DNA of 64,000 bases from NCBI GenBank assembly GCA_041310335.1, contig JBFYXW010000063.1:7079-71078 (forward strand). The letters run 5' to 3'. Shown piece after piece: positions 1-64,000 of the stretch. The stretch comes from Syntrophaceae bacterium. Its GTDB lineage: Bacteria; Desulfobacterota; Syntrophia; Syntrophales; PHBD01. A program made the translations under genes and the position numbers. The notes under the pieces were generated by a model that was not told the DNA's origin, did not search any database, and worked only from the letters and a program-made list of their open reading frames with translations. Each line of letters starts with the position of its first letter. Position 1 is the stretch's first letter.

Positions 1-476
1 GGAAGAGGCTCCCGAAGAGGGCGTCGTCGGCCAGGGACCCGGGACGGGCGTCCCCCCGGGAGACATCGGCCAGGTACGCGATCTGCATGAACGTGTAGAA
101 GCTGATGCCGAGGGGGGCGACGATCCCCAGCGGCGCGAGGGCGGTCCCCGCCAGGGCGCCCAGGTTGGCGAGGAAGAAGTCGGCGTACTTGAAGAACCCC
201 AGGAGAAGGAGGTTCACCGCCACGCCGAAAACCAGGAACCGGCGGCGCGCCGGTCCTTCCGCGGCGGCGATCCGGAGGGCCGCCCAGTGGTTGAATATCA
301 TGGAGAAAAGGAGAACCGGCAGGGCCCGCCACCCCCAGAGACCGTAGAAGAGCAGCGACGCCAGGGCGAGCCCGGTTTTGGCTTGTGAGGCCCACCCTTT
401 TCTGTTAAGGGTTGCCAGGACGACGAGGGTAAGGGGCAGGAAACACAGGATGAATGCGTAGGAATTGAAGAGCAAC
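1..476 (-). CDS. MBOAT-family membrane O-acyltransferase (AlgI/DltB/PatA-like), 5' part only; continues past the left edge
   Basis: Absent from the ORF track because there is no stop in the window. My reverse-strand translation from TTG at 476 reads LLFNSYAFILCFLPLTLVVLATL...GFFKYADFFLANL...APLGISFYTFMQIAYLADVSRG. It shows an MLFNS-type start, multi-TM hydrophobicity and the ISFYTFQxIxYxxDVxRG block typical of AlgI/DltB-type MBOATs. Confidence 0.8.
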
Positions 477-590
477 CGCGTTCCCCCTCCCTCGTTTTTA
501 CCGGGATCCCGGCACGGGCTCCCGTTCTCTATCACGGAAGATTCCCCGGCGCAACGAAAGCGCCGCGCCGGGACGGAAGGATTGCATCCC

Positions 591-2453
591 TTGTACCTCT
601 TGGGTCTGTCGGCCTTTTACCACGACTCCGCGGCGGCCTTGCTCGAAGACGGCCGTATCATTGCCGCCGCCCAGGAGGAGCGCTTCACGCGGAAGAAGCA
701 CGACCCGGGCTTCCCCGCCCAGGCCTCCCGCTTTTGCCTGGAGGAGGCCGGCATCGCCCTTTCGGACCTGGAGGCGGTCGTCTTCTACGACAAGCCCCTC
801 CTGAAATTCGAGCGCCTCCTGGAGACGTACTACGTCTTCGCCCCCCGGGGCCTGTCCTCCTTCCTGTCGGCCATCCCCGTCTGGATCAAGGAGAAGGTCT
901 TCCTCAAGCGCCTGATCCGGGAGGAGCTGGCGAAACTGGGCGACGGGAAGAGCCAGACGCCGCGGCTTCTTTTCACGGACCACCACCTGTCCCACGCCGC
1001 CAGCGCCTTCTACCCTTCCCCCTTCTGGGAATCGGCGATCCTCACCATCGACGGCGTCGGCGAGTGGGCCACCGCCTCCATCTGCCACGGGAAGGACCGG
1101 GAGATCACGGTCCTCAAGGAGATGGCCTTCCCCCACTCCGTGGGCCTCCTGTATTCCGCCTTCACCCATTACCTGGGGTTCCGGGTCAACTCGGGGGAAT
1201 ACAAGCTCATGGGGCTGGCTCCCTACGGGGATCCCACGTCGGAGCGGGTCCGGCGGTTCCGGGACCTGATCCTGGAACGGCTGGTGCACCTGAAGGAGGA
1301 CGGTTCCATCTGGCTCAACCAGGAGTACTTCGACTACGCCACGGGGCTCAGCATGGTGAAGGACGAGAAGTGGCTCGAGCTCTTCGGCGTGCCCCGCCGG
1401 CCCCCCGAGTCGGAGATCGAGCAGGTCCACGGGGACCTGGCCCTGGCGATCCAGCAGGTCACGGAGGAAATCGTCCTCAGGATGGCGAAGACGGCGAAAG
1501 ACCTGACGGGCGCCCGAACCCTGTGTCTCTCCGGCGGCGTGGCCCTCAACTGCGTGGCCAACGGGAAGCTCCTGAAGCAGGGGATCTTCGACGACCTGTG
1601 GATCCAGTCCGCCGCCGGCGACGCCGGGGGCGCCCTGGGGGCGGCCTGTGCGGCCTACCACATCTACTACGGGAAGGACCGCGTCCGGGAGGAAAGCGGC
1701 GACGCCATGCAGGGGGCCTACCTGGGGCCCGCCTACGGCGACGACGCCGTCCGGGCCGTGGCGAAGAAATTCGGCGGCGCCTTCACCCTCCACGGGGACG
1801 ACGATTCCCTCGTGAGGGAGATCGCGGCGGACCTCGCCGCGGGGAAGGCCGTGGGCTGGTTCCAGGGCCGCATGGAGTGGGGTCCCCGGGCCCTGGGGAA
1901 CCGGAGCATCCTGGGCGACGCCCGGAACAAGGACATGCAGCTCCGCCTCAACCTGAAGATCAAGTTCCGCGAGAGCTTCCGCCCCTTCGCCCCCTCGGTC
2001 CTGATGGAAGACCTGACGGAGTACTTCGACACCGACCGGCCCTCCCCCTACATGCTCCTCATCGCCGACGTGGTCGAGTCCCGGAGGAACCCCCACCCGG
2101 AGGGCTACCACGGGATGCCCATCAAGGACAAGCTCTACACCGTCCGCTCCGACGTCCCCGCCATCACCCACCTGGACTACACGGCCCGCCTCCAGACGGT
2201 TCACCGGGAGACGAACCCCCTGTACTGGATGCTCCTGAACGCCTTCAAGGAGCAGACGGGCTGCGGCGTCATCGTCAACACGAGTTTCAACGTCCGGGGG
2301 GAACCCATCGTCTGCAACCCCGAGGACGCCTACCGCTGCTTCATGCGGACCGACATGGACATCCTGGTGGTGAACCGCTTCGTCTTCCGCAAGGAGAACC
2401 AGCCTCCCTGGCGGGAGGAGCGGAACTGGCGCCAGGACCTCGTCCTGGACTGA
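591..2453 (+). CDS. NodU/CmcH/SxtI-type carbamoyltransferase
   Basis: ORF 465..2453. Family hallmark blocks present: LGLSAFYHDSAAALLEDGRIIAAAQEERFTRKKHD, HHLSHAASAFYPSPF, SGGVALNCVANG and the C-terminal NTSFNVRGEPIVC. I moved the start to in-frame TTG 591 (MYLLGLSAFYHD, with GGAAGGA 9 nt upstream). ATG 465 would overlap the divergent MBOAT start. Confidence 0.9.
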   Translation: MYLLGLSAFYHDSAAALLEDGRIIAAAQEERFTRKKHDPGFPAQASRFCLEEAGIALSDLEAVVFYDKPLLKFERLLETYYVFAPRGLSSFLSAIPVWIKEKVFLKRLIREELAKLGDGKSQTPRLLFTDHHLSHAASAFYPSPFWESAILTIDGVGEWATASICHGKDREITVLKEMAFPHSVGLLYSAFTHYLGFRVNSGEYKLMGLAPYGDPTSERVRRFRDLILERLVHLKEDGSIWLNQEYFDYATGLSMVKDEKWLELFGVPRRPPESEIEQVHGDLALAIQQVTEEIVLRMAKTAKDLTGARTLCLSGGVALNCVANGKLLKQGIFDDLWIQSAAGDAGGALGAACAAYHIYYGKDRVREESGDAMQGAYLGPAYGDDAVRAVAKKFGGAFTLHGDDDSLVREIAADLAAGKAVGWFQGRMEWGPRALGNRSILGDARNKDMQLRLNLKIKFRESFRPFAPSVLMEDLTEYFDTDRPSPYMLLIADVVESRRNPHPEGYHGMPIKDKLYTVRSDVPAITHLDYTARLQTVHRETNPLYWMLLNAFKEQTGCGVIVNTSFNVRGEPIVCNPEDAYRCFMRTDMDILVVNRFVFRKENQPPWREERNWRQDLVLD

Positions 2454-2459
2454 ACCGGG

Positions 2460-3491
2460 GTGCCGACCACCATGATCCCCTTCCTCGCCGCCGCCGCCGC
2501 GGTGCTTCTCGCCCTCGCCTTCATCGAAGCGGCCTACCGGTTCCTGGCCTGCCGCCCCGACCTCCTGGAGCGGTGCCCCCAGGGGATCATCAACAGCGTC
2601 GGCCACCTGTACGTCCAGGGCGGGGAGCGGCGGGTCATGCAGTTCCTGCCCGACTGCGGCCGTCACGACCCCGAACTGGGCTATACGCTGAACCCCGGCA
2701 CCTTCGTCTATTCCGGCCGGGAGTTCGAGAACCGCTACGAGATCAACAGCCTGGGCGTCCGGGACGACGAGGAGTCCCTCCGGGCCCCGGAGATCGTCGT
2801 CCTGGGAGACTCCTTCGCCGTGGGCTGGGGCGTGGACCGGGAAGACATGTTCTCCCAGATCCTGGAGCGGGAGACGGGCATGGAGGTCCTCAACACCGCC
2901 GTCCCCTCCTTTGGTACCGTCCGGGAGATGATGATCCTTCGCAAAGTACCCCGGGAGCGCCTGAAGTTCCTCGTCATCCAGTACTGCCAGGACGATTATG
3001 ACGAAAACCTGCGCTTCTTCCGGAACGGCAATCGCCTGCAGGTCATGGGGGAGGAGACCTTCCGGCGCCTGACGGCCTTCCACAGCCGCCCGAACCCGTA
3101 TTTCTTCGGGAAGTACCTGGGGATGAAGGCCCAAAAAAGGGTTGACGAATGGGGGGGCCGCCTGCGAAAGAGGACTTCCCCGCCACCGCCGGAAGCGGAC
3201 GAGGTGGATTTGTTCCTTCACGCCCTCCTGCACGGGGGCGTCGACCTCTCGGGGGTCCGGATCGTCACCTTCGAGATGAACGGCCGGCACCAGTCCAACG
3301 CCTTCACGCTCCGCCTCCGGGAGAAGCTCCGGGCGGGGTCCTGGCCGGAGGAGATCCGGCGGATGACCGTTCTGGACATGACGGAGCGCCTGGAGGACCG
3401 GCACTTCTACATCCTCGACGACCACCTGAAGAAGGAAGGGCACGCCGTCGTCGCCCGGGTGATCCTCGAGACGATCCGGAACGAAGCCTAG
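2460..3491 (+). CDS. Membrane-anchored SGNH/GDSL-family hydrolase (AlgJ/AlgX/PatB-like O-acetyl esterase or transferase)
   Basis: N-terminal TM helix (IPFLAAAAAVLLALAFI). Block I is VVLGDSFAVGWGV. The C-terminal ILDDHLKKEGH supplies the Asp/His pair. It starts 6 nt after the carbamoyltransferase stop. The start is GTG 2460 or ATG 2472. Confidence 0.7.
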   Translation: MPTTMIPFLAAAAAVLLALAFIEAAYRFLACRPDLLERCPQGIINSVGHLYVQGGERRVMQFLPDCGRHDPELGYTLNPGTFVYSGREFENRYEINSLGVRDDEESLRAPEIVVLGDSFAVGWGVDREDMFSQILERETGMEVLNTAVPSFGTVREMMILRKVPRERLKFLVIQYCQDDYDENLRFFRNGNRLQVMGEETFRRLTAFHSRPNPYFFGKYLGMKAQKRVDEWGGRLRKRTSPPPPEADEVDLFLHALLHGGVDLSGVRIVTFEMNGRHQSNAFTLRLREKLRAGSWPEEIRRMTVLDMTERLEDRHFYILDDHLKKEGHAVVARVILETIRNEA

Positions 3492-3540
3492 GAAAAACGG
3501 TCTGTTGCGGGGTCCCGGGCGGGGCGCCCGCGGGGGAAGC

Positions 3541-3687
3541 ATGGAAATCCTGAAAGACATGTGGATGTTCCTCCGGGAACGGAAAAAGTGGTGGCTCCTG
3601 CCCATGATCGTGCTCTTGCTCCTCATGGGCGTCCTGATCCTGACAAGCGGCTCCGCCGTGGCGCCGTTCATCTACACCCTGTTCTGA
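3541..3687 (+). CDS. DUF5989 / SxtK-like small single-TM protein
   Basis: MEILKDMWMFLRERKKWWLLPMIVLLLLMGVLILTSGSAVAPFIYTLF (48 aa). I recognise the KKWWLLP...APFIYTLF signature from the small peptides found beside carbamoyltransferases. ATG 3541 has a GGGGGAAG RBS. The track ORF starts earlier, at 3505. Confidence 0.75.
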   Translation: MEILKDMWMFLRERKKWWLLPMIVLLLLMGVLILTSGSAVAPFIYTLF

Positions 3688-3699
3688 GGCGGGAGGGGC

Positions 3700-4080
3700 A
3701 TGGAACCGAAACCGCTGGACCGGCTGGGAATCTTTCAGACGATCCACGTCCTTGTGCTGGCGCTCCTGATCGCTTTCCTGATCTTCGGCAGCCGCTGGCT
3801 CCTGTGGTCGGCGGTCGCGCTCGCGGCGGCGAACACCTTCGAGAACCGCCTGACGACCTGGATCGCCCGGGGCTGGCTCGCCTTCGCCCACCGGATCGGG
3901 GGGATCAACTCGCGGATCCTCCTCACGCTGATCTTCTTCCTCTTTCTGACACCCATCGCGGCGCTCTACCGCGTCTTCAACCGCACCCTGGTGGACCACT
4001 TCCTCAAGGACGGCCGCGACAGCACGTTCCAGGAGCGGAACCACCGCTGGGAACCGGCGGACTTCGAGAAAATCTGGTAG
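3700..4080 (+). CDS. SxtJ-family membrane protein
   Basis: 126 aa with about 4 hydrophobic segments (VLVLALLIAFLIFG, LLWSAVALAAA, ILLTLIFFLFLTPIAALY). It sits directly after the DUF5989 peptide, as in SxtI-SxtJ-SxtK type arrangements. The assignment rests on recognition and context, not on a search. Confidence 0.7.
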   Translation: MEPKPLDRLGIFQTIHVLVLALLIAFLIFGSRWLLWSAVALAAANTFENRLTTWIARGWLAFAHRIGGINSRILLTLIFFLFLTPIAALYRVFNRTLVDHFLKDGRDSTFQERNHRWEPADFEKIW

Positions 4081-4089
4081 GAACTCTTC

Positions 4090-4866
4090 ATGGGAACGGC
4101 GGCCAACCGGCTTTACCACATCCGCAAATTCTTCAAGATGCTCCGCACGGGGAAGAAGGCCCCCGACGACTACGACTGGCAGTTCTACTCCGACATCTAC
4201 CGGGAGGGACTGGAAGACATCGCCCGGGACCACACCCTGGTCCTCCGGGAGGGGGACTACGCCTTCGACAGCGAGCGCCTCATTCTCCGGCGGGACATCA
4301 AGCCCCTCCACCCGAACTACCACATCGCCTACGAGACGCTCCTCCAGCTGTCCCCGGAGTCGATCCTCGAGGGGGGCTGCGGCGGCGGGGACCACCTGCA
4401 CAACCTGAGCGTCCTTTTCCCCCGGTTCCGCCTGCACGGAGTCGACGTTTCCCAGGGCCAGGTGGACCTCCTCCGGAAGCGGCACCCGGACCTCAAGGCC
4501 TGGGTCGAGCCCCGGGACCTGACGGCGGAGCCGGGAACGATCGCGCTGCCCACCGTCGAGGCGGCCTTCACCCAGGCGGTGATCATGCACATCCGGCAGA
4601 ACCACAAAAACGCCCTGGCAAACCTCTTCGGGGCGGCGACCCGCTGGTTCGTCCTCGTGGAGAACTGGAAGCGCCACGACTTCCTGGACGATATCCGGGC
4701 CCTTCACCGGGAGGGGAGGATCCCCTGGAAGGAGATCCACGTTCACTACCGGGAGTCGACCATGCTGGGGATCCCCCTGGCCATGGTGGTCTCGGCGGAA
4801 CCCCTCCCCCGCTACCCGGTGCTGACGGATTACCGGACCCTTCGCGACGTCATCGCCGGCGTCTGA
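4090..4866 (+). CDS. Class I SAM-dependent methyltransferase
   Basis: SAM motif I is ILEGGCGGGDHL, followed by an acidic loop (RLHGVDVS). 258 aa. 9 nt after the SxtJ-like stop. Confidence 0.7.
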   Translation: MGTAANRLYHIRKFFKMLRTGKKAPDDYDWQFYSDIYREGLEDIARDHTLVLREGDYAFDSERLILRRDIKPLHPNYHIAYETLLQLSPESILEGGCGGGDHLHNLSVLFPRFRLHGVDVSQGQVDLLRKRHPDLKAWVEPRDLTAEPGTIALPTVEAAFTQAVIMHIRQNHKNALANLFGAATRWFVLVENWKRHDFLDDIRALHREGRIPWKEIHVHYRESTMLGIPLAMVVSAEPLPRYPVLTDYRTLRDVIAGV

Positions 4867-4894
4867 GGGACCGGCTGACTGGAAGGACATCCCC

Positions 4895-5809
4895 GTGAAG
4901 ACCCCTGACCCGATCGAGCGGCTGACCTCCGGCGGGACGTTCTCCTTCCGGAGGCTCGACATCACCGGCATCGACAACGAGCCCGTCTTCCGGGTGAACG
5001 ACCCGAGGATGGCACGGGAAGAGACCTGCCTCTTCCACCGGGACACCCCCTCCGGGGACGCCTACGTGCAGCGCCTCGGGAACCGGGTCGCCGAGGCCGT
5101 GGCCCGCCGCATGCCGCTGCCGGTGGTCCGCTTTGCCGACGGCGAGTACGCCTTCTACCACTTCGACCTGGCCTGCAACGGCCTCTACCAGCAGGCCGAG
5201 TCGAAGGCCACCATCCGGGAGGCCCTTCCCATGCACGCGGCGGCCCTCCGGGAACTCGCCCGGACGGGCCTGATCGCCCCCCTCGTCTTCCCCGGCAATG
5301 TCGAAGGGAGAGTCTCCGGCTGGAAGGCCCTCTTCCAGCGCCGCCGCCCCTCGGCGACGACCTTTCTCCGCTGGCTGGAGGAGGCGGACGTCCTCCTGAC
5401 CGGCGAAAACTACGTCCCCTTCTACGCCGTCTACGCCTACTTCTCCTCCGCGTCCTTCGCCCGCCTGATGGACGGCCGCCGCCTGGCCATCCTCAACTCC
5501 GACAGCGACGGCCCCGCCTGCGCCCGCTGGTTCGAGGGGCACGGAAGCCGGCCGCGGATCGAGCTGGTCGAGATCCCCAACAGCTATGTAGCCACCCGCT
5601 GGAACGACATGAAGGAGGACGTCCTGGGCCGGGTCCCACCGGGGATGGACCTGCTTCTCGTGGGGGCGGGCATCGGCGCCCTCCCGGTCTGCGTGGACGT
5701 GGCCCGCCGCTTCGGCATTCCCGTCGTCGACGCGGGGCACGTCCTGAACATGATGAACGACCGGGTGGACAAGTCCAACGGGGCGAGGCTGTACACATTG
5801 TGGAAATAA
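4895..5809 (+). CDS. Hypothetical protein, possibly a GT-D/DUF1792-like glycosyltransferase
   Basis: GTG start with GGAAGGA 7 nt upstream, and GC3-rich codon usage. VVRFADGEYAFY resembles the R-x-GDGE motif of DUF1792 (GT-D) enzymes. The functional call is weak. Confidence 0.45.
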   Translation: MKTPDPIERLTSGGTFSFRRLDITGIDNEPVFRVNDPRMAREETCLFHRDTPSGDAYVQRLGNRVAEAVARRMPLPVVRFADGEYAFYHFDLACNGLYQQAESKATIREALPMHAAALRELARTGLIAPLVFPGNVEGRVSGWKALFQRRRPSATTFLRWLEEADVLLTGENYVPFYAVYAYFSSASFARLMDGRRLAILNSDSDGPACARWFEGHGSRPRIELVEIPNSYVATRWNDMKEDVLGRVPPGMDLLLVGAGIGALPVCVDVARRFGIPVVDAGHVLNMMNDRVDKSNGARLYTLWK

Positions 5810-5861
5810 TGGATCAAACCGGGTTGCTTCGCTCGATTCCACCGCCGGGGCGGACCGGGGG

Positions 5862-5988
5862 CGGGGGCTGTCACGGGGGTTCCCGCCGTCGCGGAGACTT
5901 TTCCGCGGAGCGCAGGGCACAATCGAATGTCCATCCGGATGGAAAAGTCTCCCAATTGCTCCTCTGGGAACCCCCGGCCGCGCCCCCG
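5862..5988 (+). repeat. Copy A of a roughly 125-bp structured intergenic repeat (partner at 22780..22907, minus)
   Basis: By-eye alignment to the reverse complement of 22780..22907. The shared 5' block is CGGGGGCTGTCACGGGGG. There is a 12-bp stem (GGAGACTTTTCC 5893-5904 with GGAAAAGTCTCC 5941-5952). The shared 3' block is GATGGAAA.G..TCCCAAT....C.TCTGG.AACCCCCG.CCGCGCC.CCG. The element ends about 50 nt before the ATG at 6041. Confidence 0.7.
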
Positions 5989-6040
5989 CGGGTATCCCCG
6001 ATAATCCAGTCCCGATGATCCAGGCCGGCGGAGGCCACCC

Positions 6041-7219
6041 ATGACCGACCCCTACCGGACACTCAGAAACCGCCTCTGGCGGTGGCGGAACGACCGGCGG
6101 CTTGTCCGGGAGGCGGAGGAGTACTCTGCCCGCTTTGCCAGCCTGGGCCTGAGGGTCCCCGACGAATCCGAACTCCGCAGGACCTTCGAGGATCGCTTCC
6201 CGGGTCTCCGGCCGCAACCGAAGGGCTCCCTCCACATCCTCGCCGTCTACCGGAACTTCAACTGGGAGGACGAAGCCCTGACTCCGTCGCTGGCCGCCTT
6301 CGGGCCGGTCCACCGCTACGACTGGTCGGGCCGGTTCGATGCGGCGGGCGACGCCTGGCACGGAGGCGTGAAGGCCGCCATGAACCGGGACCTCCTCGCC
6401 TGGATCGGGGAGAGGCGGCAGGCCGGAGAGGCCGACGCGATCTTTTTCTACCTGTCGGGCGGGCAGGTCTTTCCCGAGACGATGGAAGCCGTTTCCCGCC
6501 TGGGCATCCCCACCGTCAACCTGGCCCTCAATGACAAGGAGGGCTTCGTCGGGCGGATCCGGGGCGGCCGGGCCGAGGGCAACCGGGACATCTGCCGCTG
6601 GATCGACCTCTCGTGGACGAGCACCGCCGACGCCCCGGTCAAATACTGCGTCGAGGGGGGACGGCCGATCTATCTGCCTGAAGGGGCAACCCCCTCCGTT
6701 CACCATCCCTGCGAGGCAGAAAAGACCATCGACGTCTCCTTCGTCGGCCAGCGCTACGGGAACCGGCCCGCCGTCGTCGACCACCTGCGGCGGCAGGGCA
6801 TCGCCGTGGAGGCCTTCGGCCCCGGCTGGCCCGCGGGGCCGCTGCCGGTGGAGGAAATGGTGAAGCTGTACTCCCGGAGCCGGATCAACCTCGGTTTCGG
6901 GGGCGTCGTGGGCCACACGGACACGTTCTGCCTGAAAGGCCGGGACTTCGAGATTCCCCTGAGCGGCGGGCTTTACCTGACGGAAGATCACCCGGAACTC
7001 TCCCGGGCTTACGAGATCGGGCGGGAAATCGTCACCTGGAAAAGCCTGGACGACCTGACGGAAAAGGTCCGCCATCTCCTGGCCCACCCGGAGGAGGCGG
7101 AGGAGATCCGGCGCCGGGGCTTCGCTCGGGCCCGGCGCGACCACACCTGGGAACGGCGCCTCGACAGGGTGTTTTCGCTCCTGGGAGTCCTGGATGCGAA
7201 GGAGGAAGGAAAGTCATGA
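6041..7219 (+). CDS. CgeB-family / DUF3880-type glycosyltransferase-like protein
   Basis: 392 aa. The C-terminal region SRINLGFGG...KGRDFEIPLSGGLYLTEDHPEL...EEIRRRGFARARRDHTWERRL matches the CgeB / Glyco_trans_1_2 pattern I know. Confidence 0.65.
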   Translation: MTDPYRTLRNRLWRWRNDRRLVREAEEYSARFASLGLRVPDESELRRTFEDRFPGLRPQPKGSLHILAVYRNFNWEDEALTPSLAAFGPVHRYDWSGRFDAAGDAWHGGVKAAMNRDLLAWIGERRQAGEADAIFFYLSGGQVFPETMEAVSRLGIPTVNLALNDKEGFVGRIRGGRAEGNRDICRWIDLSWTSTADAPVKYCVEGGRPIYLPEGATPSVHHPCEAEKTIDVSFVGQRYGNRPAVVDHLRRQGIAVEAFGPGWPAGPLPVEEMVKLYSRSRINLGFGGVVGHTDTFCLKGRDFEIPLSGGLYLTEDHPELSRAYEIGREIVTWKSLDDLTEKVRHLLAHPEEAEEIRRRGFARARRDHTWERRLDRVFSLLGVLDAKEEGKS

Positions 7220-8325
7220 CACCCCTCTCACGGAGCAGAGCGGCAGGGAGGGAAGGGCGTGCGGGGGCGTCGATGGCGAGGCCGTTTTTTGCGCTCCTGC
7301 TCCTTGCGCTGCTGCTGGCCTGCCTTCCGACGACCGCCCGGGCCGACGGGGAACTCCGGTTCGCCGACCTGGGCGAATGCCCCCTGGAAAACGGCCAGGT
7401 GATCCGGGACTGCCGGCTGGGATACCGCACCTTCGGCACCCTCAACCCGGAGAAGTCCAACGCGGTGCTGTTCCCGACGTGGCTCGCCGGGACGACCCGG
7501 GATCTGGCGGACCTCGAATTCATCGGCCCCGGGAAAATGGCCGACAGCACGAAGCATTTCGTCATCGCCGTGGAGGCCTTCGGCAACGGCGTCTCCTCGT
7601 CGCCGTCCAACAGCGAGTCCCAGCCGGGCGAGCGCTTCCCCCGCTTCACGATCCGGGATCTCGTGGCCGCCCAGGACCGGCTCATCACCCACCACCTGGG
7701 CCTGCACCGGCTGCAGGGGGTCATGGGCATCTCCATGGGCGCCCTTGCGGCCCTGCAGTGGACCGTGAGCCACCCCGAGATCCTGGGCTGGGCCGTCTCC
7801 ATCGTCGGCTCTCCCCGGCTGACCTCCTACGACCTGCTCCTCTGGCAGGCGCAGCTTAGCGCCGTCGCCTCCACCCGGGGCGGGGCGGGGGGAGGCCTCA
7901 AGGCCATGAAGACGATCGCGGCGATCCACAACCTCCACGCCTGGACCCCCGGGAACCTGAACGCCCGCATACCCCCGGAGGCCTTTCCCCGGTTCCTGGC
8001 GGAAGCGGAGAAAAGCCTCTCGCAGTACGATGCCGAGAACTGGGCGTCCCAGGTCGAGGCGATCACGAGCCACGACATTTGCCGGGCCGCCGGGAAGTCG
8101 GCGGAGGAAACAGCGCGGCTTGTGACGACGAGGAACCTCGTGATCTGGGCGAAAGAGGACCGGATGGTCCAGCCCGGGCCGGCCCGGGAATGGGCCCGGC
8201 TCACGGGCGCGGAGACGCTGGAGCTGGCCGGTGACTGCGGCCACTTCGCCTTCCTGTGCGAACGCGGGGAAATCGGGGCGGCCGTGGAGCGGTTCCTGTC
8301 GGCGAAGCGGGGCGGCACAAACTGA
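7216..8325 (+). CDS. Secreted alpha/beta hydrolase of the MetX (homoserine O-acetyltransferase) family
   Basis: ATGA overlap with the upstream stop, and an AGGAGGAAGGA RBS. Signal-peptide-like FFALLLLALLLACLPTTARA. MetX-like LENGQVIRDCRLGYRTFGTLNPEKSNAVLFPTWLAG, and the nucleophile elbow GISMGALAALQW. An alternative start is ATG 7273. Confidence 0.75.
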   Translation: MTPLSRSRAAGREGRAGASMARPFFALLLLALLLACLPTTARADGELRFADLGECPLENGQVIRDCRLGYRTFGTLNPEKSNAVLFPTWLAGTTRDLADLEFIGPGKMADSTKHFVIAVEAFGNGVSSSPSNSESQPGERFPRFTIRDLVAAQDRLITHHLGLHRLQGVMGISMGALAALQWTVSHPEILGWAVSIVGSPRLTSYDLLLWQAQLSAVASTRGGAGGGLKAMKTIAAIHNLHAWTPGNLNARIPPEAFPRFLAEAEKSLSQYDAENWASQVEAITSHDICRAAGKSAEETARLVTTRNLVIWAKEDRMVQPGPAREWARLTGAETLELAGDCGHFAFLCERGEIGAAVERFLSAKRGGTN

Positions 8326-8344
8326 AACGGGGTGCGGTATCCCC

Positions 8345-9469
8345 TCAGCGGGCCTTTCCCAATAGCTGCGGGAGGATCCGTCCCGCCGCCGCCGCGTGCC
8401 CCGCCGGCGACCAGTGGTCGTCGAAGTCCAGGTAGAACTTCCTGCCGTCCGGGGTCTTCCGGACGAACTCCTCGAAATCGACGAAGCGGGTGCGCGGCAC
8501 CCCCCGGCCGAAGTCCCGAAGGACCCACCGGAGGTTCTCTGGCCGGTCCGCCTTGTAGACGATGGACTTGTCGGACGTGGTGGTCAGGATCAGCTCCGCC
8601 CCGCCCGCCGCCGCCCGCAGGCGCCGGAGACCGTAGCGGAGAAACCGGGTCTCGGGGCTGTCGGGCGGTTCCACCGCCTCCAGGGGGGGCGGAAAATCGT
8701 GCCCGGCGGGGGGCGGGTCGACCCGCATGGACTGCCGGATCCGGCGGCTCAGGAGGGGCCGGATGAAGCGGGCGTGGAAGGCCTTCAGGTAGGACTGGTA
8801 GAATCCCTTTTTCAAGGACCGGTACTCCGGTTGGTTCCTCCGGACGAGATCGGCGAAGATCCGCTCGGCCCCGGGCGGTGGGTGGTACGCCAGGTCGTAG
8901 GTCCCGTCGGGGAGCGGCGGCGTCATGCCGTCGATGTCGTTGGGGCAGAAGACGTAGATCACGGCCCGGGGCTTGAGAGCGTCCCGGTACAGTTCCAGGG
9001 CCGCCACGGCCTCCCGGATGCTCCAGCCCGGCATGGCCAGGTTGATCACCTGCCAGGACGGATCCATTTCCCGGAGTTCCCGCTCCAGGACCTGCCCCAG
9101 CGTCTCCGACCAGGAAACGCCCCAGCCGAAGGCAAACGAGTCGCCCAGGACCACCACGTTTTTCCGCCGTGGCGACCGGTCCCATTCACCCCCCCGGAAG
9201 CCCTGCGAGTTCGTGTCCACCGTGTAATCCAGCTGCCCGGGATAGGATTGGCGGACACCCTGGAGGTTTTTCTGGAGGGTGAACCCGAGGACGGGATGAA
9301 AGGCCCCGTACTGGGCCTGAATCACGGGCCGCCGGGCCTGGTAGACGGCCTCATCAAGGCTGCGGTTTTTCACGAGGGGGAGAGAGCATTCTGCGACGGC
9401 CAGGGCGACCGACACCGACAGGAGGACCAGCAGGGCGTCCAGGAGAAAGGTTCGCAGGGGACCTTTCAT
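8345..9469 (-). CDS. Membrane-anchored SGNH/GDSL-family hydrolase, paralogue of 2460..3491
   Basis: Start trimmed to MKGPLRTFLLDALLVLLSVSVALAV (ATG 9469). Block I is VVVLGDSFAFGWGV, block III is VFCPNDIDG, and the C-terminal DFDDHWSPAGH supplies Asp/His. 4-nt overlap with the upstream Vat gene. Confidence 0.75.
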   Translation of the reverse strand: MKGPLRTFLLDALLVLLSVSVALAVAECSLPLVKNRSLDEAVYQARRPVIQAQYGAFHPVLGFTLQKNLQGVRQSYPGQLDYTVDTNSQGFRGGEWDRSPRRKNVVVLGDSFAFGWGVSWSETLGQVLERELREMDPSWQVINLAMPGWSIREAVAALELYRDALKPRAVIYVFCPNDIDGMTPPLPDGTYDLAYHPPPGAERIFADLVRRNQPEYRSLKKGFYQSYLKAFHARFIRPLLSRRIRQSMRVDPPPAGHDFPPPLEAVEPPDSPETRFLRYGLRRLRAAAGGAELILTTTSDKSIVYKADRPENLRWVLRDFGRGVPRTRFVDFEEFVRKTPDGRKFYLDFDDHWSPAGHAAAAGRILPQLLGKAR

Positions 9470-10101
9470 GGGCTGTCCGGGGACTGGGCCGTACCGCCGC
9501 CGCGTCCCTCCGGGTCGAAGCGGTCGAGGAAAGCCCGGAGGTCGCCGCTGCACAGGAGGGATATCCGCTCGGCGATGACCTCGTCGGGCCAGTCCCACCA
9601 GCGGATTCTCAGGAGGCCGGCGATCGTCTCCTCGTCGAAGCGTCGGCTGACGGAGCGCGCGGGGTTGCCCACAGCCACGGTATAGGACTCGACATCCGAG
9701 GCCACCACGGCCCGGGCCCCGATGACGGCGCCGTCGCCGATGGTCACCCCCGAGAGGATCATGGCACCGTAACCGATCCAGACGTCGTTGCCGATGACCA
9801 CGTCACCTTTCGTAGAGGCCGAGTGGGCGATGGACGGCAGGTCGGGCCAGAAGGCCGAGAGGACCGGAAAAGGATAGGTCGTCACCCAGTCGGTTCGGTG
9901 GTCCCCGCCGAGGAAGATCGTCACGGATCCGGCGATGGAGCAGAACTTTCCGATTTTCAGGCGGGCCTCGGCGCCGTGAAACTGGACGACTTCCGGCTTC
10001 CCGTAAGTGTGGGCGCCGATCTCGGCGTAGGGTTCCCGGAGCCAGTCCCGCGTGTAAAACGCGTCCTTCCGGCGACCGAAGATGTCCTTGAGCGATTTCA
10101 T
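9466..10101 (-). CDS. Vat/CatB-type xenobiotic (hexapeptide-repeat) O-acetyltransferase
   Basis: YGKPEVVQF...KIGKFCSIAGSVTIFLGGDHRTDWVTTYPF...VVIGNDVWIGYGAMILSGVTIGDGAVIGARAVV...WWDWPDE is the canonical Vat/streptogramin-acetyltransferase pattern. ATG 10101 has AAGGA 9 nt upstream. Confidence 0.85.
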   Translation of the reverse strand: MKSLKDIFGRRKDAFYTRDWLREPYAEIGAHTYGKPEVVQFHGAEARLKIGKFCSIAGSVTIFLGGDHRTDWVTTYPFPVLSAFWPDLPSIAHSASTKGDVVIGNDVWIGYGAMILSGVTIGDGAVIGARAVVASDVESYTVAVGNPARSVSRRFDEETIAGLLRIRWWDWPDEVIAERISLLCSGDLRAFLDRFDPEGRGGGTAQSPDSP

Positions 10102-10241
10102 TCCGTCCAATCCTTCGGTTCCGCGTCAGACCGCACGGCCCGCCAATCCAAGCCGGATGATCCAGCCCGGCGGGAACTGCCAGCGTTGGGCCGGGGGCCC
10201 GTCGCGATGGGCGCCCCTCCGGCGGCGGGGGCACCCGTCCC

Positions 10242-11093
10242 TCATCCCGCCGCCCGCACCGCCGCCTGATAGGTGTTCTTCAGGAGCATGGCGATCGTCA
10301 TGGGTCCGACGCCGCCCGGAACGGGGGTGATCCAGGAGGCCCTGGCCTCGGCTTCCCGAAAGGCGACATCCCCCAGCAGTTTGCCCCCCTCCGAACGGTT
10401 GATGCCCACGTCGATGACCGCGGCGCCCTCGCGGACCATGTCGCCCCGGATCATTTCGGCCTTGCCGGCGGCGGCCACGAGGATCTCCGCCCGGCGGCAG
10501 ACTTCCCCCAGGTCCCGGGTCCGGGTGTGACAGATCGTGACCGTGGCGTGCCGGGCCAGGAGCATCAGGGACAGGGGCTTCCCGACGAGGTTGCTCCGGC
10601 CGACGATGACGGCCTCCTTTCCCTCGATGGGAATGCCGTACCGGTCCAAAAGCTCGATGACCCCCGAAGGCGTGCAGGCCCTGTGGAACGGGTCACCCGA
10701 GAAGAGGCGCCCCGCGTTGAAGGGGTGCAGCCCGTCCACGTCCTTCCGCGGGTCGATGGCCTCGACGACCGCCTCGGGGCGGATCTGCCGGGGCACGGGC
10801 ATCTGGACGAGGATCCCGTGGATCTCGCGGTCCGCGTTGAGTTCCCCGATGATGCCGAGGACTTCCGCCTCCGGAGTCCCCGCCGGGAGCCGGTACTCCC
10901 GGGAGAGAAACCCCGCTTCGTCGCAAGCCTTCCTCTTTCCCCGGACGTACACCTGGGAGGCCGGATCGTCTCCCACGAGGATCACCGCCAGCCCCGGGGC
11001 GCCCCCCCCTGCCTTTTTCAACGCCGCCGCCTGTTCCCGCAGTTCCTCCCGGACCTGCCCGGCCACGGCCTTTCCGTCGATGATGGTTGCCAT
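10242..11093 (-). CDS. folD: Bifunctional 5,10-methylene-THF dehydrogenase / methenyl-THF cyclohydrolase
   Basis: MATIIDGKAVA...PGLAVILVGDDPASQVYVRGKRKAC...HGILVQMPVP...VIVGRSNLVGKPL...PVPGGVGPMTIAML, full-length FolD. Confidence 0.95.
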   Translation of the reverse strand: MATIIDGKAVAGQVREELREQAAALKKAGGGAPGLAVILVGDDPASQVYVRGKRKACDEAGFLSREYRLPAGTPEAEVLGIIGELNADREIHGILVQMPVPRQIRPEAVVEAIDPRKDVDGLHPFNAGRLFSGDPFHRACTPSGVIELLDRYGIPIEGKEAVIVGRSNLVGKPLSLMLLARHATVTICHTRTRDLGEVCRRAEILVAAAGKAEMIRGDMVREGAAVIDVGINRSEGGKLLGDVAFREAEARASWITPVPGGVGPMTIAMLLKNTYQAAVRAAG

Positions 11094-11144
11094 AGATACC
11101 CGTACCTTCCCGATCAGGGTCTACCCGCCTCCTGTATCAAAAGG

Positions 11145-11203
11145 AATCGAAAAAAGAAATCCCCCTCCTGCCAGCCGTCGCATCCGAGGCTGGGGGAGGG
11201 GGA
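11145..11203 (-). terminator. Rho-independent terminator after the redoxin gene
   Basis: On the minus strand, TCCCCCTCC (11203-11195) pairs with GGAGGGGGA (11168-11160). An inner CAGCC/GGCTG stem sits inside, followed by TTTCTTTTTTCG. Confidence 0.55.
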
Positions 11204-11228
11204 TCCGCTCCGTTCGATCCGCGGGTCG

Positions 11229-11762
11229 CTATTTGTTCTGGTACTCCTTGATGACGGCAATCATCTTGTCGATCTCGGCCTTCGGCAGCTTGCCCTTGTA
11301 GAGGTAACGGCAGATCCGCTGCTTGTCGAGGACGACCACACTGGACAGCTTGTTCGTGAGTCCCCACGAGTTCACCAGGGTGTAATCGGGATCGAGGAGG
11401 AAGACCGCGTCGGGCGATTCCTTCTGCTTGCTCGCGATCATCCGGTTGAGGATGAAGTCGGGAACCACGCTGGCTTTCAGGTTGACGACGCCCAGGCCCT
11501 TGTACTTCGTGTTCCTCTCCAGGCCCGGGGCCGACTTGAGGGCGAACTGGGCGTCGTTGTTCATGTCCTTGGAGCCCGGGTCGGCGTAGAAGATCGAGAT
11601 GACCTTCCCGGCGATGATGGGGGAGTTCAGGTTGACGTTATTCCCTTTCGTGTCCTTCAGGTTGAAGTTGGGCGCCTTGTCGCCCACCTTCAGGTCCGCC
11701 GCGAACGCCGTCGATCCGAGCAGGAACAGGACCGCGGCACAAACCAGCAACGCTCTCTTCAT
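11229..11762 (-). CDS. Periplasmic thioredoxin-fold protein (redoxin/YtfJ-like) lacking the peroxidatic Cys
   Basis: Signal peptide MKRALLVCAAVLFLLGSTAFA. Redoxin-like VGDKAPNFNLKDTKGNNVNL, but FYADPGSKDMNND sits where the FYPxDFTxVC active site would be. Start ATG 11762, with GGAGG 7 nt upstream. Confidence 0.65.
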   Translation of the reverse strand: MKRALLVCAAVLFLLGSTAFAADLKVGDKAPNFNLKDTKGNNVNLNSPIIAGKVISIFYADPGSKDMNNDAQFALKSAPGLERNTKYKGLGVVNLKASVVPDFILNRMIASKQKESPDAVFLLDPDYTLVNSWGLTNKLSSVVVLDKQRICRYLYKGKLPKAEIDKMIAVIKEYQNK

Positions 11763-11871
11763 GACCATGCCTCCGTGTGATGGATTTTGTTTGCCGCCCG
11801 CACCCCTGTGCCACCCATCGGGATGGAACGCCCTCTGCCAGGGCCGGGGTCCCTCCTGCGGAAGCGGGCCG

Positions 11872-11900
11872 ATTATAGGCAAAATCCCCTCCGCGGGCAA
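11872..11900 (-). promoter_or_regulatory. Putative sigma-70 promoter (TTGCCC-N17-TATAAT) for the redoxin gene
   Basis: Minus strand: TTGCCC (11900-11895), a 17-nt spacer, then TATAAT (11877-11872), about 110 nt upstream of ATG 11762. Confidence 0.35.
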
Positions 11901-11912
11901 GAGAAAAACGGA

Positions 11913-13538
11913 TCAGGATGTCAGGGTCATCTTTCCCTCGGCGTACATCTGTCGAAGGTCCCGCTTGCTGAACTTTCCGACGCTCGTCTTGGGGATCGCC
12001 TCGACGAAGGCGAACTGCCGGGGAATCCACCAGTCGGCCTTGACCCTGTCCTTGAGGAAATCCCGGATCTCCTCCACCGTCAGCGTCTCCCCGGGCTTGA
12101 CAACGAGGCAGCCCAGGGGCCGCTCCGACCACTTCTCGTCGGGGATCCCGATGACCGCCGCCTCCAACACCTTCGGGTGGGCCATGATGAGATTCTCCAG
12201 GTCCACCGAGGAGATCCACTCTCCGCCGCTCTTGACGAGGTCCTTCGTCCGGTCCACCAGGCGGACATAACCCTCCGAATCGATGGTCCCCACGTCCCCC
12301 GTGTGGAGCCAGCCATCGGCAAAGACGGGGGCCGACCGCTCGGGATCCTTGTAGTACTCCTTCGCGATCCAGGGGCCCCGGAGCAGGATCTCCCCCCAGG
12401 ACTTGCCGTCGGCGGGGACGTCCCGGCCCCGCTCGTCGACGATCCGCATCTCCAGCCCCGGCACGAGGAGGCCGGCACTGGACTTGACGTCATACATCTC
12501 CTGCTGCGACAGCCCCTCCATGTAGCTCTTCGGGATCGCCGCCAGGACCAGCGGCGTCGTTTCCGTCATGCCGTAGGCCTGGTGGATCGGGAAGCCGTAC
12601 TTCTCGTTGAGTCCCTCCATGAGGAACCGGGGACAGGCGGACCCGCCGGAGAAGATGCCCTTGAGGGAGGAGAAGTCGTGCCACCCCCCGGCCTCGAGGT
12701 ACTGGTAGAGCATCATCCAGATGGTGGGAACGCCGGCGGTGAAGGTGACCTTCTCCTCGGCGATGGCCCGGCAGATCCTCTCCATGTTCAGGAGCTCCCG
12801 CCCGGGGAGGACCTGCTTGCACGCCAGGGCCATGCAGGCGAAGGGCACGCCCCAGGCGTTGGCGTGGAACATGGGCACGACGTGGAGGCAGCAGTCGCTC
12901 TCCAGGGTGCCGAGGGTGCAGCAGGCCGCGTAGGTGTGCATCACGAGGCCCCGGTGGCTGTAGACGACCCCCTTGGGGTCCCCCGTCGTGGCGGAGGTGT
13001 AGCAGATGAGCGCCGGGTCCCACTCGGAGAGGTCCCGCGGCCAGTCGTACTCCGTGGGGAAGGGGGCGATGAGGTCGTCGTAGAGGGTGACGGGGCTGAG
13101 GGACGTCTGGGGCATCTTCCCCGTCTGGGAGAGGATCACGTAGTGCTTCACCGTCGTGAGCTGGTCCTTCACCAGTTCCAGGAAGAAGACCAGGTCCTCG
13201 TCCACGAAGACCACCTGGTCCTCCGCGTGGTTGAGGATGTAGGCCAGGTGGTGCGAGGGCAGCCGGAAGTTGACGGTGTGCAGGGCCGCCCCCATGCAGG
13301 GAACGCCGAAATACAGCTCCAGGTGGCGGTGGCTGTTGAGGGCCACGCTGGCCACGCGGTCGCCCCGCTTCACCCCGAGTGATTTCAGGGCGTGGGCAAG
13401 CTGACAGGTCCGCCGGTAGTAATCTCCGTAGGTGTAGCGGAAGACCTGGTCGGGATAGATGGAGACAATCTCTTTTTTCGGGAAAAACTTCGCCGCCCGG
13501 GTCAGGAACGGCGTCAGCAGGAGCGGGTAGTCCATCAT
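11913..13538 (-). CDS. AMP-dependent acyl-CoA synthetase (medium/long-chain fatty-acid--CoA ligase family)
   Basis: AMP-binding signature YTSATTGDPKGVVYSH, plus GMTETTP, GWLHTGDVG and a C-terminal SVGKFSKRDLR. Start trimmed to MMDYPLLL (ATG 13538, with GGAGGA 7 nt upstream). Confidence 0.85.
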   Translation of the reverse strand: MMDYPLLLTPFLTRAAKFFPKKEIVSIYPDQVFRYTYGDYYRRTCQLAHALKSLGVKRGDRVASVALNSHRHLELYFGVPCMGAALHTVNFRLPSHHLAYILNHAEDQVVFVDEDLVFFLELVKDQLTTVKHYVILSQTGKMPQTSLSPVTLYDDLIAPFPTEYDWPRDLSEWDPALICYTSATTGDPKGVVYSHRGLVMHTYAACCTLGTLESDCCLHVVPMFHANAWGVPFACMALACKQVLPGRELLNMERICRAIAEEKVTFTAGVPTIWMMLYQYLEAGGWHDFSSLKGIFSGGSACPRFLMEGLNEKYGFPIHQAYGMTETTPLVLAAIPKSYMEGLSQQEMYDVKSSAGLLVPGLEMRIVDERGRDVPADGKSWGEILLRGPWIAKEYYKDPERSAPVFADGWLHTGDVGTIDSEGYVRLVDRTKDLVKSGGEWISSVDLENLIMAHPKVLEAAVIGIPDEKWSERPLGCLVVKPGETLTVEEIRDFLKDRVKADWWIPRQFAFVEAIPKTSVGKFSKRDLRQMYAEGKMTLTS

Positions 13539-13617
13539 GGCGTCGTCCTCCATAAACTGTGAAATGGGACGGCCGGGGGCCGCCCTCGGGTTGGCCCCCG
13601 GCTCCGTCACGTCGTTG

Positions 13618-15288
13618 TCAGGGCGCGCCCAGTTTCTGCTTGATGTCCTCCCGCAGGACCTTCTTCAGGATCTTCCCCACGGGGTTGCGCGGAATGGCGT
13701 CGATGACCTCCAGGCGTTCGGGGATCTTGTAGACCGCCAGTCCCTTCTCGTTCATGTAGGCCTTGATCTCCTCCAGGTTCACTGTCTCGCCCGGCTTCGG
13801 CACCACGTAGATGCAGGTCTTCTCTCCCAGGGCCTCGTCGGGCATGGCCACCGCGGCGGCGTCGAGGACCTTCGGGAAGCCCAGGACCATGTTCTCCACC
13901 TCCTGGGCGCTGATGTTGTAGCCGCCCCGGATGATGATGTCCTTCGAACGCTCGAAGAAGCCGATGCACTCGTTGTCCTTCAGCTGGAAGAGGTCGCCGG
14001 TGTTGAAGTACCCCTCGGCGTCGAAGGCCTTGGCCGTCAGGTCGGGCCGCTTGAAGTAGCCGGGGATCACGTTGGGGCCCCGGTACCAGAGCTCGCCGAC
14101 CTCCCCCTCTTTCTTCGGGCCCCCGGGGATGGCGGCGTTCACCAGCTTCATGGAAACATGCTTGGACATCATGGTCCCCGTCCGGGTCCACTTGCTTCCC
14201 GGGCCGTTGAAGAGGAAATGGTCCAGGCGCATGGCCATGTCGGGAATGTCGTAGCCGCTGGCCACGTTGGCCGTCCCCTCGTTCTGGCCCCAGATGTTGG
14301 CGAAGTCGATGCCCCAGCGGCGCCGGAGCTCCTCGACGGACCACAGGGAGGGCGGGGCGGCGCCGATGGTGATGGCCCTCATCTTGCTGAAGTCGAACTT
14401 GTCCACCATGGGGTGCTTCAAGAGAGCGTTCACCACCGCCGGCACGAGCAGCGTGTAGTGGATCTCCTCCGCCATGAGCTGCATGACGAAGGTGGGGCCG
14501 TCGAAGGGGTGGTGGAGGACCAGTTTCCCGCCGCCAATGAGCCACGGGATATACACCGTCCCGATGGAGGCCATGTTGACCAGCGGCCCCGCCGTGATGA
14601 GGTTGTCCCCCCAAGAGATGGGGGCCATCTCGAAGCACAGGTTCCCCTGGCAGATCCAGTTGTTGTGGGAGAGCGGACAGCCCTTGGGCTCCGCCTCCGT
14701 CCCGGAAGACCAGGAGAGGGTGAAGACGTCGTTGGCATCGACGACGATGCCGTCGAGCTTTCCCGTCACGGGCCCCTGAGACATCTCCCGGATCTCCGGC
14801 AGGTAGAGGATCTCCCGGATGGAGGCCTGCTTCGCCTTGACCTTCTCTGCCAGTTCCTTGTGGTTGAAGTTCCCGAAGGACTCGACGGTGAGGATGGCCT
14901 TCGCCTCCGTCAACCCCGCGATGTATTCCAGTTCCGAGGCCCGCCACTGCATGGGCATGGGGGAGATGAGGCCGCCCATGCGCGAAACGGCGAGGTAGAG
15001 CATGGCCAGCTCCCAGGTGTTGGGGAGCTGTACCATGAAGATGTCGTCCTTCCCGAATCCCTTCGCCAGGAGCCCCTCCGCGACGGCGTCGGCGGCCCGG
15101 GCGAGTTCCGCGTAGGTCAGCTTCTCCTGCTTCAGGCCCACCAGGGCCTCCTTGTTCATGGGGTCCACGAGGCAGACCTTGTCGGGCTGCTTGCGGACAT
15201 GGAAGCGGAAATAGTCGAGCAGCGTCTTCTTGCCCCAGGCCCCCGCCTCGGTCCAGCGGCGAATCGTTTCCGGTGATGCCAGGATCAT
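13618..15288 (-). CDS. AMP-dependent acyl-CoA synthetase/ligase (class I adenylate-forming)
   Basis: SWSSGTEAEPKGCPLSH (AMP-binding), YFNTGDLF, RSKDIIIRGGYNISAQEVE and PVGKILKKVLRE. Confidence 0.85.
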   Translation of the reverse strand: MILASPETIRRWTEAGAWGKKTLLDYFRFHVRKQPDKVCLVDPMNKEALVGLKQEKLTYAELARAADAVAEGLLAKGFGKDDIFMVQLPNTWELAMLYLAVSRMGGLISPMPMQWRASELEYIAGLTEAKAILTVESFGNFNHKELAEKVKAKQASIREILYLPEIREMSQGPVTGKLDGIVVDANDVFTLSWSSGTEAEPKGCPLSHNNWICQGNLCFEMAPISWGDNLITAGPLVNMASIGTVYIPWLIGGGKLVLHHPFDGPTFVMQLMAEEIHYTLLVPAVVNALLKHPMVDKFDFSKMRAITIGAAPPSLWSVEELRRRWGIDFANIWGQNEGTANVASGYDIPDMAMRLDHFLFNGPGSKWTRTGTMMSKHVSMKLVNAAIPGGPKKEGEVGELWYRGPNVIPGYFKRPDLTAKAFDAEGYFNTGDLFQLKDNECIGFFERSKDIIIRGGYNISAQEVENMVLGFPKVLDAAAVAMPDEALGEKTCIYVVPKPGETVNLEEIKAYMNEKGLAVYKIPERLEVIDAIPRNPVGKILKKVLREDIKQKLGAP

Positions 15289-15366
15289 CGTTTCCTCCTT
15301 CTTTTCTTCCGGTTGGGCCGACCCCGGCCGGGGCCGGCGGATGCGTTCACGGGCCGCGGCCGTCCC

Positions 15367-17025
15367 TCAACCCTTCCCCTGTTTCTTCATCTCCAGGTCC
15401 CGGAGCTCCCGCCGCAGGATCTTTCCCACGGCGCTTTTCGGGAGGGCGTCCAGGAACTCCACGATCTTCGGGATCTTGTAGGCCGCCAGGGTCTGCCGGC
15501 AGAAGGACGTCACCTCTTCTTCCGTCAGGGTTTGCCCCGGCTTGGCCACCACGAAGGTCTTCACCGTCTCCCCGCGGTAGGCGTCGGGAATCCCGATGGT
15601 GCACACCTCGAGCACCTTCGGGTGCGTCATGAGGAGCTCGTCGATCTCCTTGGGATAGATATTGAAGCCGCTGGCGAGGATCATGTCCTTCTTCCGGTCC
15701 ACGATGGTGACGTAGCCGTCCTCGTCCATGACCCCGATGTCACCGGTGTAGAGCCAGCCGTCGATCAGGACTTTCGCCGTCTCTTCCGGGTTCTTGTAGT
15801 ACCCCATCATGACCTGGGGCCCCTTGAAGCAGATTTCGCCGGACTCCCCCTGCTTCACTTCCGTCTTCCCCGTCTCGAGATCCACGATCTTCAGGTCCGT
15901 GTTGGGGAAGGGGATCCCGACGGTGCCGGGCTTCTCGTCGCCGCCCCAGGGCGTCGCCGTCCCCATGGGGGTGATCTCCGTGAGGCCGTAGATGTTCACC
16001 AGGGGAACGTTCCGCCGCTCCTTGAGCATCTTGATGGTCTCCACCGCCATGGGGGCCGAACCGGTCAGGTAGGCCTTCACAAAGGAGAGGTCCATCTTCT
16101 GGAACCGCTCGGAATGGAGGAGCGCCACGAAAATCGTGGAGACGCCCGGGAGAAACGTGGGCTTGAACTTCTCCAGGAGGTCCAGGATCCGGTCCGGCTC
16201 CGGCCGCGGGACAAGAATGTCCGTCCAGCCGGCGTAGATGGACGTATTCTGGAGCCCCGTCCAGCCGGCGGCGTGGAAGAAGGGGAAGATGGCCAGCGTC
16301 CGCTCTTCTCCGTCCTTGGAGTCGACGAACCAGACCCGGAACTGCTGGGTGTTGAAAGAGATGTTGGCGTGGCTCAGCATGACCCCCTTGCTGAGTCCCG
16401 TCGTGCCGCCCGTGTAGATCAAGGCCCCCAGGTCCTCCAAGGCCGCCTCGTTCGGAACCGGGTCGTCCGGCTGGGGACCGATGAGGTCCATGAATTTGTG
16501 GACCCCCTCCGCGGGCGGAACGTCGGCGGGCGGAAAGAACGGCTTGAGCGGCTCCGGGAGGTAGTCCGCGAGGCCGCAGAGGATGGCTTTCTTCGCCCCC
16601 GTGCTTTGCTGGAGCTTCCGGGCCACCGGGTGGAACAGGTCGAGGGTGACCATCACGGTGGACTCGGAGTCGTTCAGCTGGTGCGCCAGCTCGTGCTCCG
16701 TGTAGAGGGGGTTGTTCATGACGTTGACCGCCCCGATGCGGAACGCCGCGTACTCGGCGATGACGATCTGGGGGATGTTGGGAAGGATCATGGACACCTT
16801 GTCGCCTTTTTTGACCCCCAGGGCGAGCAGGGCCCGGGCGAACCGGTTGACCAGGCCTTCCAGTTGCCGGTAGGTGATGACGGTGCCGAAATAGATGAGT
16901 GCGGGGTTGTCGGGAAACCGCGAGGCTGAACGCGTCAGGGCCTCGGGCATGGTGATCCGGTCGAAGTCCATCTCCGCCGGGATGCCGGGTGGATAGTTCT
17001 TGTGCCAGATCCGCTGGAAAGACAT
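15367..17025 (-). CDS. Long-chain-fatty-acid--CoA ligase (FadD-like)
   Basis: MSFQRIWHKNYPPGIP N-terminus typical of FadD, plus IYTGGTTGLSKGVMLSH, YGLTEITP, GWLYTGDIG and SAVGKILRRELR. Confidence 0.85.
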   Translation of the reverse strand: MSFQRIWHKNYPPGIPAEMDFDRITMPEALTRSASRFPDNPALIYFGTVITYRQLEGLVNRFARALLALGVKKGDKVSMILPNIPQIVIAEYAAFRIGAVNVMNNPLYTEHELAHQLNDSESTVMVTLDLFHPVARKLQQSTGAKKAILCGLADYLPEPLKPFFPPADVPPAEGVHKFMDLIGPQPDDPVPNEAALEDLGALIYTGGTTGLSKGVMLSHANISFNTQQFRVWFVDSKDGEERTLAIFPFFHAAGWTGLQNTSIYAGWTDILVPRPEPDRILDLLEKFKPTFLPGVSTIFVALLHSERFQKMDLSFVKAYLTGSAPMAVETIKMLKERRNVPLVNIYGLTEITPMGTATPWGGDEKPGTVGIPFPNTDLKIVDLETGKTEVKQGESGEICFKGPQVMMGYYKNPEETAKVLIDGWLYTGDIGVMDEDGYVTIVDRKKDMILASGFNIYPKEIDELLMTHPKVLEVCTIGIPDAYRGETVKTFVVAKPGQTLTEEEVTSFCRQTLAAYKIPKIVEFLDALPKSAVGKILRRELRDLEMKKQGKG

Positions 17026-17193
17026 AGGTTCCCTCCTTTTCTTTCACGGTGGAACGTTGGTTGGACATGAACCGGTCCGTCAACCGACGGCAACGGTGCG
17101 TCCGCGCCGGGATACGCCCGGCACGGCGCCCCGTTGCCTCCTATTTCATCCAATGCCCGCTGGAACCACCTCCTCCCAGGCTGTTCTGCTTTC

Positions 17194-18417
17194 TTACACC
17201 TTCAGGATGACCGCCTCGCCCTGGGCCAGGCCGCCGCAGATGGCGGCGACGCCGATGCCGCCGCCCCGGCGCTGCAGCTCGTAGGCCAGGTGCATGGTGA
17301 TCCGGCAGGCGCTGGCCCCGACGGGGTGGCCGATGGCAATGGCGCCGCCGTTGACGTTCGTCTTTTCCTGGAGGGCCTTCCACTTCGCCTCGTCGCCCTC
17401 CGCCAGGATCTTCGTGGACACCAGCGGCATGGCGGCGAAGGCCTCGTTGATCTCGATCAGGTCCATCTGGTCGATGGTCATCCCGGCCCGCTTCAGGGCG
17501 GCCTGGATGGTCAGGGCGGGAATGACGGCGATGTCCCGCGGTTTCGTCGCTGTCCCGACGGTGGCCAGAATGGTGGCCAGGGGCTTCAGGCCCTTTTCCT
17601 CCGCCTTCCTCCGCGTCATGAAGAGGATGGCGCTGGAGCCGGCGCTGATGGGCGGGGCGTTCCCGGCGGTGATCGTCGGGCTGCCATAGACGGTCTTCAG
17701 CTTCGCCAGGGCTTCCAGGGTCGTCCGCCGGGGCGACTCGTCCCGGTCGATGACGATGGGTTCCCCCTTCTTCTGGGGAATGACCACGGGCAGGATCTCC
17801 TCTCCCACCTTGAACTTCCCGGCGGCGAAGGCCTGGGCGTAGCGCTCCTGGGTCTGGCAGGCCCAGGCGTCCTGCATCTCCCGGGTGACCCCGTACTGCA
17901 GGGCGACCTCCCCGGCGTCGACCGAAACGGGAGAAAACCCCTTGGCACCATACCCCAATTCGAACAGGCCGTCTATCAGGCGGATGTGGCCCAGCCGCGT
18001 GCCCTTCCGCAGACCCGGGGCCAGGTGGGGGGTCCGGGGCATGTTCTCGGAACCGACGGCCATGCAGATCTCCGCCTCCCCGGCCCGGATGGCCAAGGCT
18101 CCCAGGCGCAGGGCCGTCAGGGAGGAACAACAGGCCCGGTCGAGGGTGACGGAGAGGCATTCCGCGGGGAAACCCGCCAGGAGGGAGGCCTGCCGCGCGG
18201 GGATGTCCGTCTCCAGGGCCATTTCCGCCATGACGCAGCTCCCGTAGTTGATCTCGTCCACTTCCTCCGGCTTCACGCCGACCCGCCCGATGACCTCCTT
18301 CATGACCAGGACGGCCAGGTCGATGCTCGCGATGTCCGCCATGGCGGTGTCGAATCGGCTGAAGGGCGTCCGGACCGCGCTGACGATGACAATTTCATCC
18401 TTGTCGTGGTGACTCAT
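17194..18417 (-). CDS. Acetyl-CoA C-acyltransferase (thiolase)
   Basis: VSAVRTPF, the active-site LDRACCSSLTAL, NEAFAA, GHPVGASA and CGGLAQG. Confidence 0.9.
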   Translation of the reverse strand: MSHHDKDEIVIVSAVRTPFSRFDTAMADIASIDLAVLVMKEVIGRVGVKPEEVDEINYGSCVMAEMALETDIPARQASLLAGFPAECLSVTLDRACCSSLTALRLGALAIRAGEAEICMAVGSENMPRTPHLAPGLRKGTRLGHIRLIDGLFELGYGAKGFSPVSVDAGEVALQYGVTREMQDAWACQTQERYAQAFAAGKFKVGEEILPVVIPQKKGEPIVIDRDESPRRTTLEALAKLKTVYGSPTITAGNAPPISAGSSAILFMTRRKAEEKGLKPLATILATVGTATKPRDIAVIPALTIQAALKRAGMTIDQMDLIEINEAFAAMPLVSTKILAEGDEAKWKALQEKTNVNGGAIAIGHPVGASACRITMHLAYELQRRGGGIGVAAICGGLAQGEAVILKV

Positions 18418-18443
18418 GGCTTCATCCTTTCCTTATCCCGGAT

Positions 18444-19211
18444 TTACTTCGCCGCCATCCGGATTGCCCCGTCCAGGCGGATCACTTCCCCGTTGAGCAT
18501 CGTGTTCTCGATGATGTGCCTGGCCAGCAGGGCGTATTCCATCGGATTCCCGAGCCGCTTCGGGAAGGGGACGCTCGCCCCGAGGGCGTTTCGCGCCTCC
18601 TGGGGCAGCAGGGCCAGCATGGGCGTGTCGAAGAGCCCCGGGGCAATGGTCATCACCCGGATGCCGTACTCGGCGCACTCCCGGGCGATGGGCAGGGTCA
18701 TCCCCACCACGCCCGCCTTCGAGGCGCTGTAGGCGGCCTGGCCGATCTGGCCGTCGAAGGCCGCCGCCGAGGCGGTGTTGATGATGACGCCCCGTTCGCC
18801 CTCGGCACTCGGCGCGTTCTTGGCCATCTGCTCCACCGCCAGGCGGATGATGTTGAAGGTGCCGATGAGGTTGATCTGCACGACCCAGATGAAGGCGTTC
18901 AGGGGATAGGGCCCCTTCTTGGAGAGGACCTTGGAGGCGGCCCCGACGCCGGCGCAGTTGATGGCGGCGTTGATCGTCCCGAAGGCCCCCACCGCCTTGG
19001 CGATGGACGCCTGGACGCTCTCCTCGCTGGTCACGTCCGTCTTGGCGAACAGGCAGTTGCCGCCCAGCTCGGCGGCCAGGTTGGCTCCCCGCTCCTCCTG
19101 AAGATCGAAAATGACCGCCTTCGCCCCCTCCTTCACGAGGGTCCGCACGCAGGCCTCCCCCAGTCCGGATGCTCCTCCCGTTACCACGGCAATGCAATCC
19201 TTCACGTTCAT
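18444..19211 (-). CDS. SDR-family 3-hydroxyacyl-CoA dehydrogenase (HSD10 / 3-hydroxy-2-methylbutyryl-CoA dehydrogenase type)
   Basis: [15 protein letters not shown] and [12 protein letters not shown]. The overall layout, with LFDTPML and a C-terminal [13 protein letters not shown], is characteristic of type-2 HADH. Confidence 0.85.
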
Positions 19212-19313
19212 GAATCCTGATCCTCCTTTGCAATCATGATGTATCGGATGAATATCGGTACCCGCCCGCCGGGCGGCGGGATCGGCCCCTCCGGCCCGGC
19301 AAGCGGATGCACT

Positions 19314-20495
19314 TCAGCGGAACAGGCCCGCCGCCTCCATCTCCCCGATCTCGGCGTCGCTGTAGCCCGCCTCCCGGAGCACCGCCGCGGTGTCGGTTCC
19401 CGTCGGAACGCCGACGTGGCGGAACTCCGGCTTCGTGGCGGAGAACTTGATGGGACAGCCCAGTTGCCGGACCTTCTCGCCGGACGGGAGGGGGACCTCC
19501 ACGACCATCTCCCGGTCCGCCGCCAGCGGGTCCGCGAAGGCCTCACCCATGGTCAGCACCGGCTCCGTGCAGGCGTCCGTGGCGTCGAACAGGGCCTTCC
19601 ACTCCGCCAGGGTCTTCGTCCGGAAGGCGGCCCGAATCTCCTCCTTCACCTGGGCGATGTTCTTCGGGGACACGGTGCCGGCGATCAGGTCCGGTCGGCC
19701 CAGGGTGTTGCAGAAGTTGGCGAAGAACTGGGGCTCCAGGGGACCGCAGCTGAGGTACCGCCCGTCCTTCGTCTCGTAGTAGTCGTAGAGGGAGCCGCCG
19801 TTGAGGAGGTTCCCCTCGAAGCCCGGCTCCTTCCCGTCCACCAGGAAGGCGGCGCCGAACATGGCGTTGAAGGCGATCATCCCGTCGGTCATGGAGATGT
19901 CGACGAACTGCCCCTTCCCCGTCTGCTGCCGGCCGAAGACAGCGGCGAGGATGCCGACGACGGCGTGGTTGGACCCGGAGGCGACATCGGCGATCTGCAT
20001 GCTCACGAGGGAAGGCCCCGACGCCATTTTCCCCGTGTAGGAGGACACGCCGGAGCGGGCGATGTAGTTGATGTCGTGCCCCGCCCGGTCGCGGAGCGGC
20101 CCCGTCTGGCCGTACCCGGTGATGGAGCAGTAGACGACCCGGGGGTTGACCTTCGCAAGGGCCTCGTAGTCCAGGCCGAGCTTGCCCATGACGCCGGGCC
20201 GAAACTGTTCGACGACAACGTCGTAATTCTGGAGCAGGCGGTGCACCACTGCGACGGCCCGGGGCTCCTTCAGGTTGAGGGCCATGTTCCGTTTGTTCCG
20301 CCCGAGGTAGGCCGACGCGGCGGAGAGCTTCGTCCCCGGGACGAACGGCGGGAAAAAATCCACCAGGTCCGGCCGGGACGGCGACACGATGCGCAGGACC
20401 TCCGCCCCCATGTCCGCCAGGAGCATGGTGGCATACGGCCCCGGCAGCAATGTCGTGAAATCGAGAATCTTCAGTCCCTGAAGCGGTCCGGCCAT
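19314..20495 (-). CDS. Family III CoA-transferase fold protein, alpha-methylacyl-CoA racemase (Amacr/Mcr)-like
   Basis: LKILDFTTLLPGPYATMLLADMGAEV, AGHDINYIARSGV (catalytic His context), IADVASGS (Asp context), GKGQFVDISMTDG, EPQFF and EWKALFDATDACTEPVLT. These closely parallel the Amacr blocks I know. Confidence 0.8.
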   Translation of the reverse strand: MAGPLQGLKILDFTTLLPGPYATMLLADMGAEVLRIVSPSRPDLVDFFPPFVPGTKLSAASAYLGRNKRNMALNLKEPRAVAVVHRLLQNYDVVVEQFRPGVMGKLGLDYEALAKVNPRVVYCSITGYGQTGPLRDRAGHDINYIARSGVSSYTGKMASGPSLVSMQIADVASGSNHAVVGILAAVFGRQQTGKGQFVDISMTDGMIAFNAMFGAAFLVDGKEPGFEGNLLNGGSLYDYYETKDGRYLSCGPLEPQFFANFCNTLGRPDLIAGTVSPKNIAQVKEEIRAAFRTKTLAEWKALFDATDACTEPVLTMGEAFADPLAADREMVVEVPLPSGEKVRQLGCPIKFSATKPEFRHVGVPTGTDTAAVLREAGYSDAEIGEMEAAGLFR

Positions 20496-20526
20496 GATCC
20501 CCTCCTTTCTTCAGCCTTCGCTGATC

Positions 20527-21669
20527 TCAGAGCCCCATGAATTTCGAAATGATGCCCTTCATGATCTCATTGGTTCCCGCGAAGATCCGGGTCACCCGGA
20601 TGTCCCGCCAGGCCCGGGCGATGGGGTACTCCTCGCAGTATCCATATCCCCCGTGCAGCTGGACGCACCGGTCGGCCACGCGGCAGGCCATTTCGGTGAC
20701 CCAGTACTTGGCCATGGACGTCTCGACAACGACGTTCTTCCCCTCCATGTGGTCGGCAATGAGCTTGTCGACGAAGGTCCGTCCCAGCTTGATCTCCGTG
20801 GCCATCTCGGCGAACTCGAACTGGCTGTGCTGGAACTTGGCGATGGGCTTCCCGAAGGCGGTCCGCTCCCGGCAGTACTTGATCGTCACGTCGAGCATCA
20901 ATTCCGCCGCCACCTCGGCACCTAGGGCACAGACGAGGCGCTCCTGCTGGAGCTTCATCATCAGGTTCACGAAGCCCGACCCCTTCGCCCCCAGGCGGTT
21001 CGCCGCGGGGATCCGGCAGTCGGTGAAGTACAGCTCCGCCGTGTCCTGGCTGTGCCAGCCCACCTTCTTGATCTGCCGACCCTTCTCGAAGCCCGGCGTG
21101 CCGGCGTCGACCAGGTAGAGGTCCACCGCCCGGTGGGGGTTCTCCACCGCCGGGTCCTTCGCCGCGATGACCAGGAGGTCGCAGTTGATGCCGTTGGAGA
21201 TGAAGGTCTTCTGGCCGTTGATGACGATCTCGCCGTCCTTCTCCACGGCGGTCGTGCGGATCGCCGCCAGGTCGCTCCCCGTGTTGGGCTCCGTCATGGC
21301 GACGGCGGTGATGCAGTCACCGGTGACGCAGCCCGGGAGGTACTTCTGCTTCTGCTCCTCCGTGCCGAAGGAGAAGACGTAGGGCACGATGATGTCGCTG
21401 TGGAGGGAGGCCGCGAGGCCCGAGAAGTTGGTCTTCGCCATCTCCTCGCAGACAATGACGGAGTACAGGAAGTCCCCGCCTGCCCCGCCGTACTCCTCGG
21501 GAACCCAGGTGCTGAGGAAGCCGTTTTCCCCCATCTTCTGCCAGGAACTCTTGGGGACGATGCCCGCCTCCTCCCACTCCTCGATGTGGGGGATGATCTC
21601 CTTCTCCAGGAAACGCCGCAGGCTCTCGCGAAAAATCTTGTGTTCATCCGTGTAATGCAGAATCTCCAT
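20527..21669 (-). CDS. Acyl-CoA dehydrogenase
   Basis: 380 aa. MTEPNTGSDLAAI, FISNG and the C-terminal QLHGGYGYCEEYPIARAWRDIRVTRIFAGTNEIM. Confidence 0.9.
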   Translation of the reverse strand: MEILHYTDEHKIFRESLRRFLEKEIIPHIEEWEEAGIVPKSSWQKMGENGFLSTWVPEEYGGAGGDFLYSVIVCEEMAKTNFSGLAASLHSDIIVPYVFSFGTEEQKQKYLPGCVTGDCITAVAMTEPNTGSDLAAIRTTAVEKDGEIVINGQKTFISNGINCDLLVIAAKDPAVENPHRAVDLYLVDAGTPGFEKGRQIKKVGWHSQDTAELYFTDCRIPAANRLGAKGSGFVNLMMKLQQERLVCALGAEVAAELMLDVTIKYCRERTAFGKPIAKFQHSQFEFAEMATEIKLGRTFVDKLIADHMEGKNVVVETSMAKYWVTEMACRVADRCVQLHGGYGYCEEYPIARAWRDIRVTRIFAGTNEIMKGIISKFMGL

Positions 21670-22002
21670 TGCTCTCCTCCCCTTCGTATCGGTCTACGCG
21701 TAAATACAGATTCCCAGATGCCCCTTCCAGAAGACCGCACTCACAGCCTTCCGGACTCGTGACGAATGATGCACGGGACCCATCCAGCCCCCTCCGGATC
21801 GGGATGTCGTCAAAGACCTTCCGATCCCCCGTCCCGGCGAGCGGAGCGTCCGTTTCTGAATCGGGCGCCCATGCTCGAGGCCCCGCGGTTCTTCTCCCCG
21901 CGGGTCGATCACCTGCACCAGCCTCCGCTTGCATCGGGGGCGCTCCGGGACGGTTTTCAATCGGGTGCGATCGATGCGAGCAGGGTGCGGCGTACGGACG
22001 GG

Positions 22003-22653
22003 TCACGCCTTTTCGAGGTCGCCCTTGCCCTCCCGCTGGACAAAGGCGGGAATCAGGACAAATTTCAGGACTTCCTTCACGTGGGCCATGTATGCTTCCC
22101 GATCCAGTCGGGTCATGGCGCGGAAGTAAGCCTCGCCGGAAATGTAATTGTAGATTCCGTTCATGACCGCCAAAACTTCCAGGAGCGGCCTGGCGGACGC
22201 ATTTCGCTTGTCCTGGATCAGGTTCATGGAGCGGGCAATATCGGCCACGAATTCGGGAACTTGGATCTCTTGCAGGGCCTCCTCCCGGGTGCGGCCGAAA
22301 TAGCGGAAGAGGATCAGGTTGGGGATTTCCGGGTGTTCGAAAAGAAAATCCGTCATGGTATCGATGGAGATGGCCAGGCGTTCGGCCAGGGGACGACCGT
22401 GGACCATCTTCTCGACATAGCGAAGGCTCTGCCCCAGGTCCTTGTTGATATCCAGGACGACGGCCTCGTAGAGGTCCTTTTTGTCGCCCCAGTGGTAATG
22501 GAGGGTGGAGATGTCGATGCCCACTTCCTGGGCGATCATGCGGGTGGTGGTCCCGTGGTAGCCGTATTCCCCGAAGATCCGCCGGGCGGCGTCGAGGATC
22601 CTGGCTTTCATCGATTCGGGATCTTGACGGGCTTTTTCCAGGGCCGTTTTCAT
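22003..22653 (-). CDS. TetR/AcrR-family transcriptional regulator
   Basis: HTH region ARILDAARRIFGEYGYHGTTTRMIAQEVGIDISTLHYHWGDKKDLY. Start set at ATG 22653 (MKTALEKA, with GGAG 9 nt upstream). The longer track start at 22692 lies inside the operator palindrome and has no RBS. Confidence 0.85.
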   Translation of the reverse strand: MKTALEKARQDPESMKARILDAARRIFGEYGYHGTTTRMIAQEVGIDISTLHYHWGDKKDLYEAVVLDINKDLGQSLRYVEKMVHGRPLAERLAISIDTMTDFLFEHPEIPNLILFRYFGRTREEALQEIQVPEFVADIARSMNLIQDKRNASARPLLEVLAVMNGIYNYISGEAYFRAMTRLDREAYMAHVKEVLKFVLIPAFVQREGKGDLEKA

Positions 22654-22661
22654 CGACGGGC

Positions 22662-22705
22662 TCCATCCGACAGTTCCATCCGTTGATTCCATCGAACGAT
22701 GGAAT
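22662..22705. promoter_or_regulatory. Putative TetR operator: inverted repeat ATTCCATCG-AA-CGATGGAAT plus two direct TCCATCCG half-sites
   Basis: The 9-N2-9 inverted repeat lies at 22686-22705. Additional half-sites TCCATCCG lie at 22662-22669 and 22675-22682. The IR overlaps the -10 and the predicted +1 of the tetR promoter. Confidence 0.6.
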
Positions 22706-22732
22706 TCTAGCGGGTAACATCCCTCCTGTCAA
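22704..22732 (-). promoter_or_regulatory. Sigma-70 promoter of tetR (TTGACA-N17-TAGAAT)
   Basis: Minus strand: TTGACA (22732-22727), an exactly 17-nt spacer, then TAGAAT (22709-22704), about 50 nt upstream of ATG 22653. Confidence 0.65.
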
Positions 22733-22779
22733 GAGGGAAATCTGTAGAAGTCCCACACCTCAGAAGAGCATTGCAATCT

Positions 22780-22907
22780 CGGAGGCGCGGTCGGGGGTTG
22801 CCAGAGGGATCATTGGGAAGCATTTCCATCTCTGCGGCGCCTCGGCTCATGAGCGGCGGACCGCGGAAAAGCTGCCGCGACCGGCGGCCCCCCCGTGACA
22901 GCCCCCG
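22780..22907 (-). repeat. Copy B of the roughly 125-bp structured intergenic repeat (partner at 5862..5988, plus)
   Basis: The reverse complement aligns by eye with 5862..5988 at about 85% over the 5' 47 nt and about 78% over the 3' 51 nt, with an unalignable loop of about 30 nt between. The stem arms are GGCAGCTTTTCC (22876-22865) and GGAAATGCTTCC (22827-22816). The element lies just upstream of the tetR promoter, in the same orientation as tetR. Confidence 0.7.
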
Positions 22908-22934
22908 TGCCCGGAACGGTGTTGATTGTCCGTC

Positions 22935-22962
22935 TTGACGAAGAGGGAGAACATGGTAAAAT
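22935..22962 (+). promoter_or_regulatory. Putative sigma-70 promoter (TTGACG-N16-TAAAAT)
   Basis: TTGACG at 22935-22940, a 16-nt spacer, then TAAAAT at 22957-22962. It is about 200 nt upstream of the PagL-like gene, so the linkage is uncertain. Confidence 0.35.
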
Positions 22963-23163
22963 GCCCTGAATCGGAAACTCCAAGCCTCCCGCCTCCCCGC
23001 AAGGACAAGGGCGCGGGAACCCTTCGCATCAAATGTCCATCGGCCTGCCGGCGTGCATTCCTCCGGCGGCTGCGGTTTTTCGACCTGACCGACTGTTCAA
23101 AACCCCTTATCCTTTTTGAACGACCGCCCGGGCAATCCGGGCCTTCCGGGGAGGAATCGCCTC

Positions 23164-23763
23164 ATGAAGACGCAACATCGAAAGGCCCTCCAGGCGACGA
23201 TCACGGTGCTTGTCCTGGCCGTCTTCACCACGCCGATTCCCGCAGCGGCGGACACAAGGGGAGACTGGGCCGTCACGGCCTACGGCGCCGTCCAGACCCA
23301 CAGCGACCTCTGGGAAATGTTCCACAACCCCGATTTCGAAAACAATTACCACTTCCTGGCCGTGGCGCTTTCCCGGAGGATCCACTCCCTGTCTCGGCAC
23401 CTCGACCTGGAGGTCGAGGGCCAGGCGGTCAAGCACTTCGGAGACCAGAACCACTGGGAGTTCAACGCGCTCCTCGCGCTCCGGTGGAACACCTTTCCCT
23501 GGGACTCCTACCTCGACACGAGCTTCGCCTTCGGCAACGGCCTCTCCTACGCCACCCGGACGCCCAGGATCGAGGAGGTCCAGCACGAGAAGACCCACGC
23601 GTTCCTGGACTACATGCTCTTCGAACTGGCGCTCTCCCTCCCGCAGGAACCAAGGTGGAGTCTGGTCTGGCGGATTCACCACCGGTCGGGCGCCTTCGGC
23701 CTTTTCAACGGCGTGCGCGGGGCCTCCAACGCCCTGGGCATGGGCTTGAAATATCATTTCTAG
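23164..23763 (+). CDS. Outer-membrane beta-barrel protein, PagL / acyloxyacyl-hydrolase-like (lipid A deacylase family)
   Basis: Signal peptide MKTQHRKALQATITVLVLAVFTTPIPAAA. Alternating beta-strand pattern and an OMP-type C-terminus GLKYHF. RIHHRSGAFG resembles the H-x-S catalytic motif of PagL (IHYSNAG). Start trimmed to ATG 23164. Confidence 0.5.
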   Translation: MKTQHRKALQATITVLVLAVFTTPIPAAADTRGDWAVTAYGAVQTHSDLWEMFHNPDFENNYHFLAVALSRRIHSLSRHLDLEVEGQAVKHFGDQNHWEFNALLALRWNTFPWDSYLDTSFAFGNGLSYATRTPRIEEVQHEKTHAFLDYMLFELALSLPQEPRWSLVWRIHHRSGAFGLFNGVRGASNALGMGLKYHF

Positions 23764-23873
23764 GGGAGCGGTTCTTGACGGCGCATCTTCCCGTCTTCAA
23801 GCGCTGCGTCGACCGGTGCCTGCAGGGAAGGGGCTACGAACCGCTGGGGTGGGAATGAGGGACGACGGTCCTG

Positions 23874-24893
23874 TCAGCGGGACGCCGTTTCGACGAACAG
23901 GGGGAGGAAGACGGCCAGGTCCTCCACGATCCCGTACCGGGCCACCCGGAAAATGGGCGCCGCTGGATCCCGGTTGACGGCGACGATGCAGCGGGAGCCC
24001 TTCATCCCGGCCAGGTGCTGGGACGCTCCGGAGATCCCGCAGGCCAGGTAGAGGTCCGGCGCCACGGTCCGGCCCGTCAGGCCCACCTGGTGCCGGTACC
24101 CGAGCCACCCCTGGTCGCAGACGGGACGGGACGCCCCCACGGCGGCGTTCCGGAACAGGCCGGCCAGGCGCCGGATCCACTTCAGATTTTCCTCCCCGCC
24201 GATCCCCCGGCCAGCTGCGACGATGACGTCCGCCTCCTCCAGGTCCATCCCCTCCCGCTCCCCCAGCCTCTCCCCGCGCAGCGTGATTCTCTTCCGCCCC
24301 GGGGCGGCCTCGCGCAGCAAAACGGCAGCGGCCATGCCTCCCGGATCGGACGCGACCGCGGCGGATTCCTCCTCACCGGGGCCGGTGAAGCCGGGCAGAA
24401 CGGTCAGGACCGCGCAGGGCGTTGCCGGCTCGACCTCCATCCGCATGCGCCCCCGGCAGACGGAGCGCAGGAAGGTCCACCGGCCGTCGCGGAAGGCGGA
24501 CTCCTCCACGGCGGTGATGCAGGCCGCCCCGAGACGGACCGCCAGGGCGGGTGCCAGGTCGGCCCCCCTCGTGTCATGGGCCAGGACGACATGGACGGGA
24601 TCGATATCCCGGATGAGGGAGGCAAGGGCCAGAACGGCGTCTTCTCCGCAGGACGGGTCGGCGTCTCCCCCCCGGAGGGCAAGCACGGCCAGCCCGGTCC
24701 GGGCGGAGACTTCCTGGGCTGCCGCTTCCGGGTCGGCGCCGCAGAGTGCGACGGCGGCGCGCCCGCCCGCTCCTCTCTCCAGAAACCGGGCCGCGGCGGC
24801 GGCCTCGAATGTTGCCGGGAGGATGCCGGTTTCGTCGCACCAGCCGACGGCCACACTCGTAAATACGTTCAGGGGAATGCAATCGTCAGCCAT
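23874..24893 (-). CDS. etfA: Electron transfer flavoprotein, alpha subunit (no adjacent beta subunit)
   Basis: C-terminal FAD-binding block [15 protein letters not shown]...[11 protein letters not shown]...[47 protein letters not shown]. Confidence 0.85.
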
Positions 24894-24902
24894 CGCGTGA
24901 AC

Positions 24903-25277
24903 CTATTGCGAACGCTTTTCGCGGAGCTTCGCCTCTTTTTTCTCCTGCTTCGCCAGCGCCTTCAGGGCCTTCTTGTCCATACCGGATCCCGGGGCCGGCA
25001 GGCCTTCCGGGGACGGCTCCGCTTCCCCGGACCCATCGGCAACGGCACCGCCGCTGGTCCTGGGCGGTCCGTCCGGCGCGGGCAGCGTGCCTGAACCGCC
25101 GGGGCCGGCCGTGCCGGCAGGCCCGGCGGGACCGGACCTGGACGCAGCATCCGCCTTCTTTTTCCGCATCCGGGCCATGACCGCCTGGGCGGAACTTTTG
25201 CCGAACTGGCCGATGAAACCCGCCAGGAGTACCAACAAAACCCATGTGAGGATGTCCCACGCGGCGATGTCCGTCAC
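24903..25277 (-). CDS. Hypothetical single-TM protein with a Pro/Gly/Ala-rich disordered region and a Lys-rich tail
   Basis: WDILTWVLLVLLAGFIGQF is the TM segment, followed by low complexity and KKALKALAKQEKKEAKLREK. 4-nt overlap with mobB and 9 nt before etfA. The coding call rests on operon packing. Confidence 0.5.
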   Translation of the reverse strand: MTDIAAWDILTWVLLVLLAGFIGQFGKSSAQAVMARMRKKKADAASRSGPAGPAGTAGPGGSGTLPAPDGPPRTSGGAVADGSGEAEPSPEGLPAPGSGMDKKALKALAKQEKKEAKLREKRSQ

Positions 25278-25801
25278 GGCGCATCGCCCCCCAGAACAGT
25301 CCGCTCGATGAAATCGCAGAGGGCGGGAATGTCGTCGGGCCCGAACCGGGGCACCTCGCAGGGGATGGGCGATCCCGAGACCACGGCGACGCAGCGGTCA
25401 TCGGGCCCGCAGAGCCGATCGGGGTGGACTTCCGGCCGGAACACCTCGATCTTGGGGTGGGGATTTTTCTTGAATCCTTCGGCGAGGACGAGGTCCGCGT
25501 CGCGGATGTAGCGGTCCCGGAGTTCCTCCATCGTGTAATCCCGGGGGACGTCCTCCACGAGGGCGACCTGGTGCGGGGAGGCGACAACGGTCATGCGGGC
25601 CCCGGCGTGCTTGTGGCGCCAGCTGTCCTTCCCCTCATGGTCCATCTGGAAACCGTGGCGGTTGTGCTTGATCGTGGCCACCCGCCAGCCCCGCCGGACC
25701 AGCTCCGGGATCAGGCGCTCGATGAGGGTCGTCTTGCCCGTGTTGGACTTGCCGACGATGGACAGGATGGGGATGCCTCTTCTTCCGGGACTGCCGCTCA
25801 T
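25274..25801 (-). CDS. mobB: Molybdopterin-guanine dinucleotide biosynthesis adapter protein MobB
   Basis: ILSIVGKSNTGKTTLIERLIPEL (P-loop), ATIKHNRHGFQMDHEGKDSWRH and LVLAEGFK. Confidence 0.85.
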   Translation of the reverse strand: MSGSPGRRGIPILSIVGKSNTGKTTLIERLIPELVRRGWRVATIKHNRHGFQMDHEGKDSWRHKHAGARMTVVASPHQVALVEDVPRDYTMEELRDRYIRDADLVLAEGFKKNPHPKIEVFRPEVHPDRLCGPDDRCVAVVSGSPIPCEVPRFGPDDIPALCDFIERTVLGGDAP

Positions 25802-25847
25802 GGAACCTCGCCTCCCGGCCGGGCGGGCCCGCCCGGCCGGTCATCCT

Positions 25848-26150
25848 TCACGCGGAACGGGGGCGGAAGGGGGAAAACACGTATTCCTTGTCCCGCACGG
25901 CGAAGGCGATCCGGTCCTCCTCGTTGGCCGTGATCCGGCCCTCGATGATCCGCTTGCAGCCGAAATCGTAGAACGTGATCTGGTGGGTGGGCACCTGGTC
26001 GGCCGGCATGTCCGGGAAGGACTGGGTCTTTTCCTCCGCCGAGAGTTCCCGGACCGTGAGCTTCTGGCACCGCTCCCGATTCTCTTCCTCCCCCAGGCGG
26101 ATCTGGACCAGGTAATTGCCGTGAAACGAGATGGGCATCCGGATTTTCAT
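25848..26150 (-). CDS. Hypothetical protein
   Basis: Start at ATG 26150 with a GGAGGGAG RBS 5 nt upstream, and GC3-rich codons. I recognise no family. Confidence 0.5.
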   Translation of the reverse strand: MKIRMPISFHGNYLVQIRLGEEENRERCQKLTVRELSAEEKTQSFPDMPADQVPTHQITFYDFGCKRIIEGRITANEEDRIAFAVRDKEYVFSPFRPRSA

Positions 26151-26365
26151 CGGTTCTCCCTCCATCGTTCGAGTGGCCACTTCATACCACATGCCGGGTC
26201 AAATGTCATGGCGGGGATGGACAAGAAGGGGATTGATTTCCCATGCAGCGCCCTTTCTTTTGTGCTATCGTCCCCCCGTCATGAGCGCTCCTCACCGTCC
26301 CGCTGCCCGCCCGGCCGCTCGCCCATGACCCGACCGCCGGACGGATTCCTCGAAATGGGAGGACC

Positions 26366-26584
26366 ATGCGAATGGATCTCGGCGACCTGGTCCTGGTGGA
26401 CCATCCCCGGCATCCCCTGAACGGGTGTCAGGGAAAGGTGGTGGGAAGGCGGGGCCTCCGGGTTCCCGACGACCTGTGGATGCTTGTGTATGTCCCCTCC
26501 CGGATGCGGAGTTTCCTGATCCCCCGGTCCATGCTGAAAATGGAACCGCGGAACGACGCACCTCCGGGCAAAACGCTTCAGTAG
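26366..26584 (+). CDS. Hypothetical small protein (72 aa)
   Basis: GC3-biased codons and GGGAGG just upstream of the ATG. No recognisable motif. It ends 2 nt from the convergent MtnA-family stop. Confidence 0.3.
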   Translation: MRMDLGDLVLVDHPRHPLNGCQGKVVGRRGLRVPDDLWMLVYVPSRMRSFLIPRSMLKMEPRNDAPPGKTLQ

Positions 26585-26586
26585 TT

Positions 26587-27585
26587 TCAGCCCTTCCAAA
26601 ACTCCACACCCCGGCTGGTGACGATGCCTGTCACCAGGTCCCTGGGCGTGAGATCGAAGGCCGGGTAATATCCCCCGACCTGCTCCCCGGTGATGGGAAT
26701 CCCCTGGAAAGCCAGTACCTCGGCCGGGTCCCGTTCCTCGACGGGGATGTCCTCCCCCCGGGCCGTCCGGCGGTCCGGCCCGCCGTAGGCCAGCACCCAG
26801 AAAGGGATCCGGTACCGGTTGGCACAGATGGCCAGTTGCAGAGTCCCCACCTTGTTGGCCACCGTCCCGTCGAGGGCCACCCGGTCGGCGGCGGTGAAGA
26901 CCTTCTGCACCATTCCCCGGGACATGCAGTGGGCCGCCATGTTGTCGGTGATGAGCGTGACGGGGAGGCCCAGCTGGCTCACCGACCAGGCGGTCAGCCG
27001 CGCCCCCTGGAGGTAGGGCCGGGTCTCCGTGCAGAGGACCCGGATCTCCTTCCCCTTTTCCCGGGCAAGCCGCAGCATGTGCAGGAGGGCGCCCCCGGCG
27101 AAGCAGTGGGTCAGGATCGCCTCCCCGTCGACCAGGAGCGTCTCGGCATGGCGCCCCGTGTCTTCCGACACCCGCCGCTGCCGCTCCAGAACCGTGCGGA
27201 GAAAGGACAGGATCTTCTCTGCCGGCGAGGCGTCGTTTAAACCTTCCGCGAGGATCGCCAGGAGCCGGTCGAGGAGGGCCGCCAGGTGATACCCCGTCGG
27301 CCGGGTGGCCTTCAGCCGCGAAGCCGCCTTCTCCAGAAAGGCCGTCGCCTCCCCGGCACCCCGCCGCTCTTCCTCCCGGGCCGCCAGGTACATCCCGAAC
27401 CCGGCCGTGACGGCGATGTCCCCCGCCCCCTGGACAACCATCTCCTCGATGGCCCGGGCCACGGCCTCGTGATCGGTGCAGGAAACGCGGACGATCTCCC
27501 GGGGCAGCCTCCGGCGGTCCACGATGACGAGGCGGTCTCCCTCCAGGTAGACGTTGTTTTCCAGGTTCAGGAGCAGGGGTTCCAT
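26587..27585 (-). CDS. MtnA / eIF-2B-family isomerase (S-methyl-5-thioribose-1-phosphate or ribose-1,5-bisphosphate isomerase)
   Basis: Real start is MEPLLLNLENNVYLEGDRLVIVDRRRLP (ATG 27585). The track ORF is fused to upstream shadow sequence. Motifs: VQGAGDIAVTAGFG, CTETRPYLQGARLTAWSV, LITDNMAA and ADRVALDGTVANKVGT. Confidence 0.8.
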   Translation of the reverse strand: MEPLLLNLENNVYLEGDRLVIVDRRRLPREIVRVSCTDHEAVARAIEEMVVQGAGDIAVTAGFGMYLAAREEERRGAGEATAFLEKAASRLKATRPTGYHLAALLDRLLAILAEGLNDASPAEKILSFLRTVLERQRRVSEDTGRHAETLLVDGEAILTHCFAGGALLHMLRLAREKGKEIRVLCTETRPYLQGARLTAWSVSQLGLPVTLITDNMAAHCMSRGMVQKVFTAADRVALDGTVANKVGTLQLAICANRYRIPFWVLAYGGPDRRTARGEDIPVEERDPAEVLAFQGIPITGEQVGGYYPAFDLTPRDLVTGIVTSRGVEFWKG

Positions 27586-27677
27586 GTCCTCAACGGATTC
27601 CGTCGTGAATGAATTGGGCGGCGGCGAAGGCAACGGTTTCCCGGGCTCCGCGACCTTCCGGAAGCCCCGGATCCGTC

Positions 27678-33034
<5,357 letters not shown>

Positions 33035-33053
33035 GGTTCCGATTGGGTCCCTG

Positions 33054-34322
33054 TCAGGTTGTTTCGTCCGGGTCAGGGCGGAAGGCCGTCAGGACGCCCA
33101 GGACCCGTTCCATTCGGCCGGCTACGACGCCCTCCAGCCAAGCCGTTCCGAGACGGCGCTCCGGAGGATCCAGCGACCGGATGAAGGGCAGATAGTCCGC
33201 CGAAGCGGCCGGCCGACCCGCCCGGCGGTCCAGGACGGCGAGAAATCGGTCCCGGAGATCGCTTTCCCCGGATAGTCCGCCCTCTTCGTGCAACATTCCC
33301 TTCGCCTCGGTCCAGCGTTCCCGAAACTGCCGGCGGCGGGCGGCTTCTTTCGGATCCGCGTCATCCGCCCCGTCTTCCCGGTGAGGTTTCTCCGCCAGCT
33401 CCCCCAGACGCCGGATCCGCTCCGCCACCGCCCCGGCGAGGACCGCCAGCGCCCCCGGCAGCAACGCCCGCTCCAGGGCATCGGCGGCGAAAAACCGGCT
33501 CCGGACGCCGCGATACCAGGCTTCGAGAGCCCGCAGGTTTGCCAGGTACAGGAGGTTGTTCCGCACCTTGCGGTCCAGGTTCCGCTCCGGGAGGTCCAAC
33601 TCGAAAGGCCTGTCCGGGCGCACGACGGCGGCATCGCCCAGGATCACGCCCCCTTCCGGCACGTCCCGGCGGCAGATCATGCCGGCGGGGAGAACCGTGC
33701 CGAAGCCGAGCCGGACGGGCCCCGCGATGCCACCCTGTCCGCCCAGGAAGACCGGGGGCTGGTCCAGCATCACCCCCCGGGGCACGTCACCGATCAGGGA
33801 CGGCGTTGCCTTGTCCTGGCGGGGCGTGTAGTTGAAATGGATGAAGGAGCTCCCCACCTCGCTGTGGTTCCGGCGGCTGGTACCGCCCGCCATGAGGCAG
33901 TCACAGAAGTTGATGAGGCTTCCCAGGGTCACGAAGGGGAAAAGGATGGTCTGCTTGAGGCCGACGGCGTGGGCGGCCGAGGACTCTTCCTCCAGGAGGC
34001 ACCCCTCCCGGACCTGGGCGGCGGGACCGAGCGTTGCCCCGCCCAGGAAGACGGATCCCCGGAAGGAACCGCCGGCCAGTTCCGCCGCCGGTCCGAGCAG
34101 GCAGTTTTCCACGACCGCGGGGCCGAGGGCTCCCAGGACCACCCCGTCGCAGAGAAGCGTTTCGGCCCCGCGCAGCCGGACTCCCCCGTGGAGGACGACA
34201 CCCCGCCCGGATACCCGGTCGGGAGAAACGTCCGCGTCGACCTCGACCGACCCGGGGTGCGGGATCCGGACGCCTTTTTCCAGGAGCCTCCGGACAACCT
34301 CCGGCAGGACGACCTCACCCAT
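33054..34322 (-). CDS. Left-handed beta-helix (hexapeptide-repeat, GlmU C-terminal-like) protein with a helical C-terminal half
   Basis: Imperfect hexapeptide turns GVVLHGGVRLRGAETLLCDGVVLGALGPAVVENCLLGPAAELAGGSFRGSVFLGGATLGPAAQV, then FLGGQGGIAGPVRLGFGTVLPAG. Start at ATG 34322. It ends 19 nt before the GlmS-like giant. Confidence 0.6.
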   Translation of the reverse strand: MGEVVLPEVVRRLLEKGVRIPHPGSVEVDADVSPDRVSGRGVVLHGGVRLRGAETLLCDGVVLGALGPAVVENCLLGPAAELAGGSFRGSVFLGGATLGPAAQVREGCLLEEESSAAHAVGLKQTILFPFVTLGSLINFCDCLMAGGTSRRNHSEVGSSFIHFNYTPRQDKATPSLIGDVPRGVMLDQPPVFLGGQGGIAGPVRLGFGTVLPAGMICRRDVPEGGVILGDAAVVRPDRPFELDLPERNLDRKVRNNLLYLANLRALEAWYRGVRSRFFAADALERALLPGALAVLAGAVAERIRRLGELAEKPHREDGADDADPKEAARRRQFRERWTEAKGMLHEEGGLSGESDLRDRFLAVLDRRAGRPAASADYLPFIRSLDPPERRLGTAWLEGVVAGRMERVLGVLTAFRPDPDETT

Positions 34323-34373
34323 GCCCGGGTCTCTCCCACACAAAAGTCCGGCCCGGATTCCCCGGCGGCCTGT

Positions 34374-34679
34374 TCATTCCTCCTCCGGGCCCCCGTCCAA
34401 ACCGAGACGGATCAATTTCTTCTGAAAGGTGTTCCGGTTGACGCCCAGGTATGCCGCGGCTTTGCCCCGCACGTTGCCCGAGCGGTTCAGGGCGATCCGG
34501 AACAGGCTGCGCTCCACCATCGTCATCACGTTCTCGTGGAGTCGGCTCTTCCCGTTTCCCGATGCCGAGAGCACCGTGGCGATGTCCTCGAGCTTCATCT
34601 CCATCATCCGTTCCACCACCTGGACGGGGTCTTCCGATTTCTCCGTCCGGCTTCCGGCTGCGGATTTCCTGGTCTTCAT
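34374..34679 (-). CDS. Fis-family DNA-binding protein (HTH_8)
   Basis: C-terminal ALNRSGNVRGKAAAYLGVNRNTFQKKLIRLGL is a typical Fis-type HTH. Confidence 0.7.
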   Translation of the reverse strand: MKTRKSAAGSRTEKSEDPVQVVERMMEMKLEDIATVLSASGNGKSRLHENVMTMVERSLFRIALNRSGNVRGKAAAYLGVNRNTFQKKLIRLGLDGGPEEE

Positions 34680-34707
34680 AATCTGGGGGCTTTCTCCATG
34701 GGAAGGC

Positions 34708-35226
34708 TCAAATCTTCATGAATTTCAGAACAAGGATGCCGAGGATGACAACCGCCGCGAACCAGGCCGCCGCCGCGTCCGACCTGCCACGCACAGGCTG
34801 GTCCGCCTGGACCCGGAGCGCATCCTCCACCCGCTCCGCGTCCAGGCGACTCACCAGGTCGGCCACCAGTTTCTCGTAGTCCCCGTAAGCGCTGGACAGC
34901 ACATGGTATCCCTTCGCCGTCGTCAGGAGAATGTAAGCCTTCCCGCGCATGATCAGAGTCCCGGCGTAATTGATTTGCCGCCAGTGGAGGCGGGTTTCCC
35001 GGAAAAACTTCCGGATGGTGATTCCCTCTTCGTCGGCGGCCACGTTCCTGGATGCGGCCTCGACGAAAACGGCCAGGGCCAGGAGGAAAAACAGGCCCAG
35101 GACGGCCCGCTCCAGGAGCGTCCCCGCCAACAGGAAGGAGGACAGGAACAGGGCTGCCAGGAGGAAGGCGTCCAGGCCCAGGGGGATCAGAAAGGATCGT
35201 TTGATCCGGTAGCGTGTCTGCATCAT
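34708..35226 (-). CDS. Hypothetical membrane protein (2 N-terminal TM + bPH-like domain + C-terminal TM)
   Basis: Hydrophobic FLIPLGLDAFLLAALFLSSFLLAG / AVLGLFFLLALAVFV, a soluble GITIRKFFRETRLHWRQINYAG...GKAYILLTT segment, then the terminal WFAAVVILGILVL. Confidence 0.5.
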   Translation of the reverse strand: MMQTRYRIKRSFLIPLGLDAFLLAALFLSSFLLAGTLLERAVLGLFFLLALAVFVEAASRNVAADEEGITIRKFFRETRLHWRQINYAGTLIMRGKAYILLTTAKGYHVLSSAYGDYEKLVADLVSRLDAERVEDALRVQADQPVRGRSDAAAAWFAAVVILGILVLKFMKI

Positions 35227-35248
35227 GAAATCGTCCGGCTCCGCAGGA

Positions 35249-35725
35249 TCACTCCTCCCGGGTGAAGGTCCCGCTCTTGCCCCCCTTCTTCGAGACCAGG
35301 CGGATCTCCGTCAGGACCATTCCCCGGTCCACGGCTTTGCACATGTCGTAGATGGTGAGGGCCGCCGCGCTGACGGCCGTCATGGCCTCCATCTCCACGC
35401 CCGTTCTCCCCAGGGTGGTGACCCGGGCCTCGATCTCCAGCGTACGGGCGTCCCGCTCGGTAAAGCGAACCTCGACGCCCGTCAGTTCCAGGGGATGGCA
35501 TAGCGGGATCCAGCCGGCCGTGTTCTTGGCCGCCATGATCCCGGCGATCCGGGCCACGGCAAAAACATCCCCCTTGGCCATCTCCCCCCGGGAAATCACC
35601 GCGAGGGTTTCGGGCTTCATGAGCACGGATCCCCGGGCCACCGCCACGCGAACCGTTTCCTTCTTCTTCGTGACGTCGACCATACGGGCCCGGCCGCGAT
35701 CGTCCAAATGGGTCATGCGGGTCAT
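35249..35725 (-). CDS. moaC: Cyclic pyranopterin monophosphate synthase MoaC
   Basis: MTHLDDRGRARMVDVTKK...GDVFAVARIAGIMAAKNT...IPLCHPL...GVEMEAMTAVSAAALTIYDMCKA. Start at ATG 35725 or 35716. Confidence 0.9.
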   Translation of the reverse strand: MTRMTHLDDRGRARMVDVTKKKETVRVAVARGSVLMKPETLAVISRGEMAKGDVFAVARIAGIMAAKNTAGWIPLCHPLELTGVEVRFTERDARTLEIEARVTTLGRTGVEMEAMTAVSAAALTIYDMCKAVDRGMVLTEIRLVSKKGGKSGTFTREE

Positions 35726-35961
35726 GGCGTTTACCGTGATGGGCAGGCTCCGGGAAAGTAGAGAAGATAAGCAAAAGCGGATGGAACTTAACACAGGGAT
35801 CCCCCGTCGTCAAGCCGGTTCCGGGGGGTCCGCCAGGAAGGAGAAAGGTCTTGCTTTCATTGGTGTTCCGGAATATAGAGAAAATCCCCTGCCGGGAGCG
35901 ATCGCTCCATCTGTCGGTTTCCGACCCGTTCAACGACCTACGAGCAATCTATGAGGGGTTT

Positions 35962-37494
35962 GTGATCGTCAAGACCTCCGGAGCCACGGTGATCGGCATC
36001 GAATGCCACCTGGTGGACGTGGAAGTGGACGTATCCCGGGGCATCCCCCACTTTTCGACGGTGGGCCTCCCGGACGCGGCGGTCCGGGAGAGCAAGGACC
36101 GCATCCGGGCCGCCGTCCGGAATTCCGGGTACCCCTTTCCCCGCCATCACGTGACGGTCAACCTGGCGCCGGCGGACCTCCGGAAAGAGGGCGCCGGCTT
36201 CGACCTGCCCATCGCCCTGGGGATCTTGGCGGCCCAGGGAGTCGTGGACCCCGGGGCCATCCGGGACCATGTCTTCCTGGGCGAACTGTCCCTCAACGGG
36301 ACCGTCAAGGGAGTGCGGGGGGTGCTGCCGGTGGCCCTGGAGGTACTCACGTCCGGAAGGCCCGGGATCGTGGTGGCCAGGGACAATGCCGACGAGGCCG
36401 CCATGGTCGAGGGGATCGACGTCCTGCCGGTGGACGTGCTTTCCGACGTGGTGGAGGGGTTCTCCGGGACGAGGCCCATCCAACCCCATCGCGTGGACGT
36501 GGAGACCCTCTTCCGGCGGGACCTTCCGCCTGCCGCGGACTTCCGCGAGATCCGCGGACAGGAGCGGGCCAAGCGAGCCATCGAGGTCGCCGCGGCGGGG
36601 GGGCACAACCTCCTGATGGTCGGGCCCCCGGGAGCGGGAAAGACGATGCTGGCCCAGCGCCTTCCGGGCATCCTCCCGGAGTTGACCCTTCCGGAGGCCA
36701 TCGAGACGACAAAGATCTTTTCCGTGGCGGGCCTTCTGGACCGGGGCCGGTTCCTGATCGGTGCACGGCCATTCCGGTCGCCTCATCACACCGTGTCCGA
36801 TGCGGGGATGGTGGGCGGCGGGCAGCAGCCGCGCCCGGGGGAGATCAGCCTGGCCCACCACGGCGTCCTGTTCCTCGACGAGCTTCCGGAATTCCGCAGG
36901 AATGTCCTGGAAGCCCTCCGCCAGCCCCTGGAGGAGGGCGTTATCACCATCAGCCGCTCCGCCGTGAGTGCCACCTTCCCCGCCCGGTTCATGCTTCTGG
37001 CGGCGATGAATCCCTGCCCCTGCGGATTTCTCGGGGACGCGCACCGTCGCTGCCGCTGCTCCGTCGCCTCGGTCCGCCATTACCAGTCGCGGGTTTCCGG
37101 CCCCCTCCTGGACCGGATCGATCTCCACGTCGAGGTGCCGGCAGTGCGGCCCCGGGATCTGGCCGGCCAGGCCCGCGGAGAGACCTCCGCTACCATCGCC
37201 CGCCGCGTCCGCGGGGCCCGCGATCTCCAGAAGGAGCGCTTTTCCGGAGATCCCGCGGCCACCAACGCCCGGATGGAGGGCGAGCAGATCCGCCGGTTCT
37301 GCTCCCTCGATCCCGAATCCCGGCGCCTCCTGGACATGGCCATGGAAAAACTGGGGCTCAGCGCCCGGGCCTACGCGCGGATCCTGAAGACGGCACGGAC
37401 CGTCGCGGACCTGGAAGAGGCGACGGCCATCGCACCCTCCCACGTCGCCGAGGCGATCCAGTACAGAAGCCTTGATCGCACCGTTTCTTCATGA
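35962..37494 (+). CDS. comM: YifB/ComM-family Mg-chelatase-like AAA+ ATPase
   Basis: GIECHLVDVEVDVSRGIPHFSTVGLPDAAVRESKDRI, GFDLPIALGILAA, Walker A MVGPPGAGKTMLA, GVLFLDELPEF and the Cys cluster NPCPCGFLGD..RCRC. The start is uncertain (GTG 35962 proposed). Confidence 0.85.
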   Translation: MIVKTSGATVIGIECHLVDVEVDVSRGIPHFSTVGLPDAAVRESKDRIRAAVRNSGYPFPRHHVTVNLAPADLRKEGAGFDLPIALGILAAQGVVDPGAIRDHVFLGELSLNGTVKGVRGVLPVALEVLTSGRPGIVVARDNADEAAMVEGIDVLPVDVLSDVVEGFSGTRPIQPHRVDVETLFRRDLPPAADFREIRGQERAKRAIEVAAAGGHNLLMVGPPGAGKTMLAQRLPGILPELTLPEAIETTKIFSVAGLLDRGRFLIGARPFRSPHHTVSDAGMVGGGQQPRPGEISLAHHGVLFLDELPEFRRNVLEALRQPLEEGVITISRSAVSATFPARFMLLAAMNPCPCGFLGDAHRRCRCSVASVRHYQSRVSGPLLDRIDLHVEVPAVRPRDLAGQARGETSATIARRVRGARDLQKERFSGDPAATNARMEGEQIRRFCSLDPESRRLLDMAMEKLGLSARAYARILKTARTVADLEEATAIAPSHVAEAIQYRSLDRTVSS

Positions 37495-37548
37495 TATAGC
37501 GATCCCTAATTGTTTTCGGATGTTAAATCATACCGGGGGGATTTCTTT

Positions 37549-38625
37549 ATGAAGATCAAGATCACGAGGACCGCACCGTCAAAGCGCAAGCCAAAACACA
37601 AGGATGAAGCGACGCTGGGATTCGGCAAACTCTTCACGGACCACCTGTTCACCATGACCTACAACGAGGGCAAGGGCTGGCACAGCCCCGCCGTCGAGCC
37701 CTACCGGGATCTCCCCCTTGACCCCGCCTGCATCTGCCTTCACTACGCCCAGCTCATCTTCGAGGGCCTGAAGGCCTACCGGGGCAAAGGGGGGGCGATC
37801 TACCTGTTCCGGCCCCTGGAGAACGCCCGGCGCTTCAACAATTCTGCACGCCGCCTCTGCATGCCCGCGGTGGACGAGAACCTGTTCCTGGAGGCCGTCC
37901 GGGAACTGGTCCTCCTCGAGAAGGACTGGATCCCCAAGGGCCTGGGAACGTCCCTGTACATCCGGCCCACCATGATCGCCACGGAGCCGGCCCTGGGCGT
38001 CCACGCCTCTCCGGACTACCTGTTCTACATCCTCGTGGGGCCCGTCGGAGCCTACTACCCCGAGGGATTCAGCCCCACGAAGATCTTCGTGGAGGAGCAC
38101 TACGTCCGCTCCGCCCCCGGCGGCATCGGCTACTGCAAGGCCGCGGCGAACTACGCGGCCAGCCTGTACGCCAGCAAGGCAGCCCAGGACAAGGGATACA
38201 CCCAGGTCCTGTGGTTGGACGCGGTCCACAAGAAATACGTGGAGGAAGTGGGAACGAGCAACATCTTCTTCCTCATCGGCGACGAACTGGTGACGCCGCC
38301 CCTGGGTGGAACGATCCTGCCGGGCGTCACGAGGGATTCGGTGATCCAGATTGCCCGCAGCTGGGGCATCCCCGTGCTGGAGCGCCCCGTCACCATGGAC
38401 GAGGTCATCACCGCTTCGGAGCGCGGAACGCTCCGGGAAGCCTTCGCCTCCGGGACGGCGGCCATCGTGTCGCCCATCGGCCAGATGTTCTTCCGGGGCA
38501 AGGAGCACCGGATCGGCGGCGGCAAGACGGGCGCCCTGACCGAGCGGTTGTACAACGAAATTCTCCAGATCCAGTACGGACAGAAGGATGACCCCTTCGG
38601 CTGGCGCCTGAAAATATCAGGGTAA
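37549..38625 (+). CDS. ilvE: Branched-chain amino acid aminotransferase (long, type-II IlvE)
   Basis: FGKLFTDHLF, LHYAQLIFEGLKAYR, RPLENARRFNNSARRL, LYIRP, KAAANYAAS and GVTRDS. Start at ATG 37549 (MKIKI). Confidence 0.9.
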   Translation: MKIKITRTAPSKRKPKHKDEATLGFGKLFTDHLFTMTYNEGKGWHSPAVEPYRDLPLDPACICLHYAQLIFEGLKAYRGKGGAIYLFRPLENARRFNNSARRLCMPAVDENLFLEAVRELVLLEKDWIPKGLGTSLYIRPTMIATEPALGVHASPDYLFYILVGPVGAYYPEGFSPTKIFVEEHYVRSAPGGIGYCKAAANYAASLYASKAAQDKGYTQVLWLDAVHKKYVEEVGTSNIFFLIGDELVTPPLGGTILPGVTRDSVIQIARSWGIPVLERPVTMDEVITASERGTLREAFASGTAAIVSPIGQMFFRGKEHRIGGGKTGALTERLYNEILQIQYGQKDDPFGWRLKISG

Positions 38626-38919
38626 CTGCTAATCCAAGGGATCTTTCCCTTGATCCGGGGGGTTATCCCCGAAATCCACAGAGTTGTTGATAAACATGTT
38701 GACAAGTCTGTGGAAAAAAAGCCTAAGGCTTCAAATGTCACGATTTTATACCGCCTTGCACAAGGTTTAGGCAAGACAAATACTGCCTGATTTCAGGTGT
38801 TTGAAAAGCAAGGCGGGATTCCAAAGCCTTAGGGCGGTCACGGGAAGCCTTTTGGAGACAGCTAGAAAGAAATGTGCCAGAGGCTCCCTGACGCAAGGTC
38901 GAAAAAGAGGGGTTTCCCG
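38626..38919. other. AT-rich, highly structured intergenic region (candidate sRNA / regulatory locus)
   Basis: About 41% GC over 38661-38800 by my count, against much higher flanks. Features: a 9-bp stem CCGCCTTGC (38751-59) with GCAAGGCGG (38808-16); the inverted CCACAGA/TCTGTGG pair; a minus-strand hairpin followed by T7 (38731-38714); and three DnaA-box-like 9-mers. Confidence 0.3.
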
Positions 38920-39675
38920 GTGAGGCGTCTTTCCCTTTTCCGATTGGCCGGTTGTCCATCCCCGCCCTGCGACGGGCCGGGCCGGGCCGCCCTCCCCTTC
39001 CACCGAACCGCGGTCCTCCGGATCATCCTGTGGCTGCCGGTCCTGGCGCTGCTCATCCTGCCGTCGGGGGCCCTCCGGGCCGAGAATCCCCCCCTGGAAA
39101 AACTCCTGGCAGACATGCAGGAGCGGTACGAGAACACGGGGACCCTGAAGGGCCGCTTCGTCCAGGAGGTGACCGTCAAGGGAACGAAAAAAGTCGAGCG
39201 GGAGGAAGGCACGGTCTACTTCCGGAATCCGGGCCGGATGGCCTGGCACTACGAGAAGCCGAAGGCGAAAAGGCTGATCATCGGGTCCAAGACCTCGTGG
39301 CTCTACGTCCCGGAGGATCGTGCCGTGTATGTCCAGAAGGCCGAGAGCCTGTTCAAGTCGAGACTGACCATGCGGTTCTTCACCGGTTTGGGGAAACTGC
39401 GGGAGGATTTCCGCATCGAATACGCCCAGCCGGACGTCGATCGGGACGGCAATCCCTTGCTGATCCTCATCCCCCGGGATCCTGGACTGGGCGTATCCAG
39501 CCTTCACCTGACCGTCGGCAGGGAGAACCTCCAGGTCCGCGAGGTCCGTTTCACCGATTCCTTCGGCAACCGGACCCGGGTGGCCTTCCGGGACCTGGAG
39601 GAGAACGTCCGGATTCCCGACCGGACCTTCACCTTCCAGCCCCCGAAAGGGGTCGAAGTCCTGCATCTTCCCTGA
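38920..39675 (+). CDS. lolA: Outer-membrane lipoprotein carrier protein LolA
   Basis: Signal peptide LRIILWLPVLALLILPSGALRA, then LolA-like LEKLLADMQERYENTGTLKGRFVQEV...GTVYFRNPGRMAWHYEKP...WLYVPEDRAVYV. The start is uncertain (GTG 38920, TTG 38944, or the track ATG 38872). Confidence 0.7.
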   Translation: MRRLSLFRLAGCPSPPCDGPGRAALPFHRTAVLRIILWLPVLALLILPSGALRAENPPLEKLLADMQERYENTGTLKGRFVQEVTVKGTKKVEREEGTVYFRNPGRMAWHYEKPKAKRLIIGSKTSWLYVPEDRAVYVQKAESLFKSRLTMRFFTGLGKLREDFRIEYAQPDVDRDGNPLLILIPRDPGLGVSSLHLTVGRENLQVREVRFTDSFGNRTRVAFRDLEENVRIPDRTFTFQPPKGVEVLHLP

Positions 39676-39732
39676 GCCCTCCGGCTCCGCAGCCCCTTGT
39701 GATCGTCGTCCCGCAACCCACAGGAGGCATCC

Positions 39733-41865
<2,133 letters not shown>

Positions 41866-41892
41866 ACCAAGGACAAAGGGAGGGAGAAAGCC

Positions 41893-43116
41893 TTGCGCGT
41901 CCTCATGTTCGGCTGGGAGTTCGCGGCCCGGTTGAGCGGCGGCCTCGGCCCGGCCTGCCGGGGAATCACCGGGGCCCTCTCCGGGCTCGGTCACGAGGTG
42001 ATCCTGGTCTTTCCCCGGGACAACCCGTCGACCCGGGAGCCCGGCAGCGGCGGGCCGGAGATCGAAGTCCGTCCCGTTCCCTCCCCGCTGACACCATACC
42101 AGACGCCCGCCTCCTACCGGCCGCATCCGGACCGGCGGGAAGAGGGGCTGGACAACCCGGAGCAGGAAGGGGAGTACGGCCCCGACCTCCTCTCGGAGGT
42201 GATCCGCTTCGGCGAAGAGGCCGCCTGGCTGGCGGGAGACCTGGCCTTCGACGTGATCCACGCCCACGACTGGATGACCGTCTTCGCCGCCGTTCGGGCC
42301 CGGGAAGCCTCCGGGAAACCCCTGGTCCTTCACCTCCATTCCCTCGAGTTCAACCGCCGAGGCGAGGATGCCAACCGGAACATCTGCGAAATCGAACGGT
42401 ATGGAATGGAGCGGGCGGATCACGTCGTCGCCGTGAGCGCCTTCCTGAAAAACATGATCGTGAGCCGCTACGGCATTCGGCCGGAGAAGGTCACCGTCGC
42501 CTACAATGCGGCGGAGCCGACGGCCGTCGAGACGCCCCTTCCCCGGTCCCGGGTGGGCGGAAAGACGGTTCTCTTCCTGGGAAGGATCACCCGCCAGAAG
42601 GGCCCCCGGCTTTTCCTGGAGGCGGCGGCCCGGGTCCTGCGCGACCTGCCGGAAGCGGAGTTCATCATGGCTGGGGACGGGGACGACCTGGAAAGCGCGC
42701 GCCGGGCGGCCCGGGATCTCGGAATCGACAAGCGGGTTCGGTTCACCGGGTTCCTGGAAGGGGCGCAGATGGAGCAGACCTTTGCCGAAGCGGACCTGTT
42801 CGTCCTCTCCAGTGTCTCGGAACCCTTCGGGATCGCCCCACTGGAGGCGGCCCGGCGCGGCATACCGGTGATCCTGTCCCGCCAGTCCGGCGTGGCGGAA
42901 ATTCTGAAAACGGCCCGGAAGGTCGACTTCTGGGACACGGAAGACCTGGCCCGGAACATCCTCGACGTCCTGACCGATCCGGACCGCGCCGCCTCCCTGG
43001 CCATGGCATCGCAGGATGAGGAAGCGGGAATCCGGTGGAGGACCGAGGTGGAGAAGATCGACCGGATCTACCGTAGCCTTTGCCTTTCGGCGCCGAGCGG
43101 AAACCAGGCAAGTTAA
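41893..43116 (+). CDS. GT4-family glycosyltransferase (glycogen-synthase-like)
   Basis: HAHDWMT, GRITRQKG and the E-x7-E region SSVSEPFGIAPLEAARRGIPVI. About 60 aa of Pro-rich insertion near the N-terminus. The ORF begins at a TTG. Confidence 0.8.
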   Translation: MRVLMFGWEFAARLSGGLGPACRGITGALSGLGHEVILVFPRDNPSTREPGSGGPEIEVRPVPSPLTPYQTPASYRPHPDRREEGLDNPEQEGEYGPDLLSEVIRFGEEAAWLAGDLAFDVIHAHDWMTVFAAVRAREASGKPLVLHLHSLEFNRRGEDANRNICEIERYGMERADHVVAVSAFLKNMIVSRYGIRPEKVTVAYNAAEPTAVETPLPRSRVGGKTVLFLGRITRQKGPRLFLEAAARVLRDLPEAEFIMAGDGDDLESARRAARDLGIDKRVRFTGFLEGAQMEQTFAEADLFVLSSVSEPFGIAPLEAARRGIPVILSRQSGVAEILKTARKVDFWDTEDLARNILDVLTDPDRAASLAMASQDEEAGIRWRTEVEKIDRIYRSLCLSAPSGNQAS

Positions 43117-43134
43117 TCGCACGAGGTACGATCC

Positions 43135-46100
43135 ATGACGGAACACCGGAGCACCTACCTGTTCGAGGTCAGCTGGGAGGTCTGCAACAAGGTAGGCGGG
43201 ATCCACACCGTCCTCCACAGCAAGATGCGGGAGGTCCTGCACGTGTTCGGGGACCGTTCCATCTTCCTGGGCCCGGACCTCAGGAACAACCCGGAGTTCG
43301 AGGAAACCGACGAGGACTGCTGGACCCGGATCCGGGAAGCGACGGCCATCAAGGAAATCCCCTGCCGGTTCGGCCGGTGGAAGATACCCGGCCGGCCGAA
43401 GGCGATCCTCGTGGGATTCGCCCGCCGGTACGACAAGGACCAGCTTCTCTTCAAGATCTGGGAAAACTGGGGCGTCGATTCCATGGCGGGCGGCTGGGAC
43501 TACGTGGAGCCCGTCATGTTCAGCCACGCCGCGGGGGAGGTCATCGAAACGATCTTCAACGTCCTGGCCCGTCCCCTGGGCGCTCCCGCCATCGCCCATT
43601 TCCACGAATGGATGTGCGGTGCGGGCCTCCTCTACCTGAAGCGCAGGCTCCCCGAGGTCGCCACCGTGTTCACCACCCACGCCACCATTCTGGGCCGCAC
43701 ACTGGCGGGCACCGGCATGGACCTCTACGGCTCGATGGAACACCTCTCGCCCCAGAAGGAGGCGGCGGCCCACAACATCGGCGCGAAGTTCTCCATGGAG
43801 CAGGTCGCGGCCCGGGAGGCCGACTGCTTCACCACCGTCAGCGAGATCACCGCCCTGGAGGCCCGCAACATCCTCGGCCGCCCCCCCGACGTGATCACCC
43901 CCAACGGGCTGGACATGGAAAACATCCCGGACCTGACGGAGGACCGGGAGCCGGCCGCGGCATCCCGAAAAGCCCTGCTGTCGGCCGCCGGTGCCTTCCT
44001 GCACCGGGATCTCCCGCCGGACACGCGTTTGTTCCTGACGTCTGGCCGCTACGAGTTCCACAACAAGGGGATCGACGTGTTCCTCGGGGCGCTGGGCCGT
44101 CTGGAGCGGGACCTGGAAGCCGGGCAGTCGGCCGTGGCCTTCCTGTTCGTCATGACCGGCCACATGGACCTGCTTCCCTGCCTCAAGGAGCAGTATACAC
44201 GACCCGAACCGGGCCCCCTGCCCATCGCCACCCACCGCCTTCATTACGGCGCCTCGGACCCCGTCCTGGAGACGTGCAAGCGGCTGGGCCTCCGGAATAC
44301 CGCCGAGAACCGGGTCAGCGTCATCTTCGTGCCGGCCCCCCTGGACGGAAAGGACGGGTTTCTCAACCTGCCCTATTACGAGGCCCTCCAGGGGTGTGAC
44401 ATGGGCGTTTTCCCTTCCTATTACGAGCCTTGGGGCTATACGCCCCTGGAATGCGCCGCCTACGCCATCCCGACGGTCTCCACCGATCTGGCCGGCTTCG
44501 GGCAGTGGGTCCGCCAGATGAACGCCGGGTATGACGGCGTGCGGATCGTGGACCGGCGGAACCGGGAACCGTCGGCCGTGGAGGAGGAACTCCGGGAAAT
44601 CCTCCGGGAGAGCTTTTCCTGGACGGAGCAGGACCTGCTCCGGATGCGCCGGGGAGCCCGTCTCCTGTCCCTGCACGCCGGCTGGAGGGACTTCTACGGG
44701 GCGTATCTCGCGGCCTACGACCGGGCCCTGGGAGTCGCCCTCGAGCGATCCGCCAAGATGGCGGCGACGGACAGGGTCGAAGCGAAGCACGTCTTCGCGG
44801 GAACCGCCTCCACCCAGCCCCATTTCCGGACCTTCACAGCGGTGGCAAACCTGCCGGAGTCGATCGGCCGGCTCCGGGAGCTGGCTTACAACCTATGGTG
44901 GGCCTGGAATCCCCGAGCCCTGGATCTATTCGCCACCCTGGACCCGAAACTCTGGCTCGAAATGGGCAACAATCCCGTGCGGATGCTCGAAACGGTCAGC
45001 GCGGCGCGGCTCACCGAGGCGGCGGAGAACCCGAGTTACATGGCCCTGTACGGCCAGATCATGGGCCAGTTCGACGACTACATGGAGGAGAAGACCTCCG
45101 ACCACAATCCCTTTGCCGCCAACGGCATCCGCTGGTCCAATCCCGTCGCCTACTTCTCCACCGAGTACGGGCTCCACGAGTGCCTGCCCATCTACTCCGG
45201 CGGCCTGGGGACCCTCTCCGGGGACCATCTCAAGACCGCCAGCGACATGAACGTCCCCCTCGTCGGGGTGGGCCTGCTTTACAAGAACGGCTACTTCCGG
45301 CAGGTCATCGACCGGAACGGCATCCAGATCGCCGAGTACCCCGAGAACGATTTCTCGAGCCTGCCCGTGGAGATCGTCCGGGACGAATTGGGCGTGGACG
45401 TCCAGATCTCCCTGGAACTGCCCGGGCGCACCCTCTACGCCAACATCTGGGAAGTCAAAGTGGGCCGTGTTTCCCTGTATCTCTTGGACACGGACGTTCC
45501 GGGAAACACCCTCCAGGACCGTTCCATCACGGCCCGCCTCTACGGGGCCGATCCGCGGGTGAGGATCGAACAGGAGATCCTCCTCGGGGCGGGGGGTGTC
45601 CGCCTCCTGAAGAAACTCGGCGTCCGCCCCCGGGTTTTCCACATCAACGAGGGGCATTCGGCCTTCCTGATCTTCGAGCGGATTGCCGGCCTCATGACGG
45701 AGGAGGGGCTGTCCTTCGAGGAGGCCTCGGAGGTCGTCCGGGGCAGCACCGTCTTTACCACCCACACCCCCGTGGAAGCCGGAAACGAACGGTTTACGAG
45801 GGATCTCGTGGAGTCTCACCTGGGCGGGTACCAGAAGCGTTTCGGCCTGTCCTGGGCCCAGTTCTGGGATCTGGGCCGCAAGGACCGGGGGGATGACCGC
45901 CCCTTCTTCATGACCATCCTGGCCCTCAAGATGTCCTGCCGGAGCAATGCCGTGAGCAGCCTCCACGGCCAGGTCGCCCGACACATGTGGCGCGATGTCT
46001 GGAAAGGCTTCGACGATTCGGACATCCCCATCGGGCAGATCACCAACGGCATCCACGTGATGTCCTACATCGCCCCCCGGATGAAGGAGTGTTTCGACAC

Positions 46101-47388
46101 CTACCTCGGAATGGACTGGAAAAAGCACCTGGCGGACCCGGAGCGCTGGCGCCGTGTCCAGGACATACCCGACATCCAGCTCTGGAGGGTCCGCTACGAG
46201 CTGAAGCAGCGGACCCTCGATTTCCTCCGGGAGTACGCGGTCTCGCAGGATGGCAAGGCGCCCTCCTGGAGGGGCGGGCGGGAAGACCTGTTTTCCCGCC
46301 TCAACCCGTCGGCCCTCCTCATCGGGTTTGCCCGCCGCTTCGCCCCCTACAAGCGGGCGGACCTGCTCCTTTCGGACCTGAACCGCCTGGACCGGATCGT
46401 CAACCATCCGGCCCGGCCGGTCCACATCGTCTTCGCCGGCAAGGCCCACCCCAACGACGACATGGGGAAAAACCTGGTGAAGCGGGTCATCGACATTTGC
46501 CGGGACGATCGGTTCCGGGGACGGATCTTCTTCATCGAGGACTACTCCATCGGTATCGCCCGGATGCTCGTCCAGGGGGTGGACCTGTGGGTCAACACGC
46601 CCCGGCGCCCCTACGAGGCCAGCGGCACGAGCGGCATGAAGGTGGCCGCCAACGGGGTCCTGAACTTGAGCGTCTCCGACGGCTGGTGGAGCGAGGCCTA
46701 CGACGGCACGAACGGGTGGACGGTGGGACCGGTGGTGCAGCACTTCGCGGAAGAAAAGTCCGGGGCGGACGAGGAGGACGGCCGGAGCCTGTACGATCTC
46801 CTGGAGGACGTCGTCATCCCGACCTTCTATGAGCGGGACGTGTCGGGGATTCCGGAGCGCTGGATCGCCACCGTCAAGCGCTCCATGCAGACCCTGGTAC
46901 CCCGGTTCAACACCGAGCGGATGCTCCAGGAGTACTACGACGGGATGTATCGGCCCGGGGCCGCGCGGGAGCAGGAACTGACGGCGGACGGGTTCGCCCT
47001 GGCCCGCACGCTGGCGGACTGGAAGCGGAAGATTCCCACGCGGTTCTCCTCTCTGAAACTCCTGGAGGTGATCGTCGAGGGCGTTCACGGGGACACGATC
47101 GTGGTGGACCAGCCCCTGTCCGTCCAGGTCCGGATCGATCCGGGCAAGGTGGCCCCGGAGGAAGTCCTCGTGGAGCTGGTCATCGGTCCCAAGGACGGAT
47201 ACGGCTTCGCCGGCATGCCGGACCGGATCCCCCTGAAGGTCGTGGACGTGGAGAAGGAGGGCCTGCTGGTTTTCGCCGGCGAGTACTTGGTCCGCGCGAA
47301 CGGGGCCTATTCGTACGGCGTCCGCGTCCTGCCGGTTCACCCGCAAGTCGCGACGATCCGGGAGACGGGCCTGATCCTGTGGGGATGA
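43135..47388 (+). CDS. Fusion protein: GT3 (eukaryote-type) glycogen synthase + GT35 alpha-glucan phosphorylase (DUF3417 type)
   Basis: The N-terminal roughly 550 aa has YLFEVSWEVCNKVGGIHTVL, HFHEWM, ADCFTTVSEITA and FPSYYEPWGYTPLE (GT3). From about nt 44800 it has LPESIGRLRELAYNLWWAWN (DUF3417), YFSTEYGLHECLPIYSGGLGTLSGDHLK, GFARRFAPYKR and PRRPYEASGTSGMK (the phosphorylase PLP-Lys context). Confidence 0.85.
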   Translation: MTEHRSTYLFEVSWEVCNKVGGIHTVLHSKMREVLHVFGDRSIFLGPDLRNNPEFEETDEDCWTRIREATAIKEIPCRFGRWKIPGRPKAILVGFARRYDKDQLLFKIWENWGVDSMAGGWDYVEPVMFSHAAGEVIETIFNVLARPLGAPAIAHFHEWMCGAGLLYLKRRLPEVATVFTTHATILGRTLAGTGMDLYGSMEHLSPQKEAAAHNIGAKFSMEQVAAREADCFTTVSEITALEARNILGRPPDVITPNGLDMENIPDLTEDREPAAASRKALLSAAGAFLHRDLPPDTRLFLTSGRYEFHNKGIDVFLGALGRLERDLEAGQSAVAFLFVMTGHMDLLPCLKEQYTRPEPGPLPIATHRLHYGASDPVLETCKRLGLRNTAENRVSVIFVPAPLDGKDGFLNLPYYEALQGCDMGVFPSYYEPWGYTPLECAAYAIPTVSTDLAGFGQWVRQMNAGYDGVRIVDRRNREPSAVEEELREILRESFSWTEQDLLRMRRGARLLSLHAGWRDFYGAYLAAYDRALGVALERSAKMAATDRVEAKHVFAGTASTQPHFRTFTAVANLPESIGRLRELAYNLWWAWNPRALDLFATLDPKLWLEMGNNPVRMLETVSAARLTEAAENPSYMALYGQIMGQFDDYMEEKTSDHNPFAANGIRWSNPVAYFSTEYGLHECLPIYSGGLGTLSGDHLKTASDMNVPLVGVGLLYKNGYFRQVIDRNGIQIAEYPENDFSSLPVEIVRDELGVDVQISLELPGRTLYANIWEVKVGRVSLYLLDTDVPGNTLQDRSITARLYGADPRVRIEQEILLGAGGVRLLKKLGVRPRVFHINEGHSAFLIFERIAGLMTEEGLSFEEASEVVRGSTVFTTHTPVEAGNERFTRDLVESHLGGYQKRFGLSWAQFWDLGRKDRGDDRPFFMTILALKMSCRSNAVSSLHGQVARHMWRDVWKGFDDSDIPIGQITNGIHVMSYIAPRMKECFDTYLGMDWKKHLADPERWRRVQDIPDIQLWRVRYELKQRTLDFLREYAVSQDGKAPSWRGGREDLFSRLNPSALLIGFARRFAPYKRADLLLSDLNRLDRIVNHPARPVHIVFAGKAHPNDDMGKNLVKRVIDICRDDRFRGRIFFIEDYSIGIARMLVQGVDLWVNTPRRPYEASGTSGMKVAANGVLNLSVSDGWWSEAYDGTNGWTVGPVVQHFAEEKSGADEEDGRSLYDLLEDVVIPTFYERDVSGIPERWIATVKRSMQTLVPRFNTERMLQEYYDGMYRPGAAREQELTADGFALARTLADWKRKIPTRFSSLKLLEVIVEGVHGDTIVVDQPLSVQVRIDPGKVAPEEVLVELVIGPKDGYGFAGMPDRIPLKVVDVEKEGLLVFAGEYLVRANGAYSYGVRVLPVHPQVATIRETGLILWG

Positions 47389-47437
47389 CGGCCGAACCGG
47401 GCTGGACCGGGAAAGAGATGCGGGTCCGGAACGCAGA

Positions 47438-47466
47438 GGGGGCGCCCCGCTTGACCGGGCGCCCCC
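47438..47466. terminator. Perfect 10-bp GC hairpin between the glycogen fusion gene and tRNA-Leu (bidirectional terminator-like, no U-tract)
   Basis: GGGGGCGCCC (47438-47) pairs with GGGCGCCCCC (47457-66) around a 9-nt loop. It lies 50 nt after the stop at 47388 and 12 nt past the tRNA 3' end. Confidence 0.4.
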
Positions 47467-47477
47467 GTCTGTATATA

Positions 47478-47565
47478 TGGTGCCGAAGCCGGGATTTGAA
47501 CCCGGACAGGCCTACGCCCACTAGACCCTGAACCTAGCGCGTCTACCAAATTCCGCCACTTCGGC
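47478..47565 (-). tRNA. tRNA-Leu (anticodon CAG), type II with a long variable arm and an encoded CCA
   Basis: Minus-strand sequence: GCCGAAGTGGCGGAATTTGGTAGACGCGCTAGGTTCAGGGTCTAGTGGGCGTAGGCCTGTCCGGGTTCAAATCCCGGCTTCGGCACCA. Acceptor is GCCGAAG/CTTCGGC. The anticodon arm is CTAGG-TTCAGGG-TCTAG. The T-arm is CCGGG-TTCAAAT-CCCGG. 88 nt. Confidence 0.92.
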
Positions 47566-47706
47566 AAAAAGGCTGGTACATTCCGAAAGAGCGTTTTTTC
47601 CTACACGAATCATCAATCCCCTGTCAAGGAAAATGATCCGCCCCGGCCGCGCCTGCGGCGGATTCGCACGGCACCGGACGGGGTGGAACCAGCGGAAAGG
47701 GAAAGC

Positions 47707-48660
47707 ATGGAGGTCATCCGCAGTCTGGAGGGAATACCCCGGGGTCTGGAGGGATCCTTCGCCACCATCGGCAACTTCGACGGGGTGCACCGGGGCCACC
47801 GGACGATTTTCCGCCGCCTCATCGAAGAGGCTCGTCCCGCCGGGGCCCCCGTGGTGGTGATCACCTTCGAACCGCATCCGAAAAGCGTCCTCCGGGCCGA
47901 CCGGCGCCCCTTCTACCTGATCACCACCCCGGAGGAGAAGATCCGGGAGGTCGCCGTCGCCGGCGTCGACGCCCTCCTCATGATCCCCTTCGACCTGGAC
48001 TTCGCCGCCCTGTCCGCCGAGGCCTTCGTCCGGGACATTCTCTGGAAGCGGCTTCGCATCCGGAAACTGCTCGTCGGCCACGACTACCGCTTCGGCCGGG
48101 GCAAGGAAGGGAATGAGGCCTTCCTGGCCCGCTGGGGGCAAACCCTCGGGTTCGAAGTGGAGGCCCTCGGGGCCGTTTCCGAGGGGGGGGACGCCATCAG
48201 CAGCACCCGGATCCGGAACGCCATTTTCGACGGCGACGTGCGGACCGCCCGGCACCTCCTCGGCCGCCCCTACAACGTGGCGGGCCGGGTCGTCCACGGC
48301 CACCGCCGGGGGACCGGCCTGGGCTTCCCGACGGCCAACGTCCGGCCCGACAAGGAGCTCCTGCCGGCCCGGGGCGTGTATGCCGCCGTCACACGGATGG
48401 ACGGGCGGACGATGAAGTCGGTCCTCAACATCGGCTACAACCCCACCTTCGGAGACGCGGAACTGTCCGTGGAGGTCTTCATCCTCGACTTCCGGGGAGA
48501 CCTGTACGGGGAAACGCTGGAAATCTTCTTCATCGACCGGCTCCGCCCGGAGATGAAGTTCGAGAACCCCGGGGCGCTGGTGACGCAGATCCGCTCCGAC
48601 GTGGCCCGGGCGGAGAGCATCCTGGCAGACTGGCTCGAAAACCCCGATGAAGGCCCGTAG
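47707..48660 (+). CDS. ribF: Bifunctional riboflavin kinase / FMN adenylyltransferase
   Basis: ATIGNFDGVHRGH, VVITFEPHP, GHDYRFG, SSTRIR and GHRRGTGLGFPTAN...VEVFILDF. Start at ATG 47707. Confidence 0.9.
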   Translation: MEVIRSLEGIPRGLEGSFATIGNFDGVHRGHRTIFRRLIEEARPAGAPVVVITFEPHPKSVLRADRRPFYLITTPEEKIREVAVAGVDALLMIPFDLDFAALSAEAFVRDILWKRLRIRKLLVGHDYRFGRGKEGNEAFLARWGQTLGFEVEALGAVSEGGDAISSTRIRNAIFDGDVRTARHLLGRPYNVAGRVVHGHRRGTGLGFPTANVRPDKELLPARGVYAAVTRMDGRTMKSVLNIGYNPTFGDAELSVEVFILDFRGDLYGETLEIFFIDRLRPEMKFENPGALVTQIRSDVARAESILADWLENPDEGP

Positions 48661-49378
48661 CCTCCACCCCTGGGACCTGTCCTGCCGGGAGGCCGCCCGC
48701 CTCCAGGAAGGGCTGAGGGACCTCCTGATCCTGGACGACCGCTCCTTTCCCCCTTCCCTGCAAACGATCGCCGGGGCGGACGTCTCCTATGCCCGGGGAA
48801 GCGACCGCTTCTTCGCCGCCGTCGTGGTCCTGGCCTACCCGTCCCTGGAAGTCCTCGAGGAGGCCTTCGCCGAGGACCGCTCCGCCTTCCCCTACGTCCC
48901 CGGCCTGCTCTCCTTTCGGGAGGGACCGGTCGTGCTGAAGGCCTTTGAGCGGCTCCGGCGCGTTCCCGACGCGGTTCTCTTCGACGGCCAGGGAATCGCC
49001 CATCCCCGGGGGATCGGCCTCGCTTCTCATTTGGGACTGATCCTCGACGTCCCGTCGATCGGGTGCGCCAAGACGCGCCTCTGCGGCTCCCACGGCGAGG
49101 TGGAAGCGGGAAAGGGCAGCCGGGCGGAATTGAGGGTGGATGGTTCCGTCGCCGGCGCCGCGGTGCGGACCCGGGACCGGGTGAAGCCCGTCTATGTATC
49201 TCCGGGACACCGGGTCAGCCTGGAGAAGGCCGTGGAGGTCACCCTTTCCTGCTGCCGGGGCTACCGCCTTCCGGAGCCGGTCCGGCTGGCCCACCGGGCG
49301 GTGAACCGGATCCGCCGGGAGGCGGGAGATGGACACGTCTCGAGGGAAACGGCTTTCCGTACGCGGGAACCCGCCTGA
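48647..49378 (+). CDS. nfi: Endonuclease V
   Basis: IAGADVSY, PYVPGLLSFREGP, LFDGQGIAHPRGIGLASHLG, SIGCAK, KPVYVSPGH and RLPEPVRLAH. 14-nt overlap with ribF. Confidence 0.9.
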   Translation: MKARSLHPWDLSCREAARLQEGLRDLLILDDRSFPPSLQTIAGADVSYARGSDRFFAAVVVLAYPSLEVLEEAFAEDRSAFPYVPGLLSFREGPVVLKAFERLRRVPDAVLFDGQGIAHPRGIGLASHLGLILDVPSIGCAKTRLCGSHGEVEAGKGSRAELRVDGSVAGAAVRTRDRVKPVYVSPGHRVSLEKAVEVTLSCCRGYRLPEPVRLAHRAVNRIRREAGDGHVSRETAFRTREPA

Positions 49379-49417
49379 TTTTCCAGGAGGGGAGAGAAGC
49401 CCCTTGCCTTCGGGGCG

Positions 49418-50125
49418 TCAGGACTTGCTGAAGTAGACCTCGCCGATGTAGCCTTCCGCATGGCTCTTGGTGTTCTGCGAGTTGATATAGAAGCGCAGCC
49501 CGTGGGTTGCGCCCCGGGGCTCGCCGCCGTCGACATCCCGGAAGACCTTCCGGAAGTCCTCGTATACGTTCCTTTTTTCCGTGTACCACGTACCGAGGCG
49601 GTCCGTCTTGTTCCGGACGACGACGTAGCGGATCTTCCTCATGAGGGGCTTCGGGCTCCGGGTGATCAGTCCCTTCGGCGCCTCGTTGTCCCAGACGTAG
49701 GTCAGGATGGGATAGTTGAACTTCTCCGGAAAGCCCGTTGATGGCAGAACGACGTAGATCTGGAGGGCCTGGTCGTCGGTGGCGGTCCTCCGGACGTCAC
49801 CGCCGCGGGGGAGCCTTGTCGCCGTCCAAGTCCAGTTCAGGTAGGGATATTCCCGGAGGTCGACACTGACCTGCTTCTCGATCCCGAAACCCGAACGGGC
49901 GTCGCTGGACAGCCGCACGTAATAGGCGTCACCGAATTTCTCCAGCCGGATGACCGGGTCGCCGGAGTGGCGCATGATCTTCCAGCCTTCCGGAACCCCG
50001 TTGACCATTTTCGCGCTCCGGTAGAAGGCCACCTCCACGATCTCTTCCCGCAGGGCATAGGCTGCAGCGGCGGAGGCGAAGAACAACAGCGCCGCCAGGA
50101 GGGTGATTCGTTTCTTTCGATTCAT
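49418..50125 (-). CDS. DUF3047-like secreted protein
   Basis: Signal anchor ITLLAALLFFASAAAA. The pattern W..M...G...I.L......Y.RL.S...SGFGI.K...VDL..YPYLNWTW....LP.GGD.R....DDQALQIYVV matches my recollection of DUF3047. Confidence 0.6.
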   Translation of the reverse strand: MNRKKRITLLAALLFFASAAAAYALREEIVEVAFYRSAKMVNGVPEGWKIMRHSGDPVIRLEKFGDAYYVRLSSDARSGFGIEKQVSVDLREYPYLNWTWTATRLPRGGDVRRTATDDQALQIYVVLPSTGFPEKFNYPILTYVWDNEAPKGLITRSPKPLMRKIRYVVVRNKTDRLGTWYTEKRNVYEDFRKVFRDVDGGEPRGATHGLRFYINSQNTKSHAEGYIGEVYFSKS

Positions 50126-50195
50126 GAAACAGCCTGTTCTGACTCCCGGGACCCGCCCGCGTTCCCGGATCTCATCCTCACATACGCCGGAACGC

Positions 50196-50216
50196 GAAAA
50201 AGCCCTCCAGAGGGCC
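50196..50216 (-). terminator. Weak Rho-independent terminator downstream of pyrE
   Basis: Minus strand: GCCCT-CTGG-AGGGC followed by TTTTTCG. The stem is only 5 bp. Confidence 0.35.
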
Positions 50217-50290
50217 GTTGAGTCGGATATTACCTAAGAATATTAAATGCTTGTGTATTTTAGCGGGCGATCATAAACCACCGGCGGCCC

Positions 50291-50869
50291 TCATGCAAGC
50301 CCTTTTTTATACCGCTCCATGATCTCCGTCCGGGTGAAGACGGCATCGACCCGGTCCACCAGGGCCAGGATGTTCTCGCGCCCCCCCTCCTCCCGGTCGA
50401 TGAGGGCGATGACGCGCTCCACGACGAGCCCCGCCTCGCGGGCCCTCTCGATGGCCGTGATGGTGGAGCCCCCCGTCGTGATGACGTCGTCCAGGACGAC
50501 GACCCGCTCCCCCGGCTTCACGTTCCCCTCGACGGCGCTCTTCGTCCCGTGGGCCTTCACGTCCTTCCGGACGATGAAGGACTTCACCGGCTCCCCCTTC
50601 TGGAAGGAGATCACCGACAGGGCGTTGGCCAGGGGGTCCGCCCCGAGGGTCAGGCCGCCGGCCGCGGTGACGCTGGAGCCCCGGATCATGTCGAACAGGA
50701 CGCGGCCGATGAGGTTCATTCCCTCCGGGTCCAGGGTCACGGGCTTGCAGTTGAAGTAGAAGAAGCTCGTTCTCCCGGAGGCCAGGGTAAACGGCGGGTT
50801 TTCCCGGTATTGAAAGGACCGGCGGAGGATCAACTCCGCAAGGCGATCCCGGCTGGACAAGGAATCCAT
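50291..50869 (-). CDS. pyrE: Orotate phosphoribosyltransferase
   Basis: Real start is MDSLSSRDRLAELILRRSF (ATG 50869, AGGAGAG RBS). FTLASGRTSFFYFNCK, and the PRPP motif VVVLDDVITTGGST. Confidence 0.9.
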   Translation of the reverse strand: MDSLSSRDRLAELILRRSFQYRENPPFTLASGRTSFFYFNCKPVTLDPEGMNLIGRVLFDMIRGSSVTAAGGLTLGADPLANALSVISFQKGEPVKSFIVRKDVKAHGTKSAVEGNVKPGERVVVLDDVITTGGSTITAIERAREAGLVVERVIALIDREEGGRENILALVDRVDAVFTRTEIMERYKKGLA

Positions 50870-50897
50870 TTCGTTGTCTCTCCTATGCATTCGAATT

Positions 50898-51617
50898 TCA
50901 GGACAGGGACTCTTCCCCGCGGAGGATGAACTTGACCGGCACGTCCACCCGCATCCGGACCGGCTGGCCCAACCGCCGGGCCGGCTCGAACGTCCAGCTC
51001 CGGACGGCCTCCAGGGCGGAGCGGTCCAGGATTTCATAACCCGACGACCGCTTCACGGAAAGCTCGCCGACCCGGCCTTCGGCGGACACGTCCACGGAAA
51101 GCAGCACCACCCCTTCGTATCCGCGGAGGCGGGCCGCCAGCGGGTAGGACGGCCTCGTGTTGTCCCGGTAGCGGGGCAGCGCCGCGGACGTGACCGCCCC
51201 GGATTCCGGGTGTCCCGATGGCGTAGCCGCCGGAGCGGCGCCCACGGCGCCCGCCATCCGGGTCCCCGGCGCCGGGGTGAACGAAACAAACGCTTTCCAC
51301 CCGACCTCCGCCGGCGAACCCGTCGGTACGGCCTTCTCGGCAGATCTCGGGGGTTCCTTCCCAGCAGGAGGCGCCGCCGGCTCCGGGATCGTCGGGGTCA
51401 CCTTTCCGGCGGGGGACGCCGCGGGCTCCCTTTCCGCCGGAACCACGGAAATCCAGGAAACGCTCAGGACCGCGCTTTCCGCCTTGAGGAGCCGCGGCGA
51501 ACTCAGGGCGGCGGCGGCAACCACCAGCGAGGCGGCCAGAAGGGCATGGAAAACCGCCGACACCAGGAGGGGGATCCGGATGTTCCTCTGCCGGGAGGAA
51601 AGGCGGGGGGGCATCAT
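50898..51617 (-). CDS. TonB-family energy transducer (C-terminal domain protein)
   Basis: N-terminal anchor IPLLVSAVFHALLAASLVVAAA, a Pro/Ala-rich spacer, and the TonB_C block PSYPLAARLRGYEGVVLLSVDVSAEGRVGELSVKRSSGYEILDRSALEAVRSWTFEPA. No exbBD in the window. Confidence 0.75.
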   Translation of the reverse strand: MMPPRLSSRQRNIRIPLLVSAVFHALLAASLVVAAAALSSPRLLKAESAVLSVSWISVVPAEREPAASPAGKVTPTIPEPAAPPAGKEPPRSAEKAVPTGSPAEVGWKAFVSFTPAPGTRMAGAVGAAPAATPSGHPESGAVTSAALPRYRDNTRPSYPLAARLRGYEGVVLLSVDVSAEGRVGELSVKRSSGYEILDRSALEAVRSWTFEPARRLGQPVRMRVDVPVKFILRGEESLS

Positions 51618-51621
51618 CGCA

Positions 51622-54036
51622 TCAGCCGTCCTCCGGCGGCGGCAGGGCCTCCAGGACCCGGACGGCCTCCAGGCCGTCCCGCCCGTAAAGGGCCCCGATG
51701 GAGTCGGCGTACTCCCGGGTGACCACGGCGCCGCCGACCAGGAACGGCGTCCGGAAGCCCCGGTCGCGGGCCAGGTCGATCGCCTGCTTCATGTGGACCA
51801 TGGTGGTCGTCATGAGGGCCGAGAGGCCCACGGCCCGAGGCTTTTCCTTCTCCATGGCGGCGACGATCCGGTCGGCGCTCGCGTCCTTCCCCAGGTCCAC
51901 CACCCGCCAGCCGGCGTTGCGGAGCATCAGGGCGACGATGTTCTTCCCGATGTCGTGGATGTCTCCCTCTACCGTGGCCAGGAGAACCGACCCCGGGGAG
52001 GCCCGGGCCGCGTCGCCCCGCAGGCGGGGCTCCAGGTGCTCCATGGCCCGCTGCATGGCCTCCGCCCCGGCGATGAGCTGGGGCAGAAAATACCGCTTCT
52101 CTTCGTAAAGGTCCCCCACCCTGACCACGGCCGGGATCATCGTGCCCTCGACCAGGGCGGAGATGTCGATGCCGGAGGACAGGGCTTCCTCGACGCGGGC
52201 GACGACGGCGTCCCGGTCCCCCTCCAGGATGGCCTCGGCCACCCGCCGGGCGGGATCCGCCGCGGTTGCCGGCTCCGGCTCCTTCCGGAGGGCGGAGAAG
52301 CGGCGGACGTAGGCGGCGGCGTTCCGGTCCTTCGCCAGGAGGACGTCGCCGGCCATTTTCAGGCTCATCAGCTCTTCCTGCGCCGGGTTGGCGATGGCCA
52401 TCGTCAGGCCCATCGCCTGGGCCATGGCCAGGAAGGCACCGTTGATCCACCGCCGCTCCGGCAGGCCGAAGGACACGTTGGAGAGCCCCACAACGGTGCG
52501 GCAGCGGAGCGTCCGGGTGCACCACTCGACGGTCCGCAGGGTTTCCCGGGGCGCCGCCGGACGGGAGGCAGCGGTCATCACCAGGGCGTCCACCACAGCG
52601 TCCTCTTTCGTAAGCCCGTGGCGCCGCGCTTCCCGCAGGACTTCCCGCACGATGTCCCGCCTCTCCTCGAAGGTCTCCGGGACCTCGCGGCCCCTCAAGG
52701 GCAGGAGGATGTACATGGCGCCATAGCGGGCCGCCACCGGCAGCAGGCGTTCGAGCTTGTCCCGCTCTCCGGAGATGGAATTGATGAGGGCCCGGCCGGG
52801 ATAAAGCCGCAGGGCCGCCTCGATGGTCTCCACCCGGGCGGAGTCGATCACCAGGGGCAGGGGGGTCACGTTGACGACGTGGCCGATGACCTCCCGGATG
52901 GCCTTCGCCTCGTCGATACCGGGGACGCCGACGTTGACGTCCAGGAGACCCGCGCCGGCCTCCTCCTGTTCCCGGGCCATGCGGCGGACCGTCTCCATGC
53001 TCCCCGCCCGCAACTCCTCCTGGAGGGCCTTCTTGCCGGTGGGGTTGATCCGCTCGCCCACGATCATCAGGGGTCCGTCCCCGAGGATCCGGCAGCCCCG
53101 GGCGGAGCTCAGCGCCGCCGGGGGACGGCGGAGCGGCGCCACGGGCTTCCGGCCCCGGAGGGCCTCCGCGAGGCCCCGGACGTGTTCCGGCGTGGTTCCG
53201 CAGCACCCCCCCAAGAGGTTCCCCCCCGCCTCGGCCATCGTGACGGCCTCGCGGGCGAAGGCCCCGGGGGTCATGTCGAAAACGGTTCGGCCGTCCACGA
53301 GGCTGGGCAGGCCCGCGTTCGGCTTCGCCACGAGGGGGACCCTGGCATAGGGCTTCACGGCCCGGACCATCTCCGCCATCGCCTCGGGCCCCACGGAGCA
53401 GTTGCAGCCCACCGCGTCGGCCCCGAGGCTCTGGAGGGTCACCAGGGCCGTCAGGGGATCCGTCCCGCCGAGGGTGCGCCCGTCGGCCTCGTAGGTCATG
53501 GTGACCACCGTGAAGGCGTCGGTCTCCTCCCGGACCGCCAGGAGGGCCGCCCGGGCCTCCTGGATGTCCATCATGGTCTCGATGGCGAACCCGTCGGCTC
53601 CCCCTTCCAGGAGACCCTGCACCTGCTCCCGGAAAACCGCCACGGCCTCCTCGAAGCCGAGGGGCCCGAAGGGCTCCACGAACCGGCCCGTGGGGCCGAT
53701 GTCCCCGAAGACGAGCACGCCCTGACCGGCGGCCTCCCGGGCCAGCCGGACCAGGTCCCGGTTGATCTCCCGCACCCCCGCGATGCCGTACGTTTCCAGC
53801 TTGAGGCGGTTGGCCCCGAAGGTGCAGGTGTAGACGACATCCGCCCCGGCCTTCGCGTAGGCCCGGTGGATCTCCCCTGTTTGACGCGGGTGTTCGAGGC
53901 ACCAGATCTCGGGGCAGACGCCGGCGGGCATTCCCCGCCTCTGGAGTTCCGTACCCGTGGCGCCGTCGAGAACCAGGATCCGCCCGGCCAGGATCTTCCG
54001 TATGCGCCGTTTCGCCGCCGCCCCGCTCGTCCTCAT
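51622..54036 (-). CDS. metH: Cobalamin-dependent methionine synthase, short form (Hcy-binding + pterin-binding + B12 cap/binding; no reactivation domain)
   Basis: Real start is MRTSGAAAKRRI (ATG 54036; 804 aa). ILVLDGATGTELQ and GGCCGTTPEH (Hcy domain), IVGERINPTGKK and GLSNVSFGLP (pterin domain), VEGDIHDIGKNIV and ALMTTTM (B12 domain). The track ORF 51622..54348 is extended upstream by shadow sequence. Confidence 0.9.
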   Translation of the reverse strand: MRTSGAAAKRRIRKILAGRILVLDGATGTELQRRGMPAGVCPEIWCLEHPRQTGEIHRAYAKAGADVVYTCTFGANRLKLETYGIAGVREINRDLVRLAREAAGQGVLVFGDIGPTGRFVEPFGPLGFEEAVAVFREQVQGLLEGGADGFAIETMMDIQEARAALLAVREETDAFTVVTMTYEADGRTLGGTDPLTALVTLQSLGADAVGCNCSVGPEAMAEMVRAVKPYARVPLVAKPNAGLPSLVDGRTVFDMTPGAFAREAVTMAEAGGNLLGGCCGTTPEHVRGLAEALRGRKPVAPLRRPPAALSSARGCRILGDGPLMIVGERINPTGKKALQEELRAGSMETVRRMAREQEEAGAGLLDVNVGVPGIDEAKAIREVIGHVVNVTPLPLVIDSARVETIEAALRLYPGRALINSISGERDKLERLLPVAARYGAMYILLPLRGREVPETFEERRDIVREVLREARRHGLTKEDAVVDALVMTAASRPAAPRETLRTVEWCTRTLRCRTVVGLSNVSFGLPERRWINGAFLAMAQAMGLTMAIANPAQEELMSLKMAGDVLLAKDRNAAAYVRRFSALRKEPEPATAADPARRVAEAILEGDRDAVVARVEEALSSGIDISALVEGTMIPAVVRVGDLYEEKRYFLPQLIAGAEAMQRAMEHLEPRLRGDAARASPGSVLLATVEGDIHDIGKNIVALMLRNAGWRVVDLGKDASADRIVAAMEKEKPRAVGLSALMTTTMVHMKQAIDLARDRGFRTPFLVGGAVVTREYADSIGALYGRDGLEAVRVLEALPPPEDG

Positions 54037-54488
54037 CTCGTCCCGCCTTCCTTCCGCTTCAGGTCCACCGCCCAGGAGGAGATCTTCCTCTCCCCCTCCA
54101 TGAGGCACCCCCGCCCCCGGTAGAGCACGCTCGACGCGCGCAGGAGCGCCTCCGCGCCCCGGAGCCGGCCGTCCTCCGTCCCGTAGACGGAGAGGATCGT
54201 GTCGTCCACCAGGACGAAGCTCCCGCGGAGACGGCCGAGGGCGGGGTTTTCCGACACCCAGGAGGTGCGGTCGGTCCCCTCCTCGAAGGGGTCGACGACG
54301 TACCGGTTCCGGTACTCCACCGGCGGGTCCGCCGGGATGCGCATCCACGAGTCGTTGATCCAGCGGTCCCCCTCGTGGGTGATCCGGGACTCGCCGCTCA
54401 CCGGGTAGAGAACGCCGATGGAGTCGACGTAGTACCCCCGGGCCTCCCAGAGGCCCTCTTCGAGGAGGAACGTGTGCTCAGGACTCAT
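54033..54488 (-). CDS. Hypothetical 151-aa protein (beta-rich, calycin/lipocalin-like by composition)
   Basis: ATGA overlap with the metH start and an 11-nt overlap with the upstream reactivation-domain gene. GC3-rich codons. I recognise no family motif. Confidence 0.6.
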   Translation of the reverse strand: MSPEHTFLLEEGLWEARGYYVDSIGVLYPVSGESRITHEGDRWINDSWMRIPADPPVEYRNRYVVDPFEEGTDRTSWVSENPALGRLRGSFVLVDDTILSVYGTEDGRLRGAEALLRASSVLYRGRGCLMEGERKISSWAVDLKRKEGGTR

Positions 54489-55143
54489 GGGCCCCTCCCG
54501 GCCCCGGCAGGATGCCCGTCAGGGCGATGACGGACTTCTCCGGCACGAGGAGGCTGTGGTCCGTCAGGGAGACGCCGATCCGGGAGAGGTCCAGGAGATT
54601 GTACAGGACCCGCTGGCTCTCCAGGGCCAGGTCCCCGTAGCCCGGGGAATACCGCCGTTTCAGCAGCCTCCGCCCCTCCCGGAGAAGGGTCCCGTTGACC
54701 CAGGCGGCGATCCAGTCGAGGGCCGCGTCGGTGATCTCGCTGGCAGCAGCGTCGAGAACAACCCCCCGGGTGGCGCTGCCGGTCGAGGTTTCCCGCGAGG
54801 CCACCGCCACGACATCCCCCCCCGCCGTAGCGGCCATCAGGAGGATCTCCGGGCAACCTTCCAGGAGACGGGACAGCTTCGCGCTCTCCAGCACCTCTCC
54901 CCCGGCCAGGACCGTGCGTCCGGCCTCCACGCTCAGGACCGGGATTCTGCGGGCCGCTCCCCGCAGCCGGATGAGGGACTCGGCCTCCCGGACGCACCGG
55001 TCCACCTCCCGCCGCCGCTCTTCCGGGAGCTCCGTTCGTCCGGGCCGCCAGCCGAGGCGGCGGTAGATCTCCCGGACGGGTGTGCGCAGGGGGATGGCGT
55101 CGAAAACGGTGACCGGTCCCGGCCGGCCGGGCGTGTCCTGCAT
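54478..55143 (-). CDS. Stand-alone MetH reactivation (AdoMet-binding, Met_synt_B12-like) domain protein
   Basis: 221 aa from ATG 55143. RRYSPGYGDLALESQRVLYNLLD...IGVSLTDHSLLVPEKSVIALTGI parallels the RxxPGY..(W)...Q..lf..L.....GI.LTES..M.P..SVS block of the MetH activation domain and of the separate activation subunits in Thermotoga/Clostridia-type systems. Confidence 0.7.
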   Translation of the reverse strand: MQDTPGRPGPVTVFDAIPLRTPVREIYRRLGWRPGRTELPEERRREVDRCVREAESLIRLRGAARRIPVLSVEAGRTVLAGGEVLESAKLSRLLEGCPEILLMAATAGGDVVAVASRETSTGSATRGVVLDAAASEITDAALDWIAAWVNGTLLREGRRLLKRRYSPGYGDLALESQRVLYNLLDLSRIGVSLTDHSLLVPEKSVIALTGILPGPGGAHES

Positions 55144-55198
55144 GTTCGTGTCCCCCGGGGTGTTCGCGTCGTTCCGCCGGCGGTCCTTCCCGGCGCCG

Positions 55199-56293
55199 TC
55201 AGACTCCGTCCCGGATCTTCCCGACAACGGCGCTCCCCATGGCGGCGGTCCCGACCAGGGTCAGCCCCGCTCCGTCCCCGGCGATGTCCCGGGTCCGGAG
55301 GCCGTCCCGGAGGACCGCCCGGACCGCCTCCTCGATCCGCCGGGCCTCCGCCTCGAGGCCGAAGGAGTGGCGGAGCATCATGGCAACGGAGAGGATCGTC
55401 CCCAGGGGATTGGCCGCGTCCGTCCCGGCGATGTCCGGCGCGGAGCCATGGATGGGCTCGTACATCCCCCGGCCGTCCCCCAGGCTCGCCGAGGGCAGCA
55501 TGCCGATGGAGCCGGTGATCATGGCCGCCTCGTCGCTCAGGATGTCGCCGAACATGTTCGTCGTGACGATGACGTCGAATTGGCGGGGGTTGCGGACCAG
55601 CTGCATGGCGCAGTTGTCCACGTACATGTGGCGGAGTGTCACCTCCGGGTAGTCCCGGCCGACTTCCGTGACCACATCCCGCCAGAGTTGGGTGCTTTCC
55701 AGGACATTGGCCTTGTCCACGGAGACCAGGTTCTTCCTCCGGGCCCGAGCCGCCTCGAAGCCCGTCTTCGCGATGCGGCGGATCTCCTCCTCCGTGTATA
55801 CGAGGGTGTTGATCCCCACCCGCTGCCCTCCCTCCAGGCGGACGCCCCGGGGGGTCCCGAAATAGAGGTCTCCCGTCAGTTCCCGGACGAACAGGACGTC
55901 GGTCCCCTCGACGACGGACCGCTTCAGGGGGGAAGCGTCCAGCAGTTCCTCAAAAACGTGGACGGGGCGCAGGTTGGCGAAGAGGCCCAGGCGCTGCCGG
56001 AGCCCCAGGAGGGCCCGCTCCGGCCGGAGCGCATAATCGAGAGGCTCCCATTTGGTGCCGCCCACGGCCCCCAGGAGGACGGCGTCGGACTCCATGGCCA
56101 GGGACAGGCTCTGCTCCGGGAGGGGACCCCCGAGCCGGTCATAGGCGGCGCCGCCTGCGAGACCCTCGCGAATATCCAGGGAGAGGCCGGCTTGTTCCGA
56201 CAGGGCCTTAAGGACCCGCAGGGCCTCCCGGACCACCTCGGGACCGATGCCGTCACCGGGGAACACGGCAATCCGGTAATGGCTGCGGCTCAC
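55199..56293 (-). CDS. leuB: 3-isopropylmalate dehydrogenase
   Basis: [65 protein letters not shown] and [15 protein letters not shown] start at 56293 overlaps the leuD stop (GTGA). Confidence 0.9.
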
Positions 56294-56802
56294 GCGCCCC
56301 CCTTTCCGGCGGAACGCTTCTTTGCCAGGTGGTTCATGAGTCCCCCGTCCTTGAGCAGTTCCATCATGAACGGCGGGATGGGCTGGATGGCCAGGGTCTC
56401 CCCCTCCCCGCCAAGGATGCGGATCGTACCGGCGGCGCCGTCCACCTCGATCTCGGCCCCCTCGGGGACCCGGTCCCACAACTCGGCGGATTCGAAGATG
56501 GGGAGCCCCATGTTGAAGGCGTTCCGGTAAAAGATACGGGCGAAGCTCCGGGCCACGACGCAGGACAGGCCCGCCTCGCGGATGGCGATGGGGGCGTGCT
56601 CCCGGGAGGACCCGCAGCCGAAGTTCTCCCCCGCCACGATGACGTCGCCGGGGCGGATCTTCCGTACGAACTCCGGGTCGGCGTCCTCCATGCAGTGGGC
56701 GCCCATCTGCTTCGGGTCGTGGATGTTCATGTGCCGGGCGGGGTAGATCACGTCGGTGTCGACGTTGTCCCCGAATTTCCAGACGCGGCCCCGGAATTTC
56801 AT
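56290..56802 (-). CDS. leuD: 3-isopropylmalate dehydratase small subunit
   Basis: [39 protein letters not shown] and [18 protein letters not shown]. Confidence 0.9.
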
Positions 56803-56811
56803 CGAATCCCC

Positions 56812-58071
56812 CTACAGTTCGTCGGGCCCGGCGATCCGGCCCAGGACGGCCGAGGCCGCCGCCACGGCGGGATTGGCAAGGTAAACCTCGCTTTTCGGGT
56901 GGCCCATGCGGCCCACGAAGTTCCGGTTTGTCGTCGCCACGGCCCGCTCGCCCTCCGCCAGGATCCCCATGTGGCCGCCCAGGCAGGCGCCGCAGGTGGG
57001 GGGGCCGATGACGGCGTCGGCGGCGAGGAAGGTCTCCAGGAGCCCCTCCCGGAGGGCCATTCCGTATACCTCCGGCGTGGTGGGGACGACAATGAGGCGC
57101 AGCCCCGGCGCCGCCTTCCGCCCCTTGAGGAGCGACGCGGCGATGCGCAGGTCCTCGATGCGGCCGTTCGTGCAGGAGCCGATATAGACCTGGTCGACGG
57201 GGACGTTCCCCACGTCGCGGATTCCCCGGGTGTTGGACGGCAGGTGGGGAAAGGCCACCTGGGGCTCCAGGGAATCCAGGTCCACCTCCAGGCGGCTGAT
57301 GTACCGGGCGTCCGGGTCGGAGTCAAGGAGGACGCCGGTCCGGCCGGCCCGCTCCCTCACGTAGGCCTCCGCCACGGCGTCGGGGGCGAAGATCCCGCTC
57401 TTGGCCCCCGCCTCGATGACCATGTTGGCCATGGTCAGCCGGTCCGCCAGGGACAGCGCGGAAACGCCGTCTCCCTTGAACTCCATGGCCTTGTAGAGGG
57501 CCCCGTCGACGCCGATCCGGCCGATGACGTGGAGGATGACGTCCTTTCCCGAGACCCAGCGCCCCGGGCGACCCTTGAGAACGATCTCCATGCTCTCGGG
57601 GACCCGGAGCCAGGCCTCGCCGGTCATCATGACCGCCGCCAGGTCCGTGCTCCCGACACCGGTGGCGAAGGCCCCCAGGGCGCCGTAGGTGCAGGTGTGG
57701 CTGTCGGCGCCGATGACCACGTCGCCGGGGACGACGATCCCCTTCTCGTGCAGCAGGACGTGCTCGACACCGCACCGGCCCCCCTCGTAGTAGTGGGTCA
57801 GGCCCTGCTCCCGGGCGAACTCCCGGAGGATTTTCACCTGGCCCGCCGACAGGATGTCTTTGTTGGGGGTGAAGTGGTCCGCCACCAGGACGACCTTCGC
57901 GGGATCGAAGACCTTCGTGCCCCCGGCCTTTCGGAACTCGGCAATGGCGATGGGGGCCGTGATGTCGTGCCCCAGGGCCACGTCCACCCGGGCGTTGACG
58001 AGCATCCCCGGACGGATCTCCGTGAGATCGGCGTGCCGGAGAAGGATTTTTTCGGTGATCGTGAGGCCCAT
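56812..58071 (-). CDS. leuC: 3-isopropylmalate dehydratase large subunit (type 2, about 420 aa)
   Basis: [52 protein letters not shown], and ACLGGHMG in the Fe-S ligand context. Confidence 0.9.
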
Positions 58072-58224
58072 GAAGGTTCGCTCCAGGAATGTGCCGGATG
58101 GCGACCTTTCTATAATATCTCCGCCCGTTAATCAACCCGAACATTCCGGGGCACCTCCAACGGGGAGGTGGCCGCGGCGAGGGGCAAGGGCAACGCCGCA
58201 GGCAATCCCTTTTCATCGACCCGC

Positions 58225-58265
58225 AAAAAAAAGAGGCCGGAGGTCTCAAACCCTCCAGCCTCTTC
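58225..58265 (-). terminator. Strong Rho-independent terminator after the Spy/ZraP-like gene
   Basis: Minus strand: AGAGGCTGGAGG-GTTTGAGA-CCTCCGGCCTCT (12-bp stem with one G.U), followed by TTTTTTTT. It starts 33 nt after the stop at 58298. Confidence 0.75.
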
Positions 58266-58297
58266 TCTATATCAGGCGCCAAGCGCCGGTTGGGAAC

Positions 58298-58828
58298 TTA
58301 CCAGCCCCGGGGACCCATCCCCCGACCCGGGCCGGGACCGAACCCCGGGCCGTCGCAATCGGCTCCCGCCCCCCGGCCGAAGCCGGGACCGAAACCGCGG
58401 CCGAAGCCGGGACCGCGGGCCTGGACCTGGGTCCGCTGTTCAGGGGTCAGGAGGTTCAGCACCTGGAGCCGGTGCTTCGTGGCCTTCTCCTGGATCTGCG
58501 TCCGGATGGCCTGGATTTCCCGGTTGACCTTGAGGATCTTCTCCTCGCTCGGGCTGGCTTCCAGCCAGATGGTGCGAAGTTCTCCCCGCTTCGCGAACAG
58601 GGCCGCCTGGAGGGGCTGCACGTCCTTCTGGTGGGCCAACCGCAGGGCCTGCACCTTCTGGTTCTGCTCCGCCGTCAGTTCCAGGCCGGCCGGTCCGCCC
58701 GCGTCGCCGCTGTAGCAGGGTCCGCGGCCCCAGCCGCGCCCCCCGCCCGGCCCCCAGGCCCAGGTTGTGGTGGCCATGAGGACGATGGCCAGGACTGCCA
58801 CCGCTGTCATCCATTTCTTGCCTTTCAT
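58298..58828 (-). CDS. Periplasmic Spy/CpxP/ZraP-family protein (LTxxQ motifs) with Gly-rich termini
   Basis: Signal peptide MKGKKWMTAVAVLAIVLMATTTWA. Two LTxxQ motifs (LTAEQNQK, LTPEQRTQ) in a helical core. GPGGGRGWGRG at the N-terminus and GPGFGRGFGPGFGRG...GPGFGPGPGRG at the C-terminus. Divergent from the HK/RR pair, as zraP is from zraSR. Confidence 0.75.
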   Translation of the reverse strand: MKGKKWMTAVAVLAIVLMATTTWAWGPGGGRGWGRGPCYSGDAGGPAGLELTAEQNQKVQALRLAHQKDVQPLQAALFAKRGELRTIWLEASPSEEKILKVNREIQAIRTQIQEKATKHRLQVLNLLTPEQRTQVQARGPGFGRGFGPGFGRGAGADCDGPGFGPGPGRGMGPRGW

Positions 58829-58914
58829 GTCAGGATCTCCTTTCTGTCGATCGCACTGTCCGATTTATTTTTCCGCTTGGACTTGTGCGTTGCTTCCCTT
58901 TTGCATGGGAATAA

Positions 58915-58930
58915 AGCAACGGCCGTGCCA
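58915..58930 (-). promoter_or_regulatory. Sigma-54 (-24/-12) promoter: TGGCAC-GGCCG-TTGCT
   Basis: The minus strand reads TGGCACGGCCGTTGCT (58930 to 58915), a perfect match to TGGCAC-N5-TTGCW. It lies about 87 nt upstream of the Spy/ZraP-like ATG (58828). Confidence 0.8.
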
Positions 58931-59026
58931 AAACAGGGAGAAATTTTCATTTCATTGGAATCACGTATGTATTCTGAAAGCAGCACCCGTCCGACACGCC
59001 TTGCGGAACAGGAGAGCGAAAAAGAG

Positions 59027-59075
59027 TGGATACGGAATATCCATCCGTGGTATCCGTTTGGATACAAAATATCCA
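59027..59075. promoter_or_regulatory. Two palindromic enhancer (UAS) sites TGGATA-N5-TATCCA for the adjacent sigma-54 activator
   Basis: TGGATACGGAATATCCA (59027-59043) and TGGATACAAAATATCCA (59059-59075). They are 32 bp centre to centre (about 3 helical turns) and 100-150 bp upstream of the sigma-54 promoter, with an AT-rich spacer between. Confidence 0.65.
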
Positions 59076-59097
59076 CTCGCATCAGGAGATGTTTCGG

Positions 59098-60864
59098 ATG
59101 ACGGCCCGGCCGCCACGGATCCAATCCAGACGCAATCCCCTCGGAAGGTCTTTCTGGACCGGCCTCTCGCCCTGGCTCGTCCTCGGCGTCGCCCTGATCC
59201 TCGCCCCCCTGTTCAGTTGGATGACCGTGGTGAACCTGAGCCGCCACGAGGCCTTCATGAACCAGCTCCTCCTGGAGAAGGGGGAGGCCCTGATCCGGTC
59301 TTACGAGGCGGGGGCCCGCACCGGCCTGGGGCTCCACCGCTGGGGCTACCTGGAACTGCAGAAGCTCCTCATCGAAACGGCCCAGCAGCAGGGGATCGAC
59401 TACATGGTCGTCGTGGACGGCGAGGGGATGATCCTGGCGGACAGCGACCCCTCCGCCGTCGGCCGGCCCTACGGCTCCGGCCTGGACCTCCGGGAGATCG
59501 CCCGCTCCTCGGAGGCCCGGTGGCGCCTGGTGCCCAACCCGGCGGGGGCGGACAGCTTCGAGGTCTTCCGCGGGTTCCGGCCCGGCGCCGGCGGACCTCC
59601 CTTCGGCCCAGGCGGGCGGATCCCGCCTCCAGTGAACCCGGAGTCGATCCGCGAGCTGATCGTTTTCGTCGGCCTGGACACGACGCCCCTCGAGGACATC
59701 CGGAAGCGGCAACGCAACCAGTCCATCGGGCAGGGCATCCTCTTCCTGCTCACCGGGTGCGCCGGCTTCCTGGCCCTGTTTCTCGTCCAGGGCTGGCGGA
59801 CCGCCCGGCAGTCCCTCTCCCGGATCAAGGCCTTCTCGGACCGACTGGTGGAGCGCATGCCCATCGGGCTCCTGGCCATCGGGACCGACAGCGTCATCGC
59901 CGCCTGCAACCAGTCGGCGGAAGCGATCCTCGGGCTCGCGCCCGGAGGCGCGGACGGGCGGCCGGCCCGGGATGTCCTTCCCCCTTGCCTGATGGACCTG
60001 TGGAAGGAGTTGCAGGAAACCGGGAAAACCCTGGAGCGGGATCTGGAATGTCACTGGGAGGATGGCCGTGACGTTCCCCTGGAGGCCCTGGCCACGCTCC
60101 TGGAATCGGAGGAGGGAGCGCCCCTGGGGGCCATCCTCCTCTTCCGGGACGTCACGGAACTGAGACACTTAAAGGAGGAGGTCGCCCGGAGCCAGCGGCT
60201 GGCTTCCCTGGGCAGCCTGGCCGCCGGCATGGCCCACGAGATCCGCAATCCCCTGAGCTCCATCAAGGGGTTCGCCACCTATTTCCGGGAACGCTACCGG
60301 GACATCCCGGAAGACAGGGACACGGCGGACATCCTGATCCAGGAGGTGGACCGGCTCAACCGGGTCATCACGCAGTTGCTGGAGTTCGCCCGCCCCCTGA
60401 CGCTCCAGCAGGTGCCCGTTGACCTGGCGGAAGCGGCCGAACGGGCCCTCCAGGTCATTTCCGGCGAGGCCCGGGAAAAGGGAATCTCCCTGGAAACCAG
60501 AATCCCCCGGGACCTTCCGAAGGTTCCGGCGGACCCGGACCGGCTGCAGCAGGTTTTCCTCAACCTGTACCTGAACGCCCTGGCCGCCATGGAGCCCGGC
60601 GGGGTCCTCACGACGGCGGCATCGACCGCCCCGGATGGGACCGTCCGCGTGCAGATCACGGACACGGGCGCCGGCATCCCGGAAGAGGACCTGAGCCGCG
60701 TCTTCGACCCCTACTACACGACCAAGCCGTCGGGGACGGGCCTGGGCCTCGCCATCGTCCACAAGATCGTCGAGGCCCACGGCGGCGACATCCGCCTGGA
60801 GAGCGAGCCGGGCCAGGGAACGACCGTATCGGTCCGAATCCCCGCCGGAAAGGAAAAGGCATGA
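59098..60864 (+). CDS. Sensor histidine kinase (2 TM + periplasmic domain, PAS, HisKA, HATPase_c; ZraS/AtoS-like)
   Basis: TM segments WLVLGVALILAPLF and ILFLLTGCAGFLALFLV. H-box LAAGMAHEIRNPLSSI, N-box QVFLNLYLNAL, and G-boxes DTGAGI and GTGLGLAIV. Start moved to ATG 59098 (AGGAG 9 nt upstream), because the track start at 59026 lies inside the UAS palindromes. Confidence 0.85.
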   Translation: MTARPPRIQSRRNPLGRSFWTGLSPWLVLGVALILAPLFSWMTVVNLSRHEAFMNQLLLEKGEALIRSYEAGARTGLGLHRWGYLELQKLLIETAQQQGIDYMVVVDGEGMILADSDPSAVGRPYGSGLDLREIARSSEARWRLVPNPAGADSFEVFRGFRPGAGGPPFGPGGRIPPPVNPESIRELIVFVGLDTTPLEDIRKRQRNQSIGQGILFLLTGCAGFLALFLVQGWRTARQSLSRIKAFSDRLVERMPIGLLAIGTDSVIAACNQSAEAILGLAPGGADGRPARDVLPPCLMDLWKELQETGKTLERDLECHWEDGRDVPLEALATLLESEEGAPLGAILLFRDVTELRHLKEEVARSQRLASLGSLAAGMAHEIRNPLSSIKGFATYFRERYRDIPEDRDTADILIQEVDRLNRVITQLLEFARPLTLQQVPVDLAEAAERALQVISGEAREKGISLETRIPRDLPKVPADPDRLQQVFLNLYLNALAAMEPGGVLTTAASTAPDGTVRVQITDTGAGIPEEDLSRVFDPYYTTKPSGTGLGLAIVHKIVEAHGGDIRLESEPGQGTTVSVRIPAGKEKA

Positions 60865-62231
60865 AAAGAGAACACATCCTGATCGTGGACGACGACCGGG
60901 CCCACCGGACCATGCTCCGGACCCTCCTGGGCGGCTGGGGATATGCCGTCAGCGAGGCCGACGACGGCGGTGCCGCCGTTGCCGCCGTCCGGGAGGGCCC
61001 CTTCGACCTGATTCTCATGGACATCCGGATGATCAAGGTCTCGGGCCTGGAGGCCCTGGCGGAGATCAAGGCCTTCAACCCCGCCATCCCGGTGATCCTC
61101 ATGACCGCATACGCCTCCGTGGAAACCGCCGTCTTGGCCCTCAAGAAGGGCGCCTACGACTACCTCACGAAACCCCTGGATTTCGACGAACTGAAACTCA
61201 CTATCCAGCGGGCCATGGAACACCTTCGCCTGGCCGAGGAGAACCGGCTCCTCCGGGAAAGCCTCGAGAGCCGGTTCGACCGCACAAACATCCTGGGACA
61301 TTCCGCCGCCATGACCCGGCTCCTGGAAACGGTCGCCCAGATCGCCCCCACGGAGGCGACGGTCCTCGTCACGGGGGAATCCGGAACGGGCAAGGAGCTG
61401 ATTGCCGGGGCGATCCACTACGGAAGCCTGCGGAAGGACGGCCCCTTCGTCAAGATCAACTGCGCCGCCCTGACGGAAAGCCTTCTGGAGTCGGAACTCT
61501 TCGGACACGAGAAGGGGTCCTTTACCGGGGCGGACCGGCGCAAGGAGGGAAAGTTCCGCCAGGCCGACGGGGGCTCCCTCTTCCTCGACGAGGTGAGCGA
61601 AATGTCCCTGGGCATGCAGGTGAAGCTCCTCCGGGCCCTCCAGGAGCGGGAGATCACGCGCGTGGGGGGGAGCGACGTCCTCCGGGTGGACGTGCGGATC
61701 ATCGCCGCCACCAACAAGGACCTGCTCCAGGAGACGGGCCAGGGCCGCTTCCGGGAGGACCTTTACTACCGCCTGAACGTGGTCAACCTCACCATGCCGC
61801 CCCTCCGGGAACGCCGGGAGGACGTCCCGCTCCTGGCCCAGCATTTCCTGGCCCTCTTTGCGGAGAGGAACCGGAAGGACATCAAGGGATTCACGCCCCG
61901 GGCCATGGACCGCCTGCTCCGGCACCCCTGGCCGGGGAACGTGCGGGAACTCATGAACGCCGTCGAGCGGGGCGTGGTCCTGGCGAGGTCGGAGTGGCTC
62001 GGCGAGGAGGAACTGGCCCTGACCTTCCCCGACGGCCCTCCCGGCGCAGCGGCGGAGCCGCCGCCGGAGCCGGCGCTTGCCGTTGAGGGGACATCCCTGG
62101 ACGAACTGGAGCGGGCCGCCATCCTGAAGACGCTCGAAGGAGTGGGCGGAAACAAGAGCGAGGCGGCCCGCCGGCTGGGCATCACGCGCCGGACCCTTCA
62201 CAAGAAACTCAAGCAGTACGGATTGATGTAG
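60861..62231 (+). CDS. Sigma-54-dependent response regulator (REC + AAA+ + Fis HTH; ZraR/AtoC/NtrC family)
   Basis: ILIVDDD...DLILMDIRM (REC), Walker A GESGTGKE, a GAFTGA-variant GSFTGA, the R-finger region ELMNAVERG, and the C-terminal HTH NKSEAARRLGITRRTLHKKLKQYG. ATGA overlap with the kinase. Confidence 0.9.
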   Translation: MKREHILIVDDDRAHRTMLRTLLGGWGYAVSEADDGGAAVAAVREGPFDLILMDIRMIKVSGLEALAEIKAFNPAIPVILMTAYASVETAVLALKKGAYDYLTKPLDFDELKLTIQRAMEHLRLAEENRLLRESLESRFDRTNILGHSAAMTRLLETVAQIAPTEATVLVTGESGTGKELIAGAIHYGSLRKDGPFVKINCAALTESLLESELFGHEKGSFTGADRRKEGKFRQADGGSLFLDEVSEMSLGMQVKLLRALQEREITRVGGSDVLRVDVRIIAATNKDLLQETGQGRFREDLYYRLNVVNLTMPPLRERREDVPLLAQHFLALFAERNRKDIKGFTPRAMDRLLRHPWPGNVRELMNAVERGVVLARSEWLGEEELALTFPDGPPGAAAEPPPEPALAVEGTSLDELERAAILKTLEGVGGNKSEAARRLGITRRTLHKKLKQYGLM

Positions 62232-62239
62232 GGGGGGCG

Positions 62240-63031
62240 ATGAAGGTCCTGGTTTGCATCAAGCAGGTCCCGGACGACGACGCCCCGGTCGCGCCGGACG
62301 CGGGGGGGACACGCTGGAGGGCACTGGAGGGAACGGACTGGCGGATCAACCGCTACGACGAACACGCCCTGGAGGAGGCCCTGCGGATCCGGGAAGCCGT
62401 CCCGGGCACCCGGATCGACGCCGTCTCCGCCGGTCCCCCGCGGGTCCGGGCCGCCCTGCGGCGGGCCCTGGAGATGGGCGCCGACGAGGGAATCCACATC
62501 TTGCGGGAAGACGACCGGAACCCGATGCCCTCCGAAACGTCGGCCCTCCTGGCCGCCTGGGCGGGAGGCCGGGACTACGACCTGATCCTGGCGGGGACCC
62601 TCTCGGAGGACGACATGCACGGTCAGACGGGTCCCATGCTGGCGGCCCGTCTCGACTGGCCCTGGGCCACCTCGGTGATCCGCCTGGACGCCCGCCCGGA
62701 GGCGGAAACCGGCGCGAAAGGGCCGTCCATCCTCGTGGAAAGGGAAATGGAGGGAGGGAAACGGGAGATCCTGGCGATCCGCCTCCCGGCGCTCGTCGCG
62801 GTCCAGACGGGGATCAACCGCCCCCGCTATCCGGCTCTGTCCCACGTCCTCCGGGCCCGCTCCCAGGTGCTGGTGGAGGTCCCGGAAGACGCGCTCCCCG
62901 CCCCGGAGATCCGGGAACGCCCCCTCCGGGTGTCGCCCCCGCCGGCGGCCTCGTGCCGCTTCCTGGAAGGGACCCCGGAGGAAAAGGCCCGGGAACTCCT
63001 CCGGATCCTCCACGACCGTTCCCTGCTCTGA
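62240..63031 (+). CDS. etfB: Electron transfer flavoprotein, beta subunit (no adjacent alpha subunit)
   Basis: MKVLVCIKQVPD, INRYDEHALEEALRIRE, GADEGIHI, DLILAG..SEDDMHGQTGPMLAARLDWP and LPALVAV. It begins 9 nt after the response-regulator stop. Confidence 0.85.
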   Translation: MKVLVCIKQVPDDDAPVAPDAGGTRWRALEGTDWRINRYDEHALEEALRIREAVPGTRIDAVSAGPPRVRAALRRALEMGADEGIHILREDDRNPMPSETSALLAAWAGGRDYDLILAGTLSEDDMHGQTGPMLAARLDWPWATSVIRLDARPEAETGAKGPSILVEREMEGGKREILAIRLPALVAVQTGINRPRYPALSHVLRARSQVLVEVPEDALPAPEIRERPLRVSPPPAASCRFLEGTPEEKARELLRILHDRSLL

Positions 63032-63107
63032 GGCGTTCCTCCGGGCCTGCAAGGACCCCCGGCCAGCGGGCGGCTGCCGTCGGCGGTCACCCGCGGTCCT
63101 CGCACTC

Positions 63108-63404
63108 CTACCGGTTGAAGAGGGCCTTCTCCTCCTCCTCGGTCCGCTCCCGGACCTCGGAACGCCACGGATTGCAGTAGGACCGGCACCCAAGCCCCGC
63201 CTGGAGTTGCTCCCGGATAAAGTGGGACATGCCCCCGGGTTCCACCATCAAGCCGCAGATGTAGCGCTTTCCGTTCCACTTCAGTTCCGGGCAGCGGCGG
63301 TCCGGGTTCCCCGGGTGCCGGTGCAGGCCGAAGGTGCAGGTTTGTCGGATGCAGCAATAGCCGCATCCGACGCAATCGTGGCGGTTCGATTCCTCCCGCA
63401 TCAT
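63108..63404 (-). CDS. YkgJ-like cysteine-cluster protein (CxxCGxCC motif)
   Basis: HDCVGCGYCCIRQTCTF...RCPEL...YICGL...GCRSYC. The CxxCGxCC start resembles the YkgJ/UPF0153 family. Start trimmed to MMREESN (ATG 63404). Confidence 0.5.
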   Translation of the reverse strand: MMREESNRHDCVGCGYCCIRQTCTFGLHRHPGNPDRRCPELKWNGKRYICGLMVEPGGMSHFIREQLQAGLGCRSYCNPWRSEVRERTEEEEKALFNR

Positions 63405-63576
63405 GAGCGACGGCCTCCCGGTTCCCCGAAGGGGGCGAAACGCCCGCACCATACGGCATCGGCGGCGGGCCTGTCAAAGAAAACCGCCGCCCCCGGGGGG
63501 GCGGCCGAATTCCGTTGACGGGAAAAACGGAAAAGTGATAGGCCTGCCCCGAATTGTCCGGACCAGGGAGAGCGCC

Positions 63577-64000
63577 ATGTTTCTGAAACAGATGCAGGTC
63601 GGAATGATGGCCGTCTTCGCCTACATCGTGGGCGACCCGGAGACGGGGGAGGGGCTCGTCATCGATCCGGCGGCGAATGCCGCGGGCATCCTCGACGAAG
63701 CCGGCCGGCCGGGCCTCACGATCCGGTACATCGTGAACACCCACGGCCACGTGGACCACATCTCGGGCAACCTGGACATGAAGAAGAAGACCGGCGCCCA
63801 GGTGGTGATCCACGAGGCCGACGCGGACATGCTGACCTCCACGCCGGCGATGATGCTCGCCATGTTCCGGGCCCAGAAGTCCCCCGCCGCGGACCTCACC
63901 GTGAAGGACGGTGACGCGATCACGGTGGGCGGCGTGTCGCTCCGGGTCATCCACACCCCGGGCCACACCCCCGGGGGAATGGCCCTCTACACGGAGGGAT
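63577..64000 (+). CDS. MBL-fold metallo-hydrolase (glyoxalase II-like), 5' part; runs off the right edge
   Basis: Absent from the track because there is no stop. My translation from ATG 63577 (AGGGAGAG RBS) reads MFLKQMQVGMMAVFAYIVGDPETGEGLVIDPA...YIVNTHGHVDHISGN...LRVIHTPGHTPGG, with the canonical HxHxDH motif. Confidence 0.8.
   Translation, partial: MFLKQMQVGMMAVFAYIVGDPETGEGLVIDPAANAAGILDEAGRPGLTIRYIVNTHGHVDHISGNLDMKKKTGAQVVIHEADADMLTSTPAMMLAMFRAQKSPAADLTVKDGDAITVGGVSLRVIHTPGHTPGGMALYTEG

Follow-up and report, generated by a model that had tools for sequence, protein, structure and literature searches.

ERIC sequences are imperfect palindromes of about 127 bp, which reside in intergenic regions, are often transcribed, and can form stem-loops in mRNA. 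The REPINs, described by Bertels and Rainey (2011, PMC3116915), are REP doublets that form hairpins and are mobilised by RAYT transposases; when REPINs are arranged in tandem clusters, their flanks are repeated as well (PMC3116915). According to Di Nocera et al. (2013, PMC3733652), classical REPs measure 20-40 bp, with stems of 5-13 bp and loops of 2-20 nt. In the CGTC families the stems are 8-9 bp and the loops 4-5 nt long, and the REP tags GTAG and CGTC are terminal (PMC3733652). The ERIC/IRU elements of enterobacteria and similar MITE-like repeats, such as Correia, RUP, BOX and RPE, are reviewed by Delihas (PMC2229807).

The element considered here is closest in form to the REPINs and to the ERIC-like palindromes of 127 bp. 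The original prediction described it as a structured repeat with two copies, A and B, in the window, which is the whole 64-kb stretch of DNA analysed. The sequence itself, a MAFFT alignment and a covariance model (CM) all confirm that the two-copy repeat is real and located where it was first seen. The boundaries of the element, called E below, were set by information content, between GGCG and CGGGGGC at the 5′ end and between GCCCCCG and CG at the 3′ end. This gives a length of about 133 bp, slightly wider than first described. The features of both copies and their surroundings are as follows:

5858-5990, + strand: complete copy A of element E (sequence, CM match, information-content boundaries of the flanks)
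stop at 5809 and ATG at 6041, same strand: neighbours of copy A, a GT-D-like gene and a Glyco_trans_1_2 gene, respectively (Pfam)
5862-5884, + strand: conserved 5′ arm of copy A, the invariant 18-mer CGGGGGCTGTCACGGGGG followed by TTCCC
5862-5871 (P1) and 5874-5884 (P2), + strand: helices of copy A formed with the 3′ arm, flanking the conserved unpaired CTGTCA
5893-5904, + strand: 5′ strand of the inner helix P3 of copy A, GGAGACTTTTCC, 12/12 complementary to 5941-5952
5905-5940, + strand: variable apical region of copy A, where subfamilies are unalignable and the structure is no better than that of shuffles
5941-5952, + strand: 3′ strand of the inner helix P3 of copy A, GGAAAAGTCTCC (sequence, family alignment)
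5953-5990, + strand: conserved 3′ arm of copy A, CAATTGCTCCTCTGGGAACCCCCGGCCGCGCCCCCGCG, which includes the invariant CCTCTGG and the partner strands of the 5′ arm
22778-22911, - strand: complete copy B of element E (sequence, CM match)
22890-22907, - strand: invariant 18-mer CGGGGGCTGTCACGGGGG of copy B, an exact match to 5862-5879 (+) of copy A
22876-22865 and 22827-22816, - strand: P3 arms of copy B, GGCAGCTTTTCC and GGAAATGCTTCC, 10/12 paired
22704-22732, - strand: sigma-70-like promoter of tetR, TTGACA-17-TAGAAT, outside the repeat, downstream of copy B and directed away from it
22935-22962, + strand: promoter-like site TTGACG-16-TAAAAT with a TG, outside the repeat, directed from copy B towards the ORF at 23116 (+)

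The 18-mer is exact in A and B and has only these two matches in the 64-kb window when up to three mismatches are allowed. In a MAFFT alignment of 168 columns, flanks of about 20 nt at either end included, copy A and the reverse complement of copy B show a mean column identity of 81%; when only the columns of the element in the family alignment are counted, their identity is 69%. The CM recognises copy A at 5852-5994 with 143.3 bits (E value ~1e-25) and copy B at 22774-22917 with 114.6 bits (E value ~5e-20); a third full copy in the window was not found by CM, pattern or repeat search. The base pairing first read from the two copies was reproduced in all its parts: all 12 positions of the arms pair in A and 10 of 12 in B, the outer CGGGGG pairs with CCCCCG, with a G.U pair in B, and two adjacent pairs carry double substitutions, G-C to A-T and A-T to G-C. 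The latter fall in the two columns with the strongest covariation in the alignment of the family. The predicted minimum-energy fold of copy A lies at about -77 kcal/mol (z = -2.8 versus shuffles), and that of copy B is not better than shuffles (z = +0.5). Copy B is the most degraded among the full copies found, with its two P3 mismatches and the end CCTCCGAG.

The surroundings of the two copies differ. Copy A occupies a gap of 231 nt within a run of same-strand glycosyltransferase genes, and a promoter-like, sigma-70-like or + strand terminator-like site was not found in this gap. Copy B is flanked by two divergent promoter-like sites and lies outside both transcripts. The annotated start of TetR is 13 codons downstream of that of the longer ORF.

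Copies A and B do not stand alone: they are two members of a dispersed family of palindromic repeats with at least 81 full-length copies of 126-130 nt each. These copies come from four Syntrophaceae-type metagenome-assembled genomes (MAGs) of GTDB, a fifth relative, and large metagenome contigs. The exact 18-mer occurs at 61 loci of GTDB, in which one genome per species was scanned and the representatives exclude the genome of the window itself. Four related MAGs hold 34 of the 61 loci, often with several matches per assembly: CAZODI01, CAYNEJ01, CAZXMK01 and PHBD01, three of them named "uncultured Syntrophaceae" and one HGW-Deltaproteobacteria-19. The remaining matches lack the rest of the element and represent chance or simple repeats. 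Among the sampled relatives, GCA_013177825.1 is nearest to the window genome; its syntenic genes are 80-88% identical at the nucleotide level.

The CM was built from 27 full-length copies (126-130 nt), which were extracted and aligned, and a two-block pattern scan of metagenome contigs yielded 46 further loci with 53 further full copies. Eleven copies lie on a single contig of 1.31 Mb (ERZ795032.2) and 5-6 on contigs of 0.6-0.7 Mb. Large contigs carry rather similar densities of copies, about 8-10 per Mb when the strict pattern is used. CM scores range from 114 to 155 bits on the reported strand versus 30-45 bits on the reverse strand. Viral contigs and plasmids gave no match to E, nor did 5,426 E. 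coli genomes (20,395 records, blastn word size 11), and E is specific to a clade of uncultured, high-GC bacteria of the Syntrophaceae type. Two E-bearing contigs were found in MAGs labelled Rhodobacterales and Spirochaetota, where they are probably mis-binned.

A scan against Rfam, also proposed at the outset, matched no described RNA family to the element: at the gathering threshold, Rfam 15 returned one tRNA and nothing else for the window and 17 loci, and the region 5780-6060 gave no match at E values up to 10. Two motif candidates were rejected. The hammerhead core CUGAAUG...GAAAC is not conserved in its bases (copy A has CCAAUUG), stem II is missing, and Rfam is silent. The sigma-54 promoter on the reverse strand of the 5′ arm (TGGCAG-N5-GCGC) occurs in the C-type subfamily only and lacks TTGC.

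The consensus of the family consists of the 5′ arm GGCGCGGGGGCTGYCACGGGGGYTYCC and the 3′ arm GGRAACCCCCGGYCGCGCCCCCGCG, which are highly conserved and inverted with respect to each other. The arms pair as two G+C-rich helices, broken by conserved asymmetric internal loops. The outer helix joins CGGGGGC with GCCCCCG, and the second helix joins CGGGGG-YTCC with GGRA-CCCCCG. In internal loop 1, CTGYCA stands opposite GGYCGC; in internal loop 2, GCCGTCGC stands opposite a strand of 13 nt that holds the invariant CCTCTGG. The inner helix, of 10-14 bp, drifts in sequence and keeps its pairing. In contrast to the drifting helices, CTGYCA, CCGTCGCGG and CCTCTGG hardly vary, and the near-invariance of CTGYCA and CCTCTGG extends over at least eight genomes. 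The loop between the stem arms, described from the beginning as unalignable, is indeed unconstrained: the apex of about 35-40 nt differs among subfamilies, and a median z of -0.34 for 75 copies against shuffles rules out a structured apex.

Several results point to the maintenance of this structure by selection. In 75 distinct copies, 98.7% of the cells in the proposed pairs are paired, versus 92.5% in shuffles. Double substitutions affect 10 of the 30 pairs, in 159 cells, which none of 500 shuffles reaches, and the P3 columns hold seven of these ten pairs. When the 3′ partners are slid by 1-3 columns, pairing falls to 36-63%. The lengths of the T-run and the A-run of the inner helix co-vary, from 4 to 7. 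On these grounds the interpretation of the repeat as a selected structure with covariation, and not as a decayed gene, is strongly supported, far better than a comparison of two copies would allow, and the compensatory pairs are reproduced in the family alignment. The original prediction had set this interpretation against a plain REP or MITE with many randomly oriented copies and no covariation; the copies are in fact many and lie in either orientation, but they do covary. On the reported strand, G.U pairs outnumber A.C by 100 to 7, a ratio which becomes 13 to 6 without two polymorphic columns, so the strand asymmetry of pairing is only suggestive. The G.U excess hints at a strand-specific, possibly RNA, fold.

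The comparison with known systems can be made on this basis. Like the REPINs, E is a long extragenic hairpin of about 100-130 nt with two conserved inverted arms and a less conserved centre, present in tens to hundreds of copies per genome and divided into several subfamilies. Both show compensatory pairing, no target-site duplication, tandem clusters that include the flanks, and decaying singlets or remnants. Unlike in REPINs, the arms of E, CGCGGGGGCTGYCACGGGGG and CCCCCGGYCGCGCCCCCGCG, are G- and C-runs and not self-complementary REPs, the terminal GTAG tag is absent, and the sole CGTC is internal. A RAYT gene flanked by E was not found in about 0.9 Mb plus the window, and both the sequence and the host clade (Syntrophaceae-type Deltaproteobacteria) are unrelated. 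With ERIC/IRU, the element shares a similar size, the form of an imperfect palindrome, a location in intergenic DNA, occurrence in either orientation and a copy number that varies among related species. It differs in that blastn against 5,426 E. coli genomes shows no sequence similarity, that neither TA nor any other target sequence is duplicated, and that its arms are far more G+C-rich and contain conserved asymmetric internal loops.

Other palindromic elements resemble E in fewer respects. Similarly to REP and BIME sequences, E is extragenic and palindromic, forms mosaics with other modules, and is biased to the 3′ ends of genes, and the invariant CCGTCGCGG just 5′ of the inner stem recalls the tag of CGTC-tagged palindromes. 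However, E measures about 133 bp, with three helices and an apex of about 35 nt, and its CGTC is internal, not terminal. Like DDE-type MITEs, it has terminal inverted repeats, CGCGGGGGC (5′) and GCCCCCGCG (3′), which continue as imperfect inverted arms, but it lacks a target-site duplication of fixed length. The attC sites are imperfect palindromes of similar length as well, with structure conserved more than sequence, a variable centre, and unpaired bases that mark the strand. The consensus of E contains none of their core sites (RYYYAAC / GTTRRRY), and its copies are dispersed over the chromosome, with no cassette array in one orientation and no integrase near the sampled loci.

The copies within a genome differ considerably, with a median identity of 72-77%, and pairs at different loci of the same genome or contig, with different flanks, reach 97.7-100% identity. 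Judged by these identities, the family seems to be old and diversified, with some copies duplicated recently. An example is provided by the syntenic relative L063, where the gap at the site of copy A measures 672 nt. The orthologous position is taken there by a broken long form, and the gap also holds an intact E from a different subfamily and other repeats. In this relative, a composite of E and a second palindrome recurs 9 kb away, 99% identical, between two acyl-CoA synthetase genes; the gap of the window that corresponds to this second composite site is only 7 nt long. The long form, of about 245 nt, results from the nesting of a second, small repeat, M2, in the apical region at several loci, and has itself spread. 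A target-site duplication was not detectable: matching k-mers (k = 2, 3, 4, 5, 6 and 8) showed no excess over permuted pairs at any flank offset.

Copies of E are also found in clusters, tandem or mosaic, together with members of two further repeat families. True tandem pairs occur at two loci (L043 and L079), with the copies about 20 nt apart, and many copies are flanked by short fragments of E ends, with similar 20-nt spacers on both sides. Local tandem duplication could be the source of these fragments and spacers. Rolling-circle insertion of concatemers was also considered for the layout of fragment, spacer, E, spacer and fragment; neither a ribozyme nor a fixed cleavage point was present, and this explanation was dropped because tandem duplication with deletions accounts for the layout more simply. 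None of the loci compared gave a pair of filled and empty sites with exact junctions, so that the copies may have spread by transposition but also by recombination or gene conversion.

The fate of E at orthologous sites was followed in relatives of the window genome. In L115, where TetR is 98% identical, the orthologue of copy B has lost the 5′ 48 nt, and in L118, with TetR 87% identical, it is reduced to about 25 nt of the 3′ end. In both, the divergent promoters and the palindromic operator-like site at tetR are intact. Genes are also called in L115 on the strand of the opposite promoter-like site (22935-22962, +). A more distant relative, L113, in which the glycosyltransferase is 59% identical, keeps the gene pair of copy A with a gap of 84 nt and no E, and no E was present in 24 kb of this locus.

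Taken together, E is probably a non-autonomous selfish repeat, palindromic and extragenic, which resembles REPINs and MITEs in kind. Of the three options of the original prediction, only the third, a REP-like element specific to a genome or lineage, survives. Copies A and B look like selfish repeats rather than a switch of the neighbouring genes because both belong to a family of scattered hairpins. The mechanism of propagation may be envisaged as follows. In single-stranded or extruded DNA, a trans-acting enzyme would use the long hairpin as its substrate and copy or move E; recognition would take place at the DNA level. Such an enzyme would act without making a target-site duplication; the absence of the duplication, together with the long hairpin, points to an HUH/Y1-type enzyme, for which transposases of the RAYT/TIRYT type are the best precedent. 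Propagation would be restricted to copies with intact arms and an intact hairpin, which would explain the invariant arms and the compensatory changes. If the machinery requires both, the covariation is explained without any function for the adjoining genes, and an effect on these genes, for example of the hairpin of about -77 kcal/mol that copy A would form in intercistronic mRNA, would be incidental. New copies would persist mainly downstream of genes and be purged from promoter regions, and old copies would decay by deletion, receive other repeats, or be amplified locally into tandem and mosaic clusters.

The presumed mobilising enzyme was sought by tblastn with RAYT and IS608 TnpA queries, which gave no match in the window or in the loci that bear E, of which about 0.9 Mb was covered. 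In one unrelated locus, the query with IS608 TnpA did pick up a Y1 transposase. The sole gene located between E ends within 700 nt in the sampled loci is ArgJ-like. This search is a weak test because RAYT-type genes are single-copy and the sample covers about 0.9 Mb, which is compatible with a single-copy enzyme gene elsewhere.

The position of E with respect to genes was determined with a self-trained codon-usage gene finder, which reproduces the Pfam-supported genes of the window. The copies are extragenic, and the genes that adjoin them are unrelated. Of 81 copies, 21 lie in sense and 20 in antisense orientation between co-directional genes, 22 between convergent genes, and three between divergent genes. 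The orientation towards the next gene, noted for A and B in the original prediction, holds for these two and fails for the family, which is orientation-independent. Counted by gaps, E occurs in 34 co-directional, 19 convergent and three divergent ones, with a baseline of 335, 43 and 57, respectively. Convergent gaps are enriched for E (odds ratio 4.7, p = 7e-6), and divergent gaps are depleted when the comparison is with gaps of 60 nt or more (odds ratio 0.21, p = 0.005). Many copies of the metagenome lineages lie 20-30 nt past a terminator-like hairpin with a T-run.

This distribution bears on the explanations that assign E a role in the cell. One of them, rather unlikely and compatible with a selfish origin, holds that the host exploits the hairpin in RNA. 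A co-transcribed E would act like ERIC or REP in mRNA, as a stem-loop at the 3′ end or between cistrons, where it would stop exonucleases, provide a site for processing or attenuate read-through, and it would tune the relative expression of cistrons, for example of the two glycosyltransferase genes around copy A. The enrichment of copies 3′ of genes, in convergent and co-directional gaps, agrees with such a role, as do the excess of G.U over A.C on the reported strand and the stable fold of copy A (-77 kcal/mol, z = -2.8) within its 231-nt same-strand gap free of promoter and terminator. Yet half of the copies between co-directional genes lie antisense, an orientation in which the asymmetric loops would read differently, and many copies would be poorly transcribed because they lie 20-30 nt past a terminator-like hairpin. 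Copy B is outside both flanking transcripts and E has no U-tract of its own, the orthologous copies decay, and the operon of copy A exists without E.

A further proposal, which is unlikely as a whole, combines several elements. Within the Syntrophaceae clade, E would be more than a passenger of the RAYT type: either it would serve as substrate for a so far unrecognised recombinase or nuclease that is specific to hairpins, or it would be a hairpin that has been domesticated and is bound by a protein. The loops CTGYCA/GGYCGC and the CCGTCGC/CCTCTGG strand would serve as the recognition code, the zone directly 3′ of terminators would be the preferred landing site, and E with its co-clustering families would constitute a modular system shaping the ends of transcription units.

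It is also quite improbable that E is primarily a protein-binding DNA site with a chromosomal role, comparable to BIME/REP sequences with gyrase or IHF, or an insulator of convergent units. The conserved motifs of the internal loops would then be the recognition elements, and the near-invariance of CTGYCA, CCGTCGCGG and CCTCTGG against drifting helices could equally reflect binding of a host protein, in the case of the first and the last. The enrichment in convergent gaps and the even density of about 8-10 per Mb are in line with a chromosomal role. On the other hand, copies are decayed or absent at orthologous sites, the distant relative lacks E in 24 kb, the subfamilies with recent duplicates point to propagation and not to a fixed architecture, and no candidate protein was identified. 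Besides propagation as a selfish repeat, recombination, host-protein binding of the loops, and effects of mRNA hairpins at sense copies may in part coexist.

The two remaining options of the original prediction did not withstand the analysis. A family of small RNA genes, in which each copy is transcribed on its own, would account for the conserved covarying structure, the constant length of 126-130 nt and the lower scores of the reverse strand (30-45 versus 114-155 bits), but it is highly improbable: information content at -40 to -9 stays below 0.5 bit per position, so a conserved promoter 5′ of E was not seen, and neither an intrinsic terminator nor a T-run is present at the 3′ end. Moreover, copy A has no sigma-70-like site, Rfam gives no match at E values up to 10, tandem copies stand only about 20 nt apart, and orthologous copies decay. 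A cis-regulatory leader, riboswitch- or attenuator-like, which would control the downstream gene, was suggested by A and B both pointing to the next gene and by A ending about 50 nt before an ATG, and it is refuted by the distribution of the copies: the downstream genes are unrelated across 81 copies, sense and antisense copies are balanced (21 to 20) with 22 more between convergent genes, only 3 of the 56 E-bearing gaps are divergent, promoter-bearing ones, copy B lies upstream of the tetR promoter and not in the leader, and relatives keep tetR and its operator and lose E (L115, L118) or have none (L113).

The REPIN/MITE-type form of E is known, and the element is not a new regulatory RNA. 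Segments of E should be masked as repeats and not taken as candidate riboswitches or sRNAs. The family shows in good resolution how compensatory changes accumulate in a long DNA hairpin, here in a lineage of uncultured anaerobic syntrophs; a literature search found no published descriptions of repeats or MITEs in Syntrophaceae or Syntrophus. Its invariant internal loops and the absent target duplication offer a handle for finding the mobilising enzyme, and the repeats could be used as markers for strain typing or binning. E also explains the breaks at such sites in assemblies of these organisms from short reads. Many matches to the 18-mer lie at contig ends, and short-read contigs with the orthologous glycosyltransferase end at the repeat; for instance, a Logan contig of 1.3 kb, which encodes the exact protein on the side of copy A, ends inside the 3′ arm of the repeat, 79 nt before the ATG.

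Within the main element E, a dispersed intergenic palindromic repeat, two bases of an internal loop change together. Column 21 of A4, the alignment of the E copies, which is the variable position of CTG[T/C]CAC in the 5′ arm, is linked with the variable column of GG[C/T]CGC in the 3′ arm. A T on the 5′ side is combined with a C on the 3′ side, and a 5′ C with a 3′ T, with nearly no exceptions, and the genome PHBD01 contains both types. In the loop these bases lie opposite each other, where a standard pair is impossible; the linkage may reflect subfamilies of the element or a non-canonical contact.

Further repeats are associated with E. The second repeat, M2, is around 125 nt long with the inverted ends GGGCTGTTGAAAAAC...GTTTTTGAACAGCCC. 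It sits inside the apical region of E; the resulting long form, about 245 nt, is seen at several loci outside the window:

L024 6647-6894, minus strand, M2 or long-form site
L028 3960-4208, plus strand, M2 or long-form site
L008 2052-2299, plus strand, M2 or long-form site
L018 483-603, plus strand, M2 or long-form site
L063 9380-9560, plus strand, M2 or long-form site

Contigs are also broken at M2 (L012, L030 and L039), and the 64-kb window holds no copy of it. A third repeat, of around 190 nt, is a long imperfect palindrome too (GGGGAGAGGGGGCTTCCCGGAGCGCGAATAGCGGCTTTTTCGGGGCACCCTGCCGTCGCAGCG...). It is very often located directly 3′ of E, and the two are duplicated together as one unit. The third repeat is found at the following sites:

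L063 9722-9910 and 18364-18560, third repeat
L028 4210-4400, third repeat
3′ flank of around 30 metagenome copies of E, third repeat

No match to Rfam was obtained for the third repeat, and it is absent from the 64-kb window.

On the upstream side, loci of E-bearing genomes (L075, L082, L086, L089, L101, L106 and L112) carry terminator-like hairpins with the common conserved sequence GGGGAgCGGATTTCAAATCCGcTCCCC and a T-run, followed by the semi-conserved CTTCGCATCnnGGCG immediately 5′ of E:

L075 1615-1645 and 2258-2290, terminator-like hairpins
L082, L086, L089, L101, L106 and L112, upstream flanks of E, terminator-like hairpins

The conserved hairpin with CTTCGCATCnnGGCG before E suggests either a further repeat or a favoured landing site; the 64-kb window has no match.

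Full copies of E occur on the single contigs L041 (LUYO01000116.1, 'Rhodobacterales' MAG) and L043 (JBFZER010000206.1, 'Spirochaetota' MAG), in MAGs of phyla unrelated to the Syntrophaceae clade of the element. The copy on L041 and its flanks closely resemble those of L058 (HGW-Deltaproteobacteria-19), and the presence of both contigs in these MAGs is probably binning contamination.

The surroundings of copy B and the remaining repeats of the window comprise the following features:

22686-22705, minus strand, perfect palindrome ATTCCATCG-TT-CGATGGAAT
23116-23763, plus strand, one of the overlapping long ORFs that occupy both strands of the stretch separating copy B from the ETF-alpha gene
11913-17025, minus strand, three tandem paralogous AMP-binding (acyl-CoA synthetase-like) genes
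6220-6253 and 23970-24003, inverted repeat I9 (34 nt, 85% complementary), between the glycosyltransferase gene and the ETF-alpha gene

The palindrome and the −10 of the promoter-like site before tetR overlap. It is kept in both aligned relatives, with a few substitutions in L118, and is a likely TetR operator. The overlapping ORFs have no Pfam match. In a close relative, this region is around 350 nt longer, and gene calls place two genes in it, both on the opposite strand from tetR. The direct-repeat families D1 and D9 of the window result from the AMP-binding paralogues, a trio that is also present in the relative L063, where two members are parted by a repeat cluster. The inverted repeat I9 is not collinear with copies A and B of E and is probably due to chance. 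The sole Rfam match in the window is a tRNA of 85 nt that has a long variable arm (47481-47565, minus strand, 51 bits).

Follow-up and report, generated by a model that had tools for sequence, protein, structure and literature searches.

Members of the Syntrophales (Syntrophus, Smithella, and their relatives) degrade fatty acids, alkanes, and alicyclic and aromatic acids in methanogenic communities, and to our knowledge almost nothing is known about the regulation of these degradation pathways. The closest described systems are the acyl-CoA repressors of the TetR family, such as FadR/YsiA of B. subtilis, FadR of T. thermophilus, PsrA of Pseudomonas, and FasR/KstR of Mycobacterium. With these the tetR locus described here has in common an N-terminal helix-turn-helix (HTH) in an all-helical fold, a genomic tie to genes for acyl-CoA dehydrogenase, hydratase, thiolase, and ligase, and a palindromic operator which overlaps the promoter in an autoregulatory layout; it differs in that the Syntrophales TetR lacks family-level sequence membership, and its operator core TCCATC-N4-GATGGA presumably differs from those of PsrA and the FadRs. 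A second point of reference is Tn10 TetR/tetO, where a dimeric HTH repressor is induced by ligand release. In both cases the repressor gene's own promoter carries a palindromic operator at -10/+1, whereas at the present locus the effector would be of another class and the targets are co-directional and downstream, not a divergent efflux gene. Cooperative extended or multi-site operators are also established in the TetR family, as for QacR on IR1, EthR on its 55-bp operator, and the spreading of SlmA. The likeness to these lies in an operator longer than one dimer site, here a dyad with one to three phased half-sites, and the difference in one-sided direct repeats with a period of 13 bp and a unit number that varies between lineages. 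Literature searches for this regulator found no relevant paper. We consider it likely, from comparison of sequences, that the site described below is the autoregulated promoter of an uncharacterised TetR repressor which is widespread in the Syntrophales, and which probably gates the acyl-CoA operon downstream of it.

The analysis covered a stretch of 64 kb, called the window throughout, and every string quoted in an earlier note on this DNA was found by direct reading where it had been placed. The tetR promoter lies on the minus strand, with the -35 hexamer TTGACA at 22732-22727 (direct reading) and, after a 17-nt spacer, the -10 hexamer TAGAAT at 22709-22704. The promoter scan gave it 11 out of 12 against the sigma-70 consensus, and found two promoter-like sites in a region of 1.8 kb where 0.2 were expected. 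Flush with the -10 hexamer and straddling the predicted transcription start is the core operator palindrome, TCCATC-GTTC-GATGGA in the sense of the gene (22688-22703); the extended palindrome ATTCCATCGAACGATGGAAT occupies 22686-22705, where the inverted repeat ATTCCATCG-AA-CGATGGAAT is present, and two TCCATCCG half-sites are found near tetR at 22675-82 and 22662-69. Read on the minus strand, direct half-site 2 (GATGGAA, 22674-22680) stands 13 bp downstream of the right arm of the palindrome, half-site 3 (GATGGAG, 22661-22667) is at +26, and half-site 4 (GATGAA, 22649-22654) is at +39, has one mismatch (GATGGAGCCCGTCGATGAA), and contains the ATG at 22653-22651. Half-site 3 overlaps the Shine-Dalgarno GGAG (22664-22661), so the extra half-sites do reach the ribosome-binding site (RBS), as had been claimed. 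The direct hexamers start at 22680, 22667, and 22654, with exactly 13 bp between neighbours; this phase, and the fourth half-site (22654-22649), were absent from the earlier note. Dyad and phased half-sites together span about 55 bp, from -10/+1 to the start codon. Tandem Repeats Finder reported nothing for the 13-bp array, the units being too divergent outside the hexamer. The second of the two promoter-like sites is upstream and outside the operator: a divergent plus-strand promoter, TTGACG-N16-TAAAAT with a TG extension (22935-22962), serves a gene of 215 aa (23116-23763), from which it is separated by about 200 bp, and it has no operator.

The tetR coding sequence (22003-22653, minus strand) encodes 216 aa and starts with the ATG at 22653, with GGAG 7 nt upstream; the same N-terminus is found in a database protein of 216 aa with 100% identity and in approximately 2000 homologues. 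An upstream ATG at 22692 was rejected as the start: it has no RBS, and all of the homologues start at the equivalent of 22653. The protein carries PF00440 at residues 19-65 (61.1 bits, cut-off 24). Its AlphaFold2 model has 12 helices and a mean pLDDT of 78.5, and Foldseek matched this model with probability 1.00 to many TetR structures, at TM-scores of 0.6-0.7. The nearest structures are CecR/YbiH and RutR; further down, the matches include FasR, FadR of B. subtilis and B. halodurans, PsrA/PA3006, and KstR. As the nearest structures are not acyl-CoA sensors, the fold does not single out a ligand. The equivalog thresholds of NCBIfam were missed, with the best match to PsrA at 44.1 bits against 300 and FasR at 28.3 against 330, and all NCBIfam matches were confined to the HTH; matches to PDB sequences cover either the HTH only or the N-terminal two-thirds of the protein. 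TetR is a bona fide member of the TetR family by domain and by fold, and stands outside every named equivalog.

Both promoter and operator of tetR are far beyond chance. Within the 64-kb window the tetR site is the only match to the palindrome with zero or one mismatch. A weight matrix of 20 nt, for which 45 distinct operators of orthologues were used and the window was left out, gave the tetR operator 29.8 bits and the next-best locus in the window 7.0 bits; in 30 simulated windows the best scores lay between 3.5 and 18.3 bits, and true operators score 16-32 bits. A second register at the tetR operator is a weak palindrome of 3-6 bits in the window. The half-site TCCATCCG by itself occurs 11 times in the window against 5.9 expected, and four of the 11 are sites under discussion here.

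Conservation was addressed by aligning the DNA before the start codons of 80 loci, each from a different Syntrophales species, with orthologues 63-80% identical; the relatives in this comparison are annotated as Syntrophaceae or Syntrophales MAGs. In about 65 of the 80 loci CTTGACA-N17-(-10) runs straight into TCCATC-N4-GAT(G/T)GA, and this layout usually continues with TCA and then (G)ATGGA exactly 13 bp on. The distance of CTTGAC is preserved in the majority of the 80 loci, with the palindrome beginning 29-30 nt after the start of TTGAC, flush with the -10. The earlier reading of a tetR promoter with an overlapping palindromic operator, a classic autorepression layout, is upheld, and is made much stronger by comparative data such as this conservation in about 65 of 80 species. 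The spacer between the arms measures 4 bp in all 65 tallied operators, 43 of these carry a half-site at +13, and in 19 the last half-site coincides with the start codon. Among the offsets of the extra half-sites, +13 (59 cases) and +26 (21 cases) stand out as sharp maxima, every other offset having between 0 and 5 cases. The distance from palindrome to ATG is usually 37 nt and rises to 50 nt in the clade of the window (the window and L141-L144), which has one extra 13-bp unit relative to most species; by lineage, the unit number goes from one, the usual state, to three in the clade of the window and four in L081.

Among the closest relatives, L141-L143 (TetR 98% identical) have an identical core palindrome and retain all four half-sites, with the sole change in half-site 3 of L142 (GATGGA to GGTGGA). 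The changes in these three loci fall in the promoter spacer, in the -10, where L141 reads TAGGAT for TAGAAT, and between the half-sites, where CTGTCG has become CTTTAG. The four-unit layout is kept in L144, where TetR is 87% identical. This pattern indicates that the half-sites of the operator are under purifying selection. The comparison as a whole yields a well-defined, phylogenetically footprinted operator motif, TC(C/A)ATC-N4-GAT(G/T)GAA with a phased half-site at +13, for a TetR subfamily that occurs in 80 or more species-level genomes.

Downstream of tetR, and on the same strand, is a block of seven genes (11913-21669) which are probably co-transcribed. Pfam and NCBIfam identify an acyl-CoA dehydrogenase (ACAD, 20527-21669), a family III CoA-transferase (19314-20495), an SDR (18444-19211), and a thiolase (17194-18417), and NCBIfam a first acyl-CoA ligase paralogue (15367-17025); the second (13618-15288) and third (11913-13610) ligase paralogues were assigned by ORF length and the paralogous repeats D1/D8 only. 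The gene order tetR-ACAD-CoA-transferase-SDR-thiolase is conserved in L001-L004 and L141, and in the window, as in the majority of the 80 loci, tetR has an ACAD, hydratase, ligase, or thiolase gene beside it. Between tetR and the ACAD gene there is a non-coding gap of 333 nt (21670-22002, minus strand), in which the promoter, terminator, weight-matrix, and Rfam scans found no promoter, minus-strand terminator, operator, or Rfam match; an ORF of 88 aa within it was rejected as a gene, not being conserved. Since the gap is free of promoter, terminator, and operator, co-transcription from the tetR promoter is the simplest reading, and the tetR operator most likely also controls the ACAD/CoA-transferase operon in this way. 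It should be noted that 333 nt is long for an operon junction, and a gap of this length could hide a promoter type outside the model of the scan.

The placement of operators in relatives was informative about possible targets. Smithella-type loci have a second operator of 25-32 bits about 800 bp upstream of tetR and on the other strand, with its own CTTGACA-N17 promoter, before an operon of enoyl-CoA hydratase and acyl-CoA ligase. In L081 and L082 the slot syntenic with the tetR of the window has no tetR, and the operator instead precedes ACAD; here the same promoter and a half-degenerate dyad are followed by GATGGAA in four phased units, with the ACAD gene about 200 nt further on. A scan of public metagenomes with the pattern TCCATC-N4-GATGGAA-N6-GATGGAA, by which the 4-bp spacer was preset, returned 53 loci, of which about 37 lie directly before TetR orthologues. 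Others precede a gene for an MFE-2-like hydratase/dehydrogenase/SCP2 protein, or a thiolase-like (KAS-III-like) gene with a ChsH2-type OB/zinc-ribbon domain; the latter heads an operon of tetR, two ACADs (73% identical to that of the window), and a CoA-transferase. Because of this placement, genes of acyl-CoA metabolism that neighbour the operators appear to form the regulon of the TetR subfamily, and the motif could be used to predict substrate-induced acyl-CoA gene clusters in uncultured syntrophs. The earlier note had proposed that one TetR may co-control a beta-oxidation operon, the ETF alpha subunit, and possibly part of a glycan-decoration locus; the first part is plausible, given a tetR-ACAD gap without terminator or promoter and the position of the relatives' operators before acyl-CoA genes, and the ETF and glycan parts fail on the evidence set out further below.

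In the mechanism that we propose, the palindrome would be taken by the repressor, presumably as one dimer, and the GATGGA half-sites in their 13-bp phase by additional subunits or dimers. Bound in this way it would cover the DNA from -10/+1 to the start codon and block initiation or promoter clearance by RNA polymerase, and by read-through from the tetR promoter a single operator would gate the whole beta-oxidation-type operon. The inducer releasing the repressor may be a CoA-thioester of the pathway or the free acid, a class guessed from the gene neighbourhood alone. That the neighbouring TetR is the binder, as well as the stoichiometry, the co-transcription, and the nature of the ligand, we infer. 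A difficulty for this arrangement is that ordinary TetR dimers on two sites 13 bp apart share 3 bp of DNA. The phased array may mean that TetR subunits load cooperatively and in one direction from a nucleation site at the dyad, a tentative idea which we put forward with considerable doubt; if true, the cooperative array would act as a tunable roadblock, and the threshold at which syntrophic acyl-CoA catabolism is induced would depend on its length. The conserved array of phased half-sites and the usable operator motif are of modest added interest.

The half-sites could also act at the level of RNA. The palindrome itself was considered as an RNA hairpin or riboswitch and this was rejected: a variant arm occurs in 40 of the 65 operators, 24 of them TCCATC/GATTGA and seven TCAATC/GATGGA, and none is a compensated TCAATC/GATTGA, that is, there were no compensatory changes in the 40 variant operators. 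Furthermore, the left arm of the operator does not extend beyond the predicted +1 and would be missing from the mRNA; since it is so placed and no arm pairs are compensated, the operator appears to act as DNA and not as RNA. Searches of the palindrome region and of the tetR-ACAD gap against Rfam gave no match at the gathering threshold or at E<=1. A mixed reading, in which the palindrome is the TetR operator and the phased GAUGGA copies in the leader mRNA are CsrA-like sites or a ribosome-binding region, has in its favour that every direct half-site comes after the predicted +1, that the Shine-Dalgarno sequence and the AUG are touched by the last two, and that in most orthologues the +13 element falls 7-10 nt before the ATG, where a Shine-Dalgarno sequence is expected; GAUGGA also fits the A-N-GGA core of sites for CsrA-type RNA binders. 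We nevertheless hold this mixed reading to be unlikely. The second operators of the Smithella type carry the +13 half-site (AGATGGAA) equally, with the start codon about 100 nt further on and an AGGAG of its own, so the extra half-sites are not merely an RBS, and the four phased units of L081 are about 200 nt from the ACAD start. The conserved T/A flanks of GATGGAA match the arm of the palindrome, unlike a purine-rich Shine-Dalgarno sequence, and the strict 13-bp phase to the palindrome is a feature of DNA geometry.

A further rival reading is the wider wiring, in which one TetR represses its own operon, the genes hyp-mobB-hyp-etfA through a site at 26161-26176, and a glycosyltransferase locus through a site at 5930-5943. 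The first of these sites was proposed because the tetR operator and the region before the hyp-mobB-hyp-etfA genes share an exact 12-mer, TCCATCGTTCGA on the plus strand at 26161-26172 and TCGAACGATGGA in the minus-strand reading. It lies between a promoter-like block conserved in relatives (ATGACATTTGA..GGCATGTG.TA.GAA) and an RBS, it is among the best 11 of the 127,962 positions of the window scored with the weight matrix, and ETF is by established biochemistry a sensible partner for an acyl-CoA dehydrogenase. The ORF starting at 26150 is real, encoding a conserved protein of 100 aa with about 100 homologues and usually followed by mobB. The candidate operator CCACTCGAACGATGGA (26161-26176, minus strand) amounts to a single half-site that runs into the RBS GGAGGGAG of this ORF. 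On the gene strand it reads CCACTC-GAAC-GATGGA, where only the right arm matches and the left arm agrees at 3/6 positions, and four bases of the shared 12-mer belong to the spacer, which varies freely among true operators. Recurrence of a 12-mer is also common in this GC-rich window: among 44-nt segments, 71% of the total and 39% of those with similar GC content have a 12-mer that is repeated elsewhere in it. The site scores 2.3 bits, under the best score of every one of the 30 simulated windows; its three mismatches to the palindrome are shared by 48 of the other 50 sites in the window with three or fewer, and 51 such sites compare with 37 expected.

Conservation speaks against the 26161 site as well. 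The site lies in the least conserved stretch between the promoter-like block and the conserved RBS, and its core reads GACGGA in L141, AGAGGA in L085, and ACAGGA in L081 and L082. In L141 three of the six substitutions over 110 nt hit the 16-bp site, with the change of GATGGA to GACGGA, while the half-sites of the tetR operator are intact in this 98%-identical sister genome. Across 11.8 kb of L141, spanning both operons, the tetR operator is the only site above 6 bits. None of the 53 metagenome loci returned with the 4-bp-spacer pattern has an ETF gene behind the operator. With a score of 2.3 bits, a shared 12-mer of a commonly recurring kind, and a core mutated in L141 and unconserved in all four relatives, the 26161 site was rejected as a second operator; the proposed link to hyp-mobB-hyp-etfA goes with it, 0 of these 53 operators standing before ETF.

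The claimed third site, TCCATCCGGATGGA (TCCATC-CG-GATGGA, 5930-5943), repeats this hexamer in perfect dyad symmetry, but the window has 13 perfect palindromes of 14 bp in all. Its spacer is 2 bp, against 4 bp in 65 of 65 orthologous operators (the 53 metagenome matches, with their preset spacer, add no independent evidence here), its weight-matrix score is -20.8 bits, and the promoter scan found no promoter-like site near it. The palindrome is contained in an intergenic repeat, copy A (approximately 5855-5990, plus strand), of which copy B (approximately 22914-22770, minus strand) lies just upstream of the -35 of tetR; the two share 73% identity over 135 nt, rising to 80% in a core of 59 nt. 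At the equivalent place copy B reads CCGCAGAGATGGA, where the left arm is absent and only GATGGAAA is carried. In the orthologous spacer of L145, whose glycosyltransferase is 79% identical, this repeat family occurs several times over, in copies or fragments; at this place the spacer reads GGCTGGAGGGATGGGA, also given as GGCTGGAGGGATGGGAAAA, again without the left arm. As neither copy B nor L145 has the left arm, GATGGRAA belongs to the consensus of the repeat itself and the left arm is private to copy A; the repeat around 5930 is a lineage-specific intergenic element. Folding z-scores of -2.4 and +1.0 for the two copies were unconvincing, and a structured RNA was rejected for the repeat. The palindrome at 5930 was rejected as a third operator on its spacer, its score, and its unconserved left arm, and the glycan-locus connection cannot be sustained. 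Taken as a whole, the three-locus wiring seems to us very improbable. For the window the outcome is corrective: the regulator is local, and ETF or glycan wiring should stay out of the annotation.

The last alternative, that another factor binds the palindrome and its repeats and that their closeness to tetR is incidental, draws on the similar half-site arrays of L102, L106, L122, L133, and L129, which have no TetR gene on the short contigs available, and is highly implausible in view of a 16-bp dyad with half-sites 10 bp apart centre-to-centre, as is typical of a TetR dimer, of a motif that goes with the TetR orthologue both in the species compared (about 65 of 80) and in the pattern matches (about 37 of 53), and of its constant location on the promoter of tetR or an adjacent acyl-CoA gene. 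One apparent exception, L131, which at first sight has the operator and no tetR, proved to have a decayed tetR.

The half-site lying at offset +26 from the predicted operator dyad of tetR was found to coincide with the start codon and the Glu codon after it (GATGGAA = nATG GAA) in 19 of 65 orthologues, as seen across the orthologous loci L005-L061 (for example L008, L026, L030 and L042), and the operator may thus constrain the first two codons of tetR. At L144, a locus whose TetR is 87% identical to that of the window, the gap between tetR and the acyl-CoA dehydrogenase (ACAD) gene is just 155 nt and carries a weak dyad-like site, GCTTCATCAATTGGTGCAAG (L144 1366-1385; 10.4 bits), right before the ACAD start; no counterpart of this site is present in the window's 333-nt gap.

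Two close relatives, L081 and L082, are missing tetR from the syntenic slot, which contains a promoter as at the window tetR, a half-degenerate dyad and four GATGGAA units in phase with one another. This operator-like array (L081 8826-8915; L082 about 8734-8823) lies about 200 nt upstream of an ACAD gene (74% identical to the window's), and its fourth unit, CGATGAAAT, resembles the start of the window tetR. The array could be what is left of a lost tetR, or a TetR encoded at another locus could act on it in trans. Arrays of tetR-operator half-sites with the same 13-bp phasing were also detected on L102, L106, L122, L133 and L129, short metagenome contigs on which there is no TetR gene. In the L102 group the dyad is flanked also by left-oriented half-sites, followed by repeated GGACAATTTTGTCC palindromes. 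On L129, four or five units in phase lie amid small ORFs of unknown kind. The regulator may act on these arrays too; alternatively, they may lie on a mobile element and be bound by a related protein.

The window also holds two copies, at 5855-5990 (+) and 22770-22914 (-), of a GC-rich intergenic repeat family built of three parts: GGGGGCTG(T/C)CACGGGGG, a hairpin (CGCGG-loop-CCGCG), and CCCAAT..CTCTGG.AACCCCCG. Each copy has a gene downstream and is oriented as that gene. A single spacer of a related Syntrophaceae genome (L145, about 1380-1945) holds several copies or fragments, and the orthologous position upstream of tetR in the sister genome L141 is without the 59-nt core, which makes this core an insertion/deletion polymorphism. 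Rfam gave no match for the repeat, and its RNA-fold z-scores (-2.4 and +1.0) were unconvincing.

The gene at 25848-26150 (-) encodes a conserved 100-aa protein with no family in Pfam or NCBIfam and about 100 homologues, from Syntrophales and other Desulfobacterota. It usually lies immediately ahead of mobB (25274-25801 in the window) and another small ORF (24903-25277); this group is followed in the window's clade by an ETF alpha-like gene (23874-24893), next to which no ETF beta gene was found, and in other genomes by uvrC.

The putative operon ends distally, at 11913-17025 (-), in three tandem ORFs of 552-565 aa each, whose paralogy explains the internal direct repeats D1 and D8; the one checked in NCBIfam (15367-17025) matches AMP-forming acyl-CoA ligases. 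The divergent gene at 23116-23763 (+), whose 215-aa product matches nothing in Pfam or NCBIfam, has its own strong predicted promoter at 22935-22962 with a TG-extended -10, and relatives keep it beside the tetR locus, where its product is 199 aa long and, in L081/L082, shows 68% identity.
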